64,000 bases of DNA from an uncultured Gammaproteobacteria bacterium (GCA_964596735.1 CAZQVF010000005.1:13328-77327); one strand, 5' to 3'. Positions 1 to 64,000 are shown, counted from the stretch's first letter. Numbers and translations are program-made. Notes: generated by a model not told the origin, from the letters alone.

Positions 1-65
1 AGCCAATCAACTTTGTTTTTTCCTTATTTTATGTTATACTTTTATAAGGAAAAAATAATTATTTA

Positions 66-145
66 TAAGAACCTTCTCGCTCTGCTCGCAGAACCTTGAA
101 ATTAAATTATTATTGTATAAAAATTAAGGTAATTTGATTATAAAA
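66..145 (+). promoter_or_regulatory. Dispersed promoter-proximal repeat, copy 1 (upstream of aspS)
   Basis: tAAGAACCttctcgctctgctcgCAGAACCTTGAAATTAAAttattattgTATAAAaattaaggtaatttgatTATAAAa. The same module recurs at 12463, 15164, 17266, 17333, 42867 and 59041. TTGAAA lies at 96-101 and TATAAA boxes at 116-121 and 139-144. Confidence 0.6.
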
Positions 146-148
146 CTT

Positions 149-1549
149 ATGAAACGAATTCAAAGCGAAGAAACAATTAATAAAATTAAAAAAGAAGTTA
201 AGCTTTGTGGTTGGGTAAACAGCCGTCGCAACATGGGTAAAATTGTTTTTATTGATTTAAGAGACCGTTCTGGCTTAGTCCAGATTGTTTTTATTCCCCA
301 AGAACTTGATCAAGAATCGCAAAAAGCAGTTAAAGAAACTCGACCTGAATTTGTTGTTGAGGTTAAAGGGGTTGTCCGTCTAAGACCGAAAAATCAAATT
401 AACAAAGATTTAATAAGCGGAAAAATAGAAATCTTAGCTAAAAAATTATCTATTTTAAATCAAGCTAAGACTACGCCATTTGAAATTGACAATGAAACCC
501 TTAAAGCCAACGAAGAACTTCGTCTAAAATACCGTTATTTAGACTTGCGGCATGAACGCATGAAAAATAATCTAATTCTTCGTCATCAAGTTATCAAATT
601 TATCCGTGATTATTTAGATAAAGAAAAATTTTTAGAAATTGAAACACCAATTCTAACTAAAGGCACACCAGAAGGTGCTAGAGAATTTATTATTCCTTCT
701 CGACTTTATCCTGGAAAATTCTATGTTCTCCCTCAAGCCCCTCAACAATTTAAACAACTTTTAATGGTTGCTGGTGTTGAAAAATATTTCCAAATTGCTC
801 GTTGTTTTCGTGATGAAGACACGCGGGGTGATCGTCAACCAGAATTTACTCAATTAGACATTGAAATGAGTTTTGTTGATCAGCATGAGATAATGGATTT
901 AATTGAAAAATTAACTATTGCCCTGATTAAAAAGATAGCTCCAAAAAAGAGAATTTTAACTAAACCCTTTCCCAGGATTACTTATGAACAGGCAATAAAA
1001 AAATATAAAACTGATAAGCCTGATCTAAGAAAGAATAAAAAAGATCCTAATGAACTAGCCTTTTGCTTTATCACAGACTTTCCTCTTTTTCAGTATTCAA
1101 AAACAGAAAAGAAAAATATCTCTGTACACCACCCTTTTACTGCCCCTCAAAAAAAAGATATCCCTATTTTAAGCAAAAAACCCCTAAAAGTATTAGCCCA
1201 GCAATATGATTTTGTTTGTAATGGTTTTGAGTTAGGAGGAGGTTCAATTAGAATTCACCAAAGAGAAATCCAGGAAGAAATTTTTAAAATTCTAAAAATT
1301 AATGAACAAGAAACAGAAAGGCGCTTTGGACACCTCCTTAAAGCTTTTGAATATGGAGCCCCTCCTCATGGCGGCATTGCTCTTGGCTTAGACAGAATAA
1401 TTATGATCCTTGCCAATGAGCCTAATATTCGCGAAGTTATCCCTTTTGCTAAAACAGCTGACGCCAAAGACTTAATGATGGGAGCACCAAGTGAAATTCC
1501 AGAAGAACAATTAAAACAAGCTCATATTGAAATCAAAAAGAAAAAATGA
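149..1549 (+). CDS. aspS: Aspartyl-tRNA synthetase (short form without the large bacterial insertion domain)
   Basis: Class II aaRS motifs FRDEDTRGDRQPEFTQLDIEMSF, GGGSIRIH and PPHGGIALGLDR, plus an N-terminal OB fold (CGWVNSRRNMGKIVFIDLRDRSG). ATG 149 is preferred over TTG 134 because 134 lies inside the upstream repeat. The TGA stop overlaps the ftsX ATG. Confidence 0.93.
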   Translation: MKRIQSEETINKIKKEVKLCGWVNSRRNMGKIVFIDLRDRSGLVQIVFIPQELDQESQKAVKETRPEFVVEVKGVVRLRPKNQINKDLISGKIEILAKKLSILNQAKTTPFEIDNETLKANEELRLKYRYLDLRHERMKNNLILRHQVIKFIRDYLDKEKFLEIETPILTKGTPEGAREFIIPSRLYPGKFYVLPQAPQQFKQLLMVAGVEKYFQIARCFRDEDTRGDRQPEFTQLDIEMSFVDQHEIMDLIEKLTIALIKKIAPKKRILTKPFPRITYEQAIKKYKTDKPDLRKNKKDPNELAFCFITDFPLFQYSKTEKKNISVHHPFTAPQKKDIPILSKKPLKVLAQQYDFVCNGFELGGGSIRIHQREIQEEIFKILKINEQETERRFGHLLKAFEYGAPPHGGIALGLDRIIMILANEPNIREVIPFAKTADAKDLMMGAPSEIPEEQLKQAHIEIKKKK

Positions 1550-2442
1550 GATTCTTTAGATTAGCTTTACAAAACTTTTTTAGAAATTTTTGGCTTTCTC
1601 TAACCAGTATTATTATCATACTCTTAATGCTGTTTTCCCTAAGCCTAGTTTATAGTTTTAACACCCTGGGCCAGCAAATATTAAGCTCTTTTAAAAATAA
1701 AATGGATTTGGGTGTGTATTTAAACCAAAACATTGATTTAAATCAATTAAGCCTTTTAAGGTCTGAGTTGGAGAATATGGATGAAATAAAAGAGGTATAT
1801 TATCTTACCCCTGAAGAATCTTTAGAAAATTTTAAAGAAAAACATGTAAATGATCCTTTAATTTTGAAATCATTAAAAGAACTGAATGAAAATCCCTTAG
1901 GAGGAGCTTTAACTTTAAAATTTTATGATCCTTCGGGTTATGAAAAAGTTATTTCAGTTATTAATCGTCCTGTTTATAGCGCTTTAATCCGAGATCAAAA
2001 TTTTTATGATTATCAAGAATTAATTCATGTTTTTAATCAATTTAATCAAAAAATTACAGGAGCAGGCTTAAGTATCAGTGGAATTTTTGCTTTAATTACT
2101 ATTTTGGTAATTTTCACCACTATTAAACTAGGGGCTCTTTCTCGTCGTCGAGAAATTAAAATTATGAGACTAGTTGGAGCTTCGGCCTGGTCTATTCGTA
2201 CTCCATTTTTAATTGAAGGTGGTCTATATGCATTTATTGCCTGGATCATAAACTCCGCTCTCATTATTCCTTTGGTCTATTTTTCTCAACCATATTTACA
2301 AAAATTTATTGAACTAGATTTTAATTTATTTATTTACCTGAAAACTGGCGCTTTTCATTTTTGGTTTGGCCTTTTACTCTTTGCTTTAATTGTTTCTCTA
2401 ATCGGTAGCAGTCTGGCAATTAAAAAATATTTAAAATTTTAA
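1546..2442 (+). CDS. ftsX: Cell-division permease-like protein FtsX
   Basis: Shows FtsX topology: one N-terminal TM, a large loop, then three C-terminal TMs. Carries the RRREIKIMRLVGAS motif region. Confidence 0.85.
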   Translation: MRFFRLALQNFFRNFWLSLTSIIIILLMLFSLSLVYSFNTLGQQILSSFKNKMDLGVYLNQNIDLNQLSLLRSELENMDEIKEVYYLTPEESLENFKEKHVNDPLILKSLKELNENPLGGALTLKFYDPSGYEKVISVINRPVYSALIRDQNFYDYQELIHVFNQFNQKITGAGLSISGIFALITILVIFTTIKLGALSRRREIKIMRLVGASAWSIRTPFLIEGGLYAFIAWIINSALIIPLVYFSQPYLQKFIELDFNLFIYLKTGAFHFWFGLLLFALIVSLIGSSLAIKKYLKF

Positions 2443-2457
2443 TACTCTTTCTTTTTC

Positions 2458-3468
2458 ATGAAGTTAAAAGAGTTTAATTATTCTCTTCCTCAAGAATTGA
2501 TTGCCCAGAAACCTATTCGACCTCGAGATCATTCAAGATTAATGGTTTTAAATAGAAAGAATCATACTATTATTCATGATTCTTTTTATAATCTAGATAA
2601 ATACTTAAAACCAAATGATGTTTTGGTTGCTAATAATTCAAAGGTTATACCCGCTCGCTTGTTTGGGCAGAAAACAACTGGGGGAAAAACAGAAATTCTC
2701 CTTTTAAGACCCCTAAAGAATAATCTATGGGAAATCGTTCTCAGGGGAAAGGGCCAACAAAATAAAGAAATTAAATTCAGCAAAAAGCTCTTTGGTATTT
2801 TAAAGCAACAAATCTCAGACCAGACATGGGAAATAGAGTTTAATTTAACCAATAATGCCCTACTCAAACAAATATATAAATTAGGTCACACTCCAACTCC
2901 CCCGTATATTAAACGTGCTTCCAGCTTACAAGAATATCAGACAACATATGCTCAGACTCCTGGTTCAGCGGCAGCGCCAACGGCTGGATTTCACTTTACA
3001 AAAAAATTAATTAAAAAATTAAAAAAACAAGGAAATGAATTTGAATTTATTACCCTCCATGTTGGTTTAGGAACTTTTCAGCCAGTAAGAACAGAAAACA
3101 TTGAAGAACATCAAATACATGCCGAGTGGGGAGAAATAACAAAGCAAACCGCAGAAAAATTAAATCAAGCAAAAGAAAACAAACAAAGAATTATTGCTAT
3201 TGGGACAACAACAACAAGAATTTTAGAGGCATTTACTCTTGAAAAAAAAGTAATTTCAGGAGAAAAATGGATCAATACCTTTATTTATCCTGGCTATGAG
3301 TTTAAATTCATCAACGGCTTAATTACTAATTTTCACCTCCCTCAATCAAGTCTTTTAATGTTGGTTTGTGCTTTTGCTGAAAAAAACTTTATTTTTCAAG
3401 CTTATGAGCAAGCCATAAAAGAAAAATACAGATTTTATTCTTTTGGTGATGCAATGTTAATTATCTAA
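2458..3468 (+). CDS. queA: S-adenosylmethionine:tRNA ribosyltransferase-isomerase
   Basis: N-terminus FNYSLPQELIAQKPIRPRDHSRLMVL, GTTTTRILE, and C-terminal FYSFGDAMLI are typical of QueA. Confidence 0.93.
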   Translation: MKLKEFNYSLPQELIAQKPIRPRDHSRLMVLNRKNHTIIHDSFYNLDKYLKPNDVLVANNSKVIPARLFGQKTTGGKTEILLLRPLKNNLWEIVLRGKGQQNKEIKFSKKLFGILKQQISDQTWEIEFNLTNNALLKQIYKLGHTPTPPYIKRASSLQEYQTTYAQTPGSAAAPTAGFHFTKKLIKKLKKQGNEFEFITLHVGLGTFQPVRTENIEEHQIHAEWGEITKQTAEKLNQAKENKQRIIAIGTTTTRILEAFTLEKKVISGEKWINTFIYPGYEFKFINGLITNFHLPQSSLLMLVCAFAEKNFIFQAYEQAIKEKYRFYSFGDAMLII

Positions 3469-3510
3469 AACTTGATTTTTTTAAAAATTCTCCTATAATA
3501 AACTTAATTT

Positions 3511-3582
3511 GGCCAGGTAGCCAAGTAGTAAGGCAGGTGTCTGCAAAACACCTATACACGGGTGCAATTCCCGTCCTGGCCT
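3511..3582 (+). tRNA. tRNA-Cys (GCA)
   Basis: Manual cloverleaf: acceptor ggccagg/cctggcc, anticodon stem ggtgt/acacc with loop ctGCAaa, T stem acggg/cccgt. The T-loop tgcaatt is slightly non-canonical. A T-run follows. Confidence 0.85.
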
Positions 3583-3619
3583 TTTTTGTTTTTCTTTTAA
3601 TCTCTGGTATAATAAAAAC

Positions 3620-4549
3620 ATGAAAAAAAATCCAAAACTTATTCTTATTGATGCCCAGGCCGTACTTCATCGCGCTTGGCACGCTTTACCTCAACTAACT
3701 GATTCTCAAGGCAGGACAACCAATGCTGTTTATGGTTTTACAGCTCTTTTATTAAAACTTATTAATGAACAAAAACCTGATTATCTGGCAATTGCTTTTG
3801 ATACTAAGGCTCCTACTTTTCGTCATGAAAAATATGAGGCGTACAAGGCAGGAAGAGAAAAACAACCTCAGAATTTTTATGATCAAATCGACTTTACCAA
3901 GGACATTATTAAACCATTTGATATTCCTGTTTTTGAAAAAGACGGTTTTGAGGCCGATGACCTAATTGGAGCAATTGTGAGAGCACAGAAAAAAAATATC
4001 CCCAATCTTGAATGTTTAATTGTTACTGGTGATTTGGATTTGTGTCAATTAATTGACACAAAAACCTCAGTTTATTTTCTTAGACATGGAATTTCCCAAA
4101 TAAAGATCTATGACCAAAAAGCTGTTAAGGAACGCTTTGATTTGTCGCCTCAACAATTAATTGATTTTAAAGCCTTGAGTGGGGATCCTTCAGATAATAT
4201 TAAGGGTGTTCCTGGTATTGGCCCAAAAACAGCTTTGAACTTAATTAAAAAATTCAAAAACATAGAGAAACTTTATCAACACCTGGAAGGATGTGTCAAA
4301 ACAAAGAAAAGGTGTTTAATTAAAGAATCATTAATGCACCTTCTTTTAAAAAACAAAAAACAAGTTTTTTTGGACAAAGAATTAGTAACTATTGTACAAA
4401 AAATTCCTGGATTAAATCTAAGAAAGCTAAAATGTTTAAAAGCTTTTGATCTAGAAAAAATTGCTCATATCTTCCAGGGATTTGGATTTAAAAGTTTAAT
4501 TAAAAGATTGGAAAAAAATGGTTTAGGCCAGCAAAATAAGCTTTTTTAA
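3620..4549 (+). CDS. 5'-3' exonuclease (stand-alone Pol I N-terminal/FEN-like domain)
   Basis: LILIDAQAVLHRAWHAL, acidic clusters FEADDLIG and TGDLDL, and H3TH motif SDNIKGVPGIGPKTA. No polymerase domain is present. Confidence 0.85.
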   Translation: MKKNPKLILIDAQAVLHRAWHALPQLTDSQGRTTNAVYGFTALLLKLINEQKPDYLAIAFDTKAPTFRHEKYEAYKAGREKQPQNFYDQIDFTKDIIKPFDIPVFEKDGFEADDLIGAIVRAQKKNIPNLECLIVTGDLDLCQLIDTKTSVYFLRHGISQIKIYDQKAVKERFDLSPQQLIDFKALSGDPSDNIKGVPGIGPKTALNLIKKFKNIEKLYQHLEGCVKTKKRCLIKESLMHLLLKNKKQVFLDKELVTIVQKIPGLNLRKLKCLKAFDLEKIAHIFQGFGFKSLIKRLEKNGLGQQNKLF

Positions 4550-4551
4550 TT

Positions 4552-5556
4552 ATGATTGGATTTTTCTATGGCTCAGACACTTATCGTTCAAAACAAAAGT
4601 TAATGAGCTTAAAAAAAGAATTTATTCGTCGAAAAGACCAAAAGGGCCTTAATGTTTCAACTATTGAAGGGGCTAACCTAACCTTAGACGAACTAAGAAA
4701 AGTCTTTTTAAGTACTGGTCTTTTTGCTCAAAAAAGATTACTAATTATCAAGGGCCTTTTATCTCAACGTTTTTTAAAAAAAAATTTAGAAGAAAAAGAA
4801 GAATTATTTAAAGAAATAATAAAAATCATTAAAAAAACGCGGCAAAGTCAGGATAACTCTCTTATTTTCTGGGACGAAGAGATTAAAGAAAAACAGTTAA
4901 ATCCCCTTCAAAAACGCATTTATCAACTGTTAAAAAAAGAAAAATATGCTGAAGAATTTAAATTATTAACAGGACTTGCTTTAAAAAATTGGATAAAAAA
5001 ACAAGCCGCTCAAGAAAATATTCAGATTGAAAACCAGGTTATTGATCTACTTATTAAAACTAATAGAGATAATCTCTGGCTTTTAAAAAATGAACTTGAT
5101 AAATTAATTGCCTGGCAGTTGTTGTCAAAAAAAGCTCAAAAAATTTGTTTGTCTGATGCCCAAAGTCTTGCTCCACCTGAAATTGAACAAGACATATGGC
5201 GTTTAATTGATGCCTTAGGGCACCGAGATAAATTAAAAGCTCTCAAAATTTTGTCTGATCAGTTTAAAAATGGAGTTGAAACCTCTAAAATCATTACTCT
5301 TTTAGCACATCAATATCGTACTATTCTAAGAATAAAATCCTACCTGCAAACTCACCCCGTTATTAATCAATATCAAATAGCAAAAACACTCTCTCTTCAT
5401 CCTTTTGTCTGTAAAAAGGGATTGATTCAAGAAAAAAATTATACATTAGAGGAATTAAAAAAAATCTATCAACAATTATTAAAGATAGACTTTTTAAGAA
5501 AAACTCGGAAAATCGATTCCGAGATGTTATTAGATTTGCTAATTATTAAATCCTAA
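4552..5556 (+). CDS. holA: DNA polymerase III delta subunit
   Basis: Size and the N-terminal FFYGSDTYR pattern are typical of HolA. The remainder is helical. Assigned by pattern recognition only. Confidence 0.7.
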   Translation: MIGFFYGSDTYRSKQKLMSLKKEFIRRKDQKGLNVSTIEGANLTLDELRKVFLSTGLFAQKRLLIIKGLLSQRFLKKNLEEKEELFKEIIKIIKKTRQSQDNSLIFWDEEIKEKQLNPLQKRIYQLLKKEKYAEEFKLLTGLALKNWIKKQAAQENIQIENQVIDLLIKTNRDNLWLLKNELDKLIAWQLLSKKAQKICLSDAQSLAPPEIEQDIWRLIDALGHRDKLKALKILSDQFKNGVETSKIITLLAHQYRTILRIKSYLQTHPVINQYQIAKTLSLHPFVCKKGLIQEKNYTLEELKKIYQQLLKIDFLRKTRKIDSEMLLDLLIIKS

Positions 5557-5823
5557 TTATTTTGACAAACTGTTTATTTTTTTAACTAATCGCGACTTAC
5601 TCCGAGCCGCGGTATTTTTTTTCAAAACACCCTTTTGCACTGCTCGATCAAAAGATTTTTGTAATTTTGCATAAAGATCAACCGCCTCTTTCTTTTTCTT
5701 AGCGGCAATCGATTTTAAAAACTGTCGTTTTAACCAGCTAATATTTGCTTTGGTTTTTTTGTTACGTTCTGCACGTTTTTTTGACTGGCGAAGCGCCTTA
5801 ACTGCTGACTTTTTAATTGGCAT
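5557..5823 (-). CDS. rpsT: 30S ribosomal protein S20
   Basis: MPIKKSAVKALRQSKKRAERNKKTK... is a basic helical protein of S20 size. Confidence 0.92.
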   Translation of the reverse strand: MPIKKSAVKALRQSKKRAERNKKTKANISWLKRQFLKSIAAKKKKEAVDLYAKLQKSFDRAVQKGVLKKNTAARSKSRLVKKINSLSK

Positions 5824-5833
5824 GTTTAATAAT

Positions 5834-6112
5834 TTATAACGATCCTTCTTCTTCCTGTTTTAATAACTCTTCCTCTTGGGCGATTAGCTTGTCCCACTTA
5901 TTCCGACCATTAATCAAAATGTTTAGTCTTGCTTTAAAATCTTCATTAAATTCTCTAAGTAATTTAGAATTTTTTTGAAAAAGATTTAAAAGATCTTCCA
6001 ATGCCTGCTCTGGTAAAGCAGGCAAAAAAACCAGTAAATCATTTTGATCATTAGGTGAGATTTTATTAGAAGAAGTAATGACTTCTCGTAATTTTTCTAA
6101 TATTTTTGACAT
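5834..6112 (-). CDS. Hypothetical small acidic protein
   Basis: 92-aa ORF in the gap-free minus-strand gene series. No recognisable motif. Confidence 0.5.
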   Translation of the reverse strand: MSKILEKLREVITSSNKISPNDQNDLLVFLPALPEQALEDLLNLFQKNSKLLREFNEDFKARLNILINGRNKWDKLIAQEEELLKQEEEGSL

Positions 6113-6132
6113 CTCCCTTTTGACTATTTCTA

Positions 6133-6423
6133 TTAACCAATCTTTGGATGAAAAAATTTAACCCTTCTGTCTATAACTTGGGGAGTTTGCATGACTTGAT
6201 GCATTAAATCTCGGCTATTCTTAAAAATTTCATTTAAATCTGATTCCGGGTGAGACTCTAAAACCTGTAAATTCTGTTGATCTTTCTTGTTAAAAAATTC
6301 AGCTACTTCGGGAATTTCTGTTTTTTCTAAAATTTTTCTTTGAACTTCCGCAACTGCTCTTTCAATAGCCAATTCCACCTCTGATTTATCCACTCCTGGT
6401 TTAAACAATGACTCAAATGCCAT
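6133..6423 (-). CDS. Hypothetical small acidic protein
   Basis: 96-aa ORF. No recognisable motif. Confidence 0.5.
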   Translation of the reverse strand: MAFESLFKPGVDKSEVELAIERAVAEVQRKILEKTEIPEVAEFFNKKDQQNLQVLESHPESDLNEIFKNSRDLMHQVMQTPQVIDRRVKFFHPKIG

Positions 6424-6521
6424 ATATTTTTACAAATCCCCTCCGACAAATTATTTATTGATAAAATTATAACTGATTTTAATCAACTTGTCAAGTGTGC
6501 ATAACCTGATAAAATAATACT

Positions 6522-7094
6522 ATGATTTACTCTATTCAGGGAAAAATAACCAATTTAAAGCCTGACTATGTTGTGGTTGAAACAAACGGGCTTTCTTATC
6601 AAATTTTTGTCACTGATTTTTTAATAGAGAAAATAAAAAAGGATCAAAAAATTAAACTACTAACCTATTTAGAGGTAAGGGAAACCGCCATGGAATTATA
6701 TGGATTTGAAGATGAGACTCACTTAGAATACTTTAAGTATCTGAGATCAATCTCTGGAATTGGACCAAAATCAGCAATGAATGTGCTTTCATTGGTTCGT
6801 TTGTCAGATTTAGAAAAAGCTATTCTTAATGAAAAGGTTGATATTTTAACCAAGGTCTCTGGAATTGGCAAAAAAACAGCCCAAAGGATTGTTCTAGAAC
6901 TTAAAGGAAAAATTGTTAAAACAAAGAAAGGATCATTAGAACAATCCGAAGATGATTCTTTATTAATTGATGCTTTAATTAGTATGGGCTATACCATTAT
7001 CCAGGCCCGAGAAACAATTAAAAAAATCCCATCAGAGATTCAAGGAACAAAAAAAAGGCTTAAACAAGCCTTAAAAATCCTTTCAGGAAGATAA
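6522..7094 (+). CDS. ruvA: Holliday junction DNA helicase subunit RuvA
   Basis: MIYSIQGKI...DYVVVETNGLSYQIFV (OB domain) and two HhH motifs (ISGIGPKSA, VSGIGKKTAQRI). Confidence 0.9.
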   Translation: MIYSIQGKITNLKPDYVVVETNGLSYQIFVTDFLIEKIKKDQKIKLLTYLEVRETAMELYGFEDETHLEYFKYLRSISGIGPKSAMNVLSLVRLSDLEKAILNEKVDILTKVSGIGKKTAQRIVLELKGKIVKTKKGSLEQSEDDSLLIDALISMGYTIIQARETIKKIPSEIQGTKKRLKQALKILSGR

Positions 7095-7097
7095 AAT

Positions 7098-7475
7098 TTA
7101 TTTCTTAACTTTTTTAACTGCTGTTGGTTTTTTAGTACTAACGGCTGATTTTTTTTCTAAACCAATTGATAAAATCTTAATTTCAGTATATGGCTGACGA
7201 TGTCCTTGTGTTCGATGATAACGAGTTTTTGGTTTATATTTAATTATTTTAACTTTTTTTGCCCTGTCTTGAGCCAAGACCTCTGCTTCAACTTGAATTT
7301 TAAGGTGTGGCTTGCCAATTTCAACTTTTCTTTTTTTGTCATCAAAACATAAAAGAACTTCTTTGAAGGAAATCTTTTTTCCAACCTTTTCTTCGAGTTT
7401 TTCAATACGAAGAATATCTCCTTTTTTTACTAGATATTGCTTGCCTCCTGTTTTAATTACGGCGAATAAACTCAT
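7098..7475 (-). CDS. rplU: 50S ribosomal protein L21 (Lys-rich C-terminal extension)
   Basis: FAVIKTGGKQYLVKKGDILRIEKL and HRQPYTEIKI. Start taken at MSLFAVIK (7475). Confidence 0.92.
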   Translation of the reverse strand: MSLFAVIKTGGKQYLVKKGDILRIEKLEEKVGKKISFKEVLLCFDDKKRKVEIGKPHLKIQVEAEVLAQDRAKKVKIIKYKPKTRYHRTQGHRQPYTEIKILSIGLEKKSAVSTKKPTAVKKVKK

Positions 7476-7537
7476 AATAAACAAATTATTTGTATTAAAA
7501 ATATAGCAAATCCACTGCTATATGTCAAACCCTAAAA

Positions 7538-10279
7538 TTACAAATCTTGAGCTTTTTCTACTCTTACCCCTCCGCCTTTTTCTAAAATGACTATATCTCG
7601 TCGGCCAATTTTCTTGGTTAATAAAAGTTTAGCCAAAACATCACTGACTCGATTCTGGATTGCTCTTCTTAATGGCCGAGCTCCAAAAGCTGGATCAAAA
7701 CCAGCTTCTGCCAACTCTGTAACTGCTTCATCTGTTGCTTTTAAAGTAATTCCTTTTTCTTCAAGCTGTTTGGTTAATTTTCTCAAAAGCAATCTTGTAA
7801 TTTGTTTTATTTCTTCCATACCTAATGGCTTGAAAACAACTGTGCCGTCAAAACGATTTAAAAATTCCGGTCGAAAATACGGTCTTAATTTTTCTTGAAT
7901 TAAGGTTTCTGTAATCATTTCTACAGAAGTCCCTTTTGTGATTTCTTCTTGAATAAAATCTGTTCCTGCATTAGATGTACAAATTATTATCAGATTGGTA
8001 AAATCAATTGTTCTCCCAAGAGCATCTGTTAGACGACCATCATCCATTACCTGGAGAAACACATTTAAAATATCTGGGTGGGCCTTTTCAATTTCATCAA
8101 GAAGCAATAAAGAAGAGGGGTTTAACCGTACTGATTCGGTTAACAATCCTCCTTTTTCTCCTCCCGGGACTCCAATTAAACGGTTAATGCTTCCTTTTTC
8201 CTGATACTCACTCATATCTAACCTAATCATTCTATTTTCTTGTCCAAAATATACTTCAGTAACTGTTTTAGCCAATTCTGTTTTTCCCACCCCAGTTGGC
8301 CCTAGAAAAAGTAAATTAACAATTGGTTTTTTCTGGCTACGTAATTCTGTTCTTGCTCTTCTTAAAGCTGCAGCAACCATATTAACTGCTTCATTTTGAT
8401 CAATTAATCTCTTGTGTATTTGTTCTTCTAAATTTAAGAGTTTAGTCGATTCTTTTTCTGTAAGTTTGGTTACAGGAATTTTTGTCTTTTCAGCAACTAA
8501 AGCGGCTACGTCTTCTGCTTGAACAATGCTCTTTTTGCCTTTTCTATTTTTCACGGCAATAGCTACTTCTTTTAAAAGGTTAATTGCTTTATCTGGTAAA
8601 AATTGTTCGTGCAAATAGCGGGATGATAAATCAACCGCTTGATTTAAGGCGCCATAGGAAAAATAAACATGTTCACGAGCTTCAATTGGAGCTGCCTGAG
8701 CCTCTAAAATCTGAATGGTCGCATTTTCATCCGGCTCTTCAATCTTTACCTTTTGAAAAACCTCTCCCAAGGCTTTGGTTTCAATTAAACGACGGTATTC
8801 ATTGGGAATAGATGTTGCTAAAACTAAAAATAATCTTCTTTTCAAAATGCTAGATAAAATTTCTGAAACATCTAATTCTCCTTCAGTTGTACGAACTCCT
8901 ACCATGTTGTGAATATCTTTAATAACTAAAATGATATTTCCCGAACGAGCCACTTCACTAAGAATAATTTGTATTCTTTGTTCAATCTCACCTGATTGTG
9001 AAGCTCCGGCAATCAAACTCGCCAAACTTAAACTGACTAATCTTTTATCTTGAAAGATTTTAGGCACATCCTCTGTAACCATACGCCGAGCCAAACCATT
9101 AATAATAGTTGTCTTTCCTACTCCTGGTTGACCAACTAAAACTACTCCTGGCCGTCCTCCTTCAAGAACTCTAAAAATCTCTTTGACTTCTTTCTCTCTG
9201 TCCATACAGACACCTAAATATCCGCTACGAGCCATTTGAGTCAAATCCTCTCCATGAGCATCAAGATTGGGCGTGGCAATAGCCGTATAAGCCCTATTAA
9301 TTGGGCCCTTAGGTTTAAACCTAGCTTGCCCGGCAAAACTATGTGCCTGCTTGCTTAATTCTTGATAGACCTTAATCCAAAGGCAAACATTGGTTATCTC
9401 ATTTAGACCAACCTCTAAATCGTAAAAAATCTCTTTAACTGGTCCTTCAAAACTCATTAAGGCCTGTAGAATTTCTAAGGGGGAAAGCGAGGTGCTATTA
9501 CCCTCTCCAGCCAAGACATAAGCCCTTAAAAGGACCTTTTGTGTTTCTAGACTATAAGAAACATTTTTAAATGGGCCAGATTTATTAATCTTACCCAGAC
9601 CTCGAGCCACCTTGTCTTGTAGACTTTTCCAATTTAAGCCCAGTCGATTAATAACTAATTTGACATCTGAACCTTCTAAACAACTAGCAAGAATATGAAT
9701 TGGTTGAATCTGCTGATGTTTTAATTTACGAGCTAAAGCCCATGATTTTTGCATGACTTTAACTGAATCTTTAGAAAAAGCTTCTGCAACATCAATTTTA
9801 AACTTCTTGGAAAGGTGGTCTGTTTCTTCCCAATTTTCTGGAATCTGGACACTTTCTCTGATCGATTTTGGCCAATTCTTTTGTCTTTCGTCTTGCTCTT
9901 TTTCTAAGGTATAAAAAAGATAACAATCAGTTAATATTGAAAACCAAATGTATAAAAGCAACCTTTCTTGAGATATATTTAAATATGATATCTGATTTAA
10001 GATATTAATAATGAATTCGGGAACAACAACCTCGGGCAAATTTAAAACTATTTTAAATAAACAAATCAAACCCCAAACTCCAAACAAAATTAATAAAATC
10101 TTAATAATAACTTTTAAAAATCTCCCTAATCCATTGCTAATAATTTCGGCTCTGTTAAAAATTTTGTCTAAAAATAAGATATAACCACCAAACCAGGCAT
10201 AAATTTCCCGACCATTACAGGTAGGACACTTTTTTAAAGGGGTCTTTCCTTGGCAATTTGGACAAATAATAAAATTCAT
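7538..10279 (-). CDS. Clp/Hsp100-family double AAA+ ATPase (ClpC/ClpB-like) with N-terminal zinc ribbon and TM segments
   Basis: CPNCQG-x9-CPTCNG, then hydrophobic segments (VIIKILLILFGVWGLICLF, LLLYIWFSILTDCYLFY). Clp_N-like repeats follow, with Walker A motifs GQPGVGKTT and GPTGVGKTELAKT. Confidence 0.85.
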   Translation of the reverse strand: MNFIICPNCQGKTPLKKCPTCNGREIYAWFGGYILFLDKIFNRAEIISNGLGRFLKVIIKILLILFGVWGLICLFKIVLNLPEVVVPEFIINILNQISYLNISQERLLLYIWFSILTDCYLFYTLEKEQDERQKNWPKSIRESVQIPENWEETDHLSKKFKIDVAEAFSKDSVKVMQKSWALARKLKHQQIQPIHILASCLEGSDVKLVINRLGLNWKSLQDKVARGLGKINKSGPFKNVSYSLETQKVLLRAYVLAGEGNSTSLSPLEILQALMSFEGPVKEIFYDLEVGLNEITNVCLWIKVYQELSKQAHSFAGQARFKPKGPINRAYTAIATPNLDAHGEDLTQMARSGYLGVCMDREKEVKEIFRVLEGGRPGVVLVGQPGVGKTTIINGLARRMVTEDVPKIFQDKRLVSLSLASLIAGASQSGEIEQRIQIILSEVARSGNIILVIKDIHNMVGVRTTEGELDVSEILSSILKRRLFLVLATSIPNEYRRLIETKALGEVFQKVKIEEPDENATIQILEAQAAPIEAREHVYFSYGALNQAVDLSSRYLHEQFLPDKAINLLKEVAIAVKNRKGKKSIVQAEDVAALVAEKTKIPVTKLTEKESTKLLNLEEQIHKRLIDQNEAVNMVAAALRRARTELRSQKKPIVNLLFLGPTGVGKTELAKTVTEVYFGQENRMIRLDMSEYQEKGSINRLIGVPGGEKGGLLTESVRLNPSSLLLLDEIEKAHPDILNVFLQVMDDGRLTDALGRTIDFTNLIIICTSNAGTDFIQEEITKGTSVEMITETLIQEKLRPYFRPEFLNRFDGTVVFKPLGMEEIKQITRLLLRKLTKQLEEKGITLKATDEAVTELAEAGFDPAFGARPLRRAIQNRVSDVLAKLLLTKKIGRRDIVILEKGGGVRVEKAQDL

Positions 10280-10285
10280 TTTTAA

Positions 10286-10645
10286 TTAAAATAATAATTT
10301 AATAATTTGCCAGAGACTAATAATTGGCAAAATCAGCCACAGGACAAATAGAACCAAAAATCCAATCGTCCCTAGTAAAAATAAAAAAGAACGCCAAATT
10401 AAAATAATCAAGCGCATGAAAAAACTAATAATTCTTCCCGACATTGATCGTTCACCAAACATGGGCTTAAAAAGATGGGTGAACATCAATTTTAAAGCTA
10501 AATTACGAAATAAATTACTAACACCATTAATCAATCCTAAAAATCTTTTTTTTGCACCGATAGTGTACCACCAAAAAGGAAAGGTAATAATATTTACTAA
10601 ACCGTATAAAAGCGTGGATTTAATAACGGCTGTCAAAATAGACAT
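10286..10645 (-). CDS. Hypothetical integral membrane protein
   Basis: 119 aa with several hydrophobic helices. No motif recognised. Confidence 0.55.
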   Translation of the reverse strand: MSILTAVIKSTLLYGLVNIITFPFWWYTIGAKKRFLGLINGVSNLFRNLALKLMFTHLFKPMFGERSMSGRIISFFMRLIILIWRSFLFLLGTIGFLVLFVLWLILPIISLWQIIKLLF

Positions 10646-10664
10646 ATTTAGGTCTTCTTTAAAA

Positions 10665-10925
10665 TTATCTTATTGAACTAGAGGCTAGTCCTCTTATTTT
10701 TTTAAAAGTATCTCTGACGACCACCTTCTCTTTAGAAACAGATAAAACCTGTTTTGCTCCGATTATTAAGTGCCCTTGAAATAAATTTTTTAAAAAATTA
10801 TGGCTTTTAATAAAATAATTTTTAACTTGTCCTGTTTCTGGATCAATCTCCAGGTCTACTACTTGACCAAGATAATTACCACTCTCAGTATAAACTGGTA
10901 AATCAATTATCTCTTTTGGGTCCAT
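10665..10925 (-). CDS. PRC-barrel domain protein (YlmC/YmxH-like)
   Basis: LPVYTESGNYLGQVVDLEIDPETGQVKNYFIK is a typical PRC-barrel pattern. Confidence 0.7.
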   Translation of the reverse strand: MDPKEIIDLPVYTESGNYLGQVVDLEIDPETGQVKNYFIKSHNFLKNLFQGHLIIGAKQVLSVSKEKVVVRDTFKKIRGLASSSIR

Positions 10926-10936
10926 AATTCTAATAT

Positions 10937-11668
10937 CTAAGGCTTAGTTATTTGCTTTGAGGAAGCAAAAACAAGCTTTTGCTCTAAAATAGTAAATAAA
11001 AGACTAGCCAACCAATAAAGCATTAACCCGCTAGGCAGGGTCATTCCAATAAAAACCGTTAAAGCGGGCATCATAAATTTCATCTGCTTATTCATTGTTG
11101 CCATCATGTTCTCGTCTTTTGCTCCGCTTTGTTTAAGTACTTTCTTGTCCGGTTGCTCTGTTGTAAAGGCCTTCATTTGAACATATTGCAAAATGCCAGT
11201 GACCAAGGCAAGAATTGGACTAGCTTTTGCCAAATCTAGCAGGCCAAAGGCCATAATATTTAAAGTCCCTGGATTGTGAATAAAAGAATAAATAGGTAAA
11301 GAATTATCGCTTAAACCAACTCTAAAAACCTGAAAAACAGCAATTAAAATAGGAAGTTGAATTAATAATGGCAAACATGAAGAAAAAGGGTTAACCTTGT
11401 TTTCTTTGTAAAGACTCATCATTGCTTGAGCTTGCTTGTCCTTTTGATTAGCATACTTTTTTTTAAGCTCTTCTAATTTTGGCTGAAGTTCTTTAAGTGC
11501 TTTTTGTGATTTAATTGATTGGCGAGAAAGCGGGAATAACAACAACTTAAGTACCAAGGTTAAAATAATTATTGCTAGCCCTAAATCATGTCCGGGAATT
11601 AAATTGTAAAAAAACACCAGAAGATTAAGCAACGGTTCATAAAGAATTATCTTAAAAAATTCAATCAT
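10937..11668 (-). CDS. yidC: Membrane protein insertase YidC (short form)
   Basis: Multi-TM protein with the motif region KYANQKDKQAQAMMSLYKENKVNPFSSCLPLLIQLPILIAVF. Sits downstream of rnpA-yidD. Confidence 0.9.
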   Translation of the reverse strand: MIEFFKIILYEPLLNLLVFFYNLIPGHDLGLAIIILTLVLKLLLFPLSRQSIKSQKALKELQPKLEELKKKYANQKDKQAQAMMSLYKENKVNPFSSCLPLLIQLPILIAVFQVFRVGLSDNSLPIYSFIHNPGTLNIMAFGLLDLAKASPILALVTGILQYVQMKAFTTEQPDKKVLKQSGAKDENMMATMNKQMKFMMPALTVFIGMTLPSGLMLYWLASLLFTILEQKLVFASSKQITKP

Positions 11669-11681
11669 ACTAAACTATATT

Positions 11682-11936
11682 TTATGCAGGATCCCATCCC
11701 CCCTTAGACCAAGGGTGGCAACGAAAAATTCTTTTTAAGGCTTTAATTCCTCCCTTTAAAAGACCGTATTTATTAATGGCGTCATAAGCATATTCTGAAC
11801 AAGTCGGACGGAACTTACAGGTTCCTTTCCAGGGGTGAATTAATGAAAAAACACCATGATCAGGAGAAAAGGTTTTTTGATAAAAACGGATCAATTGCAA
11901 AACTAATAATCGTGGCCAAATAAAAATTTGTTTCAT
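11682..11936 (-). CDS. yidD: Membrane protein insertion efficiency factor YidD
   Basis: CKFRPTCSEYAYDAINKYGLLKGGIKALKRIFRCHPWSKGGWDP. Confidence 0.92.
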   Translation of the reverse strand: MKQIFIWPRLLVLQLIRFYQKTFSPDHGVFSLIHPWKGTCKFRPTCSEYAYDAINKYGLLKGGIKALKRIFRCHPWSKGGWDPA

Positions 11937-11939
11937 TCT

Positions 11940-12284
11940 TTAGGATTTAATTAAATTCTGTTTTTGAAAAAGTTTTAAAAGTTTGCTTTTAATTTGTGAA
12001 TAATCTAAATCTTCTGTTCCTGATTTAGTTAAAATCATAAAATCGTAACCCTGAACAATATTAGATAGATTTTCTTTTAAAATCGCTCTAATTCTTCTTT
12101 TTATTTTATTACGTATGACTGCCTTTTTGCTGACTTTAAGGGAAACAATAATTCCAAAACGAGAATAATTGAGATTGTTCTTAATATATTTTAAGCCTAA
12201 AGCATAACTAAAAATAATTTTTCCTTGTTGGGCAACCCGAGCAAAATCCTTGTTCTTAGTTAAACGATATTGTTTGGGCAACAT
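11940..12284 (-). CDS. rnpA: Ribonuclease P protein component
   Basis: Basic 114-aa protein (KAVIRNKIKRRIRAI) located immediately downstream of rpmH. Confidence 0.88.
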   Translation of the reverse strand: MLPKQYRLTKNKDFARVAQQGKIIFSYALGLKYIKNNLNYSRFGIIVSLKVSKKAVIRNKIKRRIRAILKENLSNIVQGYDFMILTKSGTEDLDYSQIKSKLLKLFQKQNLIKS

Positions 12285-12292
12285 AAAGCCTT

Positions 12293-12430
12293 TTAAACAG
12301 TTAACTTCTTTCTCTTTTTAGCCCGCCTTCTTTTTAATATTTGCTGGCCAGCTTTTGTTTGCATTCTCTTTTTAAAGCCATGTGTTCTGGCCCTCTTTCT
12401 TTTTTTGGGCTGATAAGTTCTTTTAGGCAT
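12293..12430 (-). CDS. rpmH: 50S ribosomal protein L34 (below the ORF-track length cutoff)
   Basis: My translation of the minus strand gives [45 protein letters not shown] (45 aa). Canonical position upstream of rnpA. Confidence 0.92.
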
Positions 12431-12462
12431 ATTAAAAAAATCTTATTAAATACTTAATACCC

Positions 12463-12530
12463 TATAATTAAATTACATTAATTTATATATAATAATTTAA
12501 TTTCAAGGTTCTGGTAAAGTCAGGTTCTTA
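12463..12530 (-). promoter_or_regulatory. Dispersed promoter-proximal repeat, copy 2 (upstream of rpmH)
   Basis: Minus-strand reading: AAGAACCtgactttacCAGAACCTTGAAATTAAAttattataTATAAAttaatgtaatttAATTATAg. It ends about 30 nt before the rpmH ATG. Confidence 0.6.
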
Positions 12531-12565
12531 TTTTAACACAAAAAGCACTAAACTACAAATACTAT

Positions 12566-14083
12566 TTATCTGGCGTATTCAATAATCCTGTTCTCTCTGA
12601 TTACTGTTACTTTAATTTCACCTGGATATTTTAATTCTTCTTCTATTCTATCAGCTATTTCTCTAGCTAATTTATGGGCATCTGTGTCATCGACTTCCTG
12701 AGGAGTAACAAAAACTCTTAAATCTCGACCAGCCTGAATGGCATAAACTTTTTCAACACCAGAAAAAGTCTTGGCTAAAGATTCTAGTTCTTCTAAACGT
12801 TTTAAATATTCTTCGTAAGTATCTTTTCGTGCCCCTGGTCGAGCTCCGGAAATCGCATCAGCAACTTTAACAATTACTGCTTCCAATGTTGGAGGTTTAT
12901 CTTCATGATGAGTAGCAATAGGAATAATTACCTCTTTACTTAGGCCGTATTTTTCTCCTAAATTCTTACCAAGTTCTGGATGAGTTCCTTGAACCTCAAA
13001 ATCAACTGCTTTCCCAATGTCATGAAGCAATCCAGCTTTTTTGGCTATGGAAACATCGGCTCCTAACTCGTGAGCGAGCATGGCTGAAAGTTCAGCTACT
13101 TCGATAGAATGAAGAAGTACGTTTTGCCCATAACTAGTCCGGTATTTCAATCTGCCCAGAATTTGAACTAACTTTGGATCAATAGTAGGAATTCCAGTTT
13201 GATAAAGCGCTTCTTCTCCTGCTTTTCTAATATCTCGGGCCAATTCTTTTTTCGTTTCTTCAACAATTCTCTCAATACGAGCTGGTTGAATTCGACCATC
13301 AGCAATTAATTTTTCTAAAACTAATTTTGCCAGTTGACGACGAATTGGATTAAAAGCAGAAACAAACACAACCTCAGGTGTATCATCAACAACAATTTCA
13401 GTACCTGTTAATTGTTCTACTACTTTAATATTCCTTCCTTCTCGACCAATAACCCTACCTTTCACTTCGTCTGACGGTAAAGCTACAGAAGCGATTGTCG
13501 TTTCTGCAGTATGGGCTGAAGCATATCTCTCAATAACATTGGTAATTAATTTCTTAGTTTGTTTTTCAATCTCTTCTGCGCCATATTCCTCCATTTTCTT
13601 AATTCTGAGCAAAAGATCCTCTTTCATTTTCTTTTCTAGGTTATTTAAAAGAAACTCTTTTGCTTCTTGTTCAGTCATTCCAGAAATTCTTTCTAGCTCT
13701 TGTCTTGCCTCTTCATAAAGTTGTTTAATTTTAACTTTTGCCTGTTCTAGTCTATCAGCCTTTCCAGCTAGATCCCTTTGCCTTTCTTCTATCTCAAAAA
13801 TCTTTTTTTCAAAAAGAGACTGTCTTTTTTCTAAACGCTCTTCTGAAACTTTTAGTTCTTTTCTTCTGTCTAGTTCTTCTTTTTTTGCTCTATCGATGAT
13901 CTTAAGGCTTTCTTCACGAGCTTTGAAAAAAACTTCTTGTTGTTTGACCTTAGCTTTAGTTAAAATATCTTTTGCTTTTGATTCTGCTGATTCAGTCATG
14001 TATCGACCCATTTGTCGACGAATCAACCAACCAACAAACATTCCAGCTAAGATGCCAATTAAAACGAAAATGTAATCCATCAT
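12566..14083 (-). CDS. rny: Ribonuclease Y
   Basis: N-terminal TM, long coiled coil, KH domain (GRVIGREGRNIKVVEQLTG) and HD domain (LLHDIGKA). Confidence 0.93.
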   Translation of the reverse strand: MMDYIFVLIGILAGMFVGWLIRRQMGRYMTESAESKAKDILTKAKVKQQEVFFKAREESLKIIDRAKKEELDRRKELKVSEERLEKRQSLFEKKIFEIEERQRDLAGKADRLEQAKVKIKQLYEEARQELERISGMTEQEAKEFLLNNLEKKMKEDLLLRIKKMEEYGAEEIEKQTKKLITNVIERYASAHTAETTIASVALPSDEVKGRVIGREGRNIKVVEQLTGTEIVVDDTPEVVFVSAFNPIRRQLAKLVLEKLIADGRIQPARIERIVEETKKELARDIRKAGEEALYQTGIPTIDPKLVQILGRLKYRTSYGQNVLLHSIEVAELSAMLAHELGADVSIAKKAGLLHDIGKAVDFEVQGTHPELGKNLGEKYGLSKEVIIPIATHHEDKPPTLEAVIVKVADAISGARPGARKDTYEEYLKRLEELESLAKTFSGVEKVYAIQAGRDLRVFVTPQEVDDTDAHKLAREIADRIEEELKYPGEIKVTVIRENRIIEYAR

Positions 14084-14105
14084 ATATTTTATTTGTTAAA
14101 TAAAT

Positions 14106-14129
14106 AAAAGCCAATTCTTTTTGGCTTTT
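14106..14129. terminator. Hairpin terminator between clpP and rny
   Basis: aaaagccaa-ttcttt-ttggctttt: a 9-bp stem flanked by A/T runs. Confidence 0.55.
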
Positions 14130-14154
14130 AAAAGATTTATTTTTAAAAATGTTT

Positions 14155-14733
14155 CTATTTGGTGATAACCTTATCAACCAGACCGTATTTTTTTGCTTCC
14201 TCAACTGTCATATAAAAATCGCGGTCTGTGTCATTTTCTATCTTCTTTAACGATTGTTTAGTGTGCTTAGCTAATATCTTATTAATTCTATCTCTAACCC
14301 TTAAAATATGTTCGGCTCTAATCTTAATATCTGCGGCTGGACCCTCTGCTCCGCCCATTACTTGATGTAACATTATTTCTGCATTTGGTAGGGCCAGGCG
14401 TTTGCCTTTTGCTCCAGCTGATAAAAGGACCGCTCCCATTGAAGCAGCTGTCCCGATACAAATTGTCATTACATTTGGCCTAACATACTGCATTGTATCA
14501 TAAATAGCTAAGCCAGCTGTAACTGAACCTCCAAGAGTGTTGATATAGAGCTTGATATCCTTGTTTTTATCTTCACTAGCTAAAAACAAGAGTTGAGCAA
14601 TAACGATATTAGCAATATCATCAGTAATAGTATCACCAAGAAAAATAATTCTTTCCTTTAAAAGCCTTGAATATATATCATAAGCTCGTTCTCCATGTGT
14701 AGATTTTTCAATAACTGTTGGAACGAGATGCAT
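14155..14733 (-). CDS. clpP: ATP-dependent Clp protease proteolytic subunit
   Basis: [19 protein letters not shown], catalytic Ser context [11 protein letters not shown], and MLHQVMGG. Confidence 0.95.
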
Positions 14734-14823
14734 ATATTAAAAATTGTTCACTATTAATTAATTCCCTCCTTCTAGGAGTATATCAGCCCAAAAAATTCTG
14801 TCAATTTATTGAGGTGGATAACC

Positions 14824-15162
14824 CTAATTTTTAGCTTCATCTAAGGCTTTCTCAACCTGGCTGACTTCTTCCTCTGTCTCATCAAGTAAAAATTTAATCT
14901 TAGGAATAAATTTAAGAAATAAGCTTTTATTTAATAATCTTTGTAAATAACCGATTCTCTTTGAAAGCTCTTTAAAAACTATTTTGGCCTGATTAATAGG
15001 AAAAACACTAATCCAAATTTTTGCCTGCAATAAATCGGTTGAAGTTTCTACATGAGTAATAGTAATTAACGAGCCTTCTGGCGGATCAATTTCCCTAAGA
15101 AAAATTTTGCTCATCTCTCTTTTAATCAATTCATTGATTTGTTCAATTCTTTGAGAACACAT
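14824..15162 (-). CDS. rbfA: Ribosome-binding factor A
   Basis: SQRIEQINELIKREMSKIFLREI...VTHVETSTDLLQAKIWISV. Start moved to ATG 15162 because the longer ORF runs into the upstream repeat. Confidence 0.85.
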   Translation of the reverse strand: MCSQRIEQINELIKREMSKIFLREIDPPEGSLITITHVETSTDLLQAKIWISVFPINQAKIVFKELSKRIGYLQRLLNKSLFLKFIPKIKFLLDETEEEVSQVEKALDEAKN

Positions 15163-15163
15163 T

Positions 15164-15214
15164 TTTATAATTAAAATATTTTTTAATTTCAAGGTTCTGC
15201 GAAACAGGTTCTTA
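15164..15214 (-). promoter_or_regulatory. Dispersed promoter-proximal repeat, copy 3, short form (upstream of rbfA)
   Basis: Minus-strand reading: tAAGAACCtgtttcgCAGAACCTTGAAA-17 nt-TATAAA-a-ATG. The element begins on the tsaC stop codon. Confidence 0.6.
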
Positions 15215-15775
15215 AAAACGAAAAAATTTAAAAGGCCTTTCTGTTAAATCAACTATAATTGATGGTTGACCAGTTAATCCCTCTCCTTTTAAGGCCAGAT
15301 TTACCTGTTGACTAAATTCTTTAGTTATCTTTTTTATACTCAAACTAGGTTGAAAGCCTGACATATTAGCGCTAGTTGTGGTTATTGGAAAATTCTTGCT
15401 TAATTGTTGACAAACCTCTGAATCAGGAATACGGACACCAATCGTTTTTTTACCCCCGGTCAAGATTTTAGACACTTTAGCTTTCTTTTTTAAAATAAAA
15501 GTAAAAGGCCCTGGCAAAAGGGCTGACATTAACTTTTCTTGTTCTTTATTAACCCGGGCCAAATCTTTAATTTCCTTTAAACTTGAAACTATTACAGACA
15601 AGGGTGCTTTAAACTCTCTACCTTTTATTCTAAAAACTTTTTGAATTGCCCCCTGATTAAAAATATCTGCTCCCAGACCGTATAGCGTGTCTGTGGGGTA
15701 AATAATTACTTCGCCTTGTTGCAAGGCCTTTCTTGCTTTTCTTATATTTATCTTAGTTGGTGAATAAACTAACAT
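15212..15775 (-). CDS. tsaC: L-threonylcarbamoyladenylate synthase (YrdC/TsaC domain)
   Basis: VIIYPTDTLYGLGADIFNQGAIQKVFRIKGREFKAPLSV and TSANMSG. Confidence 0.88.
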   Translation of the reverse strand: MLVYSPTKINIRKARKALQQGEVIIYPTDTLYGLGADIFNQGAIQKVFRIKGREFKAPLSVIVSSLKEIKDLARVNKEQEKLMSALLPGPFTFILKKKAKVSKILTGGKKTIGVRIPDSEVCQQLSKNFPITTTSANMSGFQPSLSIKKITKEFSQQVNLALKGEGLTGQPSIIVDLTERPFKFFRF

Positions 15776-15777
15776 AT

Positions 15778-16329
15778 TTAAAGACCTAATTCCTTAGGAA
15801 TACTTTGCATTGCCCTTAAACTAATTTTTACAAACTCTTCAAGTGACAAATCTAGTTCTTCACAAGCGGCAATAGTTTCTCGATTAGCTCCTCGGGCAAA
15901 TCCCTTTTCTTTATACCTGTTTAAAACGTTTTCTGCACTTAAATTAATAATTTTCTTGTTTGGCATAACCAAGGTCGCCGCAACAATTAAACCAGTAATC
16001 GGGTCTGCACAAAAAAGGGCCTTGGTCATTTTATCTTCACGAGGCAAACCATGAATTTCATTATGAGCCTTAACAGCCGTAATGACTTCTGAATCAATTC
16101 CATGTTGCTGGAGCATTTCCGCCCCTAGCAAACTATGTTTTTCTGGAGTATCTTTGGTTTCTTCATAATCAATATCATGTAAAAGTCCGGTTAAAGCCCA
16201 CTTTTCAATGTTTTCATTGAAATATTTTGCTAATTCCTTCATTACTGCTTCTACGGCCAAGCAGTGCTTAACCAGATTTCTATTTTGAATCTTTTCCTCA
16301 ACTAATTTTAGAGCCTCTTCTCTAGTCAT
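15778..16329 (-). CDS. HD/HDIG-domain metal-dependent phosphohydrolase
   Basis: Contains an H...HD signature (HCLAVEAVM..., LLHDIDYE). Confidence 0.75.
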   Translation of the reverse strand: MTREEALKLVEEKIQNRNLVKHCLAVEAVMKELAKYFNENIEKWALTGLLHDIDYEETKDTPEKHSLLGAEMLQQHGIDSEVITAVKAHNEIHGLPREDKMTKALFCADPITGLIVAATLVMPNKKIINLSAENVLNRYKEKGFARGANRETIAACEELDLSLEEFVKISLRAMQSIPKELGL

Positions 16330-16991
16330 TAAAGCAATTTAAAGTTATTAATCACTAAATGGAATTTATACCCCAGATAATTAGCGGCTTGACGGCAATA
16401 AGTCATCCTTTCTGTAAAAATTTCAAAAAATTCTATAACTGGAACAAACTTTTGGTCAATCTTTAAGGTAAGAATAATCTGTTTTTTAGATCTATTAATA
16501 CTTAGATCTGATTTGGTTACTGCATAATTCACTCGATCATGAATATCGAGCTTAATTTTTTCTAAAGATTTAACTGTTACTCGGGAACGATGAACATCTG
16601 ACTTGTCAGCCAATACAACAATGGCAGATATAGGCTCTGTTAATTTCATTGTATTTTTATCATGATTAGAGATTGCCTGCATTATCCAAACAAGTTCTTT
16701 GGAGGTAAAATCATTTTTAAAAATCTGATGGAATAAAAGGGAACCCCAATAATGATGTTGTGAACGACCTAGAAAATTACCCATATCATGACAAAAGCCA
16801 GCAATAGCTGCCAAGTCTTGACCCCTTTCACTTAGATTAATTTGTTTGGCTAAATTTTTAGCCTCACGCGCAACTAATTTAGCATGGCGCAAGCCATGTT
16901 CAGTATAATCTAATGCCTTAATAGTAATTTCAGACTGATTAATAAACTCCAAAATTTTTGGATGTTTTTTTATGTCTTGAAATGTTAACAT
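16329..16991 (-). CDS. HD-domain phosphohydrolase
   Basis: GLRHAKLVAREA...AGFCHDMGN (H...HD). Confidence 0.7.
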   Translation of the reverse strand: MLTFQDIKKHPKILEFINQSEITIKALDYTEHGLRHAKLVAREAKNLAKQINLSERGQDLAAIAGFCHDMGNFLGRSQHHYWGSLLFHQIFKNDFTSKELVWIMQAISNHDKNTMKLTEPISAIVVLADKSDVHRSRVTVKSLEKIKLDIHDRVNYAVTKSDLSINRSKKQIILTLKIDQKFVPVIEFFEIFTERMTYCRQAANYLGYKFHLVINNFKLL

Positions 16992-16997
16992 ACAATT

Positions 16998-17231
16998 TTA
17001 TTTAATATTTAATTTTTCCTTAAACTTTGGGACATCAAATCCCATAATCATTTCCCCGTCGATTTCTGTTACGGGTACGGCCATCTGCCCTGTTTTTTTA
17101 ATAAAATCATCAACCAGATCCTGATGTTGACTAAGATCAACCTCTTCAAACTCGATTTTATTCTCATTTAAAAAATCTTTGACATGGTGGCAATAAAGAC
17201 ATGATGGTGATGTATAAACAATTATTTTCAT
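16998..17231 (-). CDS. Glutaredoxin-like protein (NrdH/YruB-like)
   Basis: IIVYTSPSCLYCHHVKDFL (CxxC) and VPVTEIDGEMIMGFD. Confidence 0.85.
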   Translation of the reverse strand: MKIIVYTSPSCLYCHHVKDFLNENKIEFEEVDLSQHQDLVDDFIKKTGQMAVPVTEIDGEMIMGFDVPKFKEKLNIK

Positions 17232-17265
17232 ATATTCTTAGTTAATTGGTTATTTACTGTTAGTA

Positions 17266-17420
17266 TAAGAACCTGCTTCGCAGAACCTTGAAATTAAATT
17301 CTATTATATATAAATTAAGGTAATTTAATTATAAGAACCTGCTTCGCAGAACCTACCTGCCGGCAGGCAGGCCTTGAAATTAAATTCTATTGTATAAATA
17401 ATAATGTATTTTAATTATAA
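17266..17420 (+). promoter_or_regulatory. Tandem pair of the dispersed promoter-like repeat (copies 4a at 17266-17332 and 4b at 17333-17420)
   Basis: Two head-to-tail copies with TTGAAA at 17288-17293 and 17374-17379. Copy 4b carries a 20-nt insertion containing the perfect palindrome cctgccggcagg (17356-17367). Both point toward the 3' end of the minus-strand RT gene. Confidence 0.6.
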
Positions 17421-17464
17421 AGATTAGAAAAAGCTCGTCAAGTTATCTTATTTTGTAATAATAT

Positions 17465-18442
17465 TTATTCTACTAAACCTACTTTCTTTCTAAATTTATA
17501 CGTATTTCCGTGAATCAATAGTCCTTGATAAGAAATAACTGTCTGTCGTTTTGGATAATTCTTTAATCTTCTAATTATCTTTCGCTTTGTGGTTGTTCGA
17601 ATCTGTCGATAGCATGGAAAATGTATCCAGCCCAAAAAATCTAAACCCGAAGCATAAGTTCTAATACAAACCTTGTGTTGATGAAGTGTCAATTTAAGTT
17701 CTTTTTGTAAAAATTCAGTGATTCTTAACAATAAACCATTGAGATACTCTTTATTGTCCGATAAAATAACGAAATCGTCGCCATATCTAATATAATATTT
17801 CACTCGCAATTCCTGTTTTATATACATATCAAATTCGTGCATATAAACATTAACGAAAAGTTGGGAAGTGAGGTTGCCAAGGGGCAGACCTATCCCCAAA
17901 CGGCTGGAATAAAAACTAAAAACTACCCTTTCAATCAACCGAATAATTTGAGAATCGTTAATGTGTCTCTTTAATATTTTAATAAGGATTTGCTGATCAA
18001 TGTTAGCAAAAAATTTCTGAATATCGCATTTTAGAATATAACAAGTTTGAGAATTATTTTTTGATACCTTCTGGGCAAAATATCTGAATCTGTTCAAAGC
18101 GCGATGCACTCCCTTGTTTTCTCTACACGAATATACATCATAAATAAACTTTCTATCAAAATAAGGACACAGCTCCTTATAAATGAGATGATGTAATAAC
18201 CGATCACGCACCGTAGCTTTGTGAATATTTCTCGGCTTGGGGTCAGAAATATTAAAAGCCGAATATGGTCCGTGAATATAAGTAAAATTAACCAGAGACT
18301 TATAAAGATCTATTAAATTATCGGCCAGCTTTATTTGAAAAATCATCACATCTTTTTTATGTCTTTTACCACACAAAAAACGCTCCCAAGTCGCTAAGAG
18401 ATTTTCTATCTTAATAATATCAATATATTTAACTTTAAACAT
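17465..18442 (-). CDS. DGR-type reverse transcriptase
   Basis: RT motifs: PRNIHKATVRDRLLHH, ILKCDIQKFFANID, IGLPLGNLTSQLFVNVYM (DGR-typical LGxxxSQ), IRYGDDFVIL (YxDD) and LDFLGW. Start taken at MFKVKYIDI (18442). The ORF could extend to 18511. Confidence 0.9.
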   Translation of the reverse strand: MFKVKYIDIIKIENLLATWERFLCGKRHKKDVMIFQIKLADNLIDLYKSLVNFTYIHGPYSAFNISDPKPRNIHKATVRDRLLHHLIYKELCPYFDRKFIYDVYSCRENKGVHRALNRFRYFAQKVSKNNSQTCYILKCDIQKFFANIDQQILIKILKRHINDSQIIRLIERVVFSFYSSRLGIGLPLGNLTSQLFVNVYMHEFDMYIKQELRVKYYIRYGDDFVILSDNKEYLNGLLLRITEFLQKELKLTLHQHKVCIRTYASGLDFLGWIHFPCYRQIRTTTKRKIIRRLKNYPKRQTVISYQGLLIHGNTYKFRKKVGLVE

Positions 18443-18820
18443 ATGACTACAATATCTGCGCGAGTACCATTGGTGCTTGTTAGAACAAAAAGGGCTTATC
18501 AAATTTGGCACAAAAATTTAGTCAATCTTAATCGACTTGATCGCTATACTATTGGTGCTAAAATCGATGAATATTTTCTATCTTTATTGGAATTAATTTT
18601 TAAGGCCTGTTTTGCTTACGATAAATTTGAAAAACTCTCAATGGTATCACAAGCGATTGGTAAAAACGATTTATTAAAATTCTTTTTACAGATTGGTTGG
18701 GAACAAAAAACCATTAACCATAAAAATTATGGTCTTCTAATACTTTTACTTGATGAAGTTGGTCGAATGCTGGGTGGCTGGAAAAAAAATATACAAGAAA
18801 AAACTCCCGCTAGTAAGTAG
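18443..18820 (+). CDS. avd: Avd-like four-helix-bundle accessory protein, on the strand opposite to RT/TR/VR
   Basis: 125-aa helical protein: RAYQIWHKNLVNLNRLDRYTIGAKIDEYFLSLLELIF...LLKFFLQIGWEQK...LLDEVGRMLGGWKK. It resembles the four-helix-bundle family that includes DGR Avd. Its ATG abuts the RT start (cat|atg at 18440-18445). Confidence 0.75.
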   Translation: MTTISARVPLVLVRTKRAYQIWHKNLVNLNRLDRYTIGAKIDEYFLSLLELIFKACFAYDKFEKLSMVSQAIGKNDLLKFFLQIGWEQKTINHKNYGLLILLLDEVGRMLGGWKKNIQEKTPASK

Positions 18821-18840
18821 CAGGAGAAAAAATTAAATAA

Positions 18841-18960
18841 GTCACAGAAGCAGAGCAGGCAGTCGTTATCATCCCAAGCGTTCTCAAAGTTGCCGAGGTT
18901 GAAATTAAAGTCATCATCCGAGTTGCGGTTGACATTCGGCACGCGGTAGTTGCCGTCAGA
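18841..18960 (-). repeat. DGR template repeat (TR)
   Basis: 120 bp homologous to 19299-19418. Minus-sense reading is rich in AAY codons: SDGNYRVPNVNRNSDDDFNFNLGNFENAWDDNDCLLCFCD. Contains 28 adenines in the minus sense. Confidence 0.9.
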
Positions 18961-19200
18961 CAATGTACAGCCCGCCACCTTTTTCACTAAGGGTAACGCC
19001 AGTCGCCCTCTGTATTTTATTCTGAGCCAAAATGCTCAATAGCACGCTGCACCGACTGATTTAATTTTTTCATAAAAGGTTGCACTCATTTACTAAGCAT
19101 GCCCAGTAAATTCCTGGCAAACTCCCTTTACGAGAATTCGATGATATAAAGCCATGGCCACATATCCAATCTATTATCCAAAAATATTATACAGAAAAAA

Positions 19201-19238
19201 TACATAAAAGAAAAGGGTCCTTACATTGGTAAGAACCC
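19201..19238 (-). terminator. Rho-independent terminator of the DGR target gene
   Basis: Minus-strand reading: gggttcttac-caat-gtaaggaccc followed by ttttctttt. It lies between VR and TR. Confidence 0.6.
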
Positions 19239-19289
19239 AAAGGGTCAAAAAATCCAAAGAACAGGACTAAGAAACCAAGTGCCTAAGCA

Positions 19290-19949
19290 CTAATCGCAGT
19301 CGCAGAAGCAGAGCAGGCAGTCGCTATCATCCCAAGCGTCCTCAAAGGGGCCGAGGAAGAAAATAAAGTCACCAACCGAGTAGCGGTCGACAGACGGCAC
19401 GCGGTAGCTGCCGTCAGAATCGATCCAGAGAGCCTCTTTCTCATCAAACGAGACAGACCAACGGCTCTTTGGCAACTTGTTTTTGGCAAGTTCATAGACC
19501 AGTGAAGCGCCTTGAGCGCCGGCTAAAACAGCTTTCTGAGAATACAGGAAATTTAAACAGTCTTCCGAAGTCACAGTTTCTGTGATATTAAAAACCTTTA
19601 CCTTGAACTTTCTGCCAGGCACGAGCTTTGTTGTCGCTTTGTTAAAGTGCTTATCAGTGATGTCGGAATTGTAGTAATTAAATTCCGAGCCATGCGCTGC
19701 TGCAAAGTCAGTCAAGCGCGTAGCATGGTCGTAACCCTTAGGCACAACAATGTTAAACGCATTGGCCAATTTGAAGCGCGGGTCAGGCATAAACGGTGAA
19801 AGAGCTTGCTGACGTTGTTTCTGTGTCAGATTTAAAAAACATTCATATTCTGGCAAACTCATTTGCCCTTTCTTGATCTTCTGATTGCAATCCATATGCA
19901 GACCAGCCAATTTGGCCGCTTCTGCGCCGATAGATGTCTTATCCATCAT
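19290..19949 (-). CDS. DGR variable (target) protein, unknown family, C-terminal VR
   Basis: ORF ends ...WIDSDGSYRVPSVDRYSVGDFIFFLGPFEDAWDDSDCLLCFCDCD*, with the VR covering the last 40 full codons before CD*. Start at ATG 19949 is preceded by AAGGAG; the ORF track start at 19997 is the alternative. No N-terminal hydrophobic signal is seen. Confidence 0.85.
   Translation of the reverse strand: MMDKTSIGAEAAKLAGLHMDCNQKIKKGQMSLPEYECFLNLTQKQRQQALSPFMPDPRFKLANAFNIVVPKGYDHATRLTDFAAAHGSEFNYYNSDITDKHFNKATTKLVPGRKFKVKVFNITETVTSEDCLNFLYSQKAVLAGAQGASLVYELAKNKLPKSRWSVSFDEKEALWIDSDGSYRVPSVDRYSVGDFIFFLGPFEDAWDDSDCLLCFCDCD
19299..19418 (-). repeat. DGR variable repeat (VR)
   Basis: Base-by-base alignment to the TR gives 15 mismatches. 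14 fall at TR adenines (minus sense) and 1 is a T>C in the invariant GC-rich 3' end. Confidence 0.9.
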
Positions 19950-20015
19950 TTTCTCCTTTGATACCAAGAGTTTAATAATTGACCCCATGCCAATCATTTT
20001 CTCAGTATTGATAAT

Positions 20016-20044
20016 ATTATGTCATATTTTAGCCTTTTTGTCAA
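20016..20044 (-). promoter_or_regulatory. Candidate sigma70-type promoter of the DGR target gene
   Basis: Minus-strand reading: TTGACA (20044-20039), 17 nt, CATAAT (20021-20016). It sits about 65 nt upstream of the ATG. Confidence 0.5.
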
Positions 20045-20092
20045 CACTCCTATTCCAAAAGACTTAAAATTTATATTAATCTAAAATAAAAA

Positions 20093-20160
20093 CACCGCCG
20101 AGGAGAATCGAACTCCTGAGACGGATTTGCCTTTAGCGGAAAACCTGGCGTCCTACAATG
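20093..20160 (-). pseudogene. Decayed tRNA-Glu-like pseudogene (3' two-thirds)
   Basis: Minus-strand reading: aggac-g-ccagg-ttttc... (D-stem 3' half, anticodon-stem 5' half, and the start of a UUC-type loop, as in the intact tRNA-Glu). Disrupted sequence follows. An intact T-arm aggag-ttcgatt-ctcct and acceptor 3' strand cggcggt-g complete it. No matching 5' acceptor strand was found. Confidence 0.6.
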
Positions 20161-20176
20161 CTTAATAAATTAAAAT

Positions 20177-20198
20177 GGCCCCGAGGAGAATTGAGTGA
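20177..20198 (-). pseudogene. Second short tRNA 3'-end remnant directly after the LAGLIDADG-like ORF
   Basis: Minus-strand reading: cactcAATTCTCCTCGGggcca. It shares the 11-nt core ATTCTCCTCGG with the remnant at 20098-20108. Confidence 0.45.
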
Positions 20199-20201
20199 AA
20201 A

Positions 20202-20891
20202 TTATTTTAATCCACTTTGTAATTTTAACGCGTCAATCCATCCTTTAATTCGAAAAGCTATCTTACGACCATGTACACGTAAATCAAGTGTGCCATATGG
20301 CAAAGAATTGATTGGACGTTTTCTGTTGCTCGCTTTGCTTATTTGTTTAAAAATGCGAAAACGACTTTTAGGAATATTAGTTACTCTAGCCCAAAAATTA
20401 ATGGCAGATTGCTCGCTAATATTAGCATGTATTCTAACACATACTTTTAATTTCTCTTCAGGGACTTTAATAATTTCTCGTAAAAAGCGAAGAAACAACG
20501 CAATCATATAAGGATCAGCATTAACAAAATCAACTACATACCCTTTGTTTTTTTGAGCCTCAATTTTATATCCCTCTGCCCAATAAAGAGCATTTGCAAC
20601 TAATAATAACTCATATTTTGACAACGAATGAATTTCATTAAAAGTCTCCTTCTTTATTCTCTGATTTTCAATCCAAATAGCACGTGTCCGTTGCCGATTG
20701 TTTTCAAATAACCCATGTTCTCGAGCAATTCTCGTTTTTTTTTCTAAAAGCTTTTTTGCTGACTTTGTTAGTTTTAAGTCTCTAAACCAAACGCTAAGCG
20801 AGCCCTTGGAAACACTTAAAGTACGAGCTATTTCATTGTAACTTTTACCCTTTAACCGCAACCTGAGCGCTTTTTGATATTGTGGATGCAT
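20202..20891 (-). CDS. LAGLIDADG-like homing endonuclease with N-terminal HTH
   Basis: HTH GKSYNEIARTLSVSKGSLSVWFRDL, then LLLVANALYWAEGYK ... VDFVNADPYMIALFLRFLRE ... YGTLDLRV. Start moved to ATG 20891 because the longer ORF overlaps tRNA-Glu. Confidence 0.65.
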   Translation of the reverse strand: MHPQYQKALRLRLKGKSYNEIARTLSVSKGSLSVWFRDLKLTKSAKKLLEKKTRIAREHGLFENNRQRTRAIWIENQRIKKETFNEIHSLSKYELLLVANALYWAEGYKIEAQKNKGYVVDFVNADPYMIALFLRFLREIIKVPEEKLKVCVRIHANISEQSAINFWARVTNIPKSRFRIFKQISKASNRKRPINSLPYGTLDLRVHGRKIAFRIKGWIDALKLQSGLK

Positions 20892-20909
20892 AATAATTAA
20901 ATATATAAG

Positions 20910-20981
20910 TAGCGCCAAGGGGAATCGAACCCCTGTTACATGGTTGAAAACCATGTGTCCTGACCACTAGACGATGGCGCC
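20910..20981 (-). tRNA. tRNA-Glu (UUC)
   Basis: Manual cloverleaf: acceptor ggcgcca/tggcgct, D stem gtct/ggac, anticodon stem catgg/ccatg with loop ttTTCaa, T arm agggg-ttcgatt-cccct. Confidence 0.88.
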
Positions 20982-21053
20982 ATTATTATTTAGCGCAATC
21001 TTAGCAAAATTAAACGAATTTGTCAAAGAATTAATTTATGTTAAAATAATCTT

Positions 21054-22112
21054 ATGCTTATCTTAGGTATTGAAACATCTTGTGATGAAACAGCGGCGGC
21101 TGTTTTAGAATATAAGCCCTTAAAAAAAGAAGGTCAGTTTAAAGTTATTTCCAATGTTATTTTTTCACAAATCTCAATTCATCGTCAATACGGAGGTATT
21201 ATTCCTGAGGTAGCCGCCAGGGCTCATATTGAAAATATTTTACCAGTGATTAAAAAATCTCTTAAAAATATAGATTATAGAAAAATCGATTTAATTGCTG
21301 TTACTCAAGGGCCGGGGCTAATCACATCGTTATTAGTTGGTTTAGAAACTGCTAAATCTTTATCCTATTCTTGGAAAAAACCATTAATGGGAATTAATCA
21401 TTTACAAGGTCATTTGGCGGCTAATTTTATTGAACATGAAACAAAGAATGTTTTTCCGGCAATTAGCTTAATTGTCTCTGGTGGACATACTGAACTTGGC
21501 TTAATGAGAAAGTCTGGTCATTATAAAAAAATTGGACAAACTAGGGATGATGCCGCTGGAGAATGTTTTGATAAAATCGCTAAATTATTAAAAATCGGCT
21601 ATCCTGGAGGTCCAGTTATCTCTAAAATGGCTGAAAAAATAAACAACAAATCAAATAATATCTGCTTTCCTCGCCCCATGATCAAAACAAATGATTTTGA
21701 TTTTAGTTTCTCGGGACTAAAAACAGCTGTACTTTATTTTGTTAAAAAGAATAGAAATAAACTAGAAAAGAAAAAATTTATTCAGAACATTTGTGCTGAA
21801 TCTCAACAAGCAATTATTGACGTTTTAATTCATAAAACAATTAAAGCAAGTAAAAAATATAAAGCCAAAGCTATTTTTCTAAGTGGTGGAGTGGCCGCCA
21901 ACCAAGAACTAAGAGAACAATTGAAGCTCCATGTTTGTAGATTGCCAAATAGTGTAAAATTCTTTGTTCCATCAAGAAATCTTTGCACTGATAATGCGGT
22001 AATGATTGCTGCAGCCGCCGCCCTCAAATTCAAAAACTTAATACCAATTCAAAGGAAGAAATTAAAAAATAATTGGCAAAAAATAAAAGTAGATCCTAAC
22101 TTAGAAACATGA
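21054..22112 (+). CDS. tsaD: tRNA N6-adenosine threonylcarbamoyltransferase
   Basis: ILGIETSCDETAAAV, NHLQGHL and SGGHTEL are Kae1/TsaD motifs. Confidence 0.94.
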   Translation: MLILGIETSCDETAAAVLEYKPLKKEGQFKVISNVIFSQISIHRQYGGIIPEVAARAHIENILPVIKKSLKNIDYRKIDLIAVTQGPGLITSLLVGLETAKSLSYSWKKPLMGINHLQGHLAANFIEHETKNVFPAISLIVSGGHTELGLMRKSGHYKKIGQTRDDAAGECFDKIAKLLKIGYPGGPVISKMAEKINNKSNNICFPRPMIKTNDFDFSFSGLKTAVLYFVKKNRNKLEKKKFIQNICAESQQAIIDVLIHKTIKASKKYKAKAIFLSGGVAANQELREQLKLHVCRLPNSVKFFVPSRNLCTDNAVMIAAAAALKFKNLIPIQRKKLKNNWQKIKVDPNLET

Positions 22113-22534
22113 AAACAACTACCAAATCAGAAAAACAAACCCTTAATTTAGGTAAAAACTTTGTTTTAGAGCTTAAAGGAGGTGAAGTAATTGGTTTTAT
22201 TGGTGAATTAGGGGCCGGAAAGACTGTTTTTATCAAAGGACTGGCCCAGGGACTAAACATTAAAAACATAATTACCAGTCCTACTTTTGTTTTAATGAAA
22301 ATATATAAAGCAAAGGGGCCAATAAAAGATCTCTGTCATGTTGATGCCTATCGTTTAAAATCTGCTCAAGATCTAATTGACATTGGCATTAAAGACTATT
22401 TAAACAAAAAAGCCGCTGTTACGGTAATTGAATGGGCTGATCAAGTAAAAAATATTTTGCCAAAAAATAAAATTCTTGTTAAAATAAAAATTGGTAAAAA
22501 TCCGAACCAAAGAATTTTTGAAATTATTAAATAA
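22109..22534 (+). CDS. tsaE: tRNA threonylcarbamoyladenosine biosynthesis ATPase TsaE
   Basis: P-loop GELGAGKTVFIKGLAQGL, SPTFVLM and HVDAYRL. Confidence 0.9.
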   Translation: MKTTTKSEKQTLNLGKNFVLELKGGEVIGFIGELGAGKTVFIKGLAQGLNIKNIITSPTFVLMKIYKAKGPIKDLCHVDAYRLKSAQDLIDIGIKDYLNKKAAVTVIEWADQVKNILPKNKILVKIKIGKNPNQRIFEIIK

Positions 22535-22535
22535 T

Positions 22536-24893
22536 ATGGGAAAAGCATACGAACCCAAAGAATATGAATCAAAAATATATCAACTCTGGGAAAAGAGCGA
22601 ATTTTTTAATCCTGATAAGCTGCCCGGTAAACCAAAAAAAACATACTCTATCTCTATCCCTCCACCAAATGTTACTGGATCTCTTCACCTTGGCCATGCT
22701 TTAAATAATACGATTCAGGATATTTTGACCAGATTTTATCGCATGAAGGGAAGAAAAACACTTTGGTTGCCTGGAACAGATCACGCTGGCATTGCGACAC
22801 AAAATGTTGTGGAAAAAGAATTAGCCAAACAAGGGTTAACTCGTCACCAATTAGGCAGAGAAAAATTTACTGAAAAGGCTTGGCAATGGAAAGCAAAATA
22901 TGGTGATTTAATTCTAGAACAATTAAAAAAACTTGGCTGCTCTTGTGATTGGTCTAGAACTCGCTTTACCTTAGACAAAGACTATGCAGAAGCGGTTTTA
23001 ACTGCTTTTATTAATTATCATAAAAAGGGATATATTTATCGCGGACCAAGAATTGTTAATTGGTGTCCGCGTTGCACCACAGCCATTTCTGATATTGAAA
23101 TAAAATATCAAGAAAAAAAAGGCAAACTCTGGTATTTAAAATATCCTTTTAAGGATAATCCTAATAAATTTATAGTTGTAGCAACTACTCGCCCAGAAAC
23201 TATGCTAGGAGACACAGCTGTGGCCGTAAGTCCTAAACGTGAAAAATATAAAAAGTTGATTGGAGAAAAACTAATCCTCCCCATTATGAACCGAGAAATT
23301 CCTTTGGTGTCTCACCATTTAGTTGATGCTGAGTTTGGTACAGGGGCGGTGAAAATTACTCCGGCTCATGATAAAACTGACTGGCAAATTGGTAAAGAAA
23401 ATAATTTGGAGGTGATAAACGTTATTGGGGCAGAGGGGAAAATGACCAAGGAAGCGGGAAAATATTCCGGTCTACCTGTTTTAGAAGCAAGAAAAAAGAT
23501 TATTGAAGAATTGGAAAAATTAAATCTCTTGGAAAAAATTGAAGACTATCAACATCAAATCTCTCTTTGTGATCGCTGTAGCACACCAGTTGAGCCTCAG
23601 ATTTCTACTCAGTGGTTTGTGGCTATGAAAAAATTAGCCAAACCAGCTATTAAAGTTGTAAAAAAATCAAAAATAAAAATTTCTCCTAAACGTTATAAAA
23701 AAGTGTATTTAGATTGGTTGGATAATATTGAAGATTGGTGTATCTCTCGTCAACTTTGGTGGGGCCATCGATTACCAGTTTGGTTTTGCCAAAAACAAAA
23801 AGATAAATATCTTGTCTCTATAAATCAACCTAAAAAATGTCCTTATTGTAATAAGTGTAAAATGGACCAATCTGAAGATGTGCTTGATACCTGGTTTTCT
23901 TCAGCCCTATGGCCGTTTGCTACTCTTGGCTGGCCTAAAAAAACAAAGGATTTAAAAGAATTTTACCCTACTTCTCTGCTTTCCACGGCTAGAGACATTC
24001 TTTATCTCTGGGTGGCTCGTATGGTTTTTTCTAGCTTAGAATTTTTAAAAAAAATACCGTTTGAACAAGTCTATATCCATTCCACCATTTTAACACTGGA
24101 GGGCCGACGCATGAGCAAATCATTAGGAACTGGTATTGACCCATTGGAGTTAATAAATAAATATGGAGCTGACGCAACCCGATTTGGTATAATTTACCAA
24201 ACAAATCGCGACCAACAAGCGATTCGTTTTGACGAAAGAGCTATCGTTGCCGCTCGTAATTTTATTAATAAACTTTGGAATATTAGTCGTTTTATTGCCA
24301 TACAAATTGAAACAGAGCCAGAAATAAAAATTAAAAATATTAAAACGCAAACTTTAGCTGATCAATGGATTGTTTCAGGGGTTAATAACTTAATTACTTC
24401 AGCGACAGAAAAAATTGAAAATTACGAATTTGGTGAAGCTAGTAAAGAAATTTATGATTTTATCTGGCATGATTTTGCTGATTGGTATTTAGAAATCTCA
24501 AAATTCCAAATAGCTGATTCTAGACTAAAAAAAGAGACTATTCGTAATTTAAAACTTGTTCTTTGTCTTTGTCTAAGACTGCTTCATCCTTTTACTCCTT
24601 TTGTTACGGAACAAATTTACCAACAACTTAATGCTTGTCCTGACTCCTCAGATTTATTAATGATTGCCTCTTGGCCAAGGGTAAAAAAGAATTTTATCAA
24701 CCCAAAAAGAGAAAAAGAATTTGCTAGCGTAAAAGAAATAGTTATGGAAATTAGGAATTGGAAAGTGGATAAAAAAATATCCCCAAAAGAAATAGTGGAT
24801 TATAAAATTAAGCCAGAAAACAAAAAAATCCCAGTTCAAAACGAACTTAAGGATTTAATTGAAAAATTAGGTAAAATAAAACTAGTTTTCTGA
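22536..24893 (+). CDS. valS: Valyl-tRNA synthetase (short, about 785 aa)
   Basis: PPPNVTGSLHLGHAL (HIGH) and RMSKSLGT (KMSKS). Start taken at MGKAYEPKEYE (22536). Confidence 0.93.
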   Translation: MGKAYEPKEYESKIYQLWEKSEFFNPDKLPGKPKKTYSISIPPPNVTGSLHLGHALNNTIQDILTRFYRMKGRKTLWLPGTDHAGIATQNVVEKELAKQGLTRHQLGREKFTEKAWQWKAKYGDLILEQLKKLGCSCDWSRTRFTLDKDYAEAVLTAFINYHKKGYIYRGPRIVNWCPRCTTAISDIEIKYQEKKGKLWYLKYPFKDNPNKFIVVATTRPETMLGDTAVAVSPKREKYKKLIGEKLILPIMNREIPLVSHHLVDAEFGTGAVKITPAHDKTDWQIGKENNLEVINVIGAEGKMTKEAGKYSGLPVLEARKKIIEELEKLNLLEKIEDYQHQISLCDRCSTPVEPQISTQWFVAMKKLAKPAIKVVKKSKIKISPKRYKKVYLDWLDNIEDWCISRQLWWGHRLPVWFCQKQKDKYLVSINQPKKCPYCNKCKMDQSEDVLDTWFSSALWPFATLGWPKKTKDLKEFYPTSLLSTARDILYLWVARMVFSSLEFLKKIPFEQVYIHSTILTLEGRRMSKSLGTGIDPLELINKYGADATRFGIIYQTNRDQQAIRFDERAIVAARNFINKLWNISRFIAIQIETEPEIKIKNIKTQTLADQWIVSGVNNLITSATEKIENYEFGEASKEIYDFIWHDFADWYLEISKFQIADSRLKKETIRNLKLVLCLCLRLLHPFTPFVTEQIYQQLNACPDSSDLLMIASWPRVKKNFINPKREKEFASVKEIVMEIRNWKVDKKISPKEIVDYKIKPENKKIPVQNELKDLIEKLGKIKLVF

Positions 24894-25328
24894 TTCTTTT
24901 GCTCTGTCTAAAATCCATTCTTCAAATTGGGATTCACTAGCAAAGCCATGATGCCAAGAAGTGTCTAAACCATAATTTATAAAAAGACGTGAAAGAATGT
25001 TCAAATCGTCAACGATAACATTCTTTTTACTTATCTTTGCTTGCATCCAGGTTTCTAATTCTTTTAGTCCATTTCTTCTTTCCTCTTGATTTTGAGAACT
25101 AGCCTCTTGAATTTTATTCCAGGCTCGGTAATAAGATCGCTCTATTTTAATATATTCTTGACAATACCGCTCTAATTCATTAACAAATTCCATAACTTGT
25201 TCCTTGTCTTCTGCCCTCGGAATGGTCTCAATGTTCTTTCTCAAGGAATTAAAACTAAACCGAGCTGCTTCAGTTTTTTGTTCTTCCGGTCTTAAAACCT
25301 CGCGTTTGTGTAAAAATTGATGTTCCAT
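24882..25328 (-). CDS. Hypothetical protein
   Basis: 148-aa ORF, convergent with valS and overlapping it by 12 nt. No motif recognised. Confidence 0.5.
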   Translation of the reverse strand: MEHQFLHKREVLRPEEQKTEAARFSFNSLRKNIETIPRAEDKEQVMEFVNELERYCQEYIKIERSYYRAWNKIQEASSQNQEERRNGLKELETWMQAKISKKNVIVDDLNILSRLFINYGLDTSWHHGFASESQFEEWILDRAKESEN

Positions 25329-25358
25329 ATAAATTTATTTTATTTTTATTAATATCTC

Positions 25359-27071
25359 TTATTCAGCCACACGGAAAACTTCTTCTACAGTAGTAAGTCC
25401 ATCTAAAACTTTTAAGATTCCGTCTTGAACCATACCAACCATGCCCTGGCCTTTAACTAATTCTTTCATTTTATACTCGGAAAGGTCACCTTCTAGAACT
25501 GCTTTTTCAATCTCTGGATCAATTATTAAAACCTCATAAATTCCAACTCGTCCTTTATAGCCCAGGCCCTGGCATTTTTCACAACCTTCTCCTTTATAAA
25601 ATTTAAGTTTATTCAAGTCAATTTTAATGCCTGATTTCTCTGGAATTTCAGATAAAATCTTTTTTACTCGAACTAACTTTTCAGGCTCCAAGGTTGTTTC
25701 TTTTTTACATTCTTTGCAAATTCTTCTTCCTAAACGCTGGCCAATAACTGCATTAAGTGCTGGTGCCAAAAGATAAGGCTTTGCTCCCATAGAAAGAAAT
25801 CTAGGCAAAGCCCCTACTGCATCATTTGTATGAAGAGTAGAAACTACTAAATGACCAGTCAGGGCAGCTTGAATAGCGATATCAGCTGTTTCCAAATCTC
25901 TAATTTCTCCAACCATAACCACGTCTGGATCCTGACGAAGAATTGAACGAAGACCTTTGGCAAAGGTATATTCTTTTGATTTATCAACCTGACTCTGATT
26001 AACTCCTTTTAAATGATACTCTATTGGATCTTCTAGGGTAATAATTTTTGTTTCTGGATCATTAAGCTTATTTAAGATAGCATATAAGGTGGTTGTTTTT
26101 CCTGAACCTGTTGGACCTGTGGTGATAATCATCCCATTAGGTCTTTCTATTTGTGCTTTTAGTTTTTCTTCAACATCTTTACGAAAGCCAAGATCTTCAA
26201 AGCTTAACCCAGCTACTGATGCACGAAGTAGTCTCATAACCACACTTTCACCATAAGCGGTCGGTAATGTAGAAACCCGAACATCTGTTTTTTCTTTATT
26301 TAAATAAATAGTAAATCGTCCGTCTTGTGGCCGATCTGTTACATTCATTTTAAGACTAGATAATAATTTAAGCCTTGAAATGACTTTAGGCCAAAACTTC
26401 TTGTCTATCTCAGCCACTTCAATTAAAACTCCATCTATTCTAAATCTGACTTTAATGGCTGTTTCTTCTGCTTCAATATGAATATCAGAAGCTCCTGATT
26501 GGACAGAACTGGCCATAATTAAGGTGACCATATCAGAAATTTTAACATTCTGAACCTCCTGATTTAAATCTTTAAATGTTTTTACTTTATTTTTAAAATG
26601 TTCAAAGTCCTCGGGAGATATCTCAACTCCTTTGACAATTTTGCTAACCTTAGGCAAGGCAGCATAACGCTGATGAGCAAGTTTAAAACTATGTTCGGAA
26701 ATTAAATGAAGCTCTGTTTTTACATTCCAGGCTCCTTCAATTTGCTCTCTAAGATCTGCTAAACCAGGATTTTCAACCTGGGTTGAGGCAAGTTTAACTT
26801 TTTCTTCGGTTCGATAAAAACAAACTACCTGGTGTTTTAAGGCATCTTCTTCAGAAATCAACGTTAAAGCTTCAGAAGAAATAGGAAAATCAGCTAAATT
26901 AATATAAGGAATACCTATCTGACGAGCTTGCTCAGTCGCTTTTTCTTCTAAGTCTTTAATATTAATATTTATTAACTTCTGATTCAACTTTTTTTGTTCT
27001 TCTTCTGAAGCAATGTTGGGTTTTTTAGAAGATTGACCACCTTGTCCTAATAAATCCTTTAAATCTAACAT
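25359..27071 (-). CDS. pilB: Type IV pilus / type II secretion ATPase (PilB/GspE family)
   Basis: Walker A GPTGSGKTTTLYA, Asp box, Walker B DPDVVMVGEIRD, His box, and a tetracysteine CKEC...CEKC. Confidence 0.92.
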   Translation of the reverse strand: MLDLKDLLGQGGQSSKKPNIASEEEQKKLNQKLININIKDLEEKATEQARQIGIPYINLADFPISSEALTLISEEDALKHQVVCFYRTEEKVKLASTQVENPGLADLREQIEGAWNVKTELHLISEHSFKLAHQRYAALPKVSKIVKGVEISPEDFEHFKNKVKTFKDLNQEVQNVKISDMVTLIMASSVQSGASDIHIEAEETAIKVRFRIDGVLIEVAEIDKKFWPKVISRLKLLSSLKMNVTDRPQDGRFTIYLNKEKTDVRVSTLPTAYGESVVMRLLRASVAGLSFEDLGFRKDVEEKLKAQIERPNGMIITTGPTGSGKTTTLYAILNKLNDPETKIITLEDPIEYHLKGVNQSQVDKSKEYTFAKGLRSILRQDPDVVMVGEIRDLETADIAIQAALTGHLVVSTLHTNDAVGALPRFLSMGAKPYLLAPALNAVIGQRLGRRICKECKKETTLEPEKLVRVKKILSEIPEKSGIKIDLNKLKFYKGEGCEKCQGLGYKGRVGIYEVLIIDPEIEKAVLEGDLSEYKMKELVKGQGMVGMVQDGILKVLDGLTTVEEVFRVAE

Positions 27072-27080
27072 AAAAACTCA

Positions 27081-27947
27081 TTAAGATATAATTGAACTAG
27101 CTTCGTTGATTAAACTAGTTAACTTTTTTCCTTTAAGCATTGTTTTTTGTTTTAAAACCTCTTTTTTTGTAGAAATGAGCTCCTGACATAAAATCATCTT
27201 CTTAGAAAAAAGAATTTCTCTTGAAGCTCGATCCAAAGATCTTAAAATGGTAATTGGATAAAGCTTTTTATTCTCGATTAAATATTCTAAACCATTTCCT
27301 TTGGGATGTTGCCATCCTAACAATCTCAAATCCTTACATTGAGCATATTTGATAGCTGAATTAGAAAACTTGGTGTTAGAAATTAACCAAGGACGATGAA
27401 ACTCTCGACCTGTACCCTGACGCCAAGCATCTTGAAGGTCTAAAAATCTCGCCCACACATAAAGAGCTTCTTTTAGTCCTGACCGTAGCCCTGGAGCATT
27501 ATGATATTTACATTCTATCATATAAGTTCTGCTGTGACTAGATTCTTTTTCATTTATAGGATCAGGTTTTTTGTATGGAGATTTAGCAATAATATCTACT
27601 TCATGTTTAACACAAACCCCTTGAATAAGTGGCGGGCACCAAGCTTGATAGCCATAGGCCTTTAATAGGCTAACTATAAATTCTTCAAAAATAAAACCAG
27701 CCGGACCCAGGCTTAACATTGCTTTTTTTAAGCTATAACGAGTAGCAACGGCAGGGTCTTTTTGTTTTAAAAGCTTTAAAATCAACCTCAATAACTCACG
27801 CGTTTCCATGCCGTTATAAACATGTTTTATTACTTCTTTAACAATACGATCTGCTAGGTCTGGGCTAGCCCCTGCCCTAAGGCAGGTACGACGTACTTTA
27901 GCGGGATTAAACTTTGCTCTTTTCCCAGAGACCTTAATAACATACAT
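27081..27947 (-). CDS. ATP-cone domain fused to a PD-(D/E)xK restriction-endonuclease-like domain
   Basis: The N-terminus VIKVSGKRAKFNPAKVRRTCLRAG...IVKEV is ATP-cone-like. The central HEVDIIAK ... YMIECKY matches D...ExK. Confidence 0.6.
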   Translation of the reverse strand: MYVIKVSGKRAKFNPAKVRRTCLRAGASPDLADRIVKEVIKHVYNGMETRELLRLILKLLKQKDPAVATRYSLKKAMLSLGPAGFIFEEFIVSLLKAYGYQAWCPPLIQGVCVKHEVDIIAKSPYKKPDPINEKESSHSRTYMIECKYHNAPGLRSGLKEALYVWARFLDLQDAWRQGTGREFHRPWLISNTKFSNSAIKYAQCKDLRLLGWQHPKGNGLEYLIENKKLYPITILRSLDRASREILFSKKMILCQELISTKKEVLKQKTMLKGKKLTSLINEASSIIS

Positions 27948-27949
27948 AT

Positions 27950-29317
27950 TTATTGATTATATAACCTTTGTTTAATTAAATCTATTTCCTGTTTTGTGCG
28001 GCTATTTTGCTCAATCCCATCTTTTATCTTTTCATAAGCATGCATAGCTGTTGTGTGATCACGATTCCCTAATTCTTTACCAATTAAAGGAAAGGAGGCT
28101 CCGACTTCTTCCCTCATCAAATACATGGCTACCTGTCTAGGAACAACAAGTTCTCTTTTTCGAGAGAGACCAATCATTTCACTAACGTGAATACCATAAA
28201 AATTAGCTACTGTTTCAATTAATTCTTTTGCTTGAATTAATCCTTTTTTTCTTCGCGTGTCTAAACTAGCTAGAACATTTTTTACTACAGATAAATCAAG
28301 TTCTGTTCTATGAAACTCATAATAAGCAATTAATTTGTTAAGGGCTCCTTCCAGCTCTCTAACGTTGCTTTGGATATGAGTAGCCAAATATTGAATAATC
28401 TCCTCATTTAAATTACATTTTCTTTCTTGACACTTTGCCTTTAAAATAGCTAACCTTGTTTCTAAATCAGGCGGAGTAATATCAGCAATTAATCCCCATT
28501 CTAATCGTGAGATTAAACGATCTTCAAGGGCAGGAATATCTTTGGGGGTGCGATCAGAGGTGAGGACTATTTGTTGCCCATCTTGATGAAGGCTGTTAAA
28601 GGTATGAAAAAATTCTTCCTGAGTCCGTTCTTTACCGGCCATAAATTGAATATCATCAACCAAAAGGACATCTACCCCCCTATAGATTTCTTTAAATTTA
28701 TCAATCGTTCCATTTCCAATCGCCCGAATAAACTCATTAGTAAACCTTTCTGCATTAGTACAAAGAACTTTTATCTTAGAGTTCTTCTCTAAAATAGCAT
28801 GGCCAATTGCTTGTAATAAATGGGTTTTTCCTAGTCCAACTCCTCCATAAATAAAAAGCGGGTTGTATTTTTTACCCGGCTGTTTAACTATAGCCTGACA
28901 AGCGGCGTAAGCCAATTCTGAACCCTTGCCGACAACAAAATTTTTAAAAGTATAACGAACATTTAATCCATGGCCATTAGTTTCTGGAACCTTCTCTGGG
29001 ACCAGCTTATCTATATCAATAGTTTCAGGTCCAGGCTCCTTAGCTGATTTTACGGCCTCAACCTTATAAATTACTTTTTTAACCTTGTTGTCTGTAGCTC
29101 CCTGTAGGGCCTCAAGAATAGATCGATGATATTTCTTTTCTAACCAATTTTTAGAAAAATTATTTGGCACACCAACAATAACAGTTTCCCCATTATCCTG
29201 GAGTTGAGAAATATAAGTATTTTGAAACCAAGTCTTAAAATTAGCTTTAGAAAGCGATAACTCTAGCTCTGACAAAACAATATTCCAAATTTCTTGTTTA
29301 TCCACTTCTTCAACCAT
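27950..29317 (-). CDS. dnaA: Chromosomal replication initiator DnaA
   Basis: NPLFIYGGVGLGKTHLLQAIG, LLVDDIQF, and C-terminal DNA-binding region HTTAMHAYEKI. Confidence 0.96.
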   Translation of the reverse strand: MVEEVDKQEIWNIVLSELELSLSKANFKTWFQNTYISQLQDNGETVIVGVPNNFSKNWLEKKYHRSILEALQGATDNKVKKVIYKVEAVKSAKEPGPETIDIDKLVPEKVPETNGHGLNVRYTFKNFVVGKGSELAYAACQAIVKQPGKKYNPLFIYGGVGLGKTHLLQAIGHAILEKNSKIKVLCTNAERFTNEFIRAIGNGTIDKFKEIYRGVDVLLVDDIQFMAGKERTQEEFFHTFNSLHQDGQQIVLTSDRTPKDIPALEDRLISRLEWGLIADITPPDLETRLAILKAKCQERKCNLNEEIIQYLATHIQSNVRELEGALNKLIAYYEFHRTELDLSVVKNVLASLDTRRKKGLIQAKELIETVANFYGIHVSEMIGLSRKRELVVPRQVAMYLMREEVGASFPLIGKELGNRDHTTAMHAYEKIKDGIEQNSRTKQEIDLIKQRLYNQ

Positions 29318-29503
29318 AACAAACTGTTTAAATAAATTACTTAATAATTTAGTAGATATATAATAACATTTATTAACAAAAAGACAAATTAATCAAAGTT
29401 AACAACATGGGGACAATCTGTGGACAACCTAAATCCTTGCCTTCTTGGACAAAAACTGTTATTTTAATAACAATAACTAATTATAATAAGATTTAAGATT
29501 AAT
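29318..29503. other. Candidate oriC / dnaA promoter region
   Basis: AT-rich stretch at 29320-29400 followed by three GGACAA-type DnaA-box-like 9-mers: tGGGGACAA 29408-16, TGTGGACAA 29419-27 and TTGGACAA 29445-52. TTATCCACt at 29298-306 lies just inside dnaA. Confidence 0.45.
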
Positions 29504-29740
29504 ATGGCCTTACCAACGCAAAAAAGATCAAAATCTCGCAAAAGGGTTAAACAGTATAAAAATCGCTTAAAAAAGAAAATTTTATCAACTTGTCCAAAAT
29601 GCAAAAAACCAGTTCTCCCTCATCACGCTTGTCATTTCTGCGGTATTTATATAAATAAAGAAATTATTAACCCGAAAAAAGATAAGAAAGAAAGGAAAAA
29701 AGAAAAAGAAAAAAAAGAAAAAGAATCAACAAAAAAATAA
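29504..29740 (+). CDS. rpmF: 50S ribosomal protein L32 (Lys/Glu-rich C-terminal extension)
   Basis: MALPTQKRSKSRKR...CPKCKKPVLPHHACHFCG. Confidence 0.9.
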   Translation: MALPTQKRSKSRKRVKQYKNRLKKKILSTCPKCKKPVLPHHACHFCGIYINKEIINPKKDKKERKKEKEKKEKESTKK

Positions 29741-29754
29741 AATAATTTAATTTT

Positions 29755-30204
29755 ATGTCTCAAAGGCATTTAGCGAGAACAATTGCTGTCCAAACATTAG
29801 CCGAATGGGATTTTAATCGATCTATTCTTAAAAAAGAATCTGAAATTAAAAAAATTCTTGAACGCCACTTAAAAGAATCTACGTTACCAGAATTTGAAGG
29901 AAAAGAATTTACTGAAAAACTAGTTAAAGGAGTTTCTGATGGATTTCTAAAAATTAATGCATATATTAAAAAATATGCTCCCCAATGGCCCATTGAACAA
30001 ATAACTCTAATTGATAGAAATATTCTTCGACTGGGAATTTTTGAACTTATCTTTTTTACAGAAACTCCTCCGAAAGTAGCAATAAATGAAGCAATTGAAA
30101 TAGCCAAGGCTTTTGGTGGCGGAACCTCTGGTAAATTTATTAACGGTGTTCTGGGAGCAATCTATGAAGATATAAAGAAACAGAAACCTAAAAACAAAAA
30201 ATGA
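29755..30204 (+). CDS. nusB: Transcription antitermination factor NusB
   Basis: [13 protein letters not shown] ... [27 protein letters not shown]. Confidence 0.9.
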
Positions 30205-30890
30205 AAAACTTATCTACCTTTGAAAAAGAACTTAACTTAAAATTTAAAAATAAGGATCTTTTTCATCAAGCATTAATTCATCGATCTTATCTAAATGAAC
30301 ATCCGACCTTTAAGCTTGGTCATAATGAAAGGTTGGAATTTTTAGGCGACGCTGTTCTAGAACTCATTATTACTAAATTCCTTTTTCAAAATTTCAAACA
30401 GGGAGAAGGGCAATTAACCCGTTTTCGTTCTAGCTTGGTTAACACAAAAACATTAGCTCAGGTCGCCAAAAAACTAAAACTTAATGACTATCTTTTTTTA
30501 AGTAAAGGAGAAAACAACTCAAAAGGTAAATCTCGAGAAGCTATTCTTGCTAACACTTTTGAAGCTTTACTTGGGGCTATTTACCTAGACCAAGGCTTTA
30601 ATCAAGCAGAAAAATTTATTCACCATCATCTTGTTCCTATCTTAGATGATATTTTAAAGAATAGGTTATACCGAGATCCTAAAAGTAAGTTCCAGGAACT
30701 TATTCAAAATAAACTAAAGATTACTCCTGTTTACAAACTCATTCAGGAATCTGGATTGGATCATGCAAAAAAATTTACTATTGGTGTATTTTTAAATCAA
30801 AAGCTGATCGCTAAAGGAATGGGAAAAAATAAACACGAAGCAGAAACAGAAGCAGCCAAAAAAGCCTTAAAGAAAAAATTAAACATTTAA
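30201..30890 (+). CDS. rnc: Ribonuclease III
   Basis: [14 protein letters not shown] signature, with a C-terminal dsRBD ending [15 protein letters not shown]. Confidence 0.95.
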
Positions 30891-30904
30891 ACAATATGGT
30901 TTTG

Positions 30905-30925
30905 AGGCCTCAGGGCCTATTTTCT
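30905..30925 (+). terminator. Rho-independent terminator after rnc
   Basis: aggcc-tcag-ggcct followed by attttct. Confidence 0.5.
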
Positions 30926-30943
30926 ATTAACAAAATTTAATTC

Positions 30944-33166
30944 ATGTATCTTAAACGTTTAGAAATAATTGGTTTTAAATCTTTTGCCCGTCGTTCTATT
31001 TTAGAATTCCCTCAACCTAAAAAGGGAAATTTAAGTATTGCGGCAATTGTTGGACCAAACGGAGTTGGAAAATCAAATTTAGTGGAATCTATTCGCTGGG
31101 CTTTGGGTGAACAAAGCCTAAAGAGTTTACGAGGGAAAAAATTACAAGACATTATTTTCTCTGGTTCTATTAGAAAAACTCGTTTAAATTTAGCCGAAGT
31201 TACCCTATTTTTTAATAATGAAGACGGAGCAGCTCCTATAGATTATAAAGAATTTACAGTCACCCGCCGAATTTATCGTAATGGAGAAAGTGAATATTTA
31301 ATTAATAAAAATAAAGTCCGACTTCAAGATATTTTAATTTTATTAGCTAAAAGTAATTTTGGACAAAAAAGCTATAGTGTTGTTAGTCAGGGAATGGTTG
31401 ATCAAATTCTTCAATCCTCTCCTTTGGAAAGAAAAAGGTTTTTTGATGAAGCTACCGGCATTAAACAATATCAAATAAAAAAAGATGAAGCATTTAGAAA
31501 AATCGAAAGAAGCCAAATAAACCTACAGCAAGCCAATATTGCTCTCTCTGAGATTTCTCCCCACTTGCGTTCTTTAACTCGTCAAATAAATAAATTAGAA
31601 AGACGCAAAGAAATAGAGGCAAAGCTCATTAAACTACAAAATAAATACTATGGTGCTTTATGGCAAGATTCTAATGAGGAAATTTTTATTCTGAATAAAA
31701 AGATTGATCAAGAAGTTCAAAAACAAAAACAAGTTGAGGAAATGTTGGAAAATGTTCAAAAACAATCTGAGGCTCTGGTTTATGAAAAAATTGATGATCA
31801 ATATGAAAAAATACAAAAAGATTATCAACGTACTTTGGAAGAAAAAAATAAATATTTAGGAGAACAATCTATGTTACAGGCTCAATTAAATTTTCAAAAA
31901 CAATTAAATCAGGGAAAAGAAGAAAACCTTAAAATAGAACTAGACGAAGAAAAGTTATTACTTGATTTAAAAAAATTAGAATCTGATCAAAAAGAATTTC
32001 TAAATAAATTAGAAAAAATTTCTCAGATTAAAGAGTTAGAAAAAATAAAAAATTTGAGCAAAATAATCTATGAAAAAATTATTTTATGTTTAAAACAATT
32101 TGAACCGGAAAAAAACACGAAGACCACCTCAACTAATTCAAAACAAGAACAACAAATTAAAACATTAGAAGTAAAAAAAACGCAAATTGATAGAAATATT
32201 AAAGAAGTAGATAAAAAATTAAAGCAAATTAATCAAGAATTAAATGAATTTAACGAAAAAGAAAGAGGAAAGCGAAAAAAATTATTGGATTGGCAAAAGA
32301 AGGTTCAGGAAAAACAATCCAAATTAAATCAACTTACTTATAAAATCAATGAATTAAAAATTGACCTGGCTCGTTTAGAAACTAAAGAGGACATTTTAGA
32401 AGAAGAAATTAATGAAGAAATGGGGGCTCAGGGTAAAGAAATTATGAAAATTAGAAAAACTAATGTCCGGCCAGAACAAGAAGATCTAGACAAAATTCAT
32501 AAATTAAAACATCAACTGGAATTAATTGGAAGTATTGATCCAGAAATTGCCAAAGAATATCCTGAAGTTCGTCAGCGTTATGAATTCTTAAATTCACAGA
32601 GCAATGATTTGACAAAAAGTCTCAAGGCTTTAAATAAAATCATTCAAGAATTAGATGAAAAAATTAAAGAACAGTTCAAAGGAAATTTTTCTCAGATTAA
32701 TCAAATGTTTGACCGCTATTTTAAAATTATCTTTGGTGGCGGCAATGCAAAAATAATTTTACAAAAACAAGAACAAGAGCCTCAAAAAAATGAAGACGAG
32801 CAAGAATCATTGATAATAAATAAAATAATCGATGGAATTGATATTTTTGCTACCCCTCCAGGAAAAAAAATAAAAAGCATTGAAATGCTTTCCGGTGGAG
32901 AAAAAGCCCTCGCCTCTCTTGCTCTTATCTGCGCTATTATTTCTATTAACAAACCTCCTTTTGTTGTTCTTGATGAAGTTGACGCTGCCTTAGACCAAGA
33001 AAATTCTTTTAGATTTGGGAAAATTTTACAAGAATTAAGGCATAATTCTCAGTTTATTATTGTCACCCACAATCAGCAAACAATTGAAGCAGCTGATATT
33101 CTTTACGGGATCACCATGGACAGTGATAGTATTTCTAGGTTAATTTCTCTGAAATTAGAAGAATAA
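30944..33166 (+). CDS. smc: SMC-family chromosome partition ATPase, unusually short (740 aa)
   Basis: Walker A GPNGVGKSN, C-terminal signature LSGGEKALASLAL, and Walker B VVLDEVDAALD. The central roughly 450 aa are continuous K/E/Q-rich coiled-coil-like sequence. Confidence 0.85.
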   Translation: MYLKRLEIIGFKSFARRSILEFPQPKKGNLSIAAIVGPNGVGKSNLVESIRWALGEQSLKSLRGKKLQDIIFSGSIRKTRLNLAEVTLFFNNEDGAAPIDYKEFTVTRRIYRNGESEYLINKNKVRLQDILILLAKSNFGQKSYSVVSQGMVDQILQSSPLERKRFFDEATGIKQYQIKKDEAFRKIERSQINLQQANIALSEISPHLRSLTRQINKLERRKEIEAKLIKLQNKYYGALWQDSNEEIFILNKKIDQEVQKQKQVEEMLENVQKQSEALVYEKIDDQYEKIQKDYQRTLEEKNKYLGEQSMLQAQLNFQKQLNQGKEENLKIELDEEKLLLDLKKLESDQKEFLNKLEKISQIKELEKIKNLSKIIYEKIILCLKQFEPEKNTKTTSTNSKQEQQIKTLEVKKTQIDRNIKEVDKKLKQINQELNEFNEKERGKRKKLLDWQKKVQEKQSKLNQLTYKINELKIDLARLETKEDILEEEINEEMGAQGKEIMKIRKTNVRPEQEDLDKIHKLKHQLELIGSIDPEIAKEYPEVRQRYEFLNSQSNDLTKSLKALNKIIQELDEKIKEQFKGNFSQINQMFDRYFKIIFGGGNAKIILQKQEQEPQKNEDEQESLIINKIIDGIDIFATPPGKKIKSIEMLSGGEKALASLALICAIISINKPPFVVLDEVDAALDQENSFRFGKILQELRHNSQFIIVTHNQQTIEAADILYGITMDSDSISRLISLKLEE

Positions 33167-33216
33167 AAAAAGAAAAGAAAAAAGGGATTTTTAAATCTCT
33201 TTTTTGTTTTAAAAAT

Positions 33217-34254
33217 TTAATCTCTAGCCGAAGGAACAAAAACTTGTCTCAAGTTTTCAAAATCCTCTAGCACTAATCCAGTGCCCCTAATAATAGCTGT
33301 GGCTGGATCATCTGTTACTAATACAGGAATATTGATTCTTTTCTGAATCATTTTATCTAAACCACGTAACATTGCTCCCCCTCCCGAGAGAACAATTCCT
33401 CTTTCATAAATATCAGAAACTAACTCTGGTGGGGTCGCTTCAATGGTTTCATGAACTCCCTCAACAATTGTCTTTAGTAGTGGCATAATCGCCTCTCTTA
33501 TTTGGCTTTCGTTAATAAGTACCTCTTTGGGTAAACCTTTGATTAAATCTCTTCCCTTTGCCCTCATTTCTTGATTTTTATTACCAAAGGCTGAACCAAT
33601 CTTGACTTTTATTTCTTCAGCAGTCTGGTTTCCTAAAAGAACCCCAAATTTTTCCCTAATATAACTAATAATATTTTTATTAAGTGATTCTCCACCAATC
33701 TTTAATGACTTACTAGAAACAATTCCGTTTAAAGAAATCACCGCCACTTCGGAAAGCCCTCCCCCAAGTTCAACAATTAAATTACCAATTGATTCTTGAA
33801 TGGGAAGCCGTACCCCAATCGCAGCAGCCACTGGTCTCTCAACTAAAAAAACTTCACGTGCTCCTGCCTGTATAATAACGTCTTCTAAAGACTTTTTTTC
33901 TACCTCAGTTACATCAAGGGGAATAGCGGCAACTACTTTTGGTCTAGGAACAAGAGTAAAGGTATCTCTATGTACTTTTTCAAAAATTGATTTAAGCATT
34001 TTTTCTGTCACTTCAAAATCTGAAATAACCCCATGACTTAATGGTTCAATAATTGAAATATGACTAGGGGCTTTGCCCATCATTTTTAAAGCATTGGTTC
34101 CAATGGCAATAATTTGCTCGTTTCTTAAATTAATGGCAACGACAGAGGATTCACTGATTACCATCCCTCTCCCGCGAACATAAACCCTGACATTAGTAGT
34201 ACCTAAATCAATTCCAATATCTTTTGAGAATAAGCCAAAAAATTTTTTTAACAT
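33217..34254 (-). CDS. mreB: Rod-shape/actin-like protein MreB (paralog 1)
   Basis: DIGIDLGTTNVRVY, ELGGGLSEVAVIS and LSGGGAMLRGLD. Confidence 0.93.
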   Translation of the reverse strand: MLKKFFGLFSKDIGIDLGTTNVRVYVRGRGMVISESSVVAINLRNEQIIAIGTNALKMMGKAPSHISIIEPLSHGVISDFEVTEKMLKSIFEKVHRDTFTLVPRPKVVAAIPLDVTEVEKKSLEDVIIQAGAREVFLVERPVAAAIGVRLPIQESIGNLIVELGGGLSEVAVISLNGIVSSKSLKIGGESLNKNIISYIREKFGVLLGNQTAEEIKVKIGSAFGNKNQEMRAKGRDLIKGLPKEVLINESQIREAIMPLLKTIVEGVHETIEATPPELVSDIYERGIVLSGGGAMLRGLDKMIQKRINIPVLVTDDPATAIIRGTGLVLEDFENLRQVFVPSARD

Positions 34255-34316
34255 AAAATATATTTATTTAATACTATATTAGAGTTTAGCTGATAATAAC
34301 TTAATTGTAAACATCT

Positions 34317-35780
34317 TTAATAACCCTGAGCGAATAACCACCTACGTTTAGCCGACTTTCCACAATGTATACACTTTCCCTTTAGATTTTCTTTAACTTT
34401 ATTCATTTCTAAGACCCGCGTACTAAATTTAGTTTCTTGCTTAATTTTTTCTTCACACCTTTTATCTTCACACCAAAAAGCCCTAATAAAGACTTTTCGA
34501 GCCTGGCTAATCTTTTTAAATTCTTGATAAGTATCAACCTCAACTGTTAAATCTCTTTTAATTTTCTCTGATTTGGCAAAAAGATCTTTTTGTATTTGAT
34601 CCAAAAGATTTTTAGTCTTTATAATTAAATCTTTAACAGAAACCAAACTCTGTGAAAAAGTATCTCTTCTTACAAATTTTATTTTTTTGCCCTTAAGCTC
34701 TTTTTGCCCAATTTCTATTCTAAGGGGAACTCCTTTTATCTCCCATTCGTTGATACGATAACCCAAGGAGTATTTAAGATCTGTATCAAGCTTGACTCTT
34801 AGTCCGTTTTTCTTCAATTTTCCACAAACCTCTTGAGCGTATTTTTTTGTCTTTTCTGACTGAACTTTTTCTTTATCAGCTATTGCTAATATAACCACCT
34901 GGGGCTCTGCTACCTTTGGAGGAAGAATCAAACCAGAATCATCTCCATGGACCAAAACTAATCCTCCGATTGACCGTGTAGATAATCCCCAAGAAGTCTG
35001 AAAGGGATGACGTTTTTTCTCCTTATTATCCAAAAAACTAATATCAAACACTTTAGAAAAATTATCACCTAAATTATGCGAAGTAGCTGCTTGTAATGCC
35101 TTTCCATTAGGGATAACCAACTCAACAGAATAAGTAGTTTTAGCTCCTGCAAATTTTTCCTGCTCACTTTTAATGCCCACATAAGGAGATATGGCGAAAT
35201 AGTCTTTATAAAAATCTTCATACCACCCTAAAGCCTCTAAGGCCATCTTAATGGCTTCTTGTTCTGTTTGGTGGACTGTATGACCCTCTTGCCATAAAAA
35301 TTCTGTCGTTCTAAGAAAAGGATAAGTTCTTTTTTCCCATCTAATTACATTACACCATTGATTTATTTTTAAGGGTAAGTCTCGATAACTGTGAATCCAA
35401 TCAGCAAAAGTTTTATACATAATCGTTTCAGAAGTTGGTCTAAGAACATAGGGCTCAGATAGTTTTTCTCCTCCAGCATAAGTAACCACAGCTAACTCAG
35501 GAGAAAACCCTTCTAAATGTTTCTTTTCTTTTTTTAAAAGATGATTAGGAATTAACAATGGAAAATAACAGTTTTTAACATCGCTTTGCTTAAATTTTTG
35601 GTCAAGGACTGTTTGCACTTTTTCCCAAAGAGCATAACCATTTGGTTTAATAATCATGCTTCCTTTTACTTCAGAATAATCAGCCAAATCAGCGCGTAAA
35701 ACAACATCGCTATACCATTTGGCAATATTTTCTGATTTTTTTGTTAAACCCTTTTTTTCAAAGCTTTTTTTCTGTCTCAT
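34317..35780 (-). CDS. proS: Prolyl-tRNA synthetase, archaeal/eukaryote-like type
   Basis: Class II core (LRPTSET, FLWQEGHT). The C-terminal zinc-binding tail CIHCGKSAKRRWLFAQGY ends in Tyr. Confidence 0.92.
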   Translation of the reverse strand: MRQKKSFEKKGLTKKSENIAKWYSDVVLRADLADYSEVKGSMIIKPNGYALWEKVQTVLDQKFKQSDVKNCYFPLLIPNHLLKKEKKHLEGFSPELAVVTYAGGEKLSEPYVLRPTSETIMYKTFADWIHSYRDLPLKINQWCNVIRWEKRTYPFLRTTEFLWQEGHTVHQTEQEAIKMALEALGWYEDFYKDYFAISPYVGIKSEQEKFAGAKTTYSVELVIPNGKALQAATSHNLGDNFSKVFDISFLDNKEKKRHPFQTSWGLSTRSIGGLVLVHGDDSGLILPPKVAEPQVVILAIADKEKVQSEKTKKYAQEVCGKLKKNGLRVKLDTDLKYSLGYRINEWEIKGVPLRIEIGQKELKGKKIKFVRRDTFSQSLVSVKDLIIKTKNLLDQIQKDLFAKSEKIKRDLTVEVDTYQEFKKISQARKVFIRAFWCEDKRCEEKIKQETKFSTRVLEMNKVKENLKGKCIHCGKSAKRRWLFAQGY

Positions 35781-35791
35781 ATAAAATTTAT

Positions 35792-36943
35792 TTAGATTAG
35801 ATTGAAAATTTCTCTAACAGTAATAAAAAGTAAAAGTAAAAGTAAGATATAAAATCCTATATTAATTAAAATTAACTCTGTCTTACTGTTGATTGGCTTT
35901 CTTCTTGCCCCCTCTATAATAGAAAAAACTATACGCGAACCATCTAATGCGGGAAAAGGAATAATTTGAAAAACACCAATAGCAACGGAAAGCAAACCAA
36001 TAAATTGTAAAAGATAAATAAAACCAACGCGAGCCATATCGCTAGCCATAGTTGTTATTCCTACTGGTCCAAGTAATTGGCCTATCATTTGTTGATGGAC
36101 CACTAAATTCTTTAAAATCAGCCATAAACCGTGAAAAAGTCTTCCGGTCAAGGAGACGGTTGTTTTAACGCCAAGAATAATAGACTGGTGCCAAGGATAT
36201 GCAACAATCACTGTTTGAGACAAAGCAATTCCAATAACCCCTCGTGGATCTTTCATGTCATCAAAAATTTGCTCACTCGGAACCACGTTAACGACCCGGC
36301 TAATTATCTCTTTTTGCCTCTCAACTTTTATTTCTAAAGACTGATTAAGCTTTGTTTCAATATAATCTTGAATTTCTTTTACCTGTTTAAATTCTTGGCT
36401 GTCCAAACTAAGAATAACATCTCCAATTTTTAGGCCAGCTTGATCAGCTGGTGAATTTGGCATAACCATGCCAATTTGAATTCCCACTGAACGAAGAATT
36501 TTTCCTCCACTGATTTGTTCAACGTCTTGAGGTAGGCCGACAAAATAGGCAAGAGCGAAGATAAAAAAAGCGAGAAAAATATTCATTAATATGCCACCGG
36601 CAGCCACTAAGGCTTTTTTCCACCAGACTTGAACAAAAAAACTATCTGGATCATCATTTGATTTTCCCCCTAATTCCCCTTTAAGTTTATTAAATCCGCC
36701 AAAAGGTATCCAATTTAAAGAATAAATTGTCTTGGTTTTTGTCTCTAATGGTTCGTCTTTACTCCAGAAAAATTTAAATCTAAATTTTTTCTCTGAAGAT
36801 CTAACAAGACCACAAACTCTCGGCGGATACCCAAATCCAAATTCTTCCACTCTAATTTTAAAAATCTTAGCCAAAATAAAATGACCTAATTCGTGGAAAA
36901 AAACTACAATACTTAAACCAACAATAGCTAAAAAAATAAACAT
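35792..36943 (-). CDS. rseP: RIP metalloprotease RseP (M50 with PDZ)
   Basis: HELGHFILAK, PDZ region SPADQAGLKIGDVILS, and C-terminal FPALDGS. Confidence 0.9.
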   Translation of the reverse strand: MFIFLAIVGLSIVVFFHELGHFILAKIFKIRVEEFGFGYPPRVCGLVRSSEKKFRFKFFWSKDEPLETKTKTIYSLNWIPFGGFNKLKGELGGKSNDDPDSFFVQVWWKKALVAAGGILMNIFLAFFIFALAYFVGLPQDVEQISGGKILRSVGIQIGMVMPNSPADQAGLKIGDVILSLDSQEFKQVKEIQDYIETKLNQSLEIKVERQKEIISRVVNVVPSEQIFDDMKDPRGVIGIALSQTVIVAYPWHQSIILGVKTTVSLTGRLFHGLWLILKNLVVHQQMIGQLLGPVGITTMASDMARVGFIYLLQFIGLLSVAIGVFQIIPFPALDGSRIVFSIIEGARRKPINSKTELILINIGFYILLLLLLFITVREIFNLI

Positions 36944-36960
36944 AACTTCTCTTCTGTCTT

Positions 36961-36990
36961 TAATGTTCGAGGTTCTCAGGTTTGCCTCGG
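36961..36990 (-). promoter_or_regulatory. Degenerate copy of the dispersed repeat core upstream of rseP
   Basis: Minus-strand reading: aaacctgAGAACCTcGAAcATTAAAg versus consensus cAGAACCTTGAAATTAAA (2 mismatches in the core). Confidence 0.4.
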
Positions 36991-37005
36991 CAATTACTTG
37001 ATAAT

Positions 37006-37557
37006 CTAAATGGTATTAATTTCTTTTTCTTTACGCTCACCAATTGATTTAATCTCTTCCTGATATTCGTTGGTCAATTTATCTAAATCTTCGAAAAATC
37101 GATATTTTTCATCTTCAGTAATCTCTTTTGCCCGTTCAGCTTTAATGATTTCTTCACGAACAGAATCACGAATATTTCGTAAAGATTTTCTTACATTCTC
37201 TAATCTACTATGTAAAATCTTTATCAGGTCTTTTCTTCTCTCCTCATTTAAAGGGGGTAAAGATAGACGAATCATCCCTTCAACCGAATTCACGGAAAAG
37301 CCTAAATCAGTTTTTAATAAAGCCTGCTCGATTTCCTTAATAATATTTTTATCCCAAGGTTGAACAACAATTGTTCTTGGTTCAGGAATGTTTAAAGTGG
37401 CTAACTGCTCTAAGGGTGTTTTTGTTCCGTAAACCTCTATTAAAAGATGGGTAACCAATTCTGGGTTAGCTCTATTTGTTCTTAAACTTTGAACGTCTTT
37501 TTTTAAGAAATCAATTGCCTTATTAAATTCTGGTTTATGAGATTCAATAATATCCAT
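37006..37557 (-). CDS. frr: Ribosome recycling factor
   Basis: LRTNRANPELV..., PEPRTIVVQPWDK and LPPLNEERRKDL. Confidence 0.95.
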   Translation of the reverse strand: MDIIESHKPEFNKAIDFLKKDVQSLRTNRANPELVTHLLIEVYGTKTPLEQLATLNIPEPRTIVVQPWDKNIIKEIEQALLKTDLGFSVNSVEGMIRLSLPPLNEERRKDLIKILHSRLENVRKSLRNIRDSVREEIIKAERAKEITEDEKYRFFEDLDKLTNEYQEEIKSIGERKEKEINTI

Positions 37558-37575
37558 AATAAATATTAAACTTAT

Positions 37576-38625
37576 TTACTTAGAATTAATCATTCCTAAA
37601 TAAAGGATGTCTGAGTTAACTGGATTAACCAATATCTTGTTTGGAATCTTTTTACTGGGAATTGGCTTGGTTATCCAATTTTCTCCATTGTCAATTGATT
37701 TATACAAAGTCTTATTAGTTGCATAATAAATAATGTCTGCATTTTGAGAATCAACCGCCAAGGAATAAATTTCTACTTTATCTCCTGAGGTTACCAGTTT
37801 ATATTCTGTCCAATTTTGACCACCATCTTCAGTATGAAGCAAGCCAGCTTTACTAATACTAATTAAAGCATCGGGAAAATTAGGATTAAAGATTAATTGA
37901 CGAATCTTTTCTGCCCCTGAAAAAGAACGATAACGCTCTTCTAAGGATTTCCAATCAATTCCATGATTTTCTGAACGAAAAACCTCTTGATTTAATAAAG
38001 TAACATAAATTATCTGAGGGTTATACGGATTTATTAGAACTTGGCCAATTCTTTTCTCAAAATTCCTTAAAGGGGTCCAGCTCAGGCCTCCATCTTCGCT
38101 ACGAATAAGTCGACCATCTGAAAGTCCGGCCGTAACAATATTCGGAAACAAATGATTAACAGCTAAAGCACTTATTTCTACATCAGAAAAAGTATCTAAA
38201 TAAACACTTCCCCAGGTTCTATTAGCGTCCTTTGTTTTAAAAATTCTATTTTCTATGCCCACATAAACGATATGTTTAGCTTTTGGATCAACCGCCAATG
38301 AACTAATCTTTCCCTTGGGCAATCTTTTAACCTCTTGCCATGATTCAGCTCCGTCAAAACTAACAAAAAGGCCATTCTTTTTTGTTCCCAAATAAATAGT
38401 TTGAGAATCTTGAGGATCAAAAACAAAAACGTTTGTTTCAATATTGTTTAGATATTTTTGTTCCTGAGGCAAACTCAATAAAAATATTTTTTGCTGCCAA
38501 TTATTACCTCCATCCACTGATTTATAAACACCACCCCCTGTTGGTGTATTTTCCACCCTAATACAACCACTAGCTAATAAAAAAACCAGTAATAAGGATG
38601 ATAAAATTGTTGTCTTTTTTAACAT
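37576..38625 (-). CDS. BNR/Asp-box repeat beta-propeller lipoprotein (Ycf48-like)
   Basis: Lipobox LLASGC. Repeated SxDxGxxW boxes: SVDGGNNW, SFDGAESW, SEDGGLSW, TEDGGQNW, SIDNGENW. Confidence 0.75.
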   Translation of the reverse strand: MLKKTTILSSLLLVFLLASGCIRVENTPTGGGVYKSVDGGNNWQQKIFLLSLPQEQKYLNNIETNVFVFDPQDSQTIYLGTKKNGLFVSFDGAESWQEVKRLPKGKISSLAVDPKAKHIVYVGIENRIFKTKDANRTWGSVYLDTFSDVEISALAVNHLFPNIVTAGLSDGRLIRSEDGGLSWTPLRNFEKRIGQVLINPYNPQIIYVTLLNQEVFRSENHGIDWKSLEERYRSFSGAEKIRQLIFNPNFPDALISISKAGLLHTEDGGQNWTEYKLVTSGDKVEIYSLAVDSQNADIIYYATNKTLYKSIDNGENWITKPIPSKKIPNKILVNPVNSDILYLGMINSK

Positions 38626-38629
38626 AAGC

Positions 38630-39619
38630 CTATTGATTAATTATTAAATTTTCAATAGCCAATTTTTGGTTAACATTGGCTGCTAGCAAAAGCTGAGTTT
38701 TAAAAATTCGATTAATCAAATTTTGCAAATCTTTTTGGGTATATTTTTGAGCCAAATCTCTTAACTGAATGGAAATCGACCGATCAGCAGGACAAAGATT
38801 TAGTTTAACTAAAATCAAATCTCTAAGTAATCTTGCTAAATTATCTAAGGCTTGCTGTGGACTTCTTTTTGTATTAAGAATTAAATCAACTAATCGAAAT
38901 TTACTTTCTGAATCATTTTTACTTAAAAGAGATATAAAATCATTGATTAGGCTCCTTTCCTGTTCTATTTCTTTAAAATTTCGAGCAAACTGAATTGCTA
39001 AGCCTGGCCGACCAAGGGCTAAACTTAATATTTCTTTGGCTTTTTCTTCTTTTAAAGAAAATTCTTGCTTTAAAAAATTTGTTGTTTCTTCTTTTAAAGG
39101 AAAGGAAAATCTTAAAATCTGACATCTTGAACGAAGTGTTACTGGTAAATAAGTGAAGCTCCGTGAAATCAAAATAATAATTGACTTCTGTGGTGGCTCT
39201 TCTAATAGTTTTAAAAGGGCATTAGCAGCCGGAAGGGTAAGATTGTCTGTTTCTTCTATTATAACAACTTTATACGGGGCAGAAAAGGGGCTAGAATAAA
39301 GGAATTCTTTAATTTGTCGAGCTTGTTCAACACCAACTTTCCCCTGTGGGGTTAATTCGATAGAAGAAAATGAACTACCTAAATAAATAAAATCCGGATG
39401 AATCTTTTTTATAAGCTGTTGACAAGGAAGGCACGTCCCGCAAGGAAGAAAAGAGTTTTTCTTTTTATTTAAACAAAATAAATTAGAAATAAAAATTTCT
39501 GCTACTTTATTTTTACCAATATGTTTAGGCCCATAAAATAAATAAGAATGGGCTAACTGATTATTAATAGCACTTCTTTGTAAGAATTTAAGAATTTTTT
39601 GATGACCGACAACTTCCAT
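38630..39619 (-). CDS. holB: DNA polymerase III delta' subunit
   Basis: HSYLFYGPKHIGKNKVA, zinc module CGTCLPC, and an LLKLLEEPP box. Start moved to MEVVGHQ (39619) to remove the overlap with the upstream GT gene. Confidence 0.85.
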   Translation of the reverse strand: MEVVGHQKILKFLQRSAINNQLAHSYLFYGPKHIGKNKVAEIFISNLFCLNKKKNSFLPCGTCLPCQQLIKKIHPDFIYLGSSFSSIELTPQGKVGVEQARQIKEFLYSSPFSAPYKVVIIEETDNLTLPAANALLKLLEEPPQKSIIILISRSFTYLPVTLRSRCQILRFSFPLKEETTNFLKQEFSLKEEKAKEILSLALGRPGLAIQFARNFKEIEQERSLINDFISLLSKNDSESKFRLVDLILNTKRSPQQALDNLARLLRDLILVKLNLCPADRSISIQLRDLAQKYTQKDLQNLINRIFKTQLLLAANVNQKLAIENLIINQ

Positions 39620-39627
39620 TTTTTTAA

Positions 39628-40746
39628 TTAAACAGTTAATAAAACTTTTATTGTTTCTTGAGCACATTTTTCCCAAGAATATTTTTTAATATTTTCTAAT
39701 CCTTTTTTTCTTAATTGATATTTTAAACTTTGATCAGTTAAAAATTCTTTTAAAGTACTGGTGATTTCTTCAATTTTATTCGGATTAAAATATAAAGCTG
39801 CCTCATCACCTACTTCAGGAATTGATCCTGCATTGCTAATAATCACTGGAGTTCCACAGGCCATTGCTTCTAAAATAGGCAAACCAAAGCCTTCATAAAG
39901 TGAGGGGAAAATAAACGCCTCTGCTCCATGATAGAAATGAACTAATTCATCAGCCTGAATATAACCAATCTGATAAATTAATGGTTTAACTTTCTCAATT
40001 TCTGAGGCAATCTCTTGATAATCAAATCCTGGGTCACCTATTAAAACTAATCTTGGAAATGATGTCTTAACTTCTGAATTAAAGAGTCTAGAATATGCTT
40101 TTATTAGATTTGTAACATTTTTTTTCTTTTCTAACCGTCCGACAAAAAGAAAATAAGGCTTTTTTATTTTATATTTTTTTAAAAGTTGGTTTATTTTCTC
40201 CTGATTTTCATTTAAATTAAACATTTCCTTGTCATAACCCTCATAAATAACATTTATTTTTTCTTCCTTAGTATAATATAACTGTATTAACTCTTCTTTG
40301 GTAAAATCTGAAGGCACTATGATTTTATCTGCTTTTTTACTTGCCCACCAATGGACAAAATAAGCATAAATTCTTTGAAGAAATGAATAAACATTTTTAA
40401 ACCTCCTGAACCCTAAATCATGGATAGTTATCACTTTTTTAGGACGACAAAAAATTGGCAAGGCATGAGCAGGAACAAATAAAACATCTGGTGGATTAAA
40501 AAATATTTCCCAACACAATCTTATATGTGTCCAAATATATTTAAAGGGCCATGACAAAACTTTACTTTGCCAATTATTAGGCAAATGAGCCAAGTCGCCT
40601 TTTAACATATCTCTTGAATATAAGACAAATTTATCCCCTGGTTTAAGGGGAATTTTTTTTAACATCTGGATTAAATGATATGAATACCACTCTACTCCTG
40701 TTTTGTTTTTTTTATTTGCCCGCGAGGCATCAATGCCGATTAGCAT
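39628..40746 (-). CDS. Glycosyltransferase family 4 (GT-B)
   Basis: C-terminal PSLYEGFGLPILEAMACGTPVI signature. Confidence 0.88.
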   Translation of the reverse strand: MLIGIDASRANKKNKTGVEWYSYHLIQMLKKIPLKPGDKFVLYSRDMLKGDLAHLPNNWQSKVLSWPFKYIWTHIRLCWEIFFNPPDVLFVPAHALPIFCRPKKVITIHDLGFRRFKNVYSFLQRIYAYFVHWWASKKADKIIVPSDFTKEELIQLYYTKEEKINVIYEGYDKEMFNLNENQEKINQLLKKYKIKKPYFLFVGRLEKKKNVTNLIKAYSRLFNSEVKTSFPRLVLIGDPGFDYQEIASEIEKVKPLIYQIGYIQADELVHFYHGAEAFIFPSLYEGFGLPILEAMACGTPVIISNAGSIPEVGDEAALYFNPNKIEEITSTLKEFLTDQSLKYQLRKKGLENIKKYSWEKCAQETIKVLLTV

Positions 40747-41753
40747 TATCTCATTGCTAAAATACTTCTTTTATACGATTCTAAATTATCCAAAGCTGTC
40801 CCTGTGCCACGCGCTACAGAAAGTAAGGGCTCATCAGCCAAATAAGTAGGGACCCCAATAGCTTGAGTTAAAAGTTTATCCATATTTCTCAAAAGCGCAC
40901 TTCCTCCAGATAAAACCATGCCTTTTTCCATAACATCAGCCGAGAGCTCTGGAGGGGTTTCATAAAGAACAGATTTAACTGCTAAAATAATAGATTGGAG
41001 TTCATTTTGAATTGCCTCTGTAATATCATCTGAATTAATCGTAAGAACTCGAGGCAGTCCAAGGATCATATCTCGCCCCTTAATATCCAGTTTTAATTTT
41101 TTCTCCAATGGCAGGGCTGAACCAATCTTTATTTTAATTTCTTCTGCCGTCCTTTCCCCTACGGCCAAATTATATTTTTTTCGAATAAAAGTAGTAAGAG
41201 AAGAATCAAACTTATTTCCAGCCACCCGAACAGAAGTACAGGCAACAATTCCCCCTAAAGAAATAACTGCTGCTTCAGTAGTTCCCCCACCAATATCAAT
41301 AATCATATGACCCGAAGCTGATCCAATCGGGATATTTGCTCCAATCGCCGCCGCTATGGGTTCTTTGATGATATAGGCTGCTTTAGCTCCTGAACGCATG
41401 GTGGCATCAACCACGGCCCTTCTTTCTGAAGAAGTAATCCCTCCTGGAACGGCAACCATCACCTCTGGTCTAAAAATATTAAAACGACCGATTACTTTAC
41501 CAATAAAATATTTTAACATCGCCTCTGTGGTCTTATAATCAGCGATAACCCCATCTTTCAGGGGTTTTTTTGCAATAATAGTATCTGGAGTCCGCCCAAT
41601 CATTTCCTTGGCCTCGTCACCCACGGCTAAAACGCTTTTATCAATGGTAGAAATAGCGACCACTGAAGGCTCGTTGGTGACAATGCCTTTATCTGGTAAA
41701 TAAACCAAAATGTTGGTCGTTCCTAAGTCAATGCCGACTTTCTTAATAAACAT
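40746..41753 (-). CDS. mreB: Actin-like protein MreB (paralog 2)
   Basis: VGIDLGTTNILVY, IDIGGGTTEAAVIS and LSGGSALLRNMD. Confidence 0.92.
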   Translation of the reverse strand: MFIKKVGIDLGTTNILVYLPDKGIVTNEPSVVAISTIDKSVLAVGDEAKEMIGRTPDTIIAKKPLKDGVIADYKTTEAMLKYFIGKVIGRFNIFRPEVMVAVPGGITSSERRAVVDATMRSGAKAAYIIKEPIAAAIGANIPIGSASGHMIIDIGGGTTEAAVISLGGIVACTSVRVAGNKFDSSLTTFIRKKYNLAVGERTAEEIKIKIGSALPLEKKLKLDIKGRDMILGLPRVLTINSDDITEAIQNELQSIILAVKSVLYETPPELSADVMEKGMVLSGGSALLRNMDKLLTQAIGVPTYLADEPLLSVARGTGTALDNLESYKRSILAMR

Positions 41754-41820
41754 ATCATTACTTTATCTAAATATCAAAAAAAGTCAACCTTTCTTATTTT
41801 TGTGATAAAGCTATAAAAAA

Positions 41821-42864
41821 CTAACTTTCTATTACTTTTTTCTTATATTTCAAATAATATCTAACCAAAATAGCAACGATCGTCGCCGCTGGAACAGCTA
41901 AAACCATACCAATGGGTCCAGCTAATTTCCCCCCTACTAATAAGGCCAAGATAATAACCAGGGGGTCAAGGCCAACAGCCTTATGCATTACATAAGGAGA
42001 AATCAAAGTGTTTTCAATCTGCTGAATAACCATAAAAAGAATCAAAACAAATAAAGCCAGGGTTGGTGACTGGGTAAGAGCAATCAAAACTGCCGGAACG
42101 GCACCAATAAAAGGCCCAAGATAAGGAATTACTTCTGCTAAACCAGCAATCACTGCTAAGGTTAAAGAAAATTTAACGCCCAAAATCAGTAGACCCAAAT
42201 AAACCAAGACTCCAACAAATAAACAAATTAGTAACAGTCCTCTGGCCCATGCGCCAACGTCTTTTTGTACTGATTCACTAAAATCTGTTAAAAACTTCCT
42301 ATAATTGGCTGGTACCAAAGAATCTATAAAAGACCTCACGCCCCTTTTTCTGACCGAAATATAAAAGGATAAAACAAATACCATAAAAACAGACATAACC
42401 TGACCAGCTACCGTTCCTAAAACAGAAAAAATTGACTTAGCACTTAAAGACGATTTATTAAGCCAATTATTAAGCATGTCCAAAAACTGTTCTTGTGAAC
42501 CTGCCTGAATACCTGCTTGAACTTTATCTAAAATCGAGGTTAAAAATTCAGGAATTTCATCAATAAAAAGCCTGGTTTGTGATACAACAGCAGGAACAAT
42601 GGCCAGGCCCACTAAAATCAAAACTAATAATACACTCAAATAAACAAAAAGAGCCCCTGCCCAGCGAGGGATTTTCTTCTTTTCAAAATAATTAACCATT
42701 GGATTAATAATCGTCGCTAAAAGTACGGCAACCAAAATGATAAAAATCACATCGCGCAGCACGTATAAAAGCCAAAGGATGACAAAAATTAAAAGAATTT
42801 TGCCAATTGACCAAATATCAAACTTAATTAAAGTCACATTTTCTTTGTTATTTTTGTTTTCCAT
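41821..42864 (-). CDS. AI-2E family transporter (PerM-like permease)
   Basis: Multi-TM protein with EVIPYLGPFIGAVPA and the ISPYVM motif region. Confidence 0.8.
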   Translation of the reverse strand: MENKNNKENVTLIKFDIWSIGKILLIFVILWLLYVLRDVIFIILVAVLLATIINPMVNYFEKKKIPRWAGALFVYLSVLLVLILVGLAIVPAVVSQTRLFIDEIPEFLTSILDKVQAGIQAGSQEQFLDMLNNWLNKSSLSAKSIFSVLGTVAGQVMSVFMVFVLSFYISVRKRGVRSFIDSLVPANYRKFLTDFSESVQKDVGAWARGLLLICLFVGVLVYLGLLILGVKFSLTLAVIAGLAEVIPYLGPFIGAVPAVLIALTQSPTLALFVLILFMVIQQIENTLISPYVMHKAVGLDPLVIILALLVGGKLAGPIGMVLAVPAATIVAILVRYYLKYKKKVIES

Positions 42865-42866
42865 AG

Positions 42867-42919
42867 TTTATAATTAAAATGTTTTTTAATTTCAAGGTTC
42901 TGGCGAAGCCAGGTTCTTA
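42867..42919 (-). promoter_or_regulatory. Dispersed promoter-proximal repeat, copy 5, short form (upstream of the AI-2E transporter gene)
   Basis: Minus-strand reading: tAAGAACCtggcttcgcCAGAACCTTGAAA-17 nt-TATAAA-ct-ATG. Confidence 0.6.
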
Positions 42920-42944
42920 TTTTTTAAATTTATAATTATCTATA

Positions 42945-44219
42945 TTATATCCTTTTCTCTAAAATCCGCAACAAAGATTGTTTATTCTTAAATGGCCCTA
43001 TTAAGGCTAATTTTAGACCTTGTTTACAAAAAATATCTTGAGCTACATTTTGAATCTGTTTTTGGGTAACCTTTTTTAATTTTTTCAGTCGCTGACTTGG
43101 AGAAACAATCTTACCAACAAAAAGAGATTGATAACCATGCCAAGTTGCTAAATTAGCTGAATCTTCTAAGGAAATTTTCATTATTCCTCCAATATAATCT
43201 TTAGCTCGCGCTAACTCTTCTTTTGTTACAATATCTTTCTTAACTTTATTTAATTCATCTAAAATAACTTTTACTGTTTCTAAAACCTTTTCTTTATCAA
43301 CCCCTGCTTGAATAACATAGTTACCAATATCTTGATATTTACCCAAACCCATTTTAATTGAATAAGCCAGCCCTCTTTTATCTCTAACCTGAGTAAAAAG
43401 GCGTGAACTCATATTTCCACCAAGAATTGTTGACAAAAGTGTGGCTGCTTCTAATTTGGGGTGATTATAAGAATAGGCAAAACCGCCCAAAGCAAGTTGT
43501 GTTTGTTTTAATTTTTTGAATCGAATTTTAATATCTGGCTTGGTTTTTTTTCTTACCAAAGGTGTATACTTAATTTTTTTTGCTCTTCCTTGATAAGAAG
43601 CAAAATATTTTTTAACCAGCTTAATAGTTTGGGTTTTTTCTATTCCTCCGGCCACTATCATCAACATCTGATTAGGTTGATAAAATAGTTCTTTATATTT
43701 AACTAAAGATCGTCTACTTAATTTTTGAACATCACTAAGGTGACCACTAATTAACTGTCCTAGGGCGTGTTTATTAAAAAGAGTACTTTCAAAAAATTCA
43801 TTAATATAAAATAAAGGATTTTCTTCATACATTTTAATTTCTTCTAAAATGACTGTCTTTTCATGATCAAATTCTTTCTGATCAAAAACAGAATTAAAAA
43901 GCATATCAGACAAAACGTCTAAACTTATACTTATCTTTTCTTTAGCTGATTTTACCCAATAACCAGTATGGTCTTTTCCTGTAAATGCATTGTAATATGC
44001 TCCTATTCCATCTAATTCCTTAGAAATTGCCAAACTATTTAATCTTTTTTTTGTTCCTTTAAACATCATATGTTCAATAAAATGCGAGCCACCATTTAAG
44101 TGAGCTGGTTCATATCTGGATCCAACTGGTAATAAAACTAAAACCGTCACTGTTTTTGCATCTTTAACAGGGACGGTAATTAATTTAAGACCGTTAGGAA
44201 AAATAGTTTGGGAGTACAT
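42945..44219 (-). CDS. M16-family zinc peptidase (insulinase-like)
   Basis: Inverted zinc motif HFIEHMMFKGT (HxxEH). Confidence 0.88.
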   Translation of the reverse strand: MYSQTIFPNGLKLITVPVKDAKTVTVLVLLPVGSRYEPAHLNGGSHFIEHMMFKGTKKRLNSLAISKELDGIGAYYNAFTGKDHTGYWVKSAKEKISISLDVLSDMLFNSVFDQKEFDHEKTVILEEIKMYEENPLFYINEFFESTLFNKHALGQLISGHLSDVQKLSRRSLVKYKELFYQPNQMLMIVAGGIEKTQTIKLVKKYFASYQGRAKKIKYTPLVRKKTKPDIKIRFKKLKQTQLALGGFAYSYNHPKLEAATLLSTILGGNMSSRLFTQVRDKRGLAYSIKMGLGKYQDIGNYVIQAGVDKEKVLETVKVILDELNKVKKDIVTKEELARAKDYIGGIMKISLEDSANLATWHGYQSLFVGKIVSPSQRLKKLKKVTQKQIQNVAQDIFCKQGLKLALIGPFKNKQSLLRILEKRI

Positions 44220-44220
44220 T

Positions 44221-45591
44221 TTAAAATAATTTATCCTTTAAATAGTCTATTAATTCTTCAATACTTATTCTCTCTTGCTTCATTGTGTCTCTATCTCTAA
44301 TGGTCACCTTTTTGTCGTCTAAACTGTCAAAGTCAACGGTTACACAGTATAGGGTGCCAATTTCATCCTGACGACGATAACGTCGACCAATAGAACCGAC
44401 TTCGTCATATTGGACCATCCAATATTTTTTCAAGTCTTTATAAATACTCTGAGCCACTTTTTTTAAAGGTTCTTTTTTGCTTAAAGGTAAAATTGCTACC
44501 TTGATTGGAGCTAAATCTTTATGTAAGCGGAGAACAACTTCTTGTTCTTTGTTTGATCTAGTTGTTGTTGTTCGTCCTCCTTTAATTTCTTCATAAGCAT
44601 CAGTCAAAAAGGCTAATAATGGCCTGTCAACGCCAGCTGACGGTTCAATAACATAAGGAATATACTTTTTCCTATCTTGATCTTGATAAGACATATCTTG
44701 GCCAGAAAATTTTTGATGTTGTTTTAAGTCAAAATCACCCCTATTGGCCACTCCTTCTAATTCTGACCAACCAAAAGGAAATTTATACTCAACATCAGAA
44801 CAAGACTGAGCATAATGAGCTAATTCATCCTTTCCGTGTTCACGCAAACGCAAGTTTTTCTTTTTAATCCCTAAATCCAAATACCAATCAAATCTTTGTT
44901 TTAACCAATATTTATACCATTTTTTAGCTTGATTAGCCCTTACAAAAAATTCTACTTCCATTTGTTCAAACTCCCGGGTTCTGAAAATAAAATTACCTGG
45001 GGTTATTTCGTTGCGGAAAGATTTACCAATCTGGGCAATGCCAAAAGGTGTTTTCATCCGACTGGATTGCAAAATATTATTAAAATTAACAAATATTCCT
45101 TGAGCAGTTTCTGGACGAAGATAGATTATATTGGCCTCAGTTTCGGTGGGCCCCATAAAAGTTTTAAACATTAAATTAAATAGCTGTTCATTTGTAAACT
45201 CCCTTGAACCACATTCAGGACAAATTTTTTGGGGCTGTTTTGTCCATTTTACTCCCTTTTTATGTCGCTCTACAGAAACTCCCAAATCTTCTAACCTAAA
45301 TCTTTTATGGCAATTTTTGCATTCAACTAAAGGATCATGAAATCCCTTTAAGTGTCCAGAGGCCTCCCAAACCTTAGAATTCATTAAAATAGAAGAATCT
45401 AGGCCAACCACGTCGTCTCTTTCTTGAACAACCTTTTTCCACCAGGCTTTTTTAATATTATTCTTTAATTCCACACCTAAAGGCCCATAATCATAGCAAG
45501 AAGCTAATCCTCCATAAATTTCTGATGAAGGAAAAATAAACCCCCGGCGCTTAGCTAAAGATACTATTTTCTCCATTAATTCTTGACTCAT
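44221..45591 (-). CDS. glyQS: Glycyl-tRNA synthetase (dimeric GlyQS type)
   Basis: RGFIFPSSEIYGG, YLRPETAQGIF, FRNEITP and EPSAGVDR. Confidence 0.94.
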   Translation of the reverse strand: MSQELMEKIVSLAKRRGFIFPSSEIYGGLASCYDYGPLGVELKNNIKKAWWKKVVQERDDVVGLDSSILMNSKVWEASGHLKGFHDPLVECKNCHKRFRLEDLGVSVERHKKGVKWTKQPQKICPECGSREFTNEQLFNLMFKTFMGPTETEANIIYLRPETAQGIFVNFNNILQSSRMKTPFGIAQIGKSFRNEITPGNFIFRTREFEQMEVEFFVRANQAKKWYKYWLKQRFDWYLDLGIKKKNLRLREHGKDELAHYAQSCSDVEYKFPFGWSELEGVANRGDFDLKQHQKFSGQDMSYQDQDRKKYIPYVIEPSAGVDRPLLAFLTDAYEEIKGGRTTTTRSNKEQEVVLRLHKDLAPIKVAILPLSKKEPLKKVAQSIYKDLKKYWMVQYDEVGSIGRRYRRQDEIGTLYCVTVDFDSLDDKKVTIRDRDTMKQERISIEELIDYLKDKLF

Positions 45592-45628
45592 ATAAATATG
45601 ATAACAGATTTGTTAGAAAAATAAAGAT

Positions 45629-46720
<1,092 letters not shown>

Positions 46721-46759
46721 TTATTTATAAGCAAAGCTTGAAATTAAAAAACATTTTAA

Positions 46760-47479
46760 CTATAAATGCCAGCTGAAAAACAGCTTAATCACTTTCTCGG
46801 CTATTTGTAAATCCTTTTGGACAAATTTTTGTTGAATTAAAGAAGCAAAATCTTGGTAAAGCAATTTTCGTAAAACCATTAAAGCTTTTATATTAATTCT
46901 GACTTGTTGATTGTTAGCGTTGTCATCTAAATTATGTTTTAAGCAAACAATTCCCCCTTTTTCTAAATTAAAAACAATCTCTTCTTCTTGGGGTGTTTGA
47001 TAACAAATTAGACAGGTTTTTATCTCTGGACAATATCCTGAGAAAGCGAGGAATTTGATTAAAAAAGCATGATTAATAATCCTAATTTTATTTAAAGGAA
47101 TTTGATTAATTATTTTTAAAAATTTTAATATCAGAAGGAAAATTTTTTTATCAGACTGGGGTTTAATTAATTGATTAATTCGTTTTAGTAAAGTATTGGT
47201 TTGAATAATCTTTTGTTCTTCTGTAATAATATTCTTAAAACGTTCCTTAACCTCACCGCCAATTAAATGAGTATGACTTTTCCCTGGAGCAACAACTAAA
47301 TCTAATAAAGCAAAAGGCTCCGAAATAAGTGGAGCCAGCTTAGAATTGATTTTACGAGCCCCGCGAACAAAGACTTCTAATTTGCCAGATTCTTGACTAT
47401 AAAAAGATATAACTTGATCATTCTCCCGCCAATTCTCTCTGGCCAAAATTATTCCCAGTAAATGTTGGGTTCTAGACAT
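46760..47479 (-). CDS. recO: DNA repair protein RecO
   Basis: N-terminal OB fold, a CxxC...C zinc module (CLICYQ...VCLKH), and appropriate size. Confidence 0.75.
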   Translation of the reverse strand: MSRTQHLLGIILARENWRENDQVISFYSQESGKLEVFVRGARKINSKLAPLISEPFALLDLVVAPGKSHTHLIGGEVKERFKNIITEEQKIIQTNTLLKRINQLIKPQSDKKIFLLILKFLKIINQIPLNKIRIINHAFLIKFLAFSGYCPEIKTCLICYQTPQEEEIVFNLEKGGIVCLKHNLDDNANNQQVRINIKALMVLRKLLYQDFASLIQQKFVQKDLQIAEKVIKLFFSWHL

Positions 47480-47481
47480 AA

Positions 47482-50388
47482 TTATTTTTTCAACACTAGC
47501 CTAACCTTTTGTCCGTTTATCTCTATTTCTTTCTGAATTAAACTTTTATCTGAAATAGTTTGAAAGAGAATGTTTTTACTAACCGTATTTTTTTTAAATA
47601 ATTCTTTATATTTTTCCAAAATCTGTTTAATCTCCCTAGACTCTGTTTGACAAAATATATTAACTAAATCCTTTTGAGTCAAACCAGCTTTTTTTCGCAA
47701 AGCATTAATTTGACGAACAATTTCCCGAACCAATCCTTGTTCTTTTAATTCTAAACTAATCTCTGTATTTAAACATAATTCAATGCCACCCTCTTTTGTC
47801 GTCTTCCAATTATCTCCCTGAGGTAAATTTTTCTCAATTTCAATCTCTTTTATATTTAATTCATCCTTGATTAAATCAACTAAGCTATCTGAAACCCCAA
47901 CTCCTGAAACTATTAGTTTGGCCAAAGGTTGGCGAACTTTAATCCCTGCTTGAACCCGTAAATTATGCCCTAATTCACAAATTTTTCTTACCATCTGCAT
48001 TTCAGATAATAATTTTTCATTAATTAAATCTTCATCAAATTCAGGCCAATCTTGCAAATGAACAGACTCTTGTTTCCCATCTATATCTTGATATATGTAT
48101 TCAGCTAAGAAGGGGAGAAAAGGAGCCATGATTCTACTCAAATGAAACAAAATTCTTCTTAATGTTTTTAAGGCTTTTATCCTGGCCTCTTTGTCTTCTC
48201 CTCTAAACCTGCCTCTTGATCTTCTAATATACCAAGTAGATAAATCATTGACAAAATTAGGTATCTCCCGTACAGCGTTTAAGTCATACTTATCCATTCT
48301 TTTAGTAATATCTCTAGTTAACAAACTAAGTCGACTAGTAATCCATTGGTCAAGGACATGAGTAATGTCTTTATTTTTATCTAGATTCTCAACCTTAATA
48401 TCTCTTTTAAACATCTGGTAAAAAGTCAAAACGTTCATTAAAGTGGTAAAAAATCGACACTGTTCTTTTAAGTCTTTTTCAGAAAAACTTAAATCCTCTG
48501 CTTTCATTACTGAAGAATTTGTTAAATAATATCGTATTGCATCTGCACCATACTTTTCCATTACTTCTATCGGGTCTGGATAATTTCTTAAGTGTTTTGA
48601 CATTTTTTTACCGTCTTCGGCCAAAACCATACCATTAACAACTACGTTTTTAAAACAATTGGTGTTTTTAAGAGCCGTGGCTAAAATATGCAAATAATAA
48701 AACCAAGCCCGTGTATGATCAATTCCTTCGGCAATAAATTGAGCGGGAAAATTTTTTTCAAACCTCTCTTTGTTCTCAAAAGGATAATGTAACTGAGCAT
48801 ATGGCATTGCCCCTGATTCAAACCAACAATCTAAAACATCTGGGACTCTTCTCATTATTCCCTGGCATTTTTCACATTTAAAAGTGTATTTATCAACAAA
48901 ATGTTTATGAAGATCTTTAATTTTTTCTCCAGAAATTTCTTCTAATTCTTTGACTGAACCAAAAACTTTTTTTTCTCCGCATTTATCACATATCCAAACT
49001 GGAATAACTGAACCCCAAAATCTTTGTCTTGAAATTGACCAGTCTCTAGCCCCCTCTAACCATTTACCAAATCTTCCTTCTTTAATATGACTGGGGACCC
49101 AGTTAATCTCCCTGGCTGTTTTTAAAGCTTTTTCCCTAATTTTTGTCACATTAACAAATAAAGAAGAGGTCGCATAATTTAACAAAGGAGCATCACAACG
49201 CCAACAATGCGGATAAGAATGAACAAATGGAATCCTACTAAAAACCAACCCCTTTTTTTCTAAATAATCCAAGACTTTTTTGTCCGTACCCGCAGGATCG
49301 CTTTTGGGTTTTACTTCCTCACCTTTAAAATCAATAACATCATCTGTAAAATGTCCGTCCATTTTAACGTGTTGAATAAAAGGTAGCTCTTTTTCTTTCC
49401 CTAAATTCATATCATCCTCACCAAAAGCTGGAGCAATATGAACCACGCCGGTTCCGTCTTCTATAGTAACAAAGTCTGCCAACTGAACAGTATATAAATT
49501 TTGTTTATTTTCTAGATTTTTATCTAAATAATAATCGAATAATGGTCTATATTTTTTATTCTCTAATTCTTTGGCTTTAATATCTTTTAAAATTTTATAC
49601 TTTCTTCCTTCAAATATATTTTCTATGTTCTGCTTAACACAAATATATCTTTCTTTTCCTGATTCGACTAAAACATATTTTAAATTCTCTCCCATGGCCA
49701 AAGCGACATTTCCGGGTAGTGTCCAGGGTGTAGTCGTCCAAGCTAAAATATAAACGTCTGGCTGATCTATTAGTTCAAACTTAGCAATAACAGATATATC
49801 TTCAATGTCCTTATATCCTTCACTTACTTCATGTTGAGATAAGGTAGTTTCACACCGAGGACAAATATGCATTGATTTATAACTTTCATAAATCAATCCT
49901 TTATCCCACAACTCTTTGAATGCCCACCAAATGCTTTCCATGTAATCTTTATCCATTGTTTTATAGTCATTGTCCATATCTACCCAGCGCCCGAAACGGT
50001 AAATAATTTTTCTCCATTCTTCAGCATAAATTAAAACCTTGCTTCGACAGGTTTCATTAAATTTAGCGACCCCTAGTTCCTCAATTTGTTTTTTGCTTTT
50101 AATTTTCATTTCCCCTTCAACAATATTTTCAATTGGCAAGCCGTGGCAATCCCATCCCCATTTTCTTTCAACATGATATCCTTTCATTGTCCAATAACGA
50201 GGGACCACATCTTTCATTAAACTAGCAACCAAATGACCATAATGGGGGGTGCCTGTAGCAAAAGGGGGGCCGTCATAAAATACAAAATCACCTTGATTAG
50301 AAGATTTCCTTTTCAAGGACTTTTCAAAGGTTTTATCTTTATCCCAAAACCTTAGAATTTCTTTTTCAATTTGAGAAAAATTAAACAT
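47482..50388 (-). CDS. ileS: Isoleucyl-tRNA synthetase
   Basis: PPFATGTPHYGHL (HIGH), KMSKHLRN (KMSKS), and a CP1 editing insertion. Confidence 0.94.
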   Translation of the reverse strand: MFNFSQIEKEILRFWDKDKTFEKSLKRKSSNQGDFVFYDGPPFATGTPHYGHLVASLMKDVVPRYWTMKGYHVERKWGWDCHGLPIENIVEGEMKIKSKKQIEELGVAKFNETCRSKVLIYAEEWRKIIYRFGRWVDMDNDYKTMDKDYMESIWWAFKELWDKGLIYESYKSMHICPRCETTLSQHEVSEGYKDIEDISVIAKFELIDQPDVYILAWTTTPWTLPGNVALAMGENLKYVLVESGKERYICVKQNIENIFEGRKYKILKDIKAKELENKKYRPLFDYYLDKNLENKQNLYTVQLADFVTIEDGTGVVHIAPAFGEDDMNLGKEKELPFIQHVKMDGHFTDDVIDFKGEEVKPKSDPAGTDKKVLDYLEKKGLVFSRIPFVHSYPHCWRCDAPLLNYATSSLFVNVTKIREKALKTAREINWVPSHIKEGRFGKWLEGARDWSISRQRFWGSVIPVWICDKCGEKKVFGSVKELEEISGEKIKDLHKHFVDKYTFKCEKCQGIMRRVPDVLDCWFESGAMPYAQLHYPFENKERFEKNFPAQFIAEGIDHTRAWFYYLHILATALKNTNCFKNVVVNGMVLAEDGKKMSKHLRNYPDPIEVMEKYGADAIRYYLTNSSVMKAEDLSFSEKDLKEQCRFFTTLMNVLTFYQMFKRDIKVENLDKNKDITHVLDQWITSRLSLLTRDITKRMDKYDLNAVREIPNFVNDLSTWYIRRSRGRFRGEDKEARIKALKTLRRILFHLSRIMAPFLPFLAEYIYQDIDGKQESVHLQDWPEFDEDLINEKLLSEMQMVRKICELGHNLRVQAGIKVRQPLAKLIVSGVGVSDSLVDLIKDELNIKEIEIEKNLPQGDNWKTTKEGGIELCLNTEISLELKEQGLVREIVRQINALRKKAGLTQKDLVNIFCQTESREIKQILEKYKELFKKNTVSKNILFQTISDKSLIQKEIEINGQKVRLVLKK

Positions 50389-50401
50389 ATTATATTAAAA
50401 A

Positions 50402-52300
50402 TTATTCTTTAGATTCTATTACGATTCCTTGATTTTGACCCCAAGGATCATCTTTTAAGTTGGTATCTAAAGCACTTGCTTGGTCAAAAATCAAATCACC
50501 TGTTAATTGGTCTTCTGCGGTTAACAATATATCTTCAGTTAAAAAAAGTAGCTGATTTAACTGGAATTTTTTAGGAACCATTTTTACTTCAAACTGCGCC
50601 TCAACTAATGAATAGGGGCCTCCTTGATAAATTGATAATTCCGGAATTTGCCAAGAAACTTCTTGGCCATCTTCTTGATAAAGAATCAGGCCGTGAGTTG
50701 TCTTTGTCTGGCCGGTCCAAATCACACTGTCTGGTAATTTTGTTTTAACAAAAATATTTTTAATCGGATTCGTGGTATTTTTAATCCGCCAGAAAATTGA
50801 AAAACGAGTTTCTTCTCCCACCTGCGGAGGTAAGGGCCCTTGCCCCAGGGGAATGTGTTCATCATCGTAATAACGAGCATCAGACTCTAGGTTCAGACTA
50901 GTTTTAATGGGTAGCTCAATCTTGTTTCCTTGCATCTCCCAAATAAAGTCCTCTTGGTTTAATCTTCCTTGTCCTAAAATTTCAAGGCTGATCTGTGCTT
51001 GCAGTTCACTCGCTTTTATTGCTTGTAAAGATGTTTTCAGGGGGAGATCAAAAACAACAATTCCCTCAGCCCCTGGCAAAATCTGCTCAAAAGCGGGTAT
51101 TAAACCTGAAGACCATCCCTTGATTTTATTGTCTGAAAAAATTTCTAAAGATTCACTTATAACCTCGGAGGAAAGTTTTTTTGAAATAAAGGCTGAAGAC
51201 GATTGAGAACTAGAACCCTGATAATAGTGCCAGCGAGACTGATAAAGTCTATCAAAATCCACATACTGACCGCCAGTTAATTTTAGCTTTAAAACAAAAT
51301 CCTTAATAGTTTGTTGACTTTGATTGTAATATGTAAGGCCAATCGGCAAAATTTGCCCCCAATCACAGCTCTGTACTTTTTCAATTAGACCATTTACTTC
51401 TAAGGCTATATTAAAATCAAACTTTTCAAGTAATATTTTTTTTTGTTTTTCAATTTGAGAAAAAAACTCTTTATTTTCAAAAACACCAGCCTGTAGATCA
51501 AACGTTAATTCATTAATAAGTGGATTTTTAAAAACACCTTCAAATTCAAGTCCCTTTTTATCTTTTGGATTTAAATCATTAATTTTCCACTTAAGTTGAC
51601 GCTCTGATTCTTTAATTTCAATTTCCTCTTCTTTATTATTTTCTAAAACAGATTTTGCCCTTGCTAATGTAAAATCACGAGACCAATTAATAATTACCTG
51701 AGCAGTAGGAATTATTTCCTCACTGATGTTTTCTAAAGATAGGTTTGACTCTATTTTCTGGCCAAAACTAGACTGTTCAGGAATTTGCCAAGCTAAAAAA
51801 ATTGATGGTGTTAACTTAATCGAAGAAGACAATGTTTTTTGAAACTCAGAAGAAAATCCGGCTAAACGAAAATTTAAAACGCCATCAAAATTTTGAGCTT
51901 GATCAGCTCGCCCAAAGAGCTGACCCTGAAGCTCAATCTCTTTTAATTCACCTTTTTTAATCTGGGCAAAAGACCAAAAACATCTTTGGGCCAACACCTG
52001 ACCGCAAGCTGGAGAACTTGATTTAAGGACAAATCCTTGAGGAAAATCTAAAACTACCTCAACCTGCTCTAAATTATGGCGTCCCTGATTTTTGATAAAA
52101 ACAAAAAATGTATTTTCTTGGCCAACTATTTGTTCTGCATGCCGATAAAACCAAAACCTAATGTCTTGATTCTTATTGTCTGATGGATCTTGGTTAAAAT
52201 AAAAAAGGCCTATCAGACTGATCCCCAGGACTAATATCAATAAAACAAAAACAAGGCCTAAAAAACTTGATCCTCTATTTTTTGGCTGATTTGTTTGCAT
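50402..52300 (-). CDS. Hypothetical large membrane-anchored protein
   Basis: A single N-terminal TM (FLGLVFVLLILVLGISLIGLFYF) followed by about 590 aa that read by eye as beta-rich. No motif recognised. Confidence 0.6.
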   Translation of the reverse strand: MQTNQPKNRGSSFLGLVFVLLILVLGISLIGLFYFNQDPSDNKNQDIRFWFYRHAEQIVGQENTFFVFIKNQGRHNLEQVEVVLDFPQGFVLKSSSPACGQVLAQRCFWSFAQIKKGELKEIELQGQLFGRADQAQNFDGVLNFRLAGFSSEFQKTLSSSIKLTPSIFLAWQIPEQSSFGQKIESNLSLENISEEIIPTAQVIINWSRDFTLARAKSVLENNKEEEIEIKESERQLKWKINDLNPKDKKGLEFEGVFKNPLINELTFDLQAGVFENKEFFSQIEKQKKILLEKFDFNIALEVNGLIEKVQSCDWGQILPIGLTYYNQSQQTIKDFVLKLKLTGGQYVDFDRLYQSRWHYYQGSSSQSSSAFISKKLSSEVISESLEIFSDNKIKGWSSGLIPAFEQILPGAEGIVVFDLPLKTSLQAIKASELQAQISLEILGQGRLNQEDFIWEMQGNKIELPIKTSLNLESDARYYDDEHIPLGQGPLPPQVGEETRFSIFWRIKNTTNPIKNIFVKTKLPDSVIWTGQTKTTHGLILYQEDGQEVSWQIPELSIYQGGPYSLVEAQFEVKMVPKKFQLNQLLFLTEDILLTAEDQLTGDLIFDQASALDTNLKDDPWGQNQGIVIESKE

Positions 52301-52357
52301 ACCAATATTTAGGCTAAAATATTCTTATCCCTAAATAAAGGATTATTCTTCGTCTGG

Positions 52358-52807
52358 TTATTCTTTTAACTGTTTAATTGTTGCAATTATTTGAGAGTCT
52401 TGGGCTAATTTCTGAACATATACGACATGTTGGCGGCTAATTTGCATTTCATTTTCTGGAGCATGAAGATCTGTCTCAACGCTTACCACCGTAATTTGAG
52501 GCTGAGGAGGCTCAACTCCCTCTTCAGTCGGCGGTAGTTGTTGAACTTGTAAATAATAAACATCTTGTAAAACAATTGTTTGCGAATTTTGCTTAACAAT
52601 ATGACCAAAATAAGTACGGCCATTAGTTAAAAAGAATCCATACCAAGCACCTCCCTTAACTGGTGAAACAAAAATTGTCATCACCAAAAAAGCAACAATC
52701 GCAACGAGAACAATAATGCCTACAATTAATAATACTAATCCTTTTTTTCCATTAGCTGCTTTACCTTTTGATACTAATGGTTCGGATTTTTTCATTGCTT
52801 CTGACAT
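52358..52807 (-). CDS. Hypothetical single-pass membrane protein
   Basis: N-terminal TM (LVLLIVGIIVLVAIVAFLVMTIF). No motif recognised. Confidence 0.55.
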   Translation of the reverse strand: MSEAMKKSEPLVSKGKAANGKKGLVLLIVGIIVLVAIVAFLVMTIFVSPVKGGAWYGFFLTNGRTYFGHIVKQNSQTIVLQDVYYLQVQQLPPTEEGVEPPQPQITVVSVETDLHAPENEMQISRQHVVYVQKLAQDSQIIATIKQLKE

Positions 52808-52843
52808 TGTAATAAATTATTAACTCGATTAATTAAATATACC

Positions 52844-54043
52844 TTAACCTTTATTTATCTCCCTATAAACACTGAGGGTTTTTCTAGCACATTTCTCCCA
52901 AGTAAAATTTTTAACTCGGGTGTGGCCCTTAGTAATTAATTTCTTTTGTAAATTTTTATCCTCTAACAAAGTATACATTACTTGGGCTATTTGAGCAACA
53001 TTATAAGGATCAACCAAAATCGCTGCGCTTTTGACTACCTCAGGAATAGAAGAAATATTACTACTAAGTATAGGGACTCCCTTGGCCATAGCTTCAAGAA
53101 TTGGCAAACCAAAACCTTCATAGAGCGATGGAAAGACAAATAAACTGGCTCCACTGAAAAGTGCCCCCAAATCATCGGCTTGAACATAACCTGGCAAGAT
53201 AATGTCATTTTTATACTCTGAATCAGCTATCTTCTTTTTGATTTTTTTAAAGTCATATCCTTTAGCCCCAGCTAAAACAAGTTGGTATTTAGAAAAAATC
53301 CTTTGACTAATTTTTCTTTTACTCCTCGTATTAGACAATGGCTGGATTAACCGACCCCTAAAACGTTCATAAGCCTCAATAATCCGCATAATATTCTTTC
53401 TTGATTCAAGGGTTCCTAAAAAGAACAAATAATCTTTTTGAATATTATACTTCTTTTTCACTTTTCTAATTTCTGATAAAGTTCTTTTTTTAAAAAACCG
53501 TTGATCAATACCATGATATATGATTTCTGTCTTTTCCGCGTCTAAATTAAAAATTTCCTGTAAATCCTTAGCAGTTGATTTAGAAACAGCGATTATCTTT
53601 CTGGCTTCTTTAAGAACATTCGGAACAGTGGTTTTCAATAAGTGAAATTTTTCTGGAAAGGTTAATTCAGGAAATTTATAAAAAGCTAAATCATGGACAG
53701 TGATTATGCTGGGCCCTTGATAAGAACGAGGAAGGGACAAATTTGGTGAATGAAAAATATCTAATTTTTCCCTGTCTAATGTCGCATTGGCTAAAAGATG
53801 AGAAAGGCCGTCGGGCATTAATTTTTTATACTGAAGAAAGGGGAAAAATCTAATTAAAACATTTCTTTGTTTAAACTTATCTAATCTTCTCTTTTGAACT
53901 GAACGGTCAAAAAATAAAAAATAGGTGTTTTTTTTATCAATTTTTAATAAATGCCTGACTAATTGATATGTATAATGGCCCAGGCCAGCTCCTTCGCCTT
54001 TTTCTGGATGTAAAATTGTTCGACAATCAATCCCAATACGCAT
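52844..54043 (-). CDS. Glycosyltransferase family 4 (GT-B)
   Basis: PSLYEGFGLPILEAMAKGVPIL signature. Confidence 0.88.
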   Translation of the reverse strand: MRIGIDCRTILHPEKGEGAGLGHYTYQLVRHLLKIDKKNTYFLFFDRSVQKRRLDKFKQRNVLIRFFPFLQYKKLMPDGLSHLLANATLDREKLDIFHSPNLSLPRSYQGPSIITVHDLAFYKFPELTFPEKFHLLKTTVPNVLKEARKIIAVSKSTAKDLQEIFNLDAEKTEIIYHGIDQRFFKKRTLSEIRKVKKKYNIQKDYLFFLGTLESRKNIMRIIEAYERFRGRLIQPLSNTRSKRKISQRIFSKYQLVLAGAKGYDFKKIKKKIADSEYKNDIILPGYVQADDLGALFSGASLFVFPSLYEGFGLPILEAMAKGVPILSSNISSIPEVVKSAAILVDPYNVAQIAQVMYTLLEDKNLQKKLITKGHTRVKNFTWEKCARKTLSVYREINKG

Positions 54044-54100
54044 AATATTATAATATTATACCTTTTTGCTTTATTCGTAAAGTGCTATAATGGGGATATT

Positions 54101-54556
54101 ATGAGTTCAATTACTGCTAATAAAAAAGCCTATCACGACTATGAAATTCTGCAATCTCTTGAAGCAGGGATTGTCCTTTCTGGACCTGAGGTTAAATCTA
54201 TTAAAGGGGGGCGGATTAACCTTTCTGGCGGTTATGTTAACATTGATTCAAAGGGAGCTGTTTGGTTAATAAATGTTCACGTTGACCCTTATGCCCCTGC
54301 CGCTCAAGTACAAAAAGACTATAACCCAACCCAAAGCAGAAAATTACTTTTAAATAAAAAAGAAATTGCCTCTTTAATGGGCAAAATCAAAACCAAGGGG
54401 TTAACGATCATTCCTCTTAAAGTTTATACTAAACACCGTATTATTAAAATTGAAATCGGCTTAGTTAGAGGGAAGAAGAAATGGGACAAAAGAGAAGATA
54501 TTAAAAAACGAGAAACAAAAAGAAAAATAGAACAAAGCCTCAAAAATTATTCTTAA
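54101..54556 (+). CDS. smpB: SsrA-binding protein
   Basis: NKKAYHDYEILQSLEAGIVLSGPEVKSIK and RKLLLNKKEI. Confidence 0.95.
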   Translation: MSSITANKKAYHDYEILQSLEAGIVLSGPEVKSIKGGRINLSGGYVNIDSKGAVWLINVHVDPYAPAAQVQKDYNPTQSRKLLLNKKEIASLMGKIKTKGLTIIPLKVYTKHRIIKIEIGLVRGKKKWDKREDIKKRETKRKIEQSLKNYS

Positions 54557-55064
54557 CTTTCTTTAAACTACTTAAAAATATATAAGCAATAACACCTCCG
54601 GCTAAGGCGGTCGCTAGTTGTGGCCAACTCATTATGCTCACTACTTTAGTGGCGATTTCTTTTTTTAAAAGCAAATTAATAACAACCGAGCTAGTAGTAA
54701 AAAGAAAAATAAATTTTAAGACACTAGCCACAATTATTCCTAGCCAATAATTTTTATTTCTTAGATGGGCAAAAGTAATAATTAAAATAGCATTGGATAA
54801 CATAATAAAAGGTATCATTGGGGCTAAAATGGCGGGCAATAAGCCAGTTGATAGGGCAATTACGCTAGGAATTAAGCCAATTAAAAGGGCGTATTCTATT
54901 CCTAATAAACAAACAGCAATGAAAAGGATTGCATTAACAATTGGTCCTGTAACGGGCTGAAAATGAAACAAAGGAGCAATGGTTACTACACTAGTCAAAA
55001 AAAGAAATGCTGTTAAATTAATAACCACTTTTTTATTTAAAATCAAGGTTTTAATTTTTTCCAT
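54540..55064 (-). CDS. Hypothetical polytopic membrane protein
   Basis: 174 aa with about 5 hydrophobic helices. Function not recognisable. Confidence 0.55.
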   Translation of the reverse strand: MEKIKTLILNKKVVINLTAFLFLTSVVTIAPLFHFQPVTGPIVNAILFIAVCLLGIEYALLIGLIPSVIALSTGLLPAILAPMIPFIMLSNAILIITFAHLRNKNYWLGIIVASVLKFIFLFTTSSVVINLLLKKEIATKVVSIMSWPQLATALAGGVIAYIFLSSLKKVKNNF

Positions 55065-55083
55065 AAATATAATTTTAAATTAA

Positions 55084-56823
55084 TTAATGTTGTCCAGGGG
55101 GTAAAATTTTAACCCCCTGCTTTTTATTTTGTGAATATTTAGTGTGGCAAACTAAATGAATCTTTTCCTTTTCGTTTAAAAATTCTTTATAAACTTTTTG
55201 AACAACCGGATTTTGGTGTGCTGATCTAATATTTTTTCTTTGATCAACCTTGTACAAACCCTTAGCCCGACTCGCTCTGATTTCTGAATCAACCGGGACC
55301 GGCTGACCTCCTCCACCAACACAGCCTCCAGGACAGGCCATTACCTCAATATAATCATAAGCAGGAGAATCACTTTTTAGCTCTTTTAAAATCCTTTTGG
55401 CTTGACCAATACCATTAATTACAGCTATTTTAAGGATATGATTCTTAATCTTAATCTTGGCTCTTTTAACTCCATCCATTCCTCGAACCTGTTCAAATTC
55501 TAATCTTTTTAAAGGCTTATTTGTTATTTTTTCTACTACTGTTCTCAGGGCAGATTCCATTACCCCACCTGTTGCCCCGTAGATAACACCAGCTCCTGAA
55601 GGAAAGCCCAAGGGTGTATCCAGCTTTTGAGGAACAAGTTTTTTTAAATCAATCTTTCTCTTTTTTAAGAGACTGGCTAATTCCCTGGTTGTTAAAACAT
55701 AATCTACCGGCAACAAACCATTAATTTTCAGCTCTTTTCTAGCAATTTCGTGTTTTTTGGCTACACAAGGCATAATAGAGACAACAATAATTTTCTTTGG
55801 GTCGATGCCTTGTTTTTTAGCCCAAAAAGTTTTTATTAAACCTCCCAAAATTATATGTGGCGAGCGAACAGTGGTCAGATTTGGAATAAATTCAGGGAAA
55901 TAAAATTCAACAAATTTTACCCAAGCAGGGCAACAAGATGTAAACATGGGCAACCTTCCTTTTCCTTTTAACCTTTTAGTAAATTCCTCTGCTTCTTCGA
56001 CTGTAGTAAAATCCGCTCCTACGCTTACATCAAAAACTTTTTCTACACCAAGTTTTTTTATCCCAGCCGCCAACTTTTCAGTAATAAGCGTGCCTAAAGA
56101 AATATCAAACTCCTCGCCAATACTTGTTCTAATTGAAGGAGCAAATTGAACAACAACTAATTTATCTTTTTGTTGAAAAGGTTTTTCAATTTCTTCAAAT
56201 TCTCCAACCCCTTCAAAAGCTCCAGCCGGACAATGAACAATACACTGTCCACAATAAATACAATCCTTATTTTTATCTTTAGTAGGTAATATTTTTGTAT
56301 GTACTCCCCTGTTTTTCATTTCTAAAAAACCGACTCCTTGTTTTTCACACATTTCAACACAATTATAACAATCGATGCACTTGGAAGAATCAAAAATAAG
56401 AGAATTCCCAAATCGATAAACTAGAAAATCTTTTTTCCTGTCAATAAATCGATTAGTCTTGAGTCGCTGTTTCTTTGCTAGTTTTAAAAGCTGACAACGG
56501 GCCTCCCAAACACAGTCATTACATTCTTCAAAATGTTGAGCAAAAATTAATTCTAAATTGATTCTTCTTGCTCTCCTAATTCTTGGTGTGTCAGTCATAA
56601 TTTCCATGCCTGGCTTAACTTTAGTGGAACAAGATGTTTGTAAGTCTTTAATGCCTTTTATTTTAACAATACAAATACAACAATTAGACTTTATCTCTAA
56701 ATCTGAATGATAACAAAATGCTGGAATTTCAATCCCATGTTTTTTAGCCACTTGAAAAACTGTCTGCCCCTCAAAAGCCTGGACTTTCTTTCCGTTAATG
56801 GTTATTTGAAATCTTTTATTCAT
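55084..56823 (-). CDS. hydA: [FeFe]-hydrogenase catalytic subunit (HydA-like)
   Basis: N-terminal 2Fe-2S ferredoxin fold and 4Fe-4S CxxCxxC clusters. H-cluster motifs are TSCCPAWV, MPCVAKKHE and EVMACPGGCVGGGGQP. Confidence 0.9.
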   Translation of the reverse strand: MNKRFQITINGKKVQAFEGQTVFQVAKKHGIEIPAFCYHSDLEIKSNCCICIVKIKGIKDLQTSCSTKVKPGMEIMTDTPRIRRARRINLELIFAQHFEECNDCVWEARCQLLKLAKKQRLKTNRFIDRKKDFLVYRFGNSLIFDSSKCIDCYNCVEMCEKQGVGFLEMKNRGVHTKILPTKDKNKDCIYCGQCIVHCPAGAFEGVGEFEEIEKPFQQKDKLVVVQFAPSIRTSIGEEFDISLGTLITEKLAAGIKKLGVEKVFDVSVGADFTTVEEAEEFTKRLKGKGRLPMFTSCCPAWVKFVEFYFPEFIPNLTTVRSPHIILGGLIKTFWAKKQGIDPKKIIVVSIMPCVAKKHEIARKELKINGLLPVDYVLTTRELASLLKKRKIDLKKLVPQKLDTPLGFPSGAGVIYGATGGVMESALRTVVEKITNKPLKRLEFEQVRGMDGVKRAKIKIKNHILKIAVINGIGQAKRILKELKSDSPAYDYIEVMACPGGCVGGGGQPVPVDSEIRASRAKGLYKVDQRKNIRSAHQNPVVQKVYKEFLNEKEKIHLVCHTKYSQNKKQGVKILPPGQH

Positions 56824-57809
56824 TTAGGTTGAATAACCTTTTTAATTAAAGTTGTAAAGGGCAAAGCCACATTTTTCCCAAAAGGACAAAAGCTGGTTTG
56901 ATCTAAGACAAATAATAAATCCCTAAGTGTTCTCTTGTCAATTTGTCTTTGATTTAAAATTTGCCTAACACGGTAAACCCCTTCTCTGCAAGGAACACAT
57001 TTTCCACAATTCTCTTTAAAAAAGAAATCAATCCATTTTTTCATTAAAAAATTTGGATTAGTTTTTCTAAGATTATAAACAAAAATTGTCCCGACTCCGC
57101 CTACTTTTTGGTTTAACTCCTTTAAGAGTAAAATGCGACCACTAGCTCCTCCTCCTGCCTGAACAAAAAAATCAAAGTTAGGCCAATTGTCTGTTTTTTT
57201 TAAAATCTGTTTCACGCTCAATCTTTCTGATAACTCATAAACATCTGGATTCTTTACCTTATTTAAAGAATAAAAGCGCGTTTTCTTGTACTTATTTTGG
57301 ATAATTTGCGCTATATAATAAAAAGTTTCTACATTGTTGACTAAAGTAGGATAACCCCAAAGTCCTTTTTCAGGCGGATATGGCGGGCGAGCCTGAGGGA
57401 TAGGATCTTTTCCTTCTAATGTTTGAATTAAAGTAGTTTCTTCTCCGCAAAGATACCCGGCTTGTTTTTTAAAAATCTTTATGGATAAATTATTAACTTT
57501 AATAATTTTTTCTAATGATGCTTTAAATTTTTGATAATAATCTTTACGAAGATAAATATAAGCTGAACTATGATCAATGGTTTTTAAAGCAATTTCGATT
57601 CCTTTGATTAATTCCTCTGGATAATTATGAAGAATAAAACCATCTTTAAATGTCCCTGGTTCTCCTTCAGATCCGTTACAAATAATATATTTCTTCTTCG
57701 CTGAAACCCTTTTAACCATTCCCCACTTTAAGCCAGTAGGAAATTCTGCTCCACCTCGTCCGGTTAAGCCAGAATCTTTTATTTTTTCAATTACATTTTG
57801 AGGACTCAT
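56820..57809 (-). CDS. NuoF/HydB-like NAD(P)H-binding flavoprotein subunit (short)
   Basis: GLTGRGGAEFPTGLKW, GEPGTFKD, and a C-terminal cluster CGKCVPCREG. Confidence 0.82.
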   Translation of the reverse strand: MSPQNVIEKIKDSGLTGRGGAEFPTGLKWGMVKRVSAKKKYIICNGSEGEPGTFKDGFILHNYPEELIKGIEIALKTIDHSSAYIYLRKDYYQKFKASLEKIIKVNNLSIKIFKKQAGYLCGEETTLIQTLEGKDPIPQARPPYPPEKGLWGYPTLVNNVETFYYIAQIIQNKYKKTRFYSLNKVKNPDVYELSERLSVKQILKKTDNWPNFDFFVQAGGGASGRILLLKELNQKVGGVGTIFVYNLRKTNPNFLMKKWIDFFFKENCGKCVPCREGVYRVRQILNQRQIDKRTLRDLLFVLDQTSFCPFGKNVALPFTTLIKKVIQPK

Positions 57810-57837
57810 AGATTAGTTGAAAGTTAAGTGGTCGTCA

Positions 57838-57863
57838 TCGGGGTGCCCGGAATCGAACCCGGG
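57838..57863 (-). pseudogene. Orphan tRNA-Pro-type 3' fragment (T-arm plus acceptor 3' strand)
   Basis: Minus-strand reading: cccgggTTCGATTccggg-caccccg-a. It starts immediately after the TGA stop of the endonuclease-like ORF. No 5' half is adjacent. Confidence 0.6.
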
Positions 57864-58727
57864 TCAAATATTTTCGATTTCTAATTCTAAAATTTCTGAA
57901 AGACGATTCACAGGAAATAAATCCTTAGGATATATTTCTATTAATTTAAGATTGCATTTTTTACAAATATTTTGTTTTTCCCTAACTAATTCGTCATATC
58001 TTTTTATTGCTCCAATTAGTCCAAAAAATTCTATAATAGTATCTTTAACGACAAAATCGGCTGTTAAAGACTTGTTTTGAGGATAAGGAACATTTCTTTT
58101 GTGCTTAATATTCTTACTAAGAAGCCAATCATCTATTATTTTTTCAGAAAAAGAATCGCATTTATGACCATCTTTGGCAATAAATTTTTTAGCAAACAAA
58201 ACTGGGTTAGGTTCAAACCCAGCGGATTTAACAGCCTTATTCCATGTCCCGAATCTTAGTCTCGCTGCATCATAATGATGATATTCTCTTTTAACAGGAA
58301 TTCTTTTTTCGCGCTTATAAAATGCTTTTATTTCATTGGTAATCTGCTTACTACTTACTACTATTTTAGAATTTATTAAATTGTAACAAGATTTTGAACA
58401 ACATTTTCGTTCACCAAAAAACTCTTTACCACAATTAATACATGTCTTACTTTTTCTCCTTTTTTGATTACTTACAATAGCAGCACAAGATTGGGAACAA
58501 AAAACCATGCCCGTTCTCGATTTTCTAATTTCAGAAGGCGGACGAATTACTATTCTGTTGCATACAGGATTTGCACAAATTCTTCTGACACTCCTGATTC
58601 GATCTTTCTTTAAACACTTTTGAGAGCAATACTGTTTCCAACCAAATTTTTTAGCTTCATTTACTCGCCCCACTGTTCTAAAAAATTTTTGACCACAAAA
58701 GGCACAATTAATTTTAACTAAATTCAT
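57864..58727 (-). CDS. Homing-endonuclease-like protein: three zinc ribbons, HEAR-type repeat, PD-(D/E)xK-like nuclease domain
   Basis: Three CxxC...CSxxC modules. RFGTWNKAVKSAGFEP resembles the homing-endonuclease-associated repeat. The C-terminus is CDSFSEKIIDDWL...ADFVVKDTIIEFFG. Confidence 0.6.
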   Translation of the reverse strand: MNLVKINCAFCGQKFFRTVGRVNEAKKFGWKQYCSQKCLKKDRIRSVRRICANPVCNRIVIRPPSEIRKSRTGMVFCSQSCAAIVSNQKRRKSKTCINCGKEFFGERKCCSKSCYNLINSKIVVSSKQITNEIKAFYKREKRIPVKREYHHYDAARLRFGTWNKAVKSAGFEPNPVLFAKKFIAKDGHKCDSFSEKIIDDWLLSKNIKHKRNVPYPQNKSLTADFVVKDTIIEFFGLIGAIKRYDELVREKQNICKKCNLKLIEIYPKDLFPVNRLSEILELEIENI

Positions 58728-58741
58728 AAAAATATTTAATA

Positions 58742-58815
58742 TCGGGCTGGCCGGCTCCGCCCCGGCGACCTCATCTCCCCCAGAGATGCGCGCTAACTAA
58801 CTGCGCCACAGCCCG
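58742..58815 (-). tRNA. tRNA-Pro (GGG) with non-canonical T-loop
   Basis: Manual cloverleaf, 74 nt: acceptor cgggctg/cagcccg, D stem gcgc/gcgc, anticodon stem catct/agatg with loop ctGGGgg, T stem gccgg/ccggc. The T-loop ggcggag lacks the TTC/A58 pattern. Confidence 0.65.
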
Positions 58816-58826
58816 ACATTCAAAAT

Positions 58827-59006
58827 CTAAACTCCAAAATTCTTTTTCAAAGATTTTAAACACTTGGTACAAATCTTTATCCTCTTGCCAGATATCTTTT
58901 TTGTCTGTAAATTTAAATATTGTCGCCTTTTTGTGGCGATATTTGAATGGGACCTGGTAAAGCTTGTTTGTGGACCACGTCCACAAATTGAACAACGTCT
59001 TGCCAT
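58827..59006 (-). CDS. rpmB: 50S ribosomal protein L28
   Basis: MARRCSICGRGPQTSFTRSHSNIATKRRQYLNLQ. Start moved to ATG 59006. Confidence 0.9.
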   Translation of the reverse strand: MARRCSICGRGPQTSFTRSHSNIATKRRQYLNLQTKKISGKRIKICTKCLKSLKKNFGV

Positions 59007-59040
59007 AATCGTATCTTTTAAATATTTTAATTTAGTATAT

Positions 59041-59118
59041 AAGAACCTGCTCACTTCGTTCGCAGAACCTTGAAATTAAATATTTATTGTATAAAATATT
59101 AATGTACTTCAATTATAA
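59041..59118 (+). promoter_or_regulatory. Dispersed promoter-proximal repeat, copy 6 (upstream of the M50 protease gene)
   Basis: AAGAACCtgctcacttcgttcgCAGAACCTTGAAATTAAAtatttattgTATAAAatattaatgtacttcAATTATAA. Confidence 0.6.
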
Positions 59119-59149
59119 TATATTAACATTTTAAACTTATTTAGCAAGT

Positions 59150-59758
59150 ATGACTAAACTTTTTATTTATATCATCATTATTCTCTCTGCTGTTTTTCAT
59201 GAATATGCTCATGGTTGGGCAGCTTATCAGCTGGGGGATTCAACGGCCAAAGATGAAGGCCGTTTAACTTTAAATCCTCTTGTCCATTTAGACCCTATTG
59301 GAACAGTAATCCTTCCTCTTTTTTTATTATTTACCTCTGGAATGTTTCTTGGTTGGGCCAAGCCTGTTCCTTATAATCCTTATAATCTTCGAGACCTAAA
59401 ATACGGAACACTAAAGGTGGCGGCGGCTGGGCCAGGGGCTAATCTTTTAATTGCCTTAGTTGTTGGCCTTATATTAAGGCTCTTTCTGCCCGTCATCTCC
59501 AGCTATAGCATGTTTCTTCCGTTTTACCTTGGTTTTATTGTTTATGTTAATATATTTTTAGCTTTGTTTAATTTATTGCCCTTCCCTCCCCTTGATGGTT
59601 CAAAAATATTCGCTGACCTCTTCCCTGATCAATGGAAATATTTTATGCAATTAGGAATGATGGGGATTTTTATTGCTCTCTTTGTGGCCTTTTTTATACT
59701 TTCTCCTATTGCTAATTTTATTTTTAAAATAATTGTTGGGCAAGGATTTATATTTTAG
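59150..59758 (+). CDS. Site-2 protease family (M50) membrane metalloprotease
   Basis: HEYAHGWAAYQLGD (HExxH), NLLPFPPLDGSK, and a polytopic topology. Confidence 0.85.
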   Translation: MTKLFIYIIIILSAVFHEYAHGWAAYQLGDSTAKDEGRLTLNPLVHLDPIGTVILPLFLLFTSGMFLGWAKPVPYNPYNLRDLKYGTLKVAAAGPGANLLIALVVGLILRLFLPVISSYSMFLPFYLGFIVYVNIFLALFNLLPFPPLDGSKIFADLFPDQWKYFMQLGMMGIFIALFVAFFILSPIANFIFKIIVGQGFIF

Positions 59759-59820
59759 GCCTTGACTTTTAGAATAATTACTTTAAAATATTATTTACAA
59801 AGATTAAACTCTATTAATTT

Positions 59821-60282
59821 ATGCCAACGGTTAATCAATTAGTCCGTAAAGGAAGAAAAAAATCTAAGAAAAAATCAAAAACACCTGCTCTGCAGACTAC
59901 TTTTAACATTTTAAAGAGGAGAAGAAATGAAATAGCAAAGGGTCAACCATTTTTGCGTGGTGTTTGTTTAAAAGTTACTACACAAACTCCTAAAAAACCC
60001 AATTCTGCTTTACGGAAAATTGCCCGAGTAAGACTTTCTAATGGAATGGAGGTAACCGCCTATATTCCTGGAATTGGCCATAATTTACAAGAACATTCTG
60101 TGGTTTTACTTCGTGGCGGTCGAGTAAAAGATCTTCCCGGTGTCCGCTATCATGTCGTCCGTGGAGTTTATGATTCCGGGGGTGTTGAGAATAGAAAACA
60201 AAGTCGTAGCCTTTATGGAACAAAAAGGGATAAAGGAAAACAAAAAACAGAGAAAGAACAAGAAGAAAAAACTGAAACCTAA
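59821..60282 (+). CDS. rpsL: 30S ribosomal protein S12 (with N-proximal insertion and acidic/basic C-terminal tail)
   Basis: [22 protein letters not shown] and [16 protein letters not shown]. Confidence 0.95.
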
Positions 60283-60291
60283 TTTTATATT

Positions 60292-60762
60292 ATGCGTGGA
60301 AAACAGGCTCCAAAAAGAAAAATCAAATCCGACCCTAAATATCAGCTCCCTCAATTAGCTAAATTTATTAATTATATCATGAAAGGCGGTAAAAAAAATA
60401 CTGCAACAAAAATAGTTTATCAAGCATTAGACATTATTAAAGAAAAAAGTAAAGGAGACCCTTTAGAAATTTTCAAAAGAGCTATTGAAAACATTTCTCC
60501 TGTGGTAGAAGTGCGGTCGCGTCGAATTGGTGGAGCTAATTACCAAATTCCATATCCAACAAATGAATCTCGTCAATTTGTTTTAGCTTCACGATGGATT
60601 ATTGCCGCTGCTAAAGCCAAAAAGGGTAAAACCATGGCTGAAAAATTAGCAGAAGAACTTTTAGACGCGGCTGAAAAGCAAGGCTCTGCTATTAAGAAAA
60701 AAGAGGACGTTCATCGCATGGCTGAAGCCAACAAGGCCTTTGCTCACTTTGCAAGATACTAG
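60292..60762 (+). CDS. rpsG: 30S ribosomal protein S7
   Basis: [18 protein letters not shown] and AHFARY at the C-terminus. Confidence 0.95.
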
Positions 60763-60767
60763 TAGTT

Positions 60768-62861
60768 ATGACTTCTGAATTTTCCTTAGAAAAAACTCGA
60801 AACATCGGCATTATTGCCCATATTGACGCCGGTAAGACTACTGTTACCGAGCGTATTTTATATTACACAGGAAAAAAACATAAAGTTGGTGAGGTGCATG
60901 AAGGACAAGCAGAAATGGATTGGATGGAACAGGAAAAAGAAAGAGGGGTAACAATAACATCAGCAGCAACAACTGTTTTTTGGACCCCTAATAAAGGCGA
61001 AGAAACTCGTATTAATATTATTGATACTCCTGGACATATTGATTTTACAGCTGAAGTACAAAGATCTTTAAGAATCCTTGACGGAGGCGTAGTTGTTTTC
61101 GATGGCGTTGCTGGAGTTGAACCACAATCAGAAACTGTTTATCATCAAGCTGAAAAATTTAAAATTCCTTTAATTGCTTTTATAAATAAAATGGATCGAA
61201 TGGGGGCTGATTTTTATGCTGACCTAGATTCAATTCATGAAAGATTAACGTCTAATGCCTATCCTGTTCAATTGCCAATTGGAGTTGAGGCAAATTTTAA
61301 AGGTGTTATTGATTTATTCACTCGTAAAGCAAGGTTCTACTTAGATGAAATGGGAGAAAACATTGAAGAAAGGGAGGTGCCAGCTGAATTAAAAGATAAA
61401 GTTGAAGAATATCGTCATAAATTAATTGAAACTATTGTTGAACATGATGAAAAATTAATGCATGGTTATTTGGATGGCAAAGAACCAGAAATAAATGAAT
61501 TAAAAAGAGTTTTACGTCAAGCAGTAATTCAAGGAAAATTAATCCCTGTTCTATGTGGTTCAGCCCTTAAAAATAAAGGGGTTCAATCATTACTAGACGC
61601 TATTTGTGAATACTTACCCTCTCCTTTAGATGTTCCCCCGGTAAAAGGAACTGTTCCTCGAACTGAAGAAAAAGAAATCAGAAAGGCAGACAAAAATGGA
61701 CCCTTTGCCGCTCTGTCTTTTAAAATAGCTACTGATCCTTATGTTGGTCGTCTTTGTTATGTTCGAGTTTATTCTGGGTCTTTAAATGCTGGATCATATA
61801 TTCTAAATACTACTACTGGCAACAAAGAAAGAGTGGGCCGAATTGTTCAAATGCATGCTAACCAGAGAAAAGAACTTAAACAGGTCTATGCTGGAGAAAT
61901 TGCCGCCATTGTCGGGATTAAAAATACCAGCACGGGAGATACTCTTTGTGACCCAGATCATCCTATCATTTTAGAATCTATTACCTTTCCTGATCCAGTT
62001 ATTTCTGTGGCTATTGAGCCAAAAACAAAATCAGATCAAGAAAAAATGGGTCAAGCTATTACTAAATTAGTAGAAGAAGATCCTACTTTTAAAGTAAAAA
62101 GTGATGAAGAAACCGGACAGACAATTATCTCAGGGATGGGTGAATTACACTTAGAAATTATTGTTGATCGCTTAAGTCGTGAGTTTAATGTTCATGCTAA
62201 CGTTGGTCAACCAAGAGTGGCTTATAAAGAAGCTATTACTGCCGACATTCAGGTTGAGGGAAAATATATTCATCAATCAGGCGGACGAGGTCAATATGGC
62301 CATTGTTGGCTTAAACTTGAACCAATGGAAAGGGGAAAAGGCTTTGAATTTGTTGATAAAATTAAGGGAGGAGCTATCCCCAGAGAATATGTTCCGGCTA
62401 TTAAAAAAGGTGTTATTGAATCAATGGAAGCCGGTGTTTTAGCGGGTTATCCAGTTGTTGATATGAAGGTAACTGTTTATGATGGTTCTTTTCATGAAGT
62501 CGACTCTTCAGAAGCCGCCTTTAAAATTGCTGCTAATCGAGCGATTCGTGATGGCGTACAACAAGCCAAGCCCATTCTCTTAGAACCTGTTATGAAAGTC
62601 GAGGTAGTTGTCCCTGAAAAATTCATGGGAGAAGTAATTGGCGATCTTAACTCTCGTAGAGCTCAAGTCCAAGGGACAAAAACCCGAGGACAGGTAAAAT
62701 TAGTTGATGCTTTAGTTCCCTTAGGAGAAATGTTTGGTTACACCACATCTTTACGATCATTGACTGAGGGTCGTGGAAGCTCAACTATGGAATTTTTTCA
62801 TTATGCTCCGGTACCTAAAAATGTTCAGGAAAATATTGTTGGAGAAAAAGTTGAAAAATAG
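60768..62861 (+). CDS. fusA: Elongation factor G
   Basis: [23 protein letters not shown] and NKMD, with domains IV/V present. Confidence 0.96.
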
Positions 62862-62908
62862 GAAAAATAAGCGATTTGACTTTTATTTTAAAAAGGGTAT
62901 ATTTAAGT

Positions 62909-63257
62909 GGGGGTGAAAGGAATCGACAGGAAGCCAGTGTTAAAGACAGCTTTTTGTCCTGAGAAAGACACAAAAATTCTCAAAAAACATAATTGCCAAC
63001 GAAAAGTTAGCATTTGCTGTAGCTTAAACAAGCTAAAGCCGTTAAGACTAAAGACTCCTCCTATTTAGTCATTGACGTCAATCTAGAAGGATCGACATTT
63101 TGGTTGCCTGGATCAAAATGTTTAAAAAATCAGGATAGAGTTTAAGAATTTTGTCTTGTTTCAATTCTAAAACTCAAATAGAACAAACAAGACTATAAAA
63201 GTAGACATTTTTAACAGCACTTTCTAGACGGGAGTTCGATTCTCCCCACCTCCACCA
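62909..63257 (+). ncRNA. ssrA: tmRNA (SsrA)
   Basis: 5' gggggtgaaaggaatcgacagg pairs with the 3' end cacctcc-a-CCA, including G3:U70, and has T-arm gggag-ttcgatt-ctccc. The candidate tag ORF GCC AAC GAA AAG TTA GCA TTT GCT GTA GCT TAA (62995-63027) encodes ANEKLAFAVA*. Confidence 0.88.
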
Positions 63258-63289
63258 TCTAGTTAAGAATAAAAATTTTAAATTTAAAT

Positions 63290-63796
63290 TTGAAGTATTA
63301 TCGCCTTAACAATAAAATTACTGCTCCTCAGGTTTGTTTAATTAATGAAAAGGGAGAACATCTTGGCAATATTGATATTAATAAAGCCATGGAAATGGCT
63401 CGAGAAAAAGGATTAGACTTGGTAGAAATCGGGCCTAAGGCAAATCCACCAGTAGTAAAAATATTAGACTTTGGGCAATTCAAATATGACTCAAAAAAGA
63501 AAGATCGCGAACAGAAAAAACAAGGTAAAACAGGTCTAATCAAGGGTATTCGTTTAACGCCTCGTATTGGTAAACATGATTTAGAATTTCGGAGAAATAA
63601 AGCTAAGAGTTTTCTTGCCGAAGGTTATAAGGTAAAAATTGAAATGGTACTTAGGGGAAGAGAAAAGGCTCATTTTGACCTAGCTGAAGAAAAATTAAAA
63701 GAATTTATTGATTTTTTGAGCGAAGAAGCTAAGATTGAACAACAGCCCAAACGACAAGGAGCTCGCCTGACTGCCTTGATTTCCCCAATTAAATAA
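63290..63796 (+). CDS. infC: Translation initiation factor IF-3
   Basis: RLNNKITAPQVCLINEKGEHLG, DLVEIGPKANPPVVKILDFGQFKY. Apparent non-ATG (TTG) start. Confidence 0.92.
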   Translation: MKYYRLNNKITAPQVCLINEKGEHLGNIDINKAMEMAREKGLDLVEIGPKANPPVVKILDFGQFKYDSKKKDREQKKQGKTGLIKGIRLTPRIGKHDLEFRRNKAKSFLAEGYKVKIEMVLRGREKAHFDLAEEKLKEFIDFLSEEAKIEQQPKRQGARLTALISPIK

Positions 63797-63811
63797 ATTT
63801 AATTGCAAATT

Positions 63812-63997
63812 ATGCAAAAAACACGCAAATCAATTGCTAAAAAATTAAAAATTACTAAAAATAAAAAATTCTTGCATCGCACCTGTGGGCAAAATCATTT
63901 TAATGTTCGTGATACAGGAAAAAAAACAAAAAATAAAAGAAAAAATAAACCATTGAGTAAGGGTTATAGAAAAACCCTTAAACAACATTTAAAATAA
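63812..63997 (+). CDS. rpmI: 50S ribosomal protein L35
   Basis: MQKTRKSIAKKLKITKNKKFLHR..., located downstream of infC. TTG at 63803 is an alternative start. Confidence 0.88.
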   Translation: MQKTRKSIAKKLKITKNKKFLHRTCGQNHFNVRDTGKKTKNKRKNKPLSKGYRKTLKQHLK

Positions 63998-64000
63998 CTA

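Follow-up and report, generated by a model that had tools for sequence, protein, structure and literature searches.

The T4 tRNA gene cluster holds SegB, a free-standing GIY-YIG homing endonuclease whose recognition site includes the conserved TpsiC stem-loop motif and which drives the inheritance of neighbouring tRNA genes (PMC2330249). Mobile ORFs in fungal mitochondria (in atp6 of Allomyces macrogynus and in atp6, atp9, cox2 and nad3 of Glomus) bring in the 3' end of a foreign gene and leave the native remnant downstream (PMC3630166). In candidate-phyla-radiation (CPR) bacteria, rRNA insertions carry LAGLIDADG endonucleases and tRNA genes carry group I introns (PMC11270868; PMC13011429), and a survey of tRNA introns in Patescibacteria recorded few nuclease genes and made no mention of free-standing, tRNA-adjacent ones (PMC13011429). 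The locus analysed here lies within a 64,000-nucleotide stretch of DNA (the window) and, like that of SegB, has a free-standing nuclease-like gene among tRNA genes, relatives in which the region lacks this gene, and tRNAs that appear to travel along with it. Its layout is that of the fungal mobile ORFs, namely a functional gene (or part of one) of foreign type, an ORF (LAGLIDADG or GIY-YIG in the fungi) and the displaced native 3' end; as in the fungi, the native end hardly differs from the closest relative's gene and the inserted copy is diverged.

Layout of the locus and its tRNA-Glu remnants

All elements named in the preliminary description (an intact tRNA-Glu, a LAGLIDADG-like ORF and two decayed tRNA-Glu-like pieces) were found where it had placed them or within a few bases of those positions (Table 1). 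The intact gene was called at 20909-20981 on the minus strand by ARAGORN and at 20910-20981 by the Rfam tRNA model (68.6 bits), and these calls, together with the reading of the ORF, agreed with the tRNA-Glu(UUC), the 18-nt spacer and the ORF as first described. The acceptor stem of this tRNA is GGCGCCA/TGGCGCT, and CCA is not encoded. The ORF begins at the consensus start of its family, and its stop codon is separated from remnant 1 by 7 nt. No terminator was found in the 18 nt that separate tRNA and ORF, and the promoter-like site 5' of the tRNA probably drives both genes. Because two independent assemblies from other samples (L081 and L082) carry the identical arrangement, an assembly chimera or artefact was ruled out.

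Table 1. Features of the tRNA-Glu locus and their positions in the window.
Feature	Position	Strand	Remarks
Promoter-like site TTGACA-17-TAAGAT (sigma-70-like)	20998..21026	-	10/12 consensus matches; 5' of intact tRNA-Glu
tsaD promoter-like site, divergent	21020-21047	+	Overlaps the minus-strand site at 20998..21026
Intact tRNA-Glu(UUC)	20910..20981	-	ARAGORN, Rfam tRNA
tRNA-ORF spacer, 18 nt	20892..20909	-	
ORF, 229 aa	20202..20891	-	Starts MHPQYQ
Remnant 1, 19 nt, TCAATTCTCCTCGGGGCCA	20176..20194	-	Last 19 nt of a tRNA-Glu
Inter-remnant spacer, AT-rich, 20 nt, TTTTAATTTATTAAGCATTG	20156..20175	-	
Remnant 2, 63 nt	20093..20155	-	tRNA-Glu HMM; identity to L083/L096/L102
DGR block	about 17481-20092		Starts directly after the discriminator base of the resident tRNA

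The shorter remnant (remnant 1) had been recognised as a tRNA-Glu 3' end, which held, and its limits were corrected from 20198-20177 to 20194-20176. It comprises the T-loop, the 3' strand of the T-stem, the acceptor 3' strand CGGGGCC and the discriminator A. Against a tRNA-Glu HMM built from 29 related genes it aligned to positions 54-72 with an E-value that is not significant alone (nhmmer, E = 16), and 17 of its 19 bases match the tRNA-Glu 3' end of the relatives L086 and L098. Its allele type, GGCCCCG, is that of the same two relatives and is the third allele at this locus; remnant 1 is probably a stub from an earlier host of the tRNA-ORF cassette, brought in with it.

The tRNA-Glu origin of the longer remnant (remnant 2) likewise stood, with an extent of 20155-20093 instead of 20160-20093: it matched positions 20-69 of the HMM at E = 0.004 (E = 6.5e-4 in a smaller set). 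The resident tRNA-Glu of relatives whose TsaD is 88-91% identical to that of the window is GCCGCCGTCGTCTAGTGGTTAGGACGCCAGGTTTTCATCCTGGTAACAGGAGTTCGATTCTCCTCGGCGGTGCCA, type GCCGCCG, and two stretches of remnant 2, TAGGACGCCAGGTTTTC (17 nt) and CAGGAGTTCGATTCTCCTCGGCGGTG (26 nt), agree with it base for base. Remnant 2 lacks tRNA positions 1-19, and positions about 37-47, ATCCTGGTAA (10 nt), which form the 3' half of the anticodon stem, are exchanged for 20 unrelated nucleotides (20119-20138), a change that may reflect later decay. Outside these gaps it is identical to the relatives' resident gene up to discriminator G73, with the encoded CCA lost. From its identity to the resident genes, the missing positions 1-19 and the scrambled half-stem taken together, we read remnant 2 as the dead orthologue of the relatives' resident tRNA-Glu.

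Neither remnant is a working tRNA. ARAGORN called neither, the covariance-model check that had been proposed gave no Rfam tRNA match at E<=10, the 5' acceptor strand is absent from both (and the 5' half of the D-arm from remnant 2), and the region folded no better than its shuffles (z = -0.10). The 11-nt direct repeat ATTCTCCTCGG lies at 20098-20108 and 20181-20191, exactly as first placed, and is the T-arm/acceptor stretch common to two tRNA-Glu 3' ends; a third copy of the stub sequence, marking a distal island end, was not found within the window. The spacer between the remnants is the right end of the inserted DNA and abuts the resident tRNA at about position 19/20 of that gene.

The tsaD/tRNA-Glu/grx interval in related genomes

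Relatives' loci were found through TsaD homologues and their contigs and, in one metagenome scan, through the body of the resident-type tRNA-Glu. The comparison of the grx-to-tsaD interval that the preliminary description had called for yielded empty sites throughout the closer relatives, the ORF being absent from 13/13 loci whose TsaD is 75-91% identical to the window's. In L096 and L102 (TsaD 91 and 90% identical, respectively; neighbouring HD protein 95%) the order is grx(-), about 125 nt, tRNA-Glu(-), 67 nt and tsaD(+), the whole measuring ~270 nt, and the grx-tsaD interval holds neither ORF nor DGR. Four loci at 88% TsaD identity (L083, L084, L097 and L101) and one at 82% (L089) have the same tRNA-Glu and an unrelated 537-aa ORF before tsaD, and those at 75% (L086-L088, L098 and L099) have the short empty arrangement. 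The tsaD-linked loci that carry the ORF are distant (TsaD 39-55%); tsaD/tRNA-Glu/ORF synteny is seen in the distant L090, L094, L003, L024 and L027. The ORF is present or absent at this one position as a polymorphism among relatives.

Alignment of L102 with the window by blastn gave four blocks: the grx side matched 16232-17268, a short block matched 17416-17480, the tRNA matched 20093-20155 (remnant 2), and the tRNA with its 5' flank and tsaD matched 20913-22188. The flank from ~21000 to tsaD is orthologous to that of this empty-site relative, and with respect to the tsaD promoter the intact tRNA-Glu stands at the orthologous place. Its sequence, however, differs from the relatives' resident allele at 14/73 positions, mostly by paired changes in stems (acceptor, anticodon and T), whereas relatives spanning TsaD identities of 75-91% have identical anticodon and T arms among their tRNA-Glu genes. 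The GGCGC acceptor stem is common to the intact tRNA-Glu and to the ORF-linked tRNA-Glu genes of L027, L090, L092 and L094, which lie directly upstream of the closest homologues of the ORF. To judge by its sequence, the intact tRNA-Glu is a foreign (xenologous) allele despite its orthologous position; the host gene has given way to a donor-type allele, which is the adjacent marker looked for with free-standing homing endonucleases.

A transfer signature was also seen in the ORF itself, whose identity to the homologues of L094 and L090 is 64 and 61%, respectively, compared with 48 and 47% for TsaD in these two genome pairs only; because the ORF is closer to its homologues there than TsaD is, horizontal transfer is indicated. 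The preliminary suggestion that the locus marks an insertion hot spot was borne out: the tsaD/tRNA-Glu/grx interval is a recurrent landing pad that has independently received the nuclease cassette, the DGR (in the window) and the 537-aa ORF (in L083, L097 and L101). Because remnant 2 stands between them, the DGR and the ORF cassette are two separate insertions.

The 229-aa protein and its family

The ORF encodes a protein with an N-terminal helix-turn-helix (HTH, residues ~1-40), a helical linker and one C-terminal LAGLIDADG-like domain (~90-229) that contains the motif LLLVANALYWAEG (LYWAEG). W104, E106, G107, N124, W167, S185, R192, L197 and P198 are invariant in alignments of 41 and 117 sequences, and S188 and G200 in the 41-sequence alignment only. 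The AlphaFold models are confident (pLDDT 87.8 for the full length; pLDDT 88.4 and pTM 0.82 for the C-terminal domain). In the domain model a hydrophobic helix stops directly before the invariant Glu-Gly, like the motif helix of LAGLIDADG enzymes, and the protein has the terminal conserved acidic residue followed by Gly (E106-G107) that characterises such a helix. The end of this helix resembles the I-DmoI motif.

Of the LAGLIDADG-like character first ascribed to the ORF, the conserved motif was upheld and the family-level assignment was not: searches by sequence profile (Pfam with one and with 41 members, PHROGs, NCBIfam, and PDB by phmmer and profile hmmsearch) returned HTH matches and no LAGLIDADG match, those in Pfam being weak and limited to residues 2-40. 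Alignment of the family profile to an I-DmoI sequence (hhalign) gave no useful match, and Foldseek against the PDB gave no LAGLIDADG match, only insignificant hits to unrelated structures. In the structure comparison LAGLIDADG endonucleases were the best structural matches, with WhiA scoring as high as real endonucleases. We take the 229-aa protein as a probable free-standing homing endonuclease.

The family is large: its homologues number more than 210, are about 225 aa long and, for the 120 listed, show 44-67% identity. Those with names are all from Patescibacteria, and when one genome per species was scanned, at least 579 genomes had a relative. A tRNA gene lies within 250 nt of the family ORF in 65/80 loci; among the remaining ORFs of 150 aa or more in these tRNA-rich loci the share is 32%, and in the window it is 5/52 ORFs. 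In a neighbour-joining tree the clades follow tRNA type: the window ORF falls in a large tRNA-Glu(UUC) clade, and other clades are linked to Phe>ORF>Gly(GCC), ORF>Phe, Val(UAC) and mixed Pro/Arg/Gly groups. The linkage of tRNA and ORF is in this sense general, as had been anticipated, with clades specific for tRNA type. Within the Glu clade the distance from tRNA to ORF ranges from 2 to 160 nt. Some of the apparent exceptions hide intron-containing tRNAs, as in L034, where a group I intron was identified (Rfam, 78 bits). Four loci (L016, L022, L041 and L073) each hold a second paralogue beside a different tRNA, and the family copy in L001 has an in-frame stop; both observations speak for mobility.

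An association of cassette and remnant, which had been expected in other genomes, was found in one, L035, where 26 nt of the tRNA-Glu 3' end are perfectly duplicated on the two sides of the ORF; otherwise it was rare, since a scan of 80 loci for tRNA-derived repeats beyond the ORF gave clear remnants in L035 and the window only. Three further candidates were rejected, one because it is the 3' exon of a tRNA split by a group I intron (L034), one because it reflects cross-similarity of Phe and Gly tRNAs (L018) and one because it was too weak (L010, E = 13). A conserved partner gene was likewise considered and rejected, as the neighbouring large ORFs (537 aa in L083, 528 aa in L092) are unrelated. 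A tblastn comparison with a phage collection gave no match that would point to a phage vehicle, and a non-exhaustive literature search found no description of this HTH plus LAGLIDADG-like family.

Several features of the family were counted against homing. Visible pseudogenes are few and conservation is good (45-67% identity). In L092 and L094 the family gene and the ORF after it overlap by 4 nt, an arrangement that looks more like a settled than a selfish gene. Flanking remnants are rare, the tRNA-ORF distance varies, LAGLIDADG similarity is absent at the profile level, and WhiA scores equally in structure.

Proposed replacement of the resident tRNA-Glu, rival readings and known systems

We hold it moderately probable that a cassette of a foreign tRNA-Glu and a nuclease-like ORF replaced the resident tRNA-Glu, that is, that a free-standing homing endonuclease moved with a tRNA as cargo. 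The replacement of a tRNA gene had already been proposed in the preliminary description, and the empty sites, the orthology of remnant 2, the foreign allele, the tRNA linkage of the family and the higher identity of the ORF than of TsaD all support it. A cassette of about 840 bp (roughly 20156-21000) would have been copied in from another Patescibacteria genome, comprising the complete foreign tRNA-Glu(UUC), the HTH/LAGLIDADG-like gene and a 19-nt 3' stub of an earlier host's tRNA-Glu. On insertion the resident tRNA-Glu would have lost its first 19 nt and would then have decayed in the 3' half of its anticodon stem, with the foreign tRNA now supplying the function.

The driver would most likely be the ORF product, in the role of a free-standing homing endonuclease. 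The ORF may be transcribed together with the tRNA from the tRNA promoter, and the protein would dimerise, like single-motif LAGLIDADG enzymes, and cut ORF-less alleles in or beside the tRNA gene, whose arms are natural near-palindromes that would suit a homodimeric LAGLIDADG enzyme. The break would be repaired from an ORF-bearing allele, with the conserved tsaD/promoter flank as left homology arm, so that repair would copy the nuclease gene and co-convert the adjacent tRNA; the compensatory stem changes of the donor tRNA may confer resistance to cutting. At the right junction, at about tRNA position 19/20, no homology was seen. Textbook two-sided homing does not explain this junction because homology is lacking there, and the last step was probably an illegitimate joining and not a clean two-sided conversion.

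Four other readings were weighed against this replacement by a homing cassette. WhiA combines a C-terminal HTH with two degenerate LAGLIDADG domains that lack catalytic acidic residues, and the ORF could be a domesticated WhiA-like DNA-binding regulator at tRNA genes or promoters; the foreign tRNA and the ORF would then have come in by ordinary horizontal transfer and recombination, and the resident tRNA, made redundant, would have decayed. We judge this unlikely. The 229-aa protein has neither two degenerate domains nor a C-terminal HTH; in the models it has one domain and an N-terminal HTH, and it retains the Glu. WhiA has lost the acidic residue that closes the motif helix, whereas E106-G107 at that place is invariant in 117 sequences. 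A regulator also sits poorly with the nearest relatives, which do without the gene at the tsaD/tRNA-Glu/grx locus, with downstream partner ORFs that are mutually unrelated, and with an ORF identity between genomes that exceeds TsaD identity; the 26-nt duplication of L035 and the stubs of the window are footprints of insertion and not of regulation. The one reading in which nothing was gained, and which we consider improbable, is that two tandem tRNA-Glu genes with the ORF between or beside them were ancestral and that relatives lost one tRNA copy and the ORF by deletion while the window lineage kept the ORF and let one tRNA copy decay. Direct repeats such as tandem tRNAs delete easily, and the tsaD/tRNA-Glu/ORF synteny recurs in the distant L090, L094, L003, L024 and L027. 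Such losses, however, would have had to occur cleanly and independently at least four times (at TsaD identities of 91/90, 88, 82 and 75%), with the same resident allele remaining in one and the same place every time; the residents of these lineages differ far less from one another than the intact allele differs from the resident type, remnant 1 is of a third allele type, and the ORF is less diverged than TsaD against L094 and L090.

The other two readings concern the fragments themselves. That they are att-type repeats of a tRNA-targeting integrative element, for example one that brought the DGR, with the ORF as a passenger, is in our view highly improbable, even though integration at tRNA 3' ends is a classic pattern, the DGR block begins right after the discriminator base of the resident tRNA and both stubs have the 11-nt repeat in common. 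Neither the recombinase nor the identical att repeats of such an element were found: there is no integrase or recombinase between grx and tsaD, no further copy of the repeat occurs anywhere in the window, the stubs and the intact tRNA have different 3' ends where att cores would be identical, and remnant 2 separates the DGR from the ORF cassette. The objection that 20093-20160 might fold into a functional unusual tRNA, or be another structured RNA, could draw on the perfect T-arm and the intact acceptor 3' strand of 20093-20160. It failed, and we give it almost no weight, as the segment has neither a 5' acceptor strand nor the 5' half of a D-arm, its anticodon stem cannot pair, ARAGORN and Rfam were negative, its folding energy equals that of shuffles (z = -0.10), and a complete gene stands at the same position in relatives.

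If the protein is an active nuclease, replacement by a homing cassette would make this locus a clean natural case of a selfish element replacing an essential tRNA gene in a cellular bacterium, with both the state before (the empty-site relatives) and the state after (the dead stub) preserved. It would also define a large family (at least 579 species) with a C-terminal nuclease-like domain so far unannotated, would explain the clustering of family ORFs at tRNA genes in small CPR genomes, and would offer a mechanism by which tRNA alleles turn over horizontally and acceptor stems come to vary as observed. More tentatively, and with somewhat less than even confidence, we suggest a phylum-wide class of tRNA-gene-specific homing endonucleases, with clades devoted to individual tRNAs (Glu, Phe/Gly, Val, Pro/Arg and others), which carry whole tRNAs as cargo and turn tRNA genes over horizontally as nuclease-resistant alleles. 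This wider reading, if true, would amount to gene drive on the core translation apparatus of cellular organisms, and such enzymes might offer compact site-specific nucleases with tRNA-shaped targets.

Among enzymes of known structure, the best matches to the 229-aa protein are the single-motif I-CreI, I-CeuI and I-MsoI and the two-domain I-DmoI; its single domain implies a homodimer with a near-palindromic target, which tRNA stem-loop DNA would provide. The intron- and insertion-encoded elements of CPR bacteria belong to the same phylum and the same theme of selfish elements that target genes of the translation apparatus, but the window ORF is free-standing. With SegB, SegF and SegG the locus has in common a presence/absence polymorphism, a donor-allele marker and horizontal spread, the last as read from two genome pairs only. 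SegB is a phage GIY-YIG enzyme that has been tested by experiment, whereas the putative nuclease here is LAGLIDADG-like with an N-terminal HTH and is encoded on a Patescibacteria chromosome; unlike SegB, the window cassette left dead stubs of the resident tRNA. As in Allomyces atp6, the displaced native end matches the close relatives (remnant 2 with L083, L096 and L102 over 17 + 26 nt) and the upstream tRNA is diverged. The fungal elements, however, reside in mitochondrial protein-coding genes and usually bring the 3' end only, in frame, whereas in the window the target is a bacterial tRNA gene, the tRNA is foreign over its full length and there are two stubs in succession. The window case joins features of SegB-type elements and of fungal mobile ORFs on a bacterial chromosome, in a divergent LAGLIDADG-like family.

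Insertions around the resident tRNA-Glu gene

More than one insertion has entered the grx/tRNA-Glu/tsaD interval. The nearest relatives of the window lack the DGR block. In the window the block starts right behind G73, the discriminator base with which the dead resident tRNA-Glu (the orthologue of the relatives' intact gene) ends, and it has taken the place of the encoded CCA and ~26 nt of the tRNA-Glu 3' flank. The DGR block and the nuclease cassette, which comprises the family ORF (a probable LAGLIDADG-like homing endonuclease) and its foreign tRNA-Glu, are two separate insertions on opposite sides of one tRNA. A third such event in this interval, again independent, is a 537-aa ORF carried by relatives whose TsaD is 82-88% identical to that of the window; a Pfam search with this ORF gave no match, and it is not related to the 528-aa ORF located after the family gene in L092, a locus from another genome.

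Between the dead tRNA and the DGR target-like gene sits the best-scoring promoter-like site of the region, a short way downstream of the former and upstream of the latter. The window also contains 147 nt (17269-17415) that are extra relative to the near relative L102, and within them aatagaatttaatttcaagg...ttctgcgaagcaggttcttata occurs twice in direct orientation, one copy being split by the palindrome cctgcctgccggcaggtagg. A closely similar palindrome, GCCTGCCTGCCGGCAGGCAGGC, is found upstream of tRNA-Pro in locus L034 (3841-3875), and these palindrome-bearing repeats may represent a small palindromic repeat element.

Features of the window and of loci in other genomes
Feature	Location	Strand	Details
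DGR block	window 17481-20092
DGR reverse transcriptase gene	window 17465-18511
bAvd-like gene of DGR	window 18443-18820
DGR target-like gene	window 19290-19997
Promoter-like site	window 20016-20044	-	TTGACA-17-CATAAT; 11/12 matches, with TG extension
tRNA-Pro(GGG)	window 58741-58816	-	ARAGORN
Cys-rich ORF, 287 aa	window 58727-57864		13 nt downstream of tRNA-Pro(GGG); PF18780, E=4e-9
537-aa ORF	L083 2304-3917; also L097, L101, L089		between tRNA-Glu and tsaD
Group I intron + tRNA 3' exon	L034 2632-2935		Rfam RF00028, 78 bits (intron)
Direct repeat CGGAGTTCGATTCTCCGTGGGGCTGC	L035 2960-2985 and 3676-3701		26 nt, perfect
Second paralogue	L016 372-1052; L022 5720-6409; L041 2-547; L073 3-335
Overlap of family gene stop and next ORF start	L092 3675-3678; L094 2433-2436		4 nt

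Nuclease-type genes beside tRNA genes

Because the 287-aa ORF, whose PF18780 match is to a homing-endonuclease-associated repeat, adjoins tRNA-Pro, a nuclease-type neighbour lies beside two of the three tRNA genes in the window; none was found beside tRNA-Cys (3511-3582). The tRNA-Pro(GGG) gene scored below the Rfam tRNA gathering threshold, and a weak T-arm-like match (E=0.83) was detected at 57867-57849. Among the family loci, the count of those with a tRNA gene within 250 nt of the ORF (65 of 80) is too low, since ARAGORN overlooked the intron-containing tRNA of L034, in which a tRNA 3' exon with terminal CCA comes after the group I intron and immediately precedes a family member.

Flanking repeat, probable pseudogene and copy number in family loci

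The family ORF of locus L035 is bracketed by the two repeat copies, which correspond to the T-arm and acceptor 3' strand of tRNA-Glu; the arrangement has the look of a recent insertion in which the 3' end of the tRNA was duplicated. An in-frame TAG interrupts the copy in L001 (3001-3666), which is probably a pseudogene. The overlaps in L092 and L094 suggest translational coupling to unrelated downstream genes. Second paralogues in four loci adjoin another tRNA (Ile-UAU, Arg-UCU or Val-GAC), and therefore one genome can hold several family members.
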